A DNA stretch of 53,815 nt, counting the filler, from Bipalium vagum (taxonomy: Eukaryota), in assembly GCA_037834085.1 (NCBI GenBank). It is 3 parts of 3 records of this genome, joined end to end, with 100 filler letters (N's around TTAATTAATTAA, not from the genome) between each part and the next. Parts side by side here need not be neighbours in the genome. Positions count along the whole stretch, not along the records: positions 1 to 18,464 come from JBBMKC010024520.1; 2 more parts are not named here. One strand, given 5' to 3'. Below the pieces are notes generated by a model. It saw only the letters and a program-made list of their open reading frames with translations, had not been told where the DNA came from and did not search any database. Each line of letters opens with the position of its first letter. Position 1 is the stretch's first letter. A program made the translations under genes and the position numbers. Shown one piece after another: positions 1 to 53,815 of the stretch.

Positions 1-5
1 TATTA

Positions 6-38
<33 letters not shown>

Positions 39-58
39 TTATTATTATTATTATTATT
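1..58. repeat. (TTA)n microsatellite
   Basis: Direct reading of a trinucleotide tandem repeat at the window edge. Confidence 0.95.
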
Positions 59-221
59 TACTTTTATTATTCTTTTTAATATTATTAATTATTATCATTA
101 CTATTCCTATCACTAAATGATAATTCCCATAAGAATAGGCGTTAAGAATAAGCATAATTTAAGGATAACTCGTTATATGGTTATATAAATGGAAAAATAT
201 AATGGACCATTTATGACTACA

Positions 222-690
222 CTTTGGCTGAGAGAAAACATCATCTGCATGGGAACAAAACACACCCCTTAACAATCGTTGCTGCAGCCGTCCAATATCA
301 ATAAGGACCATTAAAGGAGACTCCATTAGCTTCTCTGAACCACCACGGAAATAAAAATGCTTTTCCCTAACATTTTAATTACGTCCTCAAGTCTTCCCAG
401 TGCATCTTCGCAGCATTTTGTTATCATTTTCAATTACCGTTGCCTCGCAACACTAAAATAATTTGTATCGATATTGTTCCAAAGCTTCAGACAGGGTTTC
501 AGGCCTTTGATTTATTTTTATCCTCGCTTGGCCTTCTCTGTTTTTCTCCAAAGCTTACCTCAAGGAGAAAATATTGCGTCTTTTCAGCAAATACGAAAAG
601 CATTGGGGATTTCATTTAGGTTTTCGTTAATGTTGATGCTGAATATAATTAATATTATTATTATAATATTATTATTATTAATATTAGTAT
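222..690. repeat. ~450-bp duplicated segment, copy 1 (copy 2 at ~3430-3900); possibly a decayed kinase-like coding remnant on the minus strand
   Basis: Shared blocks such as catgggaacaaaacacaccccttaacaatcgttgctgca and atttcatttaggttttcgttaa occur in both copies. The minus-strand translation is full of stops and only weakly kinase-like. Confidence 0.75.
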
Positions 691-1890
691 TATTAGTATT
701 ACATATATTAATTAAAGTACAGTGCATATTGAGATTGAAATAAGAGATAAAATAACTTTTTAGAACTTGTGGCTGTTTATGAATTGTGAAAGCTTTTTAC
801 CATTTCTCAACTTCTTCAGTTTCCGAAATCATGATTCAAGAAACTCTAATCCAGCGACCATTGAACCCAAAAGAAGGTCAACTTAACCCGTCGTACATTT
901 TCCCCAGGTTTCAACAAAAATCAAAACTGCAGCTCAATCAAAATTTATTTATAAAATTTATTTCTGATACGGCCAAAGGTTTTCAGTTTTCCAATATCTT
1001 GCTGCTTGTTTTACCAAAATGGCCTTGGACCTTATTGTCGTTGTTTCGTTTTTAACAACCCAGTAATAAACTGTTGAATCGACTGACGGGAATGTTACAT
1101 TTCTGCGTCTTTTCTTTGGTATCGACGAATTCTCGGCATTTTCTGCACATTTCGACATTTTTTGAACAAATCTTTTTGGGTATTCTTCGACTCTTTCACA
1201 AACCTAATTAAATCACAAATTGTTAGGGAAAGCCATTTATTTCATTCAAAAAGATTGCGAAACCTCTTTATTATTTAAACAAGCAATATTTAAAAGAGAA
1301 CTAAGAGTGTGTGAAATTAAAAATCACTGTCTAATAGTGAAGTTATAAAATCCTTTCATAAGCATTGACAGCAACCAAATTGGGACTAGAAAAATCGTGA
1401 ATTTATAAGCTTTGTGAAGTTAGCGATGGTGAAGTTACGTTTTTAATGACTGAATAGACATTAAAAATATTGTGATTTTCATTGAAATCGAAAAAGAGCA
1501 GATTTTTACTAAGCTCATAAAATGGATGGGATTTAATATTATTTTAAGTAGCTTTAACGGGATTGATCAGGTTGAGTTCGTATGTTATTCTGACCTCAGT
1601 GAGCAGAGTGGAAAAATTGTAACCTTGTAAATGGACAACCTTGCCACAGAAATGGTCATCTGTGTGTTCAATGACCAGAAATAGATTTAGTAGAACATCC
1701 TAATACGAAAAATATATTGAACAAAAGGATTTCACTTACACTTTAATTAAGTAAAGCAAGTCTTTCTCCAAAATTTATTATTGCCACTTACAAAGTGACA
1801 CAAAATGAAGAAGAAAAGAAATTGCCTTGCTCATATGTCTATCATCAGTTATATATGTCAATAAACGAGTTCCAAACAATTCAGTATAAC

Positions 1891-2651
1891 TCAATAAAAT
1901 CGGGACCATCCTCCATGTCCTTTGTATGCAGATTTTAATGAGCTATCCACATAAACTGACAGCATACAATACATTTCACGAGAGACCATGAAGTAGAACG
2001 ATTTGCAGTATGGAGACAGCAGACATCTGAAAAGAAAAATCAATGGACGAAAAAAAAAACCAAAAGTATAAGCCTTAATGCACATTCCAAATCCGAATCA
2101 GCTCCATATTTTTCAAAACAACCACTTCCGTTATCCTCATTGAAGATTTTTGAGTAATTTTTCATGAACCATCTTGAATGAATTTGTTTTGTTTCTTCAA
2201 AAACGCAAATAGATTTCTTTTTGTTCGTACAACCACTAGTGGTTAACTTATTTCCATTGAATAGGACACAATCTTTTCTGCCTCCATTTGGATGATCTTT
2301 ATCCCATAAATCAATGTCCTTCATTTCAGTTCCGTCTACTTGCACCCATCCAGTTTTTGACGTGTTTCTCTCATTCAACAGATCATTAATGCCCGTATGA
2401 TACAATGACTTTTCTAAAGCAGATTTAATATTTCTCAACTCATTCGAGAGCGGTAAGCGACCATTCTTCTCAGTACACATCTTCCACGCCTCACACAAGT
2501 CTCCTTCGATGCGATTTACAAACATGCAAGTACCGTTGAACAAAGAAAAAGGCTCGAGGCATAACAAATGCACTTTGTACAGCAGTTGTAAAAAATAAAA
2601 GATAACTTGAATCCAGTCCATGACGAAATGAAATTCATTTGACGCTTCCAT
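1891..2651 (-). CDS. Secreted C-type lectin-domain protein with a C-terminal PAN/apple-like cysteine module; 2 exons (2651 or 2621 to 2074; 2026 to 1891)
   Basis: Hydrophobic N-terminus (MDWIQVIFYFLQLLYKVHLLC). CTLD pattern: C..PF....GTC, AWKMC...GRL, TGINDL, W..DG, W....P....DCV, C......ICVFE. Removing a 47-nt intron (2073-2027, GC..AG) joins ECALR to CLLSPYCKSFYF...C.L, a PAN-like CxxxC motif. Confidence 0.75.
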
Positions 2652-3074
2652 CTTTAAATAATATCTATAATTGAAAAATTAGGCCGACCAATCAAATGAA
2701 AGTATTTCTTACTCTTTTGGTTGGGTTTTTTGTTGGACATTCTGATTTTCTAGAACCAAAAGAAAAATTGTAAACTCCTGACTTGAGTAAGAACATTTCT
2801 CCTTCTGAGATGATCCTTCAGTATTGATGATAAAGATTTGTTTAGTGACATTAGTACTAAAAAAACGTTTAATAGTGCATCTAATAATAAAATATATTTA
2901 AATGTACTTTTAATAATGATTTTTCCTTCTAATTATTTCTTTTTTAGTAATATCTTAATATAATATGTGTTTGTTGAGTTTTGATAAAAAGACACATGTT
3001 ATTGATTAATTGAATTTGTGACATTTTTTATGTAATAGTATTATCCTATTTTGTCAATTATTACAATACTCAAA

Positions 3075-3250
3075 TCGATGTGTGAGTTGCGGAGAACAAT
3101 CCGCAAATTAAATGGTCTGTCTATAAAGTAAAGAGACTGGATCAACAAAGAATACTCTGAAATTACCCAAAAGATCAACCAGATTGTTCGAGCAGACCGT
3201 CGATTGAGTGTCCGGATGATTTCTGAGATGACTAACATTGATAAAAACAC
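3075..3250 (+). mobile_element. mariner transposase N-terminal (HTH) remnant
   Basis: Translates to ..VRADRRLSVRMISEMTNIDK, the typical mariner D.R.T.R.IA helix-turn-helix region. Confidence 0.5.
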
Positions 3251-3429
3251 TGGAATTTTTTTTTAAATTCTTTTTTCATAATTTTTTTAATAAAATACGT
3301 TTCTGCTGATGAAAAGGCACATTATATTTGTAAGGATCAAATTTTGATTAATATTAGATCATAAATATTTTTAAAATAATTTTAATAAATTTAAAACTTT
3401 TTATCGATTGTTCAGATATCTTCCCCTTA

Positions 3430-3900
3430 CAGTTTGGCTGGGGCGGCTGAGAATAGACATCATCTCCATGGGAACAAAACACACCCCTTAACAATCGTTG
3501 CTGCAACCATCCATACCAATGAGGACCATTTTAGGATACCCAAATATTTTTTCTTAACGACCGCGGAAATAGAAATGCCTTTCCCCAACATTTTAATTGT
3601 GTCCTTAAATCTTCCTCTGTGCATATTCGCAGCCTTTTGTTATCATTTTCAATAATTGCCACGCAACACTAACAAAATCGATATTGCTACGAGGTTTGTG
3701 TAGGACAGGGGTTTAATTGATTCATTTTTATCCTCACTTGGCCATCTCTGTTTTCCTCCAAGGATTACTTCAAGAAGGGAATATTTCTTCTTTTCATCAA
3801 GTACAAAACGCATTAGGTATTTCATTTAGGTTTTCGTTAAAATTTAGGTTGAAAATAATTAATATTTATTATTAGTAATATTTAAAATTAGTTATAATTA
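3430..3900. repeat. ~450-bp duplicated segment, copy 2
   Basis: Direct-orientation similarity to 222-690. Confidence 0.75.
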
Positions 3901-4448
3901 TTCTTGACATTTCCAATGTCTCAAGGATGGTCTGAAAGAGTAATATTGTCCAGCCTAAATATCTTTGTAGTTGCATGAGGAGATTGTTGAGTATTGAACT
4001 CGATAAGGACTTTTAAAGGACTGTTATCAATAGCCGGTTGTCGCTGTGAACGACAATTGTTTTTATCTATTATACCAACGCTTGGCAAACATTTCGTGCA
4101 ACCTCTGATGTATTATATAACAGAAACATTCGAATTTATGCCGTTGTCATTTTTTTAGATCGATTTTTTATAATCCAAACAAGATAAAATAATAATATCA
4201 AGTTCTATTTGAATATAGATTTAGTTTTACCTGTCCTAATATTGTAAATCAATAATTGTGAAATATCAACCGAAATCTGAATAAACCAATGATACCATTT
4301 TATAGACTAAATCTGGCCTCAATATATGTGTTAGGATCCATAGAAAAAATCGTTATCAATTATCTTTGTCCAACGGTCATGTTAACCTTCAATATTATGT
4401 TTGAGGAACCCCTTGTCCTTCGGATAAACTTGTTCTGAATGAACTTAC

Positions 4449-4919
4449 TATTTGTAAATAAAACGACGATCTCTCCGGAATCGATCTTTCCGAGTTGAGT
4501 CACAAATCTGAATGAAAATAAGCACCATAATATGATGAAGGAGAAATGGAATACCTTCCATTTAAAAAGGTGTCAACCAGAGGGTGATCTGGAGCGAAAA
4601 ACCTAAGGTAATTCTGAAAGCCTCTTTCAGATGCTCTTACCGTGCAGAAGTTGTTGATTCTCTTCTGGGCCTTCGCGTAGAAAAATTTCGATGTCTTTAA
4701 GATTTGTAACAGCAAATTGGCATATGTATCACAATGGCCCTTTTATTATAGAACTGACAAAGTCTCCTTACCCGTGGGACATTGAAGGTGAGACATGGAC
4801 TTTACCCACCTGTGCAGACTTTCGATGTGAGCATTGACCTGCGAGGGATCCTCGTTCAGCTCCTTGATTGCCACCTTCCTGGCATTTTCGTCAATCTCGT
4901 ATTCATATTGGTTTGCCAT
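4449..4919 (-). pseudogene. CRAL-TRIO family gene copy A (exons 1-3 only; probable pseudogene)
   Basis: MANQYEYEIDENARKVAIKELNEDPSQVNAHIESLHRWVKSMSHLQCPT, then LLQILKTSKFFYAKAQKRINNFCTVR, then FVTQLGKIDSGEIVVLF, colinear with the copy at 13131-16564. The exon-2 acceptor AG reads AT here (gatacat/atgcc versus ggtacag/atgcc). No later exons were found. Confidence 0.8.
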
Positions 4920-7259
4920 GGAATTTTTATAATAAATAAAGTTTCGTCGACTTCCATATAATATACGTATACATTGCAAAGTCTGACCTTTGTAAAGGTC
5001 TCTTGTTGAACCACATGTCCGTTACATCATAAAATGTGCGAGCTTTGGATATGATACAGATTGTGTAAATGATAACCAAATTAGTCTAAACGAGACTAAG
5101 GTCTCTTCGTCATTCTCCTATTCATATCTGTCGGCCCTGAACCCTTCAATCAGTTAATAAACAATACTTCTTTTGACCTAACAACGTGCCGAAGTATGAA
5201 CTTTGGAAGTTACGGGTGTTGTAACCAACGAGATTTTTGTCCTTTATCTTTGATGAGGTCATTTAAGGTATGCGAATCCTAGCCAAAATAAAAAGTTTCA
5301 TAAAACTCATGAAAGTCTAGCAAAAGGTTTCATGTGACTTATTATGATCAATGTAATGTTTGCGAATTGAAAGGGACAAGGAAGGGAAGTTCCATAGGTT
5401 CAGCACCATATATACTCATCTGGTCTGATTCTTTCATAAGAGTTGAGATCTTAATGAATTCATCTTGTTGGAATGAATAGTTCGTATCATCTTCAGATAT
5501 ATGTACGTACGGTTATCCCCTTGAATCTCCAGTCTTCTGAAAAGAAAATTTTTCTTCCTGAATGGCCAATACTGCGACAGAGAAAGTCAAAAGATAAACA
5601 TCAAGTTCTACTTCTCTAATTTTCATAAAACTGTTAGTAACCTTAACAAAATATGTTGGAGGCTATACTTAGTAAGTTCTATAATATAAGAACTTTCCAA
5701 AAATAGCAAAAACCCACATATTACTCTATTAATGGAAAGTTTTATTTTCCACCAATCAAGAGATCGGGAATGTGAAAATCAGGAGTATACAATCTCTTCG
5801 TTTTCTCATTCAAATTGCAATTTACTTCGCATTAGACAAGTTAAGCTGGTAATAATAAAAGGTACGCTTCGACTATTAAACACGTGCATCGATCTTTTTT
5901 GAGAAAAATCTAAATAATTTAATAATCATCAACGTATTCAGAGCAAATACTCTACAATACGTTCTTTTTATTATATTCTCTCGTTTCTGTTTTTTCTTAT
6001 CTTGATAATTCGATTTCTCTTCGCTCTAGGCGACAGAACTCATATTTCTCACATTAGGGCTTTAATTAATTAATATTGTTATTGTGATAAGATTTTTATT
6101 TGTTTTACAAAATATATTTTTGTAGCAAAAATCGTGACATTTTAGTTGATTTAATTAGACTTAGTTCGTATGTTAGAACACCTATTTGTTACATTACCTT
6201 TGACGTAGTTGGTGAGTCCATTTCTAACCTATATTAATAGTGTTAGGTTTTTTATATTTTCGAGATTAAATCTCACAGTAAACGACGAACCAAACATTTA
6301 CATGTCCAAAGACACGATTATATTAATAGATGTGATAAAAAATTTTGGTTTTCAAGTCTTGTATTTCCAAGACTATCAATGTGAATTGCGCACAGACAGT
6401 TGAGACGAATAAGATGGAAGAGGTCGTGAAAAGCATATATGCAAAAATCTGGTTCATAAGACCATACCATCACAACCCTAATTGCTAGATTGAACGGAAA
6501 TTTATCCTCCTCTGTATCATTTTTTCTAACTGGTGAAGCTTCAGTTGGAGAAATCACAAACTTATCTTATAATGAAAATTAATGGGAGGCCATGGCAGAC
6601 GCGGTTGACCCTGCCTTCTTCGTTGCTCATAGGAAGGCATTAAAATAACATTTGTGAGATACCTCAAATATATATTTATGACATTTTTTTACTTAATAAC
6701 CATTATATTTTTATTCCACACCAAAAGCTGACCCCTTCAATCATATTTATTATTTGCAAATATAAATAAGTATATAATTAAGCTGGACATATATTCTGTC
6801 TTGTGAATGAAGTCCTATTACTACGTAAGCATGATGAGCATAAAAGTTGAAATAAAAGAAAAATATTAGAAGACGTTCTCAATTTTGTATACGTCCCTCT
6901 TTTGTCCAAAGTTTCCGATTCGAAATCCGAATGGCTGGCTAAGAAGATCAAAGTCTCCTGAGGTCGTTTCGATTCATCTACACCAATGGATTGAAGAGGA
7001 TGACCATTCTCATAAAACTCTCCGAACCTTTTACTGAACCTTTCTATAAGAAAAATTAATTCCACTGACCACATCAATGCATACCGGCGTATTCGTCCAA
7101 TGTGATCCCTTGACCGTTGAGGTCTTTCGGTAAAACTTTCTCAAGTCCCGCCAGTTTTTCAGTAACTTTTGAGATGTTATGGCTGAAACGGGAGGTCTTA
7201 ATGGATTTTTTTATCAACATTGCTAAAGCATTTTTTTCGGTCATATATTTTCATTTTTA

Positions 7260-9001
7260 GATACAAACCAATGCAATCATTTAATTCCTCAAAATGTATC
7301 AAGTCAACAAGTTCCCTATTATGTGTATCAGGAAGCAGAGTACTTCCGAACGACTGTAAAAAAATGTATTTTGTATTTTATTGTGGAGGGAGATATCATA
7401 CTTCCATCCTGGGAACAAAAATGATGCCTCGCGAATTGCTAATTAGTAGAGAAGAATGCGAAAATGCCTTCAAGTACAATAAACTGCAAATTGATAGTAC
7501 ATTGTCTATTCACGTTGCACCAAATACGATATCGCGAGAAACATTAGTCAGAGGAGTTATTTATTCAGGTGGAAGTTGTCAAGGAAAGACGGTTAATTGA
7601 CAAGGTCAACAATTAGATAACGTAGTCAAAATAGAGGACCACGAAGTCGAGCTATTGATTTATGAGGGTACATTTAATACAGATACAGGAATTCTAACAA
7701 ATTACCCATCATGTCAAAGCAAAAAAGAATATTGTAGGACATCAGGAGCCACACTATTGTATAATGCTCCGCCAACCGAATGTAATCTCAGACTCTTAAA
7801 AAGAAGTTAGTTCACAGAGATACACGGAGTCCTAGTCGAACCTAAAGCCAGTAGCCTAACAAAACTAGACAAAAATTTTCGCTCACAAGGTGTCAGGATG
7901 ACACAGTCAAATGAACAAGTTATCCCTTCTGTTCTTATTCAACAAAAAGAACAGATGAGATTTGTCAGAAAAGACAATATATTTAAATGTGGTCAAAACA
8001 TGTTCACTACAAATTATAAGGGAATACTTGTATAACAACAGCCTGCAGAAGGGGCACAGAAAAAAGATACAATAGACATCAAATTAGCTCAATAGGTAAA
8101 CAATAAACTGGATTTTGTTTACCATGATTTGCAATCACAATTAAAGGAAATGTATACGGAAACAGTCCTCAATGATTGTAAATTAGCCCAATAAATACTT
8201 CGAAACCGGTTATTGATAGCAGTAAATAATCCGGAATTAGCATCACCCTTTTTATTGAAGGAAGGAGTGTTTGGGCGAGTAATGGGAGAAGCGTTATATA
8301 CATACAAATGTCAAATGTATGAAGCACCGGTAGCAAAATATAATGGTTGTACCAATGATTTACCTATCATACACAATGGTGAATTACGATTCGCCGCGCC
8401 AATCACTGGGATACTACTTAAGAAAGGTCTCCAAGCAGCTAAGTCTGTATGTGGACCTGTACACCCTTATATAAATTTGGAAGTCAATGAGTGTCTCTAC
8501 CGGAAAGGAAAAGTCCGCGTGAAAAAGTGTATACGCTCGAAGGAATTAATTTAGACAGTAATTTAATTCTGACCAATAAACAACCTCAATGAAGGAGGTA
8601 TTTATACTGAAAAAAGATTAGAGGAAGCCAGACGGTCAATATTGTTTCCTCCAACTCAAGAGAGAAGCTTTCACGAAATCATATCCCAAATTTATAACCA
8701 TCAGACGAGAAAGACTGATTATAATTTATTATTTGGCCCAGATCATTACGTCAAAGCAGCCAAAAGCGTAATGCAATATATATGGGGTGGATTCAAAAGC
8801 TTCGGAACAATTGTAGCTGGATTTTCAGGAATCTATTTTTTATGGCTAATATTAAAAACCGTCATATCAAGATTCATATCATGTGCAGATTTATATGAAA
8901 CAATGGGATTTACATGGAAATTAATCCTTGGTATATGCCCACCGTTTGCAAATAATGTATTACATCGTAAACACCGCACAGAGATACGGTCGTTACGGTA
9001 G
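7260..9001 (+). pseudogene. Chuvirus-like / gB-type (class III fusogen) envelope glycoprotein, 5'-truncated, with in-frame stops
   Basis: Reading through stops gives FYCGGRYHTS..SREECENA..GGSCQG..KCGQNMFTTNY..VNNKLDFVYHDL..NDC..NPELA..GRVMGEALYTYKC..CTNDLPI..FAAPITGIL..GGIYTE..LFP..WGGFKSFGTIVAGFSGIYFLWLILK (TM)..GFTWKLILG. This is the motif series recalled for chuviral glycoproteins and related retroelement envs. Confidence 0.78.
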
Positions 9002-9339
9002 GTACATCTAAATAATTGTTTTACGGTGATAAGACCACCATCTCCAATTTATCGAGAGGATAAGCTTACAAGGAAGGGAGAGGACATATCAACAGAACCT
9101 CATAAAATATATAAAAAATACGAGCTACAAAATTTTAAACAAAATTTTCCGGTAATAGGAGAAGCTCCGCTATCTGCATTACCTCCATATAAGGTAAACA
9201 GTTTACCAAAATTATCAGATGCAGCACACGGCGATACTTTCAGAAAACCATTATATCCAGCTCATGATATAAAAACTCTGAATAGACAATATGAAGAGGA
9301 ACAGAGAAGATTGGAACAAGGTATTCCTTCACTTTATTG

Positions 9340-9700
9340 TTTTATGGCTCTAAATCCCATAACAAATGAGGATTTACGACCAACAATAAAAACTCGAATA
9401 AATAAGCATCATGTACATGCACTAATAGATACTGGTTCACAATCAACCCTATTAGATGCCAGAATGCTTAACCAACAGGAAAAAGAAAAGGTGCAGAGAA
9501 CGGACAGTACAATAATAGGGATAGATGGTAAATGAATGCCACTATTAGAAACCCTAGAGTGTATTGTTACGATCTTAGATCAAAAGGTCTTGCATAACGT
9601 GGATATTATGGAAAATAATTCCAATGATTGCATCATAGGTATGGACCTACTCTCAAAATTACAAAATCTTACATTAGATTTTGCAACAAAACAATTACAG
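9340..9700 (+). pseudogene. Retropepsin aspartic protease
   Basis: HALIDTGSQSTLL, IIGIDG and DCIIGMDLLSKL; one internal TGA at 9533-9535. Confidence 0.9.
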
Positions 9701-10149
9701 GTCAACACAAGAAAAAGTAAAGCTTGTGACTTGGCAGAAACAGTAGTAATTGAAGAGATTACTAAAATTCCACCTAGATCAGAACAAATCTGTCTAGTAA
9801 GTACGAATTTGAAAGAAGGAGACGAATTAGTCTTCGAACCAACCTTAATAAACAATAAACATGAATATATTGTGGTATGTAACAGTGTTGGCATAGTAAA
9901 AAATGGAAAAATTCCAATCAGAGTAGCCAACCTGGGTATAAAACAAGTAGTTTTATTACCCATTACTAAGATGGGTACAGTAAATAAATACGAATCAGCA
10001 GTTCATACCACAGAAAAGTCTAAATATAAATATTATGAGCCTGTAAAGGTAGAAACTCCTACCTTGACAAAAGAGCAATAAGAAAAATTTACCTCTTTGT
10101 TGCGAAAATATCCAACAGTGTTTGCCAAACACAACTTTGCCAAACACCA

Positions 10150-11430
10150 CAATTTTAAAACATAAAATTCCTCTATTGGATCAAAATCCAATTAAACAAA
10201 GGCCGTACAGAGTACCATATGCTCTAATACCCGAAGTGGAAAAGACTATTGACACTTGGCTTGAACAAGATATAATCAGACATAGCTCATCACCATGGTG
10301 TTCACCTATGTTGTTGGTTAAAAAGAAAGGAGGTGAATGGCGGCTATGTATTGATTTTCGTAAAATAAATGAGGTGACAATAAAGGATAACTATGTATGA
10401 TACATTAATGTATGTATGATACATAAATGTATGATACATTAGGACGATTTACTATATTCAGTACGATTGACCTACAAAGTGGATACCTCAATATTGAAAT
10501 AGAAGAGGACACAAAACCAATAACCGCTTTTGTGACCAACAAACGGCTATTTGAGTTTAATAAAATGCCGTTCGGTCTCACGAGCGCGCCAGCAACTTTC
10601 CAGCGGTCCATGAATATAATGGTAATGGACGTAGATCATGCTATGGTGTATATAGCTGACACCATACTTTATTCAGAATCCTTTGAACATTTAAAAAATG
10701 TTGAAAATGTGTTAAAAAGGATAAAAATTGGAGGTTTTAAAAGACTGGGGAAAATACCTAGTTAAATATCTCGGGCATGTAATATCGGCAAAAGGGATAG
10801 AACCAGATCCCGATAGTGTTAAGAAAATTATCGATACACTAAATCCAAAAACAGTTAGAGATGTACAAACTGTATTGGGAATCGGTAATTATTACAGAAG
10901 GCAAATAAAAGGATTTGCATCCATAGTAGCCCCAATTACAAAACTGTTACGTAAAGAAACACCATTTTTATGAGGAAAGGAACAAGATGATGCATTTAAA
11001 TTGTTAAAACAGAGGTTATCCGAAAACCCAGTTTTAAGATATCCAGATTTTTGTAAACCGTTCCTTCTCATGACAGACGCTAGTGGTGTAGCCATCGGAG
11101 CTGTATTAGGCCAAAGAGATGACAATGGTATTGAGTATGCAATAGCCTATGCAAGCCGTGGTCTTAAAAATCACGAAAAACACTATGCGGCAGTAGAATT
11201 GGAGTGTCTTGCGAAAATTTTCGCTATTGACAAATTTAGAACTTATCTATGGAGGCGGAAGATAATAATTCTTATCGACCATAACCCATTGCAATATTTA
11301 TTAAAGCATAAGGATTCGACATCCAAGCTCGTCAGATGGGCACTCAAATTACAACCTTACTATTTAGAAATACAATATCGTAAAGGAAAGGCGAACACCA
11401 ACGCCGATGCCATGTCGAGATCATCATTCG
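10150..11430 (+). pseudogene. Reverse transcriptase and RNase H (frameshifted)
   Basis: ORF pieces 10122-10400, 10427-10765, 10728-10973 and 11001-11498 carry consecutive Gypsy RT/RH motifs. Confidence 0.93.
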
Positions 11431-11534
11431 CAACAGAAAATGATTTAGTGGCAAACCTCGTAAAAACAGTTTGTGCCGTACGCAAACTAATACTATAGAT
11501 AGGTTAAAAGTTATAGATAGATAGATAAGATAAG

Positions 11535-11859
11535 TTAATTTATCCACCAGAAAAACATTGTCTCGTATACGAAAAAAATACTACTGGCCAACAATGTGCG
11601 AGGACATTAAAAAATGGTGTAGAACATGTCCAGTATGTCAAACACAGAGAAATACAGGGGAAAGCTAAAAATGCCATTAAAGCCAATGCTAGTTCCACAA
11701 GCACCCATGGAAACAATTGCAATGGGTATAACAGGACCATTTTCGGTATCCATAAATGGGAATACTTATATTTTGGTCATGTGCGACTATTTTACTAAAT
11801 GGCCTGACGCTTATGCCATACCAAACCATCAAGCCAGCACAATAGCAAAATCGAAATGA
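11535..11859 (+). pseudogene. Integrase fragment (Zn-finger C-terminal half and first part of the core)
   Basis: KYYWPTMCEDIKKWCRTCPVCQ, then PMETIAMGITGPF...GNTYILVMCDYFTKWPDAYAIPN; truncated before the second catalytic Asp. Confidence 0.9.
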
Positions 11860-13130
11860 GATGACATATAAGTTCCATTTTTTAAAAATGTTTTTAATTA
11901 ACTTTTTTTAAAAAGAGAACGATGTCCGCCGTCTTTGCTTTTTCCCTACCTTGTTGGATACTTCAACAGGTTTCTCGTTTGTCTTTCTAGTGGTCGAATG
12001 ATAAACCGATGCAAAATAGTCAAATACTCAAAGTGAAGTCCCTTACCAGGCTTTAAACATGTTTTATGAAGTCCCTGCACTGAGCTAACCCTCTCAGATG
12101 TGCTTTGCAATTTATGAGACCATAAAATGTTAATCTCTTTAGTCAATTAAAGGCATTGCCATATCAAAATAAAATGACGGTATTGCCCACATTGATCATT
12201 TCCAGTGGAGTATAAAATCTGAATTAAAATACGTAGGACAGTTGGGTGAAGTGGAAAGGGTATAATTTCCTTTTAAGAGAGTATCAACCAGCGGATGAAA
12301 AGGTCGAAAAGTTAAAGGTATTACTGTGCAGGCGTTGTCAATTATTTGGCACCTGTATCACAGTGAGATTATTATTATTGAATTGACAACGCCCCATGTA
12401 CACCTTCATAGTAAAACAAGACTTGGATCTCGAGGAACCTCAAAAATATTATCTGATGTTCATAAAAACATCTGATCAAATAACGATGCAAAGATTTGTA
12501 GTGCAGATGTAAAATATATAAAAAATGGAATATATCTAAGCCAGATAAGGGAGAAAGAGAGAAACATTTATAAGAGTTATTTTCCAATGTTCTTTTACTT
12601 TCCCGACCGTATATGAATGATGATAAGTCAGTGATATTGCTTTGGAGGTTCAGAACAATGCCCTCTACAACGCACATTTAAAGGTTATCATGTTACCATT
12701 GACGTCAGCAGAAGGTATTATTGTTTCACAAACCATAAAAGTTCATGAATATGGCATTCTCATTTAGTAAGTATCGGCATCTGTATCGTTTTTTCTAACT
12801 GGTGAAGCTTCAGTTGGAGAAATCACAAACTTATCTTATAATGCAAATTAGTGGGAGGCCATGGCAGATGCAGTTGGCGATGACTTCTTCGTTTCTCATA
12901 GGAAGGCATTAAAATAACATTTGTGAGATACCTAAATATATTTTTATGGCTTGTCTTTATTTGATAACTCTTATTTTTTTTCTACACCAAAAGATGACCC
13001 CTTCAAATCAAATTTATTATTTGCAAATATAAATAAATATGTAATTAAGCTGAATATATTCTGGCTTGTGAATGAAGTCCTATTACTACGTAAGCATGAT
13101 AAGCATAAAGGATGTAATAGAAGGAAAATA

Positions 13131-16100
13131 TCAGAAAACGTCCTCAAATTTTGTATAGGTTCCTCTTTTGTCCAACGTTTCCGAGTTGAAATCCGAATGG
13201 CTGGCTAAGAAGATCAAAGTCTCCTGAGGTCGTTTTGATTCATCTACGCCAATTGATTGAAGAGGATGACTATGCTTATAAAACTTTCTGAACCTTTCAT
13301 TGAACCTCTCTATAAGAAAAATTAATTCCACTGACCACATCAATGCATACCGGCGTATTCATCCAATGTTGCCCCTTGACCGTTGAGGTCTTTCGGTAAA
13401 ACTTTCTCAAGTCCCGGCAGCTTTTCAGTAACTTTTGAGATGTTATGGCTGAAACGGGAGGTCTAAATGGATTTGTTTTATCAACATTGCCAAAGTATTA
13501 TGTTATTTATGAAGAGAATTATCATTAAAAACACATTTGAAAAGATTTTATTTTTGGTTTATCTTTTACAATATTCGACCACTCCCCATCGCCTGAGAGA
13601 CTCCTGGATGCTGAAGGTTAGATAATAAAGTGTGAAAAAATGTCTTCGTAAAACCTTTTTTCAAATAATTAGTCTTCGTCTCATCAAAAAATGGGAGTCT
13701 ATCTTATAAATTCTTGTTTCAAACATTTTAAAAAATAACTACTGAAATGTACTATTGATTAATGCTTTATGTCAGTAGTCAGTTTTTCAAAGGCATTAAC
13801 ATTGACTTGAAAATGTTGAGAAGATAAAAATATACTCTAAAATCTAAAATAATATATTCACCATATTCACCAGATCTGGCATCATCTGATTATTACCTGC
13901 TTTGGTCCCTACAAAATGTTTAGACGGAAAAGTTTCAATTCCAAGGAGAAGGTCAGAAATCACTTTGATCTGTTTTTCGTGAGAAAAGATTTAACCTTAT
14001 AAGAACGTGGAATTCTGTAATTCACTCAAAGATGGCAAAGGTTGTTGGGCGAAAACAATCAATATGTAACTGATTAAAAATATGTTTACCAAAACGCAAT
14101 TTTACTTTGGCTTTTATTGTTGCTTTCCGAACAACCCAATACTAATCGATAAAATACTAATGGTGGAAAACCAAATCACTCAAAAAATGAAACGACATAC
14201 CATTCTAGTGGCTGTCCTTGGCACGATCAGTTGTATATAAAGTACACCAAGAGCTTCTATCCGATAATGGAAAAACTTTGTCAAGAAAATAGAGCAGACT
14301 GTTGAGGGAAACCATAGACATTTCATGAGGTCCCTTGACAACAAATTCAAGGAATCAGGGAGAACAGCCAGAAATGTTGTTCATGAAAATACGAATCGTA
14401 CGTGTTGAAAAAAAGACAATTTCTTTCAAAAAATTAAAAGAATCGCTCATTTAAATCGAAATGCTTCTAACCAAAACACACATTCAGTCAAAAATATATA
14501 ATTTGCTTTTTCAGAGATGAAATAAATTTCGACCAAGATCAAAAGGTTAACAGAATTAATAATCGATGGTTATCTTAAGAACCCTCTGAAGTACCAACAA
14601 AATAGTTCTAAATTTAATTACAGTCAAATTTCGTTAATATGCCACTCTGGCTATTATCCCACCTTTACTGGGTTCCGAAAAAATTAAATAAAAATTAGAT
14701 TTAATACGCCACCCCTACTCTCGCTACTCTGCTACTATTGTGTGACTGTAAAAGGCACAAATCTGTGTAAAATAAGTCTGTATTTTTGCGTGTTCAGGTC
14801 AAGCATGCGATGCTTTCCACGATAACACTGTAATACGCCAGTTACAACACGTACAGTGACAAGTCTTCAAGCAAAAGCTTAAAAGAAACCCACAAAAGTG
14901 CGAGCACGCATACACACAATCACACAATATAGACATCATTATTTTTCAAATTCAACCCATAATGTCAGCGTAAAAACGTCAGGAGAAAAGAGACACAGTC
15001 TGACATTCACGAAAATAGAAGAGAATAAAAATTACTAATGAAGTCTTCTCAAACTTTGTTGAAGTAATACACTCTTGGATTCGTTTTATGGTTCGCCAAG
15101 CTTAGTTTATCATTACTATCATAAATTGAAAACCACCCTAATGAACACATCACAGAGAACATTACGGACCGTTATGGTTCGAGGTTAACGGAAAACTGAA
15201 AATGGTATGACCCATCCTGTTTAAATGGTATTTGGATAGTCATACTAATTGGAATGGTCATATTATTTGGGGCCATCTGTTAGAATTCCTCTTAGAGAGT
15301 TAGAGACATCCAAGTATTAAGACTAACCCATAATTTGACTATTTTTATAACTTACCCTTTTCCTCATTTTATCATTCAAGAAGAACGAAATCATCTGAAA
15401 GATCAGATCAAACAGGGCAGAGTCACTGTGGAATATTTGGCCTTTCACTCTTACGGGGTAGGAGTCCTAAGAATATCGTTATCATCATTTAAAGAAGGAA
15501 TATGTTGAATCAAACTTGTAAAATGGTATAGCCAGCCTTAAAGTCGTTAGGATTGCAAACAGCCTCCATGACCTTCTTATTAAGTCCGCAAAAATTGAAC
15601 AGAAATCTTACTCCGAAGATTTGACTCTCCTCTTCCGATAATACTACTTCCAGAGCCATGAAACTGAGCGCTATCAATTTCCTAAAGGTAACGGTTTCAG
15701 GATCCCAATCAGCTGCAAAAGATGTGAAAGAAGATAAAAATAATCTCGTAATAATTTCGTCTAATTGATACAAAATATGAGTTCCATTTTGGTAAGCGAT
15801 TTCAATTGGTGTATCTCTTTAATAAGAACGAGGTTGTCTTTAGTTACCTCTATATTCTCGGCTTGATCACCCTTTGAAAACCTAAATGTAGAACCCCGTC
15901 AAATTATCGGAGACTGTTCAACTTCAACCAATCTGATAGTCATTGTCTTTCACAATTAACATTTTATTCACCAGCACTTTCAAAGGGTAAAAACTTTTCA
16001 AAAGGTCCCTGCAGTCACTAAACCTCTCAGAATTGATTTGTTACACCAAAGAGCTTAAAACTTTATTCCATCCATTAAATTAAGAGTATTACCATATTGA

Positions 16101-16564
16101 AATAAAATGACGGTCTCCCCCGAATCGATCCTCCCCAGTGGAGTAAAAAATCTGAACAAAAATAAGCATGACATTTTAGTGAAGGAGAAATGGTATACTT
16201 TCCCTTTAGAAAGGTCTCAACCAGTGGATTAACAAGGTCGAAAAGTTCAAGATAATCCGGAAAGCCTCTTTTAGATGTCCTTACCGTGCAGAAGTTGTCG
16301 ATTCTTTTCTGAGCCTTAGCATGGTAAAATTTCGATGCCCTTAAGAATCGAAGCAGGAACTTGGCATCTGTACCACAGTAAAATTTTTATTTATGGACTG
16401 AAAACGCCCTCCTTACCCATGGGACATTGGAGGTGAGGCATGGACTTCACCCACCTGCGCAGACTCTCGATGTGAGCATTGACCTGCGAGGGATCCTCGT
16501 TCAGCTCTTGGATTGCAACCTTTTTCGCCTTTTCGCCAATCTCGTATTCATATCGGTCTGCCAT
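13131..16564 (-). CDS. CRAL-TRIO (alpha-tocopherol transfer protein/clavesin-like) lipid-binding protein, copy C, apparently intact, 7 exons
   Basis: Spliced reading: MADRYEYEIGEKAKKVAIQELNEDP..PHLQCPM / DAKFLLRFLRASKF..(CRAL-TRIO N) / FFTPLGRIDSGETVILFQY / ADWDPETV..ESQIFGVRFLFNFCGL.. / DSYPVRVKGQIF..FFLNDKMRKR / TSRFSHNISK..VLPKDLNG.. / ..VDESKRP..RGTYTKFEDVF*. GT-AG boundaries keep the frame at the junctions checked. Confidence 0.88.
13780..14139 (+). mobile_element. mariner 3' remnant with right TIR, inside a CRAL-TRIO intron
   Basis: YSPDLASSDYYL motif at ~13864-13900. Ends in ctttccgaacaacccaa followed by TA, the same terminus as the MITE at 41449-41671. Confidence 0.75.
14250..14600 (+). 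mobile_element. Tc1/mariner-superfamily transposase remnant
   Basis: ICFFRDEINFDQDQKVNRINNRWL resembles the FSDEK.F....N.QNDR first-Asp motif. Confidence 0.55.
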
Positions 16565-17259
16565 TAAACTGTCTGCAAAAAATGATAAAAAAATGCTAAA
16601 GCCTGACCTTCAGCAACTATTGTATCTTTGATATGATCACCTATAATCATTGGTACTACCATTGTTATGTCATGCGTGTCAAGTCAAAACATACGTTAAG
16701 TCAAACAAGTCTCTCTAAATGTTTCACATGGCTTATTATTTAAAATGTAATATTTACTCGTTTGAAGAGACTAAGGGGGCTGCAGATGGTCACAATCAGC
16801 AACCATGCTCGCCTGAGGATATATTCATTAGGGTTGACTTAAGCACTGGACATCATGCTCTCCATGAAACCGACGGATTTCCACCAAAGAGCGTTTTTCA
16901 ACTTCTACATGAAGGGTTGCTAAGCCGAATCGATATTATTTTAATAAATAGAAGTATTAAAAGCTGTTGGACTTTTGCTTACCTTTTCTTGGTCACAGAC
17001 CACAGGACACATATTCAGGAACTAAAATTAGCTTATTTCTCGAAGGGATACAGGGTGCGCCAGATAATTTGGTAAAAGTGTGAAAAGAAGCACAAATGAG
17101 TTTTATATTTCAACAAAAATCAATTTTATATATTGAAAACCGAAACACAGTGCTGATCTTTTCAAACGGTCACAAACCTTCACTTGTTCTGTTTCATTAA
17201 CCACTGCAACTACAACTCCTCTCGGAGCTACTCTTTCTGGGAACAGAGCAAACTTTCTC

Positions 17260-17577
17260 AATCCATCTTGAATGAATCTTTTTTCTTCATAAACTCAAAT
17301 ATAAAGTTGTTTTGTGTAACAACTTTCTTTTAATTAGAACACAATCTCTTCCTTCTATCTTTGGTTGACCTTTAGCCCACAAATCTATATCCTTCATTTC
17401 AGTTCCGTCTGGTTGCATCCATACCCTCTTAGACGTGTTTCTCTCGTTCAACAGATCATTACTGCCAGTGTGATACAATGATTTATCTAAGGAGGATTTA
17501 GTTTTTTTTAATTCATTCGAAAAGTGGTAACCGACCATCCTTCTCAGTACACATCTTCCACGCCTGCTTTTACACAA
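17260..17577 (-). pseudogene. Degenerate second copy of the C-type lectin gene
   Basis: Nearly identical KSLYHTG.NDLLNERNTSK..W.Q.DGTEMKDIDLW to the gene at 1891-2651, but frameshifted and truncated at both ends. Confidence 0.85.
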
Positions 17578-18464
17578 GCATTAAAATCGATGTCTGAATT
17601 TTTGTCAATCACGGCGAACAATCCACAAAATATCTTTGAAAATGTGAAGAGCTTTCATTGAAAATCAAAGTTTATTATTATTAAATGAAGAAAATGTACT
17701 GTTATCCATGTCAATCATTTTCTCAACCTTTCTCTGATATGGTACACCAAAGCTACATTTCATTTATGAACAAGACGAACTTGAAGCCGATGTCAATAAA
17801 AACTGCAGGGGGACCAATTCAACTTTATTTTTATTAATAAAAATTTCTTAAAATAAATGATATTTTTAAATAATATAAAGTAAATAAATAAAGTTTTAAA
17901 TATAAATAATAAAGTTTAATAATAAAATTGTAAAATTATAATAATTAATTAAATTTAATAATTATATATAAATAATAAATAATAAAATTAAAATAATTAT
18001 GTAGTAAAAATTGTGTTTTGCAAAACCTTTTCCCATTAGACGAATTGATTATCGTGTATTTTCCAATTTAAAAATTCGGGAACATCAAAGAAGGCTAATA
18101 TTCAGAATAGACGAACTCGAATTATTCGAACTCTTTCTTAAGAAACTACTTGAACCAATCAAAACGTTAAATAATGGAATTTAGTATTATCAATACTCAC
18201 TCGATTTTAGTACAAGTGGACATTAAAATCTTATAGAATACCCCTCTGCTATTCAATAATAAGAATTATTATGACAGCCGGTAAAAGTAACAAGATAGAA
18301 ATTTTATTCTCTCTGGTTACAAAAGAAAAGAGATAACTTTTTAGTCAACGATAATAAATTAGTTAAGTATTCTTAACGATAGAAGTAAAGCCTTCTGATC
18401 ACTAATTTTTTAAATTTTTTGAATTTATCAAAGACATCTATCCAGTAAGTAGTACTGAGAAGGA

Positions 18465-18564
18465 NNNNNNNNNNNNNNNNNNNNNNNNNNNNNNNNNNNN
18501 NNNNNNNNTTAATTAATTAANNNNNNNNNNNNNNNNNNNNNNNNNNNNNNNNNNNNNNNNNNNN
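18465..18564. other. Artificial assembly spacer (44 N + TTAATTAATTAA + 44 N)
   Basis: Exactly 100 bp; the 12-mer places stops in all six frames; identical to 35164-35263. Confidence 0.97.
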
Positions 18565-18643
<79 letters not shown>

Positions 18644-18720
18644 GAAAGAAAATCCAAATTTTAATTTGGAAAATAATGACAAGAATAATAATAATAATAA
18701 TAATGATGATGATATTAATA
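18565..18720. repeat. (AAT)n microsatellite
   Basis: Direct reading. Confidence 0.95.
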
Positions 18721-19359
18721 AGCCTCGGTGTCGAGGTTGTTATATACATTTTGAATTGGAAATTAAACTCCTTCGTGAGAGTTATTAATTCCTTTTGTTG
18801 AACTTTGTCTCGGCGTAGAGACAAAGTTTGAAATACGAGGCTATTGATGGAAATAGCCGCCTGGAAGCGTAGGGATTGGTGACCGGGTGATTTACAAGAT
18901 TTGGAGCGAACGGTGTTGCTGAATCAGACTGTTGCCACATTTATAATAAAGTTTTATTGCGAGTGTTTTGATTCAGTTTGAGAATAGATAAGGTTTTATT
19001 TTGAGTAATTTGATTCAAGTTGGGCTTAACCGAATTACGAACGGAACATTATAAAAGTGAGAAGTTACTGATGAACGAGCACAATTTACCTTGACACAGT
19101 ATAATAGTAACATATCTATTCAAAGCTTTTTAATATCCTTTTGGATTTTCTGAAATCATTATCTTATCTGAATGGTATGGATTCTATACGGACCGAAATA
19201 AAATCCATTTTTTTATTAGTAAGAAAATATCTGAATATTTAAGTTGAAATTTCTTATTTCTTGAGTAAATTTCTTAAGGTAATCATTAACAAGATTGGTA
19301 AGTTCAAGATTTAAATTTAAATAAATTGATTACAGTTAGTTGATTGATTTAGTCTGAAA

Positions 19360-20280
19360 TATGAAGGTAAAGCAATGCAATATAAATTTCTTCGTTGCAA
19401 CTTTAACATGAAATAACTTATGGGCTACCGAAATCCACAAATTTCTTGTAGAAAGTTGGGGAACAGAAAACGTCGTCAGCCTTATGAGAGTACAGTAGAT
19501 GCCAAAGAGTTTACAGAAGAATAACGAATACTTTTAGACAGAAAGTGGTTCAGGAAGTCCAAGAACGAACACCACAGAAGAGAGGACCTGCCGAATATGA
19601 TTTCACATTTTCAAACAAGACTACTTATTTTGGAAATGATTATTCAGCATGACAATGTCAGACCTCACGTTACATAGTTGATTCGACTTTGGTTAGCAAA
19701 AAGTCGCGTGTCTCTATTAAACCAGCCGATATACTCACCAGACACAAACCTCGTGGATCGCTTTATCTTCAGAAACTATGAGTGCTACGAACACCACAGA
19801 AGAGAGGACCTGCCGAATATGATTTCACATTTTCAAACAAGACTACCTATTTTGGAAATGATTATTCAGCATGACAATGTCAGACCTCACGTTACATAGT
19901 TGATTCGACTTTGGTTAGCAAAAAGTCGCGTGTCTCTATTAAACCAGCCGATATACTCACCAGACACAAACCTCGTGGATCGCTTTATCTTCAGAAACTA
20001 TGAGTGCTACAAATGTGGAAAAAACTTCAGTAATTCAGGAGAAGTGAGTAATAATTTCCGCCAATATCTGGAGTCAACATCGGAGGAGAAGCTCACAGAC
20101 TATTTTCACAATATTATGCGTTACCTCCGGATTTTTATTGAAGCTGATGGAGACTGTGTTTAAGCTCTGCTGTGCTTTGCTAACACATTTAGTATAACTT
20201 CACATGTGATCTTCACAAATAAATGTTTCAATTTGTATATTTTTATTAGATTTTCATGAGATTTTTTGTTGGCCCCTATA
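19360..20280 (+). mobile_element. Internally deleted mariner-like element containing a 222-bp tandem duplication
   Basis: QHDNVRPHVT and QPIYSPDTNLVD (HDNARPH and YSPDLAP.D motifs) each occur twice; units 19565-19786 and 19787-20008. Confidence 0.8.
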
Positions 20281-20999
20281 CTTACAATTAATAGTAGACC
20301 TTATGAATTGATGAGCTTGATATTTTTACTTTATTACATTATTTTAAGTGACACTATAAAAGTTAATTATGTATGAAAGTTAATAATACAAATATAGACT
20401 TGTATAAACCAGAGCCCCATTTTTGAATAAAATAATCACTTGGGGAAAATGACTCTACATTGTCCTAATCTTAGACATTGAGCCTGGGTATGGTAAAGTT
20501 TATTAATATTTATTTTTAAATTATATCAATGTACACATTTATTGTTTTTTTTATTCTGATGTATCAGATTCGCTACCATTACATTCATGAATAATTTTGA
20601 AAGTTGCTATTGTATGAAAGAATAAAATGAAGATATAACATCACAGTTTATCAATTTGTTCTTCGTATTGGAAATTTGATTAGAATTTTTAACACGATTA
20701 ATATTAATTTTATGGATAAAGATAAAAAATGTGACTTAATTCATATAGTCATTGATAAAGGCTACCCCTTTTATCTTGACTTTTCACGGAACCCGAATAA
20801 CAACAAAGGATAACGATCATTGTTGATTAAAATAGTACTAATAATAAAAAAAATTATACATTACATGATCCTGGACTATATAAGCCTGGATCATAATTTC
20901 TAAAGGATTAAGAACTTTAAATGCTTTTATGTTGACATTGTGAATCCATCAAGAAATAATGAATTATATCTATGAGAACTATTATTCACTAAAGTTACT

Positions 21000-21270
21000 C
21001 GATTGAAGTTAGAAATCTTTTGCGGATTGTGGATTGGGGTGGTAAGATTATTCTATTGGGCAGCGTGGTCACCAGATTTTTCCGCAATGGGTTTTTGGGT
21101 ATATCTAAAGACAACGGTTTATACAAGAAAACCAAAGAAGCTAAAAAATCTGACAGATGCAATTGAAGAAGAGGCAACTAAATTATTACCACAAATGTGT
21201 AAAAATACTGACGTCTTTTTAAACTGATTACATTGTATTATTGTTAGTGGGTGTTCTGTTGAAAAATATT
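21000..21270 (+). mobile_element. Tc1/Tc3-like transposase C-terminal remnant
   Basis: WIG...WAAWSPDFSAMGFWVYLKTTVYTRKP..L..L...I matches WP.RSPDL.P.DF.LWG.LK..VY. Confidence 0.75.
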
Positions 21271-21452
21271 ATTTTTTTTAAAAATGTATCTCATTGTGTC
21301 AAAGAATTTAGTGTTATCTTAAGTATATTTAACAATATTACATTTTAAAATCTGATACTTACTTTGGTTTTAACAATATATTTGGCTTTTACTTACTTTT
21401 ATATTTTCTTTTACTTTCCATATTCCTACAAAAGAATTAATGTTGATTATAG

Positions 21453-24040
21453 GCATTTTCATAGTATGGAGAAATTTGCACTTTATGAAATATATGACAG
21501 GAAAATGAGAAAAGTAACTGTAGGACATAAAGCAAGCTTTTGTTTAGAAGACAATATGTGTGTTTTTGGTGTTTCAAAAAAATTCGTATGTTCCAATTTA
21601 AAATCAAATAAAGGATCACAAGGTAATTCATATTTTTCTCTTTAACCGTACATGAAAGACGTTTTAAGGAATTAGTCCAGGCTGTAGCGACAATTATTTG
21701 CACAATTACGATTGCCAGTGGATTGATGTTTCAGAACTGATTTCAGGGGTTTATACCTTCAGGGTTTGCATTTTGTTATAAAGTTTATTATTAGATTTGA
21801 TTTAGCATTCATGGAAAAAAATTATAATGAATACCTTTTTAAAGATATTCCAGAGTAAATATAACTAGAATGTTTCAATTTACAGATTTGTTATTTTACG
21901 GATTTTATCAATGTATCCTGAAAATATACTAGTAATAAATTTAGAAATGAATCTAGTGTGATTCGAGCTTCATTTAAAATACTTTCACACCTTTAGAAAT
22001 AAATTATACCTTATGCTTCTTACTCCTTTCATGGATTGAATCTCGAGGCTTATCCGTCCTTCTTCTACTTCACTTTGATCTCGAACATTTCAATATTACA
22101 TGAATCACAAAGAATCCTGCTTTTCAGAATTTGTACTTCTCTTAGTACTTTGGTGTACTCTTTATTTTTACAATATATAAACTAATTAATTTTCCATTAC
22201 TATACACACTTTTTTGAAATTTTAATTATCGATATTTCAAGTTTAAACTAATAAATTAAAAAGTAATTTAAATTAGACTTAAACAAAAAATTTTCCAAGT
22301 AGATTTTAATATTATTTTCTTTAATTTTCTTAATTTTTATTTTATAATTTTGTTTCAAAATATTTTCAAGTTTAACTTTACTTCATTTCCATTTTTTGTT
22401 TTATCTTTGGTTTTTATAATTTTCATTAATCCGTTAATCTTCACTGTAATAATTTAGAATTTCTTTCCTAAACTATTTTTATTTTCTTAGCTGTTTGATA
22501 GCATGAGATGTGAGTGAGTTTGTTTAATTTTTTGTTTAATCAACTAAAACAAAAATATTATTTAAGTTTTAAAAATTTTTATTAAAATACTCTGGTTTCA
22601 CTTTAATATTTTATTATAATTTTCTTATTTCATTAATTGATAAGATAAAACAAAAGCCTAATCTTGAATTTCTGTACAACCTTTATACCCTAATTCATTT
22701 TTTATCGTGAAAAAGTGGTATATAGATAAGTGAGACAACTTTAAGCTCTAGTTATAATTAAGGAGAATAAGATTCACGAGAAAGTTATAAAACGTCTTTT
22801 AGGAATGATTGAACTATTTTTGGAAACAACAATATTTAATTGATGAATTATGAGGAATAAGAATTACCGTTCGAAGTTTTGGTTTTCACACCAATTCACA
22901 ATGATTCGAAAAACCTTATTATAATATGAGGCATTCATTCACATCTGTCGGTAAGCAGATGTGTATGGAAGCGAGTTTTGTCCTGAACGGTGCCAGAGCA
23001 ACCACCTGTTCTGAAAGAGAGCTTCATGATCTCGAATACATAGTCAGTATGGAGTTACTAGTTAAACACCATCCATCCATGGGTCATTATGGTTGTGTCT
23101 CTACACTATGAACACTTATAAATCAACAATTCGTGGTCAATCCACTTTACACCTTTTTCCTTAACTGAATTCCTTAGAAGTACGTATGAATAATAGGTTC
23201 AAGCAAAAATCACCTGTGCTTATTTAAATTCTTAAATAAAAGATTAAAAAATTGTTAAAAAATAATAAAATTACTTCACTTTCATCAACACGAGATATTT
23301 TCGGAAAAGAATATTTATCAATTAATTAACTTTTTAATAGAACTTCTTATTTCATGGTTTCATTCGTTATTGTTTTCAATTATTAACTTGTTAATGTTTT
23401 ACCAAAATTTTCAGTAAATATATATTTTGAGAGTAGGAATTAAGATGTTATTGATTATCAAAATTAATTTATTAATAAAATTAACTATTTAATAAATGCA
23501 CGAGAAAACCTTGGCGTATTACTTTTTTCGTAAAACAATAATTTCAGATTGGAAATTCATAAAGCAGTACTAAATATTCCTGGAATTGTAACAACAGTTC
23601 TCAAATCCACAAACATTCATTCATCTTTTCAATGTTGGTCATCACGAAGCATTCAATGGAGGTCTGGAAAAATTGTTTCAGAAATTTTAGACAATCAATT
23701 TTCAGCACAGCGCATTTAACAATTTATTTTCAACATATTTCACACGCTGTTTTCTTAGTAATAAAACTAAACTTTGCACTGATGAACACTTAAAACGTAA
23801 ATTAATGTAATTTGTCACATCAGTTTGCTAATTACTCAAAGTCATTAAAAATTGTAATAACAATATTTTTAAAATAATTTTATTTCTATAAGAATGTCAT
23901 TGTTTCAGGTCATTTTAAATCCGGATTTTCTTGTGCCGGAAACAACGTTTTTCAACAATGGAGTCAGTTGCACTCTCCATTTGGGCAATGGATTCGGCTC
24001 GCTGTCCGATTGTCGAATGGTCCATCCGTTAGACTTGTAA
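21453..24040 (+). CDS. LOXL: Lysyl oxidase (LOX/LOXL) family, last three coding exons (21453-21622, 21669-21763, 23909-24040); 5' exons not found
   Basis: HFHSMEKF (end of the Cu-binding His motif), GHKASFCLED (LTQ Lys), QGISPGCSDNYLHNYDCQWIDVS (LTQ Tyr) and VILNPDFLVPETTFFNNGVSC..C. GT-AG introns keep the frame. Confidence 0.92.
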
Positions 24041-24736
24041 AACTGTTTGTTGTTCTCAATCAGAACATTTAAATTAAATGAAAACTAATATCCGATTTGA
24101 AACTATTTATTAATAATAAAGCAATAAAAATAATAATGATAAAAATATTGACAGCAAAATTTAAAAATATTGGCAAAAACGTTACCAAACACGTGACATA
24201 ACAATAAATGCATTTTATTGCTAATATACGATGCATCCATACACACTACTGTCGTATGTTGCATGTTGATTGGTGTAACATGTTATCTGAGCATATCATC
24301 AAATACATTTTGCACGTATGTACAAATACACACACAATCAGACTATTAAAATTGGATACAAAAATATTTATCTACAAACACACAACTCTGTACAAAACTT
24401 AAATGCATAGCGCACACACACACACGAAACGAGACGAACAAATTGTCTAGTTTACTCAAAAAATACCAAAGATAAAAAACTTAAAAAAACATCTTAGATA
24501 CATCCATTAAGCATTGTAGAAAAGCATAATTGACAAAAATTAGAAAATTGATTGATTATAATTTCCAAATTTGTAATTATTGACAAAATCCTGTTTATCA
24601 GTTTATGTAAAATATAAAAAACCTTTCAATATCTGTTTTACCGATCCACTACTCATAGAAATGAAATTAGGTTTTATACATAAAACCAAAATAAAATCAG
24701 ACTTATTATATACATATGTGCGAATTATTAAAACAT

Positions 24737-26582
24737 TTAATGTCGGTTGTACTCTCTTTCTGACGACAGATCATCGAAATGTGGCTGAACCTCGTGCAAC
24801 AGCTGAAAAGAAAGATTAAAATCATTGTCAAGCTGGGTACCAGTGTTACTTTAATATCTTGGTATTGATTGGAATAGTCCTCGAAATGGTTCATTTTGAA
24901 CAATGCCGGCGATGGATAGTTGGAAATCATTTGTTGGGGAATTTGTCTGATATAATTATTGCAGGGCTCGACAAATAATGAGTTCAGCTCATTATATGTC
25001 ATGGTAGAAGCATTGTGTGATAGTTGGGATTCAGGGGTCAACGAACGACTTTTACTATCCGACCTGTTGTTATCATATGTAGATGTACTATTGGAAAAAA
25101 TCAAAAATGAGTTTTATTTTTTTTAATAAAAAATAATTACAATTGTTCAATTATCCAATTTTCTAAATTTTTCAATTGTCGGAAGACTTCACTTATTGTT
25201 TCCATGTTAGCTCCGTTTATCGATGCACGATTGAACAGGTACCCACTGACCAGAGCATTAATTGCATCATCAATACCCGGTAGAGATGGCAACACACGAA
25301 TAATGGCATCCTTACCACCCATATTAATCGGTGTACTTTTTGAAACTGAAACTGGTTCATTAAAATCATTTTTTAATTTTAATAAAATCAATACATTTAA
25401 GGCCATTCAATTTTTCTTCACATTTGATACGTTTTTCTTTAATTTTTGAAACCATTTCAGGATCGCCCTTAATTTTTTTGTCCCTCCAATCTCTACTTGG
25501 ACAAGCACAACTTCTAAATTGAAGGCACTGTCTTCCAACGACGTCGAATTTATTTACTCTGAAATCAATTTTAATTCAATTATATAATCAATATTTGATA
25601 CAATTTTTAATTAATTAATTATTGAACTAAACAAAATCAATAAATAATAGACTAAGAATATTTTTCATTACTTTTTGTCGTAAACTTCTAGGGTAATAAT
25701 CAAGTAGAGTGTTTTACGGCCACCAGAATCTTGATTAAAGCAACTGTTATAACAGGCGAATTGGCAATTGACAGAAGAAGAAGATTCTCCTTCAGCATGC
25801 TTTTCGAATGGTAGCAAAATACAAACCCTCTTTGAGGCCGAATCTTGAAAGTAATGTGCGCACGTTTTTTCAACAATTAACATGCTTCGATTTTTCCAAA
25901 TGTTATCGTCTGATATGACCTCTTTATGCTTTGGACATCTATCATTAAATTGAAATACATCTATCATTGAAATGAAATATACCGTTCTAAAATGCATTGA
26001 GCTTTTTCTGGATCTCCGAAAACAGGCACAAGTCGAATGAACATATTTTCAGTGGGCATGGAAGGATCTGTGGAATAATTCAATCGCCAATAATGAGGTT
26101 GTGGTTTTGTAAACAATTGATGATTTCCCATTTTATCGGTTTGGAACTAGGAAAATAATCTTCATTAATATCATATAAATATAAAATTATGCATACCACA
26201 CAAGTCTGGCCTTTTCGCTTAGCCTCATCGTATTCTCCGTTCGGAACGAAAATCTGGAAATTGAATTGACCGGAATACGGGGATCTATATCAATAGCGAA
26301 TTGAAATGGAAAATTATTAAAAAACGAGATATACAATGTCGGCATGTCGTCGGACTTGAAAGATGGTGACATTGTATTGGATGAAATAATCGGTTCGACA
26401 ATGTTTGTCATATTGTGAGAGTTGGATTCGGATGAATTGACAAATGGCAAAATATGAACCGGTGCCATAGTCTGGTTTTGATTGCATTGCATTGGGACAA
26501 TCATTTCTACAGGCGATGATTTATAATGCATTGGTGTCTGTTGGTGTTGTAAGGAAGAAAAGGTTTGATCATATGATGCAGT
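24737..26582 (-). CDS. p53: p53-family transcription factor (divergent, flatworm type); 8 exons visible, first exon not located
   Basis: Spliced reading gives MPTLSPYSGQFNFQIF..AKRKGQTCV / ..LFTK..IRLVPVF..ILER / CPKH..CILLPFE..CQFACYNSCF..GGRKTLYLIITLE.. / VVGRQCLQFRSCACPSRDWR. All four Zn ligands and the RxCACPxRD DNA-binding motif are present. Confidence 0.92.
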
Positions 26583-29500
26583 CTAATAAAAAAACAAAAT
26601 ATCAAATCAAAAAATCAATCAGTGACATAACCAATAATCTGATCATGATATTAAATAATTAATCTTCATTAGTTTAAAGATTATATCAATAATAATAATC
26701 CCGATAATATTGACTGAACTTAAGAATGGCAACCGAAAAAAATCATGATAAAACAGCTTCAATAAGTGTGTGTATATGATATTCTAATATTTACAAAAAA
26801 TGTACCATATTCGAGTAAATATTGAAATACACACCGGATTCAAAGCTACTATCAATACAAATATGGACTGATACAGGCTGCAATCACATTATATCAACAA
26901 ACCTAAAATAGTATCAACCCATATCAAGACTAATCAACGAGTTAAGTCACATTGATAGCTCAGTAGACATTTCCAGGTATATATTTATATATTATAGTTC
27001 AATAAAATGGTCCATTTTACAACATGATATCATGAGGTGTCGTATGTTTAATCAATTTTCTTATATTCGATAAAAAATAATTATCGTTACTATTATTATT
27101 GAAAGTATAAAATAAAAAAATCATACTATATATTGTTGGGCCATCATTAAAAGTCGATACAGGTTACAGGAAGAATCCAATTATTTAAAACGTTTTCTGG
27201 TTGAAAATGGTGTTCACGTTAATATTTTAAATAGAAATATCAAAAAACAATTACACAGCATTAATTTTATTGGTCGCAGATTTTTAAACACACACAAAAA
27301 AATTTGTGTTTGAGTCTTATGATTGGGTGCCAGATATCATCAATAGGTTAAGGCTCAAGCTCACTGCAAACACCATAACCGTAATTTGAAGTACGTGTGC
27401 GGGTGAGTATATGATGGACTCATTCCAGTGGTTAAGAGGGGGTTGATAAACATATGAGATACGGAGCTTGATAACTAAGATAAAGGCCGGTGTTTCTGTG
27501 CAGACTTGCTGCTATAATCAATCACTCATCTCTGGTCTCCAAATAGTAGCAAAGTATTGATATTGTGGGCTGCTTGTTGCTGTTATCATTTTGTTGTTTT
27601 TTATCATCCTGAATCAATATTGAACATCTCAACATGGCGTCATTAAGCACATTATCGATGAAGTCACATTTGAGTATCATTCTCTTTTACGATGGATACA
27701 ATTTAGTGTTATGATCTGACCCACTCGTAAATCATAAGTCAAATACAATTATTGAGTTTAAGTTAAAATTCAATTTGCATTGGTATTGGAATACACCTGG
27801 AAGTTAGGCACCGATAAAATACTTGTGGCTCTACTTAATAAAAAAAATAATGCGTATCAACGGCAAAGAAACGTTAAACAATAAATGAAGCATTACTCTA
27901 AAAATTATCAATTTATTCAAGTTTATTGAATCGTGTCTTGTATTTTTTGTTTTTTGGCTTTTATAATCAAAATGTTTAAGTAATAAAATTGAGATTACTA
28001 AATTGTGTAATAGGGTAATTAATTAATTAATTAAATTTTGTTTGAAACGTTCTACTTTTACAAAGCAATTTTAATATCCGTAAACTTAATTATTGATTAT
28101 TTCCTATTTATTATTTATTAATAGTGAACTTAAAAATAAAACAAATAGATATTTTCTTGAAGAAAATAAAATGACATCTAGGATAATGATGATAATAATA
28201 ATAAAAATAAAAAAAAATAAAAATAAAAATAATAATAATAAAATAAAGTAAATAATAATAATAGGTTAATGATCAAAGGCTAATAAAATGCCATGAATTT
28301 GTAAAAAATATAATTAGAAATGTGAAGTAACAGAAATATATTAAAAAATATTTTTTATTAGAATAATATTTCACTTTTAAATAGAAAATTACCTTACATA
28401 TACAACAGAGAGAAATGAAGAGTCCTGAAAATAACTTGAAAGATAATGCCAAAGTATACATTTGAAAAATATAACAAGTCAAGTATAATAAAGCCAATAG
28501 ATAATATCAGGATATGAAAAAATAGATTTCGTTATTGTTTTAATCAGTAATTAAATTAATGTTTCAATTTAGTTTTAATGTTATTTTATTTACATTATTT
28601 TAGGCATAGCTTAAATAAAATCGTTCATAAATGATTTTTTCCAGTTTTCATCTTCTAAAGAAATTCAAATCAGGAGATGTCTAGTTTTTTGGTTCATGTT
28701 TCATCAAATAAATGATTCTGCTACTACTAGAATTTCTTTTCCATATGTTGATAAACTATGTTAAATTTTACAATATAAAACAGATTTAAATGTTCTTAGC
28801 TGGTGTAGCAGTTAGTCGGAACAACAATATGATTTATTTAATAATCACACATCCAAAATGTCCAACTAACAGTAATATCAGTTCGAAATACCTTAAGCAC
28901 TCGTGTTAATCGCACAAGAATTCATAAAGAATCATAGTACTCAATATAAAAAAAATTAATTATCAAATGACTCAATTATAATAGTGTAACAATTGGTTTG
29001 AATGGAATGTTTAGACAAATGAAATTAAACTTATTTACGAGTTAAAAGATAAAAACTAAAAATAATTAACTTTAGTCACCAAAAAGAAAAGTTAACAGAT
29101 CCATGGGTTTCTAGTTAGAGGACCGAGTTTATCGGGATCAGTTGCATATCCTAAGAAACAAACTTACAGGTAAAATAACAAACAAATAAATGTCTGATTC
29201 TTAATCTTCACAATTAAGTAGAACTTCTGAATCGTAGTCTTCGCAATTGTTGTTTATAATCTTAGGTCCAAAGTTACTGACTTTACGCTTATTGTTTTTA
29301 ACGTATATCTATACAAATGAATCAAAATAATCAAAATAGCATTTTTCGATTATGATTCAAGACGAAAATCACAAGAACACTCAAATCATATAACACGAAT
29401 GAAAATCAAATTGGTTGTTCAAGTAGCCACAGAATGATAAACAAGTCAAATGTAAGTTAAATAAAAAAATGTGTAGAGTCCCAACTCTGGGGTTGGAATC

Positions 29501-31739
29501 ATTCGTTAAAACATAACAATCAAAATCAAAGCCAAGCAGAAGCAATCCAAAACTTACAAATCAAAAAAAGGAGCAATCAGTAGATGGCAATATATTTTTG
29601 CGAAAACATTATACTGTTATGTAATGTTCGTTTAATTCTTGATCTGATTTATAGTGTGTTCTAGTGATTAAAAATTTTCATGTTACATATTTATTGTTTC
29701 CCAGCTCTAAGGTATAATCATAAGCTTTATCAAATCTCAGATAAAATAGGAATAAAAAAATAATTTTATATTAATAAGTAATTAAAATTAATTAATTAAG
29801 TAATAGATTATACTCTTAATAAATGGCAAAAACTAGGTTTCTAAAAATAGCAACAAAAATTTGATAAAAATAGTACCATAAGATACTAAAATAAGAGAAT
29901 ATAAAAATAGAGAATAAAACAGTTAAATTTGGCAACAATCGTTACCAGCTTAAAATAAAGTTGAAATTAAGGACTATAAAAGCCCAAGAGTTTAGTGGTC
30001 AAATACCAAATACAGCAGACGACAAAATAATTTTGGTAGGTCTATAGTGAACTCTTCTGCGTTATATTACATTTCTCAGTGAGCTAACCAATTCAATCGT
30101 TCATTGTCTAAAATATTATTTATTCTGAAATAATATTTTATTTCCTCTACGAGGTACGATAATTCTAAAATTAATTTGAATCAAGATTGACTCAATATCA
30201 AAGCCCAACAACTACAACAGTGTCAATTTAATAATTGTCTCTAACCACACCGTAACATTTGTTTTATACAAAAAAATCTTTATGCCTAACTGTTAAATTC
30301 ATCAACGGTCTCAAATCACTATATCAAAATTTATAGAACAGAGGAAAAAATAAATAATTACTTTTTCCTAATCTGCCCACAAGAAGAAAAAATATTTCCT
30401 TCTTCGTTTCAGGCAAAAATTTCAATTTTTTTTATTCGGCCTTAAAGCTTCTTTAAGCTTATTATGGCAAAATAATTAAGATTATTAACCCCTACATAGG
30501 CAAAAATATTTAAAAATTATTATTATTATAATTATGGATCTCATTCGATATGTAATACCAGCAAAATCTTTTGTTTTAAATTATCAGTTTAATCAAAATG
30601 TAAAATAGGAATTTGAAAAATAATTTTGTATTAAAAATATTAAAATGTCCGAATTTAATCATTCATTAACCTTTGATCAGCTTAGCTTCAAATAATATTT
30701 ATAACCTCTCTTGTAACATTTTATTTATTAGTATAGTTTTAACTTTAAAAATATGTTAAGATATTACTCCATTTTTGGGGAAGTAAACTGGTTTAAAAAA
30801 TTTTTATTAATAATTTCGAATTTTTGCAATTCGTAAGCTTAGTCAAAATATTAGGGCCTATTTTTGTTCCGAGTGATTGAAAGTTTTAACAATAATTTGG
30901 TTCAAGTGCAATCAAATTATCAGTGACATACCTTTTCTTCTAATAATATTCCAAGTGGACAGAATCTTTCTGTGGACGACAATATTATTGTATAATGATA
31001 ATATTAAAAATTTGAAGATTTTCAGCATTTAAAAATCTCAATCTTTACAAATGCACCTAACAGTTATCAAGTTTGATTCACGAATCTTTAAAAAACCAAC
31101 AAGATTGAATTAAATAGAGTTCTTTATATTTCTGATAATTATCAAAGTGTTAAAGATGCCTTATATTGAAATTATTGACATTACTCTTTTGAGATGTTTC
31201 TCAACTTAAACAACTTCAAAATCACAGGCAGTTATGCTTACTAATGGAAAGAATCAAAAGTTTGAAATATATATATTTATATATGTTTACTTTGGTCTTA
31301 CTCATCATTAAATATTGAATTCTCAAGAAAGTAATTACCGATTTGACATTAGTATACTATATTATATATATATATAATTTAACTGTATTTCAAATATAAT
31401 AATCACTGTTTAAATAACATTAAAACAAATTCAATGGATTCAAATTTTAATCAATAATTAACTTTATAGATTGCTTTGTTTCTTTCTTTTTTTGTCAGCT
31501 TTAGTATGGAAGATCGGAATACACATTTGAGGTATACTTTAACACTACTATAAATAAAAGATGGGATTTTTTTAAAGTTTGATAAATAATAAATGGATCA
31601 AGGTATTAGAAAACGGTTAAAAGATTTGAGGTCGTCTTAAAATCTTTTATTTATTCAAATAGTTATACAAATAAAAAGTACTTCGAACCTTTTGCATAGT
31701 GAGATGAAGCTAGACCATACCTAAAATACGTAAGTATCC

Positions 31740-31890
31740 TGTTTCTTGATAAATGGCTTGGAAAATGGGACATAATGTTCAAAAAGCTGCTAGAAATATT
31801 AATTATTCATTTGACAAGGATTCCGCCAACGCACGTACCATACGTCGTTGGTTTGCCAATTTTAAAATGGGTGATCTAAGAATGACTAAC
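31740..31890 (+). mobile_element. mariner N-terminal fragment
   Basis: KAARNIN...ANARTIRRWFANFKMGDL. Confidence 0.6.
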
Positions 31891-32389
31891 TGAGACCTGA
31901 TAGATTTTCATATTTAACTTTGTCAATTGATGAAATAAAAATGTTAAGAGAAAGATCATTTTTTGCTTTAGCTTTTCAATCTCGTTCAATTATTAATATT
32001 CAAAATCAAGATAATAAATGTTTTATATGAAGTATAATTAGTTTTTTCACACATCATCAAATTCCATATCATAAAGTAAGAGTAACATGGTATAAAGAAT
32101 ATATTTTTAATTATAATGAAGATATTCCAATGAAAATAAATAATATTGAAATTTTTGTAAAAGAAAATGGTTTAAGAATAAATGTATATATATTATTGAT
32201 TGCATTGATCAACATGAAATTGAATTAAGAAGATCATGGAGAACATAAACTTGTGTTTTTTAGGTAACCATAATCAAAATAATCTTTTATATATTTAAAT
32301 CCTGGTTGAAGAAATTCAGCTTTAGAAAAAATAATAAGATTATTATAATCAAGTTAGTTGTCTCGTAGTAACATAATAGTAGGTGTAGC

Positions 32390-32800
32390 AGTTAATTTTG
32401 CGGATTTTTTATAAAAATGCATTTTTTTAAAGACACAACACAATTATATTATGCATATTTTCCATTGTTAGCTATTGATCTAAATTTCGGGTAACTTGTG
32501 AATACCATTGTAAAAGAAATATTCTTCTTTAGACAAAATTCATTCATCTAGCCAAAATCTGCTTATAAGTATTTTACTTCTGCATCTTTAATTTTTTTGG
32601 TTGACTTGGGCGTTTTCTATCTTTGAGATCATAATTACCTGTTCTTAATCGTTTAAACTAGAGTTCGCAAGTGTCTGCCGATGCGACATGATCATTATAA
32701 GCTTCTCGAAGTATGATACTGGTTTTTGCAGTGGTTTTCCTTAAATTGAAAAATAACAGCATAGAATGCCACAAATGTTCTTTCGTTGACTTCTATATTA
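32390..32800 (-). mobile_element. Internally deleted mariner remnant
   Basis: KEHLWHSMLLFFNLRKTTA...LREAY.DH...TCE..FKRL.TGNYDLKD..RP..PKK, a Mos1-like N-terminus. Confidence 0.65.
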
Positions 32801-33039
32801 ACATCTAGATTAATAAATAAATTAAAATGCAATATTTTGAAAATTGAAAATGTTTTGATAATTTAAAATTTACCTTTACAAAGCTTGATTAAAACAATTA
32901 CTAAAATGTAAAAAATCATTAGACAGATATATATCTAATTGTAATTTAAATATTTTGTATAATTCTGAATGGTGGAAATTATTAATATTTTCTTATTTTA
33001 AAATTTTAAAAAATTAATCCAAGAATACATTGACAATCC

Positions 33040-34600
33040 ACTGGCTTCTACTTTCTCCTGTTTGAATGTTGATCTCTGGTTGCATCTCTTTTATTAACAA
33101 CGATATATAATAAATACGTACGTTTTAAAATATCCACAGAATTAACCTAATATATAAAAAATTTGTTTTACCAGAGTCAGAAGGACCAATAATTAATATT
33201 CTAAATATTTTTGATAAATTATGATGTTGATTAAAATTTATAAAATTATCATTCAGAGATTTTCAATTTTTTAATTAATTTTTTTCATACCTGTTTAAAA
33301 GGCGTCTTTGCCTTAATTCAAGCTTGTTTGAGGTAGATTGTAAAATTAATTTCATCAGCATTAAAATTAATTAAATCTTTATCTTAATCTTTCAAATATC
33401 TTTTCTCCATTTTTATCTATAATTTCATACACTATTGGATTAGTAAAATAAATTTCATTTATAATAAATATTTCTTACATGATCTCCAACAATAAATTTA
33501 GTTTTTAGTTTTAAATTTAAATCATATGCTTTTTAATCATTTTTTATTTTAAACTTTCCTGGAATTTTACGTGCTTCTTCAAGACCAATTTCCAATTGAT
33601 GAATAAATTTTAACGTTCAAAGAATTAAGAATACTATGTGGTCCATTGTTATTAAAATTAATTAAATTTGGTAAAAGATGCATTTATTTTCTGTTACCTT
33701 GTTCTGTAAATTTTTGAACATCATATTTTAAAATATTTTATTGAATATCTGAATGAAAACTGATTTACCTTTATCCTCTGTTGAGTAAATTTTTATTTCG
33801 TTTTTATCACAAAATTTCTAAAATGTTTATTATAAAATTCTGTACCTTTATCAACTCACAATTTTTTTAGGAAATCTCTAATATGTTTCAAATATTTTTT
33901 CAAATGCATTTGTAACAAAAATTCCTGTTTTATCTTTTAGAGGAATTGTTAAGTATATCTTGTAAATAAATCTATCACAGTCAAAATAATCTTGTAAGAT
34001 CTTTCAACAGGAACTAAAACTAAATCTGTTGACCAAATATCGTCTTTATTTCTTACTTTTACTTTTAAATATTCTGTTTGTTTTCTAAATTTTTTACGGA
34101 GTTCTTTTTAAAGGATTTCTGTGTTTTAGGAGAAAGTTCATTTTTATATATATTTTTTTCCTGTTAGTTTCGACTTTGCTTTTTTTCCTAGTTACTTGAC
34201 CAAATAAAAGTTTACCCTTCATAATTTATTTTATAAAAGCTCTTTCTAGTTTTTCTCTAAAAGTTGGATTAGGAACATTATTCATTTCAGGTGTCATTTC
34301 AACATCACCTATATATCTATCTTGCAGATCTTTTAAAATATATTTTACACCATGTTTCATTGCTACATGATCAATTTTATTTATTGGAATTGGATTTATA
34401 TTTAGATTTTCTATTACTTCTTCATAATTTTCTAAACGTTTATCAATATTTGCTTCAGGATAGCATTTGTTTTATTAAAAAGGATGTATAGATTTTAAAT
34501 GCAATTCTCTTTGGATATTTTCCTGAATTAAATTTATTTTAAAAATTATTATTTGTAACAGCCTATTGAATGTCTCCACCAACCTTAAAAAAGATAGATA
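33040..34600 (-). mobile_element. Polinton/Maverick (adintovirus-like) remnant: PLA2-like ORF (~34590-34195), retroviral-type integrase (~34140-33600), packaging ATPase start (~33270-33040)
   Basis: PLA2-like ELHL..CYPEANIDKRL..PINKIDHVAMKHGVKY..DLQDR..GDVEM..NPTFREKLER..IMKGKLLFG. Integrase DDIWSTDL..YKIILTVIDLFTRY..IPLKDKTG..VDKGTEFYN..IKIYST. Walker A in FRILIIGPSDSGKTN. All degraded. Confidence 0.8.
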
Positions 34601-35163
34601 TTTTTCTTGAATATTTTAAATATTGTATTTTCGTTAGTAATAATAATAATAATACATTTTTCATTAATATTATAATATGTTAGTATTAGTATTATTATAT
34701 TTTCTTTTTAATGCTTCTTTATACTCCATGTTATATACTATTTTTATTAAATATTCTAAGTAATTTTTGTGTGGATAGTTTTTTATTTATGATGTTTATG
34801 AACATTTCATAATTTTTTGAGAAAATTTGTTCATTATTTTAATGATTTTTTCTTCAGTAAGATTATTTAATTTTATTCGGAGATTTGATATTTTTGATTG
34901 ACTTACCATTTTTAGAAAATAATTTGACTTTTTTATTGCTGTAACTTGTTATTTTTGACAAATATAAAAATAAAAAATTACAAAAATTAAAAAATAAAAA
35001 TAAGAAATTGAAAAAATAAAATAGATATTTTTATGTAGTATTTATGTATACTGGTAGCCAAAAAAAGTAGTATACTTTTATTATGAAATTTGAAGAATTT
35101 CAAAAAAATATTTTTGAGGATTCATATAGATATTACTTTGTGGTATTTGATTTAGATTATATA

Positions 35164-35263
35164 NNNNNNNNNNNNNNNNNNNNNNNNNNNNNNNNNNNNN
35201 NNNNNNNTTAATTAATTAANNNNNNNNNNNNNNNNNNNNNNNNNNNNNNNNNNNNNNNNNNNN
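35164..35263. other. Artificial assembly spacer (44 N + TTAATTAATTAA + 44 N)
   Basis: Same structure as 18465-18564. Confidence 0.97.
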
Positions 35264-35378
35264 AAAATATAAAATAAATTATAAAATAAATTATAAAATA
35301 AAATATAAAATAAAATATAAAAGAAAATATAAAATAAATTATAAAATAAAATATAAAATAAAATATAAAATAAATAAA
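35264..35378. repeat. AT-rich short-unit tandem repeat (ataaaataaa[t/a]-like)
   Basis: Direct reading; lies next to the gap. Confidence 0.85.
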
Positions 35379-38300
35379 CTAAAAAAATCAAAAATTAATC
35401 CAATATTCAAAAAAATAAAAAATTTGTCAGGTCTTACTTTATTTTTTTTGAGACTTCTCATAATTCATTTTTTGATTTTTAAAATTTCTTATTTAAAGTA
35501 TTTTTTCTTATATAAAATATTGTACACAGAACAAACTAATTTACAAACGAAACAGTTTTTTAAAAAATATTTATATACGTATGACTGTGCAATTTTGACA
35601 TATTTAGGAACTCAGAAGACAGTCATATAAACAATGTGTTTGAATATATATCGTGTTTTTACAAAATCATATCTTTATATATTTATATGAAATGGTGAAG
35701 GAAATATATTTCTGGTCATTAAACAAAGTCCTTATATATCATGATGACGATTAGTTTTCTTTGATCTGTTTAATTTGACCAATGTCAACGCCTGCAATAT
35801 TTCAGGCGAATATCGTTCAACAATATAAATGTAATAAATGTAATAAATGTAAAATAATAATACATTCAGAACTTCATGCATAATTCCAATTTGATAGAGC
35901 GCATAGTTAGATTTATTTTCAGTAACAAAATTGACAAATCTTACCATTTTTCCTCCCAATAGTCAGTTAACTTTTGTCCAAGTGATGTTACAGCACCTCT
36001 TGTTAAATTGTTTCTTTTCATAAATTTTGAAATTCAAAAATGTGATATTTTGAAATCATTTATTTTCGTTCTTATTGCACTATATTAATTGTACATGGCA
36101 CTATATGTCCTTCTACTCTTTCATAGGGTTCTAAAATTGGCCATTTGACTTTGTGAACTCGTTTCGAAACTTCAATTTTTTATTTTGATTGGCTTTCATT
36201 ATTTTTTTTATTTTTCCACCGTTTGATAAGGTTTATATGTACTTTGAAATGATCGATAGATTTTTTATTGATGTTGATTGAGCATATTGAACTGCATCTA
36301 ACTTATATTTCAATGTATAAGTATTTCTTTTGTTTCCCAATATTATAAAATCAAAATTTCGCTTTAATTACTTATTTTAAAACAAAGCAATTATTATTAA
36401 AAGTTGTAGCTTAGTAAAAATCGCACAAAACATTTAGTCTGAAAACACTACTAATGTAGTATCTTAGTAAACAGTAGTAGCTTATAACGATAAAACAGAG
36501 TAGTAGAAACAGCATCACCTTAAAGCAATAAATTATTGAACATTTACAATTAAGCAAAACTATGTAACTCTTAGTCCATTTAATGAATTTATGTTGTTCG
36601 AAAAGGTAAGGTTAGTGCAGAAGAATTCAGAGTAATTATGAGAAATTTCGAAAATAATAAAGATAAACGAAAGATATACTACTAATTATTAAAGGATTGT
36701 CAACCAGAGACTAAAAATCAAATTGGAGAAAGGCAAATGCCAATGGATTGTCGGTGTGTTATCTGATTATTTAACAAAATTATTTAAATAAAACAAGAAA
36801 TTATATTTTAACCAACCAGAATTTGATAAATAATTTAATAAAAAATCATACGACCATTTAATGAATTAAAATGTTTGATATCACATAAAATGAATGAAGA
36901 AAAAGTGATAAAAAATTTAAAACACGTTTCATACATAATACATTTTTAAACAAATGTTTTTGTAAATTGGTGAAAAGCATTTACTTGAAGTATACAACGG
37001 AGAATTTGTATAAATTTTATATCTTTATTTGATTATAGAATTCTTCATTTTAATTGAATTTTAAGATCATATTTAGATTCATTAAATAATGAATCTCAAA
37101 AAATCTGTAATTCAAAACCATTGCAGTTTTGACATTATTGATTAAAGATGGCCAGACTTCTCCAAAGTGTTATAACTTACAATGGTAAAAATATGTACAT
37201 GAACAAGAGAACCTCTCTAGAAGGAAAATGTTTAGTTCAGTCTCCATTCACATACTTGTAGAACTATATTACCACAAATATAACAATTATAATATCAAAC
37301 AGTTTTTTCCAAATTTGACGTTAGATATTTTACAAAAATTTTATGTTTTCTGCTAAATTTTGACACTTTTGATTTGATATGAAGAGGTGCTCTTTGATAA
37401 TGATAAAAATAAATTTCATATTATTTTATTTACTTAATATATATTATCAATAATTAAATGAAAGAATTTGAATTATATTTAAAATCAATTTTCACATCGT
37501 AATTTATAATAATGATTAAAAATTTTCTCATTCAAATTTTCTTTTGTAAAAAAATTTTATGAAAATAATTATTTTATTTTTTTAATAATAAAAATGAATC
37601 ATCAAGATTAATTTTTTAAAATTTTTTGTTCGAATACATTCAAATTATTTAAATTGATATTAATTTTTAATCTCATGTGATAATCTTAAAATAGGAAATT
37701 AATAATTTCCGGTCTTTTGGAATATAAATTCAATTTAGAAATTTACTTTCACACATAATTTAATCAATAATTTTAAATTTTCTCTTTTCTCTCGTTTTTT
37801 TTCTGTGGCAAAGTCTGTTTACAAAATCAAAAATTAATATTTCCAGACTGATGTACAGACTCTTTAAATAAACAAAATATTTGATAATTGTATTCATTAT
37901 ATGCATTTTGAGCAAATTGTTTTATTTCCCTTTATGAACAGCAAATATGAAAAAGAAAATTTTGTTATACTGAAATGTTTAGAGTTAAGCTAGCTTTTTT
38001 ATCACAAAAATTAATTTTTTAACGCACGGATTTTTAACTTCTGATGTTTCTATTTCAATTGGAAATCTTTCTTATTTTCTTTCATTTTCTCCTCGTTCTT
38101 TTTTTGATATTCTTTTTTCAATAATGTTGTTGAAGCTCTTTTTCTGGTTTTATATTTTCTTCGTTTTTTTAACTTTCAGAATTTAAAAATTTCCGAAATT
38201 TATATTGAAGACTGAATATAAAAATAAAAATAGATAAAAGCCCGATTTTTAATTAAAAAAAATAATAATAGGGTGATCGGAAAGTCTTAAGACTAATTTA

Positions 38301-38619
38301 AGGTAAATCCGAAAACTTCATTATAAGGAGTGGTTCGAACAATTAGTATGCTTGAAGTTTTTAAAATAAGGACCTCACGCCTAAATTTACAATTATTAAG
38401 TGTTTTTAATTTAAAGTTTTTAAAAATTAATAAGTTACGGTTTCTAAAATTTTTAATAAAATATTTTAAATAAATGTTATTAAATTTTTATAAATTAAAT
38501 AATTTAATTTTTAAAATTAGGTGAGGTCCATATTTGAAAATTTTGTTTAAGTAATTGGATTTAGTGAATTATTATTATTATCACCATGATCCTATATTAT
38601 TATTTAAAATGACAACACA

Positions 38620-39070
38620 AGAATATAACTTTCGTAAAACACATATCAAAAGAAATTTTATTCTTTAATATATATAGTCCATTGTATTCAATAGTTTTAA
38701 CATATTTCCACAAGCTGATTAATTCCTCTGGCATACCTTGTCCTGTCTTTGGAAATGAAAAATTCTCACAGGCATTTTGATCTTGTCAACCGAAGCCAAA
38801 AAGCGTATGCGTAGGAAATGTGCAATTGAGCTGAATAGATGGTAATTAGAAGGCACTAGGTCTGGACTGTAGACTGGATGAGGGAGAAGATCTAACTGCA
38901 ATTTAGTATAAGTAACCGCAAAGTATGCGGTTTGGTATTCTCATGTTAAAGAATAACACGTTTACGATTGACTAAAGAAGGATAACAGGACCTCAAAGCT
39001 TTAAGCACAAGTTCTAATTGCATTGAATAAAGTTCAGCATTGACCGTACACCCACTTTGAAGAAGCTCAA
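38620..39070 (-). mobile_element. mariner transposase 3' remnant
   Basis: HENTKPH followed by LLPHPVYSPDLVPSNYHLF. Confidence 0.85.
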
Positions 39071-40119
39071 AATATAATATAAATATATATAACCCCACTT
39101 TTTAATTTTAAAATATTAAATATTATCAATAAAAAAAGAATAAATTCAAAATAAATTAAAAAAAAAATTTTAGCATTTTACTAAATATTTATAAAATAAA
39201 TAGTGATAAAATAAATTAATAAAATTTTATATTTAATATTTGTTTTATTTAATAGTGTAAAATAGATGACAAGAGATCTTAATACTGAAAATAAATTATA
39301 TATATAATTATAATTGAGTACCTAAACTATAAATAATTGTTACTATAAAATGATTTAAATTTGTTTTAATGATTAAATAATTTATTATTTTACAGTTAAA
39401 TGAATATACACTTCATAACTCAATATAAAATTTGTTCAACATTTTTATGATAGAAACACGAAACAGGTCTCCACTAGACCATAGAAAGAAGTCTCTTGAG
39501 TTGCGATCAGTTATTTATTTGAAGGAAAACATTGATCACGAAGAGCTTTATGTTTGGTAAAAAATAGAATTGAAGAGAACTCAAATCTATAAAATTGATG
39601 TTTGTTCTAAATTTTCTGAGAGAAATTCTTTTAAAATTTTCATTTTCAAAACTCTTTGTAAAGATATTTTTATTACATTTTAGTCATGTCACCGGTATTT
39701 CTGAGTAGATGAATGAACGATAAAGACAAAAATCATTGAATGATTTTGAAGTAGGTTTAGCCAAGATTGAGATAATATTTTTCTAAGAGTTACAGAAAAA
39801 TTCTCAAATAAATCATTTAACTTTTTTATCATTGAGAACGAGACTTGTTTTCGGTGCTAAACTGCGTTTTTGACAGTGATTAAAAAATAATGACTTAGAA
39901 TTTATTCATTTTTATAAAGGAACAAAGAACCAAATTGTAAGTTTTGGAAAAATCCGATCAGTACTTATGAATTTTCATATATCAAGTTAATGAGTAAGTA
40001 ATGATGCATTTCAATTCATATTTGAACGTAGTTTGTTTGATTAATATATTTTGTTGGGTAAAAAGTCATTGTAAGTGCGATATTCTTAAAAAACTTTTAA
40101 TGAGTTGAAATAATAAGGA

Positions 40120-40830
40120 AAATATGGAAGACAGTAATCATTACTCTCTTTGCTTGATGTTATTTATTTTTCGTAAAAAAATGCAACGCAGATCAAAAAG
40201 AAATTTTGTGAAGTGTAAGGAGAAAGTCAGAAATGGTTTTCTGATACAACGTGTGAAGATGGTGAACGCTCTGGGAATTGCTATGACCGTGAAAATATCG
40301 AAGGTTTGATTAATAAAAAAAAACCCATATTATACAACACTTGAAATTGCGGGTATTATACTTATATTTCGAAAGTCAATTTCAAACCATTTGCTTAAGA
40401 TGGTTTCGTTACAATATTTGGGTGTCACTATTTTAAATGAAAAAAATTTCATCGAATATCAATAAGCAATTCATTTTTCAAGCGAATTATTAAAAAAAAT
40501 ATTGGGGCCACAAAAAATGGATAATAATAACAACAATCAATTCCAATAAGTTCGGCACCCATCTCGATAATTTGAAGGCAGCAATCGAAGAAAAGTAACC
40601 GAGATGGAATAATAAATATTATTTTATCTTTCAACAAGATAACACGAAACCACATGTTTTTTTACTGACTCGACCAAAGTTATTGCAATTTTGGGAGCAT
40701 GTTTTGCGCAACACAGCTTACTCACCAGATCTGACACAATCAGATTTTTATTATTTCCTGTTTAAATGCAACGGTTTCATCCAAGAACATTTGCGAAAAT
40801 ACTAAGATTCTGAAAGAATATGTCAATGTC
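40120..40830 (+). mobile_element. Highly decayed mariner element
   Basis: Mariner-like N-terminus, then FQQDNTKPH and AYSPDLTQSDFY motifs. Confidence 0.7.
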
Positions 40831-41448
40831 AGAGGTGGTTTTAAAAATAATTTGACTGTATTCTTGTTTTGGTTTCTCTTATGAATTCTCTCCGTCAAGA
40901 ACAAAATAAATAATTAATGGTTAAATCTTAACCATTCACCCTCCCCAATGCAAAATCTGATGCACAGCATAAAATTGTGCTATTGTCTGCTTAGTGGAAT
41001 ATCCATGGAATTACTAGGTATGTATTAGTATGCATTGGGAACAATTGGCAAAGAACAGCACTATAAATACACAACTCTATTCTCAACAATTAGAGATACT
41101 AAGTTAAATCGAAAAATATCAGGCCGGTTTTAAGGCATAGAATATTTATTCACCTTAAAATTTGTAAATCAAAATAAAATAATAAAATATACTTTTTTTC
41201 AATAATCAAATTGAAATAGCTCCAAAAGCGACTGGTTGATATGTTAAATTGAACAAATATAAAAATAAAAAAATTGAGAAATTTGTTGATAACCGAAAAA
41301 TTTTATTATCAATATTTTTTCTTTCTTATTAAAATATATTTCTTCAGTCATTAAAACCTGGATTTTTTTGTTTTTTTGGTCTTAACAAAAAACAGTCTTA
41401 AAATTCAATAATCTCATTAAATTCCATGTCTCTGTTTTTTATTATTTA

Positions 41449-41671
41449 TTGGGTTGTTCGGAAAGTCACTTTGCATTTTTTAGTACAAAGTAAGACCAAA
41501 AGTTTAATTAGTAATAAATATTTTAATTTTAAATATTGCCCTTTTGCTCCAAGACCTTCTGCCATCTAACAGGCAATTTTAATATCCCAACCTTTAACAT
41601 GACTTAAGTGCTTTAAATTAAGATTTAAAGATAGGTATGCAGAAAGCGAAGTGACTTTCCGAACAACCCAA
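41449..41671. mobile_element. mariner-derived MITE (~223 bp)
   Basis: Left ttgggttgttcggaaagtcactttgc and right gcgaagtgactttccgaacaacccaa are ~26-bp TIRs; TA on the left flank. Confidence 0.85.
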
Positions 41672-42751
41672 AAATATTTTTTAAATGAGATCAGAAGTCA
41701 GAAAATTCCGATCAATAAAAACTCAGAGAAATTGGATTTTACTGGAACCTCTTGAAAAGGGGAATTGATTTTTTCAGTGGAGGTACCTGTTACCCAGGAA
41801 TCAAATTCCAATTTAATTAATAATATTACAAAAAAATTATATTGAAATATTATGGAACATAATGAACACGTGTGTACATAGATTAATAAAAATTGATTAA
41901 AAGTACATTTTATTGTTTTGCATCTGTTTTATTATAATTATAAATGTAGCTTGAAATTTTTCCAAAGAATCCAATATTTATTCGGAAAGCAATTTAGAAG
42001 GCGTCATAAATTAGGCTGTGGCATAATTATAATTATACTTAATTTTATTAATTATAATTATACTTTATATTAAATATTTATTAACCAATAAAGTAAAATA
42101 TTTTGTTGTTTTGGAAAAGATACAGTTGAATAATTGGGAGAACCTTGGCAAAATGATTGAAAATTTTATACCTAATACTAAATGATAATAATTTAAAGTA
42201 CAAAGAACTCAAAACCCAGTACTTTTAAATATTAATAAATTTAATCAGGAATAATTCATTAAAGCTCAGGGAAGGTCATGTTAACTACAAGTCTTATTGT
42301 ACTATAAATGTCTGCACATAAGAGAAGGAGCATGATGTGCCGAAAAAGAAACTATTTTTTTTGAATTTTTGGAAAATACAGGTTTAAGTTTTAAAAGAAT
42401 CATTGTTTCTATAATGTTATGCTTAATTATTATTTAAATGTTTTTAACTACACAACAAACTATTTTGAAATAGTTAAACGAAAAGCGAAATTGCTTATGA
42501 CTCATCCTAATATGTGATTGAACGAAAATTAGAAGGCGCGATGTCAATTCAGAGTGAAAACAATATTATATAATATACTAATAAAACTATGTGAAAGTAC
42601 CCATTATTTTCTATAGTGTGTGTCCAAGTATAAATATTTATTAATTTTTCATTAGAGAAAATATATGGAAAAATTTGGAATCTGATATTAACAAAATAAA
42701 CATTTTTATATCTTTTTCAAACAATCACTGGTCTAATAACGTTGGAGTGCA

Positions 42752-43224
42752 TTACACCCTGGTGACTGTTTCTGTTTGAGTTTGATTCTGTATTGTTGAA
42801 GACAAAGGGACATATGGAGAATGAGTCTGATTGATTACAGGAATGGTTTCCATTTCGTAATCATTGATTAACTGAAATCTGTGGACTGGAGTTGATATAA
42901 TATCTGATTGTGAAACTGGATGTAAAATATGATCATTGTTTTCTTCGATCGATCTCATCGCTATGGAGATACAGCGGTGGCGAATTGGTTCCTTGTGAGA
43001 TTCAAGTTGTCGGTGTCGTGAATAGCTCGACTTATTGTGCTCATTTAAACAGGCGCTTGTCATTTTGCTCTGCTCCTGATACAGACGATTTTTCCGGTAA
43101 ATGATAAGTATAAAACAAATTATGAGAATAATTAGAATTATTAAAAGAGCGGCCATGACAGATGTTTGTAGAGCTGTTAAGCAAACGGCATATGTACATT
43201 TTCCAAATATAACTTTATTTTGTT
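42752..43224 (-). CDS. Terminal exon of a single-pass membrane protein with a C-terminal PDZ-binding-like motif
   Basis: Acceptor ttttag at 43225, open frame QNKVIFGKCTYAVCLTALQTSV, TM segment MAALLIILIILIICFILIIY, stop-transfer RKNR, ~110-aa tail ending ETVTRV*. Confidence 0.65.
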
Positions 43225-43882
43225 CTAAAAATAAAATAAAATATAAAATAAAATATTGAATGATGAAAATTATAAAAAATATCGTGTTTTCTTTGAGTTT
43301 TCAATGATCCTCTTCATAATGCATCATATACAATTCTAATTTAAAATAATAATTCTGGGAGCAATTAGTACAGCTACTTTTTATGAAATATCTCAAATTT
43401 AATCCTTTACGACATTTTAATTAATTAAATCATATTTTAATGGAACACTTTTATAATTATGATAGTTTGGAGCAATTAAAATATAATTGATAATGAAATA
43501 ATTTTTTTATCCATGAAAATATACTAAAAAAATTTATATCTGGTGTTTTCATTTTCAAATATAAATAAACAAAGTAATTTGTCACTATTTATTCTTCTCT
43601 ACATTTATTTTTACCGATATAATTAAGATTAAAATTTAAAAATATCTACAATCCCAGCAAGAAAACAATAATAATAAGTATAAAAAAAGGAAAAGATTTT
43701 TATTGGGGTAAAAAAAGAAATAGGTCTGTTTTGACAATATTAAGTTTTATTTTGACATTGTTAAATTCTATTTCGGTAAAATTTTAATTACAAAAATTTA
43801 GTATTGTCAAAATAGACCTTTACAATGTCAAAATAGAGATGAAAATAGTGTATATAAATATGTTAATAATTTGCATTATATA

Positions 43883-44227
43883 TAGGGTGGTGTATTAGAA
43901 ACGTTCGAAAGTAAAACATCAAAACTCTGGAAAAAACCATAAATATTTTATTTTTATTTATTAAACAGGGTGATTAAAATACGGAGATTTATGCAGTATT
44001 TAGCTATTTGAATATAAATATTGGTAAGATGGCCTCCGTTGAAATTTATGCAAGTTCTGCATCTTGCCAAAAAGTTATTCATTACTGCTGTGAGCATTTC
44101 TTTTGGAATCTTGCGGATTGCATTTCTGATACCATCTTTTAAGTCCGTGATATTTTTAAAAAAATATGTCTGCACTGGAATGAAGTTTTCAATCATTACT
44201 TTCGAACATTATAAATGCGCCACCCTA
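43883..44227 (-). mobile_element. Tc1-like non-autonomous element (~345 bp) with TIRs and TA flanks
   Basis: tagggtggtgtattagaaacgttcgaaagtaa versus the reverse complement of the right end, tagggtggcgcatttataatgttcgaaagtaa. Internal remnant LKDGIRNAIRKIPKEML..VMNNFLARCRTCINFNGGH. Confidence 0.85.
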
Positions 44228-44299
44228 TAGATAAAAAAATGCATGATCATTATTATCAGAAAAATCTCGAACAAATCTGTACTGGTACAACAGATTTAA

Positions 44300-44990
44300 T
44301 TGTTAATTATCTTTTCCCACAGATGTTTTAAAACAGTGTTTACCATGTAAATGCTGTGCCAAGCCAATGTATTGCAAGTCATATACAAGAAATAATGATG
44401 GCGTAGTATTTAGGTGAAAGGAAACGTGTGCCAATTATAAGAAATATATTAGCATACGGACACGTTCTATTTCGAGAGATATCAATTTCATTTAAGTACT
44501 GGTTTGAAGTTGCTATGGAAATGGACAATAGATGAAAAAGAAACAGACAAAAAGAAAGAAGTCGATGTTGATAAAAAAAGTTTTAATTTACATCCATGAT
44601 TACTTAAGAAAATGTTGTGATAATTATTCCACAGTAAATCTTTGTAAATTAGGTGGTCAAGGAATTATGAACTGAACACGAAATCAGGGTATTTGAAATT
44701 GCAGACACCAGTCATGAACCATCAAAAATATATATAGAAAATAGAAAAGCAGACACTCTACTAACAATAGTTAAAAGTGTATGTCGAAGGAGTATTAAAA
44801 GTGATTAATTATTATTAATTATTAAAAGTGATCAATGGAAACCTTATAATGATACTGAAAGATTGGATTTCGTCATTTGAAAGTCAACCATTCATTATAT
44901 TTTGTAGACCCAAAAACACATGCAAATACACAAGCAAGAATGGATGTGAAAGAATAATGTTTTCAATGATAATTGGAACAATCTGTTGAA
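44300..44990 (+). mobile_element. Merlin (IS1595/ISXO2-like) transposase remnant
   Basis: IENRKADTLLTIVK, IKSDQWKPY and KVNHSLYFVDPKTHANTQ, corresponding to the SD.W..Y and VNHS..FVDP..G.HTQ motifs. Confidence 0.8.
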
Positions 44991-46689
44991 TCTAATAAAA
45001 GTTTAATTGTTTTATTATATATTGGTTTAATTTAATTTTTTTATTGGGGAGAAAAAAATGATAAGATTTTTATTGAGGGAAAAAAAGAAAACGATTTTTA
45101 TTGGGGGGAGGGGGAAAAGGTAAAAGATCAATAAAAATAATATAAAAATAATCAGTACATTCATACAATTGACAAGGGAAACTCTAATAGATCTTTGATA
45201 TTTTATATCTATTTACTTTATTTTAAATAAATTATAAATATAGATATAAAATAATGTAATATAATTTAATTCGTTTTTCATTCCTTGAATTTCATTAGTC
45301 TACTGATAATTCAATTTTCATTCTGATATTAAAGTTTCTATATAAAAAATTCATTAATCTTTCGGTTAATTCAATTTCTAATTATTTTTTGATATTTGCA
45401 GGTCATAATCTCTTTCACAATAATCTTTCATTATTTATTTATATTAGGTCATCAAATATTTTATAGGCTGTAATTAATGAAATTAATAATTGGAATATAT
45501 ATGAATTAAAATTCATTAATATATCGAAAAATTATTCTAGAAATAAAAATTTTTCAGGGGAGTGAAAGATGTAAATATTAATAAATAAAAATGCAGACAT
45601 TAAATGACATTATTATAATTGTGTACCCTAAAGTCCAGAAGGGAACCCAATTGAATCGGAAAAGAAAACCATGGTACCTTTAACTTACAAAAGGAAAACT
45701 AAAAAAAGGCGGCCTCTTCATAGGAAAAAAATTCATAAAATTAAAGAGGAAAATCTATGAAATGGTAGAAATTAATAATGTTTAAAAAATCTTTGAAGTG
45801 GAGGATCATGGTAAAATTTTTTATAATTAAATGGTCTCTTGAGTAGTGAATTATTATAATCAAAATCCGTTAATAAATTTCCTTTCCATAGTTTCAGTCT
45901 TAAACAGCAATTGTAAACAACAAAATTCAGAGCAAAAAAGTAACATTTAATTAATAGGGACAGATAATCTATTAATAAAAAACCATTTCATTTCCAATGT
46001 CGTTTTGTCTCATTTCATTGAATAATTTGATAAATATTAATATTTATGATAATGATTATTAAATTATTAAAAATTATAATTTTTTGTATTAAATATTGTA
46101 AAAATTAAAGTTATAGTTCATTAAATGATAATTATAAACACAACACACATTCAGTGCTATGCAAAGTGATTGGGACAGACAACTTTTCACTTAAGTAATA
46201 AAGAAAAGTAAAGATAAACGTTAATTAATATACACAGCGCTGTATTTGGAAATATAATATCTGTAGTCTATTGTCAGAATATAAATGATAATATTTTATG
46301 AATATTTTAGATTGAATATTAAAAAATAAATATACAACTATATATTAAAGAAGAACCAAATGAGAATAATAGAATTTTTGATAAAAAGGATGTATAACTA
46401 TCGATAATCAAAGAAATTTATGAGATTTCTTTGATTCAAGACATGAGTTTTCCAGAGATAGCACTGAGTGATTTCGACAGTGAGAGAAGATGATTAATAA
46501 TCATATAAATTATTTTCAGAATAAACTTTATTTAGATTTTTAAATTATGAAAATGAATCGACGAAACATTCACACATTACTCAATAAACGCAATTTCTAA
46601 AAGCAATGTTTTCAGTATTTTTGTAAACTGAAATGAAGTTCAGATGAAAAATGATTTTTTTTCTTTAATCCAAAACCTTAAATACGAAT

Positions 46690-47300
46690 CTTTTCGTCAA
46701 ATTGATGCAATGTTTTAACGTAATAATCGCAGTTGTTCAAGGTAATCAATTATTAAAATACACATCGAATCCCAGAAAACGATTGTCATAACATTTCCAG
46801 ATGACCATTTTTATTTAGCAGCTTCAGAGTGGAGAACTTAGCTTCTGTCCAATGCCTCCTTTCCTTTTTAAATTCAGGACCAAAATAATAGATCAATGTT
46901 TCCACGGCAGATATAAACGACTCATAAAATAATTTTTATTCTGCTTAAAAAGTTTCAAACGCTCATAAATTTTTTTTCATATTTTTCTGTTGCATTAAAA
47001 AGACACGACAGTAGTTTTTTTACAATAAATGTTTCGAAATATGAAATAATTTTTCATCCAATATTTTCTTTATTTGAGCTATTTCACGAAGAGGTATCAC
47101 TGGTATGTTCACTGACGACATCAATTTCAACAATTACTCTTGTTGTTGACCACTTTTGAATGCAGTAAATCTACATTTTCATTGTGGTATCTGAAGGAGC
47201 TCATTCACTCAACATATTTACCATATCCGTATGAATTTCTATCCCTATTAATCCTTTTTTAGAAAAAAATATTACTCAATAAGTGCACAGTTTTTCAAAT
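46690..47300 (-). mobile_element. Decayed mariner transposase
   Basis: SSGNVMTIVFWDSMCILIIDYLEQ matches SAGKVM..VFWD..G...IDYL. Confidence 0.75.
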
Positions 47301-50300
47301 TTTGAAATCTTCAACAAGTTAACATGCATTTAAGCAGATCTATAATTTATAGATTTATTAATGTGAGAAAATCTGATTTTCTCGTAACCTACGATCTCCC
47401 GTAGTATGAAACAGAGATAAATTTCAAGCAGCCTAGTAGATTTATGAGCTTGAGAGAAAAGTATTATCGTTTTTTCATATACTAACTTTAAAGTAAAAAT
47501 ATTTAAAAATATCGACTAATATTTTTATGTTTATTGATAAACAATAATAAGACAGGTAAGCCTCTATTAGATTAAAACTTTATTTTAATATTTATTTTTA
47601 ATATTATTTATATAGTGTAAATAAAGTCTATTTCGAAATATTCTTTCTTGTATGTGTAACTAAATCAAAAATAATATTAAGCAGTTTAGTAAAACCAAAA
47701 AATACCTTTGTTAATGATTGCCATGTTAAATGTTTTCCATGTCACTTTAAACCATTGTAGATAAAGCACAATTGTTAATAAAGTTTTTTTCTGATATTCA
47801 CTTAAATGTTTAAAAATCCATTATTCTAATTATAAAAACCTTTAATTATAATTACACACTTTAAATAAAATATTTTTAAATACATAAAAAAATTAATCTC
47901 TAAATAATTTTTAATTATAAATAATTAATTTTTATGATATGTGTACAATGTTGATTATTTTTCAAATTATTCAACAAAATATAAAAATAGTCAATTGAAA
48001 GAAATTAAATAAATCTTAAAACCACTTCAATTTTGAGAAATATATTCAATTTATTATATATATATTCAAAATTAAATATGGCGTTTTACAATTAGTTAAT
48101 TATTATTATTTATATATTTTTTCAATTTATACAAAGAAAATTAAAAAAACTGTGATTACTTTCAAAACTAACTTAAAGACAGATTTTTAGACTTATAATG
48201 AGTTATTACGATAATAACCTGCGAGACCATATTCTTATAAAGCTTATCACATTGAACAATTTTTGTGAAGAGCGAAATTTTTTTATTATAATATTGTACA
48301 ATTAACAAATTGTTATATAAATTGATAATTGCAAAATTATCATAAGAAAATATGAAATTTCGAATACGTACCACGTACTATGAAGGAAATTATTGATTTA
48401 ATTTAAACAAAATATTTTTAAAAATTATACCAATGCACGAAAAAGTTAAAATTAAAAATTTACACCAAGGGCAATTAAATATGCGGAGTAAAACAAAATT
48501 TTAATTAATAAACATGGTGAACACCTTCAACATATATTTTTTTTTCATTTTATTTTCGTCGTATGGAAATAAAAAATATTTTATAAAATTAGAAAAAAAT
48601 TATTAATGGCATTTGGGAGAAGTAATAAATTTTATTTTTATTTATTAAACAGTGGATTCATTTACTTCAAATAAACTTATTTCCAATATGCAATTTCCTA
48701 AATTTCTTTTTTAATTTAGACAAAACAGATAAATCAAATAACGTAAATTTGCAGTGGAAATGCAAATGAAGCATAAAATTAATAAAACTGGGCAAATTCT
48801 CCTAACCAATTTCCACATGGTATCTACTTGAATAAGTCTTGAATGGAACCAATCATATAGTTGATTAAAAAATAAAAAAATACTTTTAGTTTATATTATT
48901 ATTAATTATTTCGAGTATTATTATCATTATTTAATTTACATAACGTAGAATGAAACACTAATTTGATTTGTTTAAATTTACAAAATGATTAAAACAAAAT
49001 AATATTTAAAGTGATTCTTTGTAATTGAGTAATATTTCTCAAAAAGAGGTGTTATTAAAATATTTATAAAATAAAAACGAAAAATAAGGTAATTTTGCAA
49101 AACCTTTTAATAAATTAATGGAAATTATACAGTTAAATAAATAAATAAATATAATTATTTAATTTTATTTATTATCAATAATAATAATTCTGGTTATTCT
49201 ATCTTAAACATCAATATTTTTATTTTTACAAAAAATATGAAAAATACACAAATTAATATTATTTTTATTATTTTATTAATATTACTATTTATGATCCTTT
49301 TTATCTTATCTTTAACTTAAAATTGGAATTAATTTAATAAACGAAATTATTAAAGTAATTATTTAAATGTAAACAATTACAAATTCGTTATTAATACACT
49401 GTAAAAATTAAATTTGTAATAATTGAATCTCAATTTTTTGTCTTAGATTTTCTTTCATCAAATGAAATACTCTTTCAGCAATCTCATTATTCTGTCTGGT
49501 TCAGACCCTTATTAGATTATTTGATTAAGATTTATTATTTAATAATTTAATAATGAAGCTTATTGACATAATTGCATTTGTCTTTGAGAAATAAGAGTGA
49601 AGACTTCGCATAATTTGGGATTATGAGATGGAGTGGCATTTAGCTGTTCACAATAATTATGAGATCTATTGCAAAATTTTTTTAATAGTTACTTGCATTT
49701 GATCAAATATATTGATCTCACAATTGATTCATATTGATCTTTTGCTCTACAAAAGAACTCTCCCAGGGATTAAGTCAGGTAAGCGTTGACTTAGGAATTT
49801 GAGTTTTGTCATTAAAATTTTACTAAATTTTGGTAAATAAAAAGTTGGAGACAAACGGTCGGAATGAAACCAAATGAACCGGAAAATCACCGAGTCGTCC
49901 CAGTCGAAATGAGTTTTTAGTGAAAATTTTTTAAAAATCTTCTATTCTCATGATTTTAAGTTATATTTTTATGCCGTTTTGTTGGGTTTTATACCTGATG
50001 TTCCTGCATTGTTTATGTTCTAAAAACCAATTTGAATTTTATCAATACCGTAATGATTATATTTTAATTAATATTAAATAATAAGAATAATTTATAAATA
50101 TTTAATAATATAAATATAAATTATTTTTAAGTTATGCATTAAAATTTTATTCTTAATGTAAAAATGTTTTATATAATTTTTAAATAAATTAATTTTTCTT
50201 TTAAAAAGTAAATAATTAAATTAATATTAATAAAAACTTTAAATAATTAACTTGTTTAACTAAATAATAAAAACAAATTCAATTATTTTTCAATTATTTT

Positions 50301-53300
50301 CACCAAATAAGTACTATACTTAATTCTGAATTTATGAATTCTGAAGGTGTAGATAACGAAACAGTAACTTAAAAATACCAAGTTTACAATTAACAGTCTT
50401 AATATAATAGCCTTTGTTATTTTTGATTTCCTGTTCTCTTCCTGTAGAAATAAGAAAATTGTATAAAATTATGTTGGTGAACACTTATTGTTATTAAATA
50501 ACAAATTAGGACAATATGGGGTGTTGATTATCAGTATTATTAATATGCATAATAAAAGATTAAGCACAATAATATTTTTTCAAACAAATGTTTGGCAGTT
50601 TTAAAACAGTACGCTTTAATTTTATTATTTAAACAAAAGAACTAATATTTTTAAAAAATTAATTTTGAATTTAATCTTATTTCATTACTTAAAAAAAAAA
50701 TACTTTTTTCGAAAAAATCATTTAATAACTTTTTAAAATTTAATTTTTAAAAAAAGATTTTAAATTTAGTTTTATAATTACTACATTATTTTTAAAAAGA
50801 TGGTGAATGTCGCCCTATTTAATAATTCAGATTTTGAAGAAACTTAACATATTTGGAGTAATCCGGAATGGGAATATATTCAGGTTGTTTAATCATTGCA
50901 AGATGTATACATCTTGTTTCCAATATACTATCAGCAATATATGATATGGTTATTTTGCCGAATGGTGAGAAAAATCTTTTTAAAAAGCTCCTACAATTCT
51001 TTCACTGAAAAGAAGATTTTTACAGCTAAAGAGATCCTTTTAATCAAACATTAATTTTTTTAATTTGGAAATTCCTCGGGATATCAGGAAACTAAAACAT
51101 GCTATACAAACATTGTTCAGAAATGTTTCCATTTTCTCATACTTTCCATTAATTGACTTTAACTTTCTTAACCCAATACATAAACTTTGTCTTTCATATA
51201 TTTCTTTGAATCTCGAAGGTGTCTCGACTCAATTTATGATTTTTTTAAAGCGCATGATTTATGTCATACTAAGACAGAGGGAGCAAACTTGTTCAATTTG
51301 ATAGATGAAATATATATAATTAATTACTATTAGATTGTTCCGAAAGTATAGATAAATGATTACTAAAGCACGTGCACGAAATGACTTGGTGAAAAAATAA
51401 GCACTTAAAACTCATACATATTAAATAATATACCAATTGTTTAAATACACCACTAACCAGTGTTGTCATAGTTATAATATAAATAAAATTCAAACAGCAA
51501 CTCATTGTTTATTATGGATTTGTCGCAATGAGATGTTCAAAATATTAAGATAAAAATATTATATTTTATTCTAAAAAATAGTTATTGATAAAAAAAACTA
51601 TGAGTTTATATTTTTGAAAAATAAATATAAAATATAATTAATTTTGCAGTTAAAAAAATCTTTTTTTTTCGAAAAAGTGTTTAAGAAACAAATTACATTT
51701 AAACTTTCATGAATTTTATTTCTGCCAATTTATCATTTTTTATCAGTTTATTATTTTTGCTGCCTGTTCTTTCTTTTTTGTTAATTAACTGGAATATATA
51801 TTTTCTTTTTCCCAAATGAAGATATTTTATACATTTGAAGTCTTTTGAAATCAAAAACCAATCTTAATCTTTCCTAAAAGCCGTATCATTTTTTGATAAG
51901 GATTCCTTTCTATCAAAGAAACTCGACGGAATTACTCTTAACAGCTATCATTCTATAAAAAGGGTTTTGGTTATCTTTTTAAAATTAATTTTGTTACAGT
52001 TTTAATAAAAACTAGAAATGCAATCGTCAAGAGTAATCTAAAGACTGAAGAAAATAAATTAAATAAACATAACTTAATATAAATAACAATTATATGAAAT
52101 AAATAAATATATGAAATTCAAAAACTTTTATAAGAGGAAGCTGTTAAAACAACGAAAGGAGACGCGGGCGTTTCCCACATGAAATCGGTTGTAATTAATT
52201 TTTTCTGCTTAATGTCATCATAATTTATTTTTTAGCGAAATGGATTTTAGGTATAATGGTTTTAGAAACTTTACTTTTGGAATAGGCCTGGTTTTGACGT
52301 AGCATTTGGATGTTGTCCACCCTTGCAATATTCAGGATTTTTTTTGACGAGAATGCATATGGTTCTCATTTTATGGCTATATATATAATGTCCAAATTCT
52401 ATTTCGACTCCGCATGAAAATCGAAAAATTTGACTTTAGCTTATTAACATCAACAACGGATCGGGAGATCTTCAAGACTTCTGTTGTTATATTTAAATTT
52501 TCTAAACCATTTTTTACATTGGCTAACAGGAGGGTCTTTCATGGGAATAGATTTTTAAAATCTTTCATGAGGCATCTTTAGATTTGGTGTCGTAGTCATA
52601 CTCATACAACAAGCAGTGCCTGATGTGGGTATTCTTAATGCTTTTTGCCATCAGTGTTTCAAGAAGAAATATAAAATTATTAACTAGTTTAAATAAAATA
52701 CATAAATAGTGTCATTCAAAGAAAAATAGCAAACATTTTTAACAAAGAATTTCAAATAGATTTAAATTGATTTTATCAAAATAAAACGTTTATGTTTCGC
52801 AACATAATTCTGGCTCGCAATTCAATTGGAACCCTAATATTTTGAAAAGTAATGATATTTATTTTATTACTCTTGTACGATAATTAAAACAATTAATTCA
52901 ATTTTTTAAAAAAAATAATGAAATTTTACAAATTTAAACAAACAACCAATTTCAAAGAAATTCAAAAGCAAAATTTATTAGGATAATGCTTTAACAATAA
53001 AGTAAAACAAAATTGAAATAAAACAGATTTCCGAATATTAAACAATGTTTTTTGAAATTCACAGACTACAGGCCTTGATTAACACAGTAAAACGTCAATC
53101 GGAAATATCTCAATAATGTTAATATTTCATTATATTTCTGTATAAGTAAAACAAATTTTATAATAATGAAAAAATATTATTAATAAAGGAAAAGAGAATT
53201 GTTTTGGAGAACAAATCCTTTTAGTGAATATATCTTAAATCAATTAAGATTATCAATGCATGTATTGGAATTGAAACGAAGCGTTAAGTCGAATATTTTA

Positions 53301-53744
53301 TTTTATATATTTTATTTATTTACATTTTTTAAAATTTATTTAATTTTCTTTGTGATATTGAATAAATGAAAATGAAAAAAATTAATATTTATTAATAGAT
53401 ACACTCCAATATCAAAAGCAAACAATTCCGGAAATGTAAAGAAAATTGAAAATTATGGTATATGGCTCATTGTAGAGAAACGTGGCCAGATTTCTAAAGA
53501 TGCAAAAGAATAAATAAATTATTTTTTTTGTTTAATAATAATTTCAATAATAATTTTAAATTGAAAAAATAACTTTATTGACAATAATCACTTGATTATG
53601 GAACACGAATTATTGTGATATAAGAAGAATATTAATTCATTATCCTTATTCACTTCAAGTAATAAAACTAATCGATAATGATAAAATTAATAATAATTAA
53701 TAAATCATAAAATAAATAATTTTAATTGTTATAAAAGTTGTTAC

Positions 53745-53815
<71 letters not shown>
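53745..53815. repeat. (TTA)n microsatellite
   Basis: Direct reading. Confidence 0.95.

What the first reader, a model, noticed from the sequence alone, without database searches (positions are those of the whole stretch)
7260..11859. Gypsy-type retroelement with a viral class III fusogen placed upstream of, and in frame with, the protease of pol (env-PR-RT-RH-IN)
Seen: ORF pieces starting at 7220, 8213, 8642, 9026 and 9536 all share one reading frame. A Cys-rich glycoprotein with a C-terminal TM segment therefore runs, across isolated stops, straight into the DTGS protease; RT, RNase H and integrase follow through decay frameshifts. Known: in retroviruses and classical errantiviruses env is a separate ORF 3' of pol, and gB/chuvirus-like glycoproteins have been captured by some invertebrate LTR elements. 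Inference: the ancestral element encoded a (Gag?)-Env-Pol polyprotein with Pol attached to the cytoplasmic tail of a chuvirus-like fusogen and released by PR. That would be an atypical, possibly infectious endogenous retrovirus lineage in a probable flatworm. I cannot confirm from here that it is undescribed.
Basis: partly seen in the sequence, partly recalled or inferred. Interest (0 to 1): 0.9.

Follow-up and report, generated by a model that had tools for sequence, protein, structure and literature searches.

The report
Decayed envelope-first retroelement in a planarian
This is a broken, end-clipped copy of a flatworm retrovirus-like element whose membrane-fusion protein is made in one chain with, and ahead of, its replication enzymes; the layout is odd but already described in these worms.

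Summary
Window 7373-10138 is one frame (11 stops in 922 codons, against 77 and 66 in the other frames). It encodes a chuvirus-like class III fusogen (PF24664, E 1e-62; herpes gB and chuvirus G are the top fold hits), a TM segment, an open linker and the DTG protease. RT, RNase H and a clipped integrase follow across frameshifts. The junction is ancestral: 13 of the 150 listed fusogen hits carry a protease downstream in the same unbroken ORF, and 5 run on into RT. The host is a dugesiid planarian, and one run holds many related copies. This copy has no gag or LTRs; the flanking 735-bp repeats are host CRAL-TRIO exons. The layout is published: in-frame env between gag and pol in planarian Burro elements (PMC6431247), and GAG-ENV-POL gB-type errantiviruses in flatworms, nematodes and bryozoans (PMC13524379). 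Verdict: a dead fragment, a new member of a known kind. Not found in my searches: the polyprotein's membrane topology, with Pol tethered to the Env tail, and, in relatives only, repeated proteases and a second, FN3-like membrane protein after integrase.

The parts
7239..7373 (+). N-terminal piece of the fusogen ectodomain, in a different frame from the rest; the 5' end (signal peptide, gag, LTR) is missing
   Evidence: tblastn of P0002, P0005, P0006, P0007, P0008, P0153 in frame 3, 31-43% identity
7373..8998 (+). Class III fusogen (chuvirus G / herpes gB type): ectodomain, membrane-proximal helices, TM (about 8810-8866) and short amphipathic tail; 8 in-frame stops
   Evidence: PF24664 E 1e-62; AlphaFold pLDDT 85.8; Foldseek gB E 2e-4, chuvirus-like G E 3.7e-21
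8999..9380 (+). One stop codon, then an open in-frame linker from the Env tail to the protease
   Evidence: 0 stops in 126 codons against 10 and 10; TM-to-catalytic-Asp distance 188 aa, against 108-364 aa in 12 unbroken relatives (worked out)
9380..9700 (+). Retroviral-type aspartic protease (DTG at 9428), one internal stop
   Evidence: PF13975 E 7.8e-5, PF00077 E 8.3e-4
9716..9985 (+). Small domain between PR and RT, at the position where a dUTPase-like domain was reported in Burro; identity not established
   Evidence: Shared with P0004, P0006, P0011, P0153; no Pfam hit; only unnamed Atlas clusters
10137..10970 (+). Reverse transcriptase in three frameshifted pieces; catalytic motif not intact
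   Evidence: PF00078 E 1.6e-15; 48-59% identity to relatives
10974..11420 (+). RNase H of Ty3/gypsy type
   Evidence: PF17917 E 7.9e-36, PF17919 E 1.1e-32
11537..11868 (+). Integrase zinc-finger remnant and the start of the catalytic core; clipped at the 3' end
   Evidence: tblastn to P0004, P0006, P0153; PF00665 E 1.8e-3
6503..7237 (-). Left flank: 3' exons of a host CRAL-TRIO-like gene copy (not an LTR)
   Evidence: 90% identical to 12772-13504; both belong to a tandem gene array; the C-terminal motif reading is from recall
11870..12394 (-). Right flank: decayed 5' part of the same host CRAL-TRIO-like gene copy
   Evidence: 73% to 15988-16254 and 79% to 16361-16409; weaker alignment on to about 11851 / 15760

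Best explanation
A dead fragment, clipped at both ends, of a multicopy Ty3/gypsy retroelement of the Gag-Env-Pol single-ORF type (Burro-like / gB-type 'errantivirus') in a dugesiid planarian. It sits antisense inside the middle copy of a tandem CRAL-TRIO gene array, in place of about 2.2 kb of host DNA. Likely working of the active lineage: one long ORF is translated. Gag stays in the cytosol. An internal signal peptide threads the class III fusogen into the ER and is cut by signal peptidase. One TM segment returns the chain to the cytosol, so PR-RT-RH-IN hang from the Env tail. Env trimers at the budding membrane bring Pol into the particle, and PR, once clustered, cuts itself and the enzymes free. 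The fusogen lets particles pass between cells, probably into stem or germ cells. SHOWN: domain order, single frame, the same order in unbroken relatives, fold class, host group, many related copies, dead state. INFERRED: signal cleavage and topology (about 0.8); Pol packaging through the Env tail (about 0.55); enveloped cell-to-cell spread (about 0.5).
For: Frame statistics. PF24664 E 1e-62. Fold hits. Of 150 listed G hits, 129 reach the TM end, 21 have 130 aa or more after G, and 12 carry a downstream protease by my scan, plus P0008 by Pfam. All 11 such long-tailed proteins among the 18 best hits have it. P0004, P0006, P0016, P0020 and P0153 run unbroken G-PR-RT-RH-IN. Gag or CCHC signals lie upstream of G in P0002, P0004, P0005, P0008, P0012 and P0020. 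A hydrophobic, signal-like stretch precedes the mature-G motif in 13 of 13 relatives by eye (7 of 12 by hydropathy scan). The window's G falls inside the clade of polyprotein Gs (18 rows, SH-aLRT 99). For the RT palm, 5 of the 7 best matches have G upstream in the same ORF. Host p53 piece is 78% to D. japonica and 72% to S. mediterranea. Summed contig depth is 627-1589 over the element, against 20-115 in the non-repetitive flanks, and the contigs laid on the env-PR junction stop do not share it. Literature.
Against: No gag, LTR or primer-binding site in this copy, and no genome was available to see a full-length copy of this family. RT-RH tree support for grouping with the G-linked Pols is modest (96/61, not starred), and P0016 and P0020 fall outside that group. 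Global TM-scores to gB are low (0.20-0.26), and the best VIA-align Z for gB is 6.7, below the tool's level of 8. No signal-peptide predictor was run. The one run may be the window's own source, and its depth is not a copy number. No experiment on processing or infectivity was found.
Confidence: 0.9

Rival explanations
1. A one-off chimera: a chuvirus-derived endogenous glycoprotein gene joined by deletion to an unrelated gypsy pol, in frame by chance.
For: This copy is heavily decayed and clipped at both ends; an in-frame join happens one time in three by chance.
Against: 13 of 150 G hits have the same G-PR order in unbroken ORFs. G and RT each point to the same relatives. The linker is stop-free in that frame only. 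Related contigs cover G, linker and pol at similar summed depth.
Confidence: 0.02
2. Env and Pol are in frame but separated by a programmed read-through stop at 8999, so Pol is made at a lower level, as at the gag-pol junction of some retroviruses (recalled).
For: A stop lies just after the Env tail, where such a signal would be useful. P0014 and P0009 end at or near the Env TM region.
Against: The 2 contigs listed at this codon in run X1 do not have the stop. Ten other stops are scattered through the same frame. Twelve relatives cross this junction with no stop.
Confidence: 0.05
3. The family is env-first but spreads only inside cells; Env serves as a membrane anchor for assembly, or is a relic.
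For: No infectivity data exist for these elements; PMC13524379 says the transmission mechanism is unknown outside Drosophila. Relatives have only 1-3 sequons.
Against: All 9 relatives counted keep 14 ectodomain cysteines, and a full-length class III fold is predicted at about 30% pairwise identity, which implies selection on the fusogen structure.
Confidence: 0.3
4. The 735-bp direct repeats (6503-7237, 12772-13504) are the LTRs of a 7-kb gag-less, non-autonomous element.
For: They flank the coding region as 90% identical direct repeats.
Against: They belong to a tandem host array in which other CRAL-TRIO exons are also duplicated. About 900 bp of host gene lie between integrase and the second repeat. 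Their read depth is near single-copy, unlike the element's.
Confidence: 0.03

Closest known systems
Burro / GYPSM1 giant gypsy-like elements of Dugesiidae (PMC6431247, section 7 read; Grohme 2018 and Jurka 2007 seen only as cited there)
   Same: Same host family; env in frame between gag and pol; env hits mononegavirus fusion glycoproteins; extra domain between PR and RT; decaying fragments already noted in D. japonica. Relatives of this G carry Bcl-2-like (P0009 E 9.6e-4; motif in P0003, P0014) and ankyrin (P0153) domains, as Burro does.
   Different: This copy is a 4.6-kb fragment with one protease and no accessory domain between G and RT, more like the compact P0004. Size, Gag and accessory domains cannot be seen. 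No direct comparison with Burro1-4 sequences was possible.
GAG-ENV-POL HSV/gB-type errantiviruses, group Platyhelminthes_C1a (PMC13524379; sections 5 and 9 part 1, section 22, passages, and rows of supplements 1, 2 and 6 read)
   Same: gB-type env ahead of Ty3/gypsy pol. Nine flatworm elements are listed, six from S. mediterranea with 1-215 copies. By eye, the six published ENV rows share the window's motifs and eight cysteines over that region. ENV-POL hits are also tallied for D. japonica and Girardia tigrina.
   Different: Those are intact elements; this one is dead. That paper allowed gaps of up to 2 kb between ENV and POL, and the passages read do not state a single ORF or a topology. Identity to the six rows was not computed.
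Nematode NERVs (Sacco et al. 2022, doi 10.1099/jgv.0.001739; text not held, seen only as cited in PMC13524379)
   Same: Env placed before pol. A continuous gag-env-pro-pol ORF is my recollection of the abstract, not checked.
   Different: Nematode hosts; PMC13524379 finds that GAG-ENV-POL elements are not monophyletic.
Anakin BEL/Pao elements with chuvirus glycoprotein (PMC7642597, search listing only)
   Same: Same PF24664 fusogen family captured by an LTR element (passage).
   Different: BEL/Pao backbone, with G after pol (recalled; P0064 has DUF5641 before G). Here the Pol is Ty3/gypsy and G comes first.

Membership tests
Ty3/gypsy (Metaviridae) | Pol order PR-RT-RNase H-IN | tested here: met
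Ty3/gypsy (Metaviridae) | RT/RNase H of Ty3/gypsy type | tested here: met
   PF17917 and PF17919; named hits include 17.6-, 297- and Tf2-type polyproteins
Ty3/gypsy (Metaviridae) | LTRs, PBS and gag | tested here: inconclusive
   Absent from this copy, which abuts host gene sequence at both ends; no genome to look at other copies; gag or CCHC present in 6 relatives
GAG-ENV-POL HSV/gB-type errantiviruses (PMC13524379) | HSV/gB-type (class III) ENV | tested here: met
   PF24664 E 1e-62; all 5 PDB Foldseek hits at E <= 0.001 are herpes gB; chuvirus-like G E 3.7e-21; VIA-align only middling, Z 6.7 at rmsd 14.0 over 315 residues
GAG-ENV-POL HSV/gB-type errantiviruses (PMC13524379) | ENV upstream of POL | tested here: met
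GAG-ENV-POL HSV/gB-type errantiviruses (PMC13524379) | Cysteine pattern of the Platyhelminthes_C1a group | tested here: met
   By-eye match of eight cysteines and surrounding motifs with the six S. mediterranea rows; no alignment computed
GAG-ENV-POL HSV/gB-type errantiviruses (PMC13524379) | GAG upstream of ENV | tested here: inconclusive
   5' end lost in this copy; 5 hits at E 0.14-0.68 outside the element, all chance-level
Burro elements in the strict sense | Dugesiidae host; env in frame with PR | tested here: met
Burro elements in the strict sense | dUTPase-like domain between PR and RT | tested here: inconclusive
   A domain of about 90 aa is there, but has no Pfam hit and only unnamed Atlas clusters; the single-sequence model failed, pLDDT 30
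Burro elements in the strict sense | 25-30 kb length; ORF of about 4,900 aa with MATH, BIR, BCL2, ankyrin | not testable with these tools
BEL/Pao Anakin elements | BEL/Pao-type pol with the glycoprotein after it | tested here: not met
   Ty3/gypsy-type RNase H and G upstream; 0 of 150 G hits had a PR or RT matching my Ty3/gypsy queries upstream of G
Chuvirus endogenous viral element | G nested among stand-alone viral Gs, without retroelement genes in its ORF | tested here: not met
   G groups with polyprotein Gs, apart from 37 mostly stand-alone rows, and is in frame with PR
NERV (Sacco 2022) | Nematode (Chromadorea) host; monophyletic RT clade | tested here: not met
   Host is a planarian; the RT clade was not tested, as the paper and its sequences were not held

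The most novel reading that the evidence does not exclude
This lineage is an enveloped retroelement built like a flavivirus polyprotein. A single ORF crosses the ER membrane several times: Gag, signal, class III fusogen, TM, 1-7 proteases, RT-RH-IN, a second signal, an FN3-like ectodomain, TM. Pol is then packaged through the Env tail at 1:1 with Env, and a second, post-integrase membrane protein acts as the attachment partner of the gB-like fusogen. The second protein is seen only in relatives (P0004, P0006, P0153, P0161, P0162; P0016 has a tail without the motif), because this copy's 3' end is lost. FN3 support is weak: fn3 E 0.003 in 1 of 5 tails, and a related beta-sandwich family at E 0.06-0.16 in 2 of 5. 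I did not find this topology or the tail in the passages read or in searches.
Probability: 0.3. Interest if true: 0.6.

Novelty: new member of a known kind. Interest (0 to 1): 0.22.

Why it matters
As a locus it matters little: a dead fragment of a kind already reported in this host family. It adds a divergent family (G at most 35% identical to the relatives in the tree) and confirms, with a predicted fold and natural unbroken relatives, that the planarian env is a chuvirus/gB-type class III fusogen in one ORF with Pol. The open question it points to is real: how an env-first polyprotein is threaded, processed and packaged, and whether such elements move between cells in animals that reproduce through adult stem cells. 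The post-integrase membrane protein in relatives is a candidate answer to how a lone gB-like fusogen attaches to cells, which PMC13524379 leaves open.

Tried and rejected
No genome is held for this window, so sister copies, gag and LTRs could not be located. phmmer of G against PDB sequences gave 0 hits at E <= 10. The VIA-align wide search gave no Z >= 8, and the list was filled by the C-terminal helix. The single-sequence model of PR plus the next domain failed (pLDDT 30) and was not searched. The Atlas gave only unnamed clusters for 9704-10000 and no usable hit for the P0162 tail. None of six short motifs from the published S. mediterranea ENV rows occurs in the 157 proteins held at that point, so those exact elements are not among my hits. 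No RNA holder was listed. Sacco 2022 is not held. Earlier scan notes gave nothing in 3 look-ups. The flanking repeats as LTRs, a chance chimera and a programmed read-through stop were considered and rejected (see rivals). Rows left out: the RT-RH tree used the 70 best of 127 hits; the G tree used the 55 best of 105; the folding alignment used 89 relatives out of 151. P0154 was labelled G-linked in the RT tree because its Pol is near-identical to that of P0153, but it has no G itself. Figures of the papers were not visible, including the Burro domain map and the cysteine-bridge figure, and they may show features that I call unreported.
Full report
1. Observation. Over 7373-10138 it has 11 stops in 922 codons, against 77 and 66 in the other frames, and the linker 9002-9380 has 0 of 126 against 10 and 10. 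Pfam on 13 separate ORF pieces gave PF24664 (Monjiviricetes_fusion) for three collinear pieces, then aspartyl protease, RVT_1, RT_RNaseH and a weak rve. Read through with X at stops, 7202-8998 scores E 1e-62 against PF24664. tblastn with natural relatives shows that the first 50 or so codons of that frame are not env: the homologous piece, 7239-7373, is in another frame. Pol is broken near 10137, 10395-10427, 10741, 10971, 11500-11540 and 11650, and ends at about 11868. The RT catalytic motif is not intact. The copy is dead.

2. The fusogen. An AlphaFold model of 7373-8998 (90-row alignment) has pLDDT 85.8 and pTM 0.57, with beta-rich N-terminal domains, a 30-residue central helix and C-terminal helices. 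Foldseek against PDB gave 5 hits at E <= 0.001, all herpesvirus gB (best E 2e-4, probability 0.98), but TM-scores are only 0.20-0.26. Against viral models the best hits are chuvirus-like glycoproteins (E 3.7e-21). VIA-align gave gB at Z 6.7 (rmsd 14.0, 315 aligned) and PRV gB domain IV at Z 6.2 (rmsd 4.5, 132 aligned), with nothing at Z 8 or more. Sequence search of PDB found nothing. Class III assignment therefore rests on the profile hit and two Foldseek searches, with poor global superposition.

3. The junction is ancestral. A search of 1.84 billion representatives found 754 proteins at E <= 0.001, and 150 were listed. Of these, 129 reach the TM end, 21 continue for 130 aa or more, and 12 carry a downstream protease in the same ORF by my scan; none had a PR or RT matching my queries upstream. 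Pfam adds P0008. P0004, P0006, P0016, P0020 and P0153 are unbroken G-PR-RT-RH-IN chains of 2146-4844 aa. Gag or CCHC signals precede G in six relatives. In a G tree (55 best of 105 rows) the window lies in an 18-row clade (SH-aLRT 99) made of the window, 14 G-then-PR rows and 3 proteins that end at or before the TM region, apart from 37 mostly stand-alone Gs. In an RT-RH tree (70 best of 127) it joins 8 rows that include 4 G-bearing polyproteins and P0154, with modest support (96/61); P0016 and P0020 lie outside. The TM-to-catalytic-Asp distance is 188 aa here and 108-364 aa in 12 relatives.

4. Host and setting. A p53 piece at 25668-26045 is 78% identical to D. japonica P53 and 72% to SMED-P53, the only 2 hits among 25 candidates, so the host is a dugesiid planarian. 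The 735-bp direct repeats around the element belong to a tandem array of CRAL-TRIO-like genes on the minus strand. The element lies in the middle copy, where host sequence matching about 13504-15760 of the next copy is missing. No gag or further element sequence occurs elsewhere in the window (5 chance-level hits at E 0.14-0.68). One run, X1, which may be the window's source, holds the region. Its contigs match the flanks exactly at depth 20-27, and one bridges the right junction. Summed depth is 627-1589 across the element, against 20-115 in neighbouring non-repetitive bins. The tool warns that this is no copy number; I read it only as many related copies at 85% identity or more. Of 591 difference rows, 40 were shown; they fall in 5 of the 11 stop codons, including the one at the env-PR junction, so these breaks are not shared by the contigs laid there.

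5. Mechanism. In 13 of 13 relatives a hydrophobic, signal-like stretch directly precedes the mature-G motif (by eye; 7 of 12 by hydropathy scan). A hydrophobic segment closes the ectodomain in all 13 relatives scanned and in the window. By established membrane-protein logic this leaves Gag cytosolic, G luminal and PR-RT-RH-IN cytosolic on the Env tail. I infer signal-peptidase release of G (about 0.8), packaging of Pol through Env with self-release by PR (about 0.55), and enveloped cell-to-cell spread (about 0.5). None of this was tested. The rival, that Env is only an assembly anchor or a relic, stands at about 0.3; 14 ectodomain cysteines in 9 of 9 relatives argue for a kept fold.

6. What is known. 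PMC6431247 (section 7 read) describes Burro elements of Dugesiidae with env in frame between gag and pol, hits to arthropod and fish mononegavirus fusion glycoproteins, a dUTPase-like domain between PR and RT, and decaying fragments in D. japonica; it calls this the first such case. PMC13524379 (sections 5 and 9 part 1, passages and supplement rows) catalogues GAG-ENV-POL gB-type elements in Nematoda, Bryozoa and Platyhelminthes, with nine flatworm elements. Its six S. mediterranea ENV rows match the window's motifs and cysteines by eye. Sacco 2022 was seen only as a citation; its single-ORF claim is recalled. PMC4402516 (first part) and PMC5408684 (passages) were read and did not bear on this layout. 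I file the locus as a fragment of the GAG-ENV-POL gB-type kind. Strict Burro membership is open: the dUTPase-like domain is inconclusive, and size and accessory domains are untestable.

7. What may be new. In relatives only: 1-7 protease motifs per polyprotein (Pfam finds 7 stretches in P0153), and a post-integrase extension of signal, ectodomain and usually a TM. An FN3-like motif occurs in 5 of 7 proteins checked (P0020 ends at integrase), with weak Pfam support. Two searches and the passages read did not show these features, but figures were not visible.

8. Verdict. A real feature, correctly read, of a kind already published for this host family: new member of a known kind, interest 0.22. 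Most novel reading: probability 0.3, interest 0.6 if true.

Noticed in passing
P0004, P0006, P0016, P0153, P0161, P0162 (relatives; region after integrase): The polyproteins continue after integrase into a signal-like stretch, an ectodomain and usually a TM. An FN3-like motif occurs in 5 of these 6; fn3 E 0.003 in 1 of 5 tails scanned. It may be a second envelope or attachment protein.
   Followed up: partly
P0002, P0003, P0005, P0006, P0007, P0012, P0153: Two to seven aspartic-protease motifs per polyprotein, some after integrase or before G; the window copy has one.
   Followed up: partly
P0009, P0003, P0014, P0153: Bcl-2-like region just before the env signal (P0009 E 9.6e-4; motif in P0003 and P0014) and ankyrin in P0153, both Burro hallmarks.
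   Followed up: partly
window 4445-5021, 6503-7237 with 12054-12394, 12772-16564 (minus strand): Tandem array of three CRAL-TRIO-like gene copies; the middle one is disrupted by the retroelement.
   Followed up: partly
window about 5650-6340: Very high-copy short repeat: summed depth above 50,000 in run X1; possibly a MITE or SINE.
   Followed up: no
window about 13550-14500: Probable mariner transposase remnant (motif near 13865 recognised from recall); raised depth.
   Followed up: no
window about 24700-26600 (minus strand): Planarian p53 gene exons (PF00870 E 1e-10).
   Followed up: partly
window 2040-2678 and 17246-17565; 226-683 and 3445-3896: Duplicated C-type lectin exon (PF00059) and another 79% duplicated segment.
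   Followed up: no
P0004, P0161, P0168: These retroelement polyproteins are labelled as bacterial MAG proteins (Flavobacteriaceae, Turicibacter, Flavobacterium); probably animal contigs binned into bacterial genomes.
   Followed up: no
window 19565-20008; 18465-18564; 35164-35263: A perfect 222-bp tandem duplication, and two pairs of 44-N runs around the same short core; likely assembly features.
   Followed up: no
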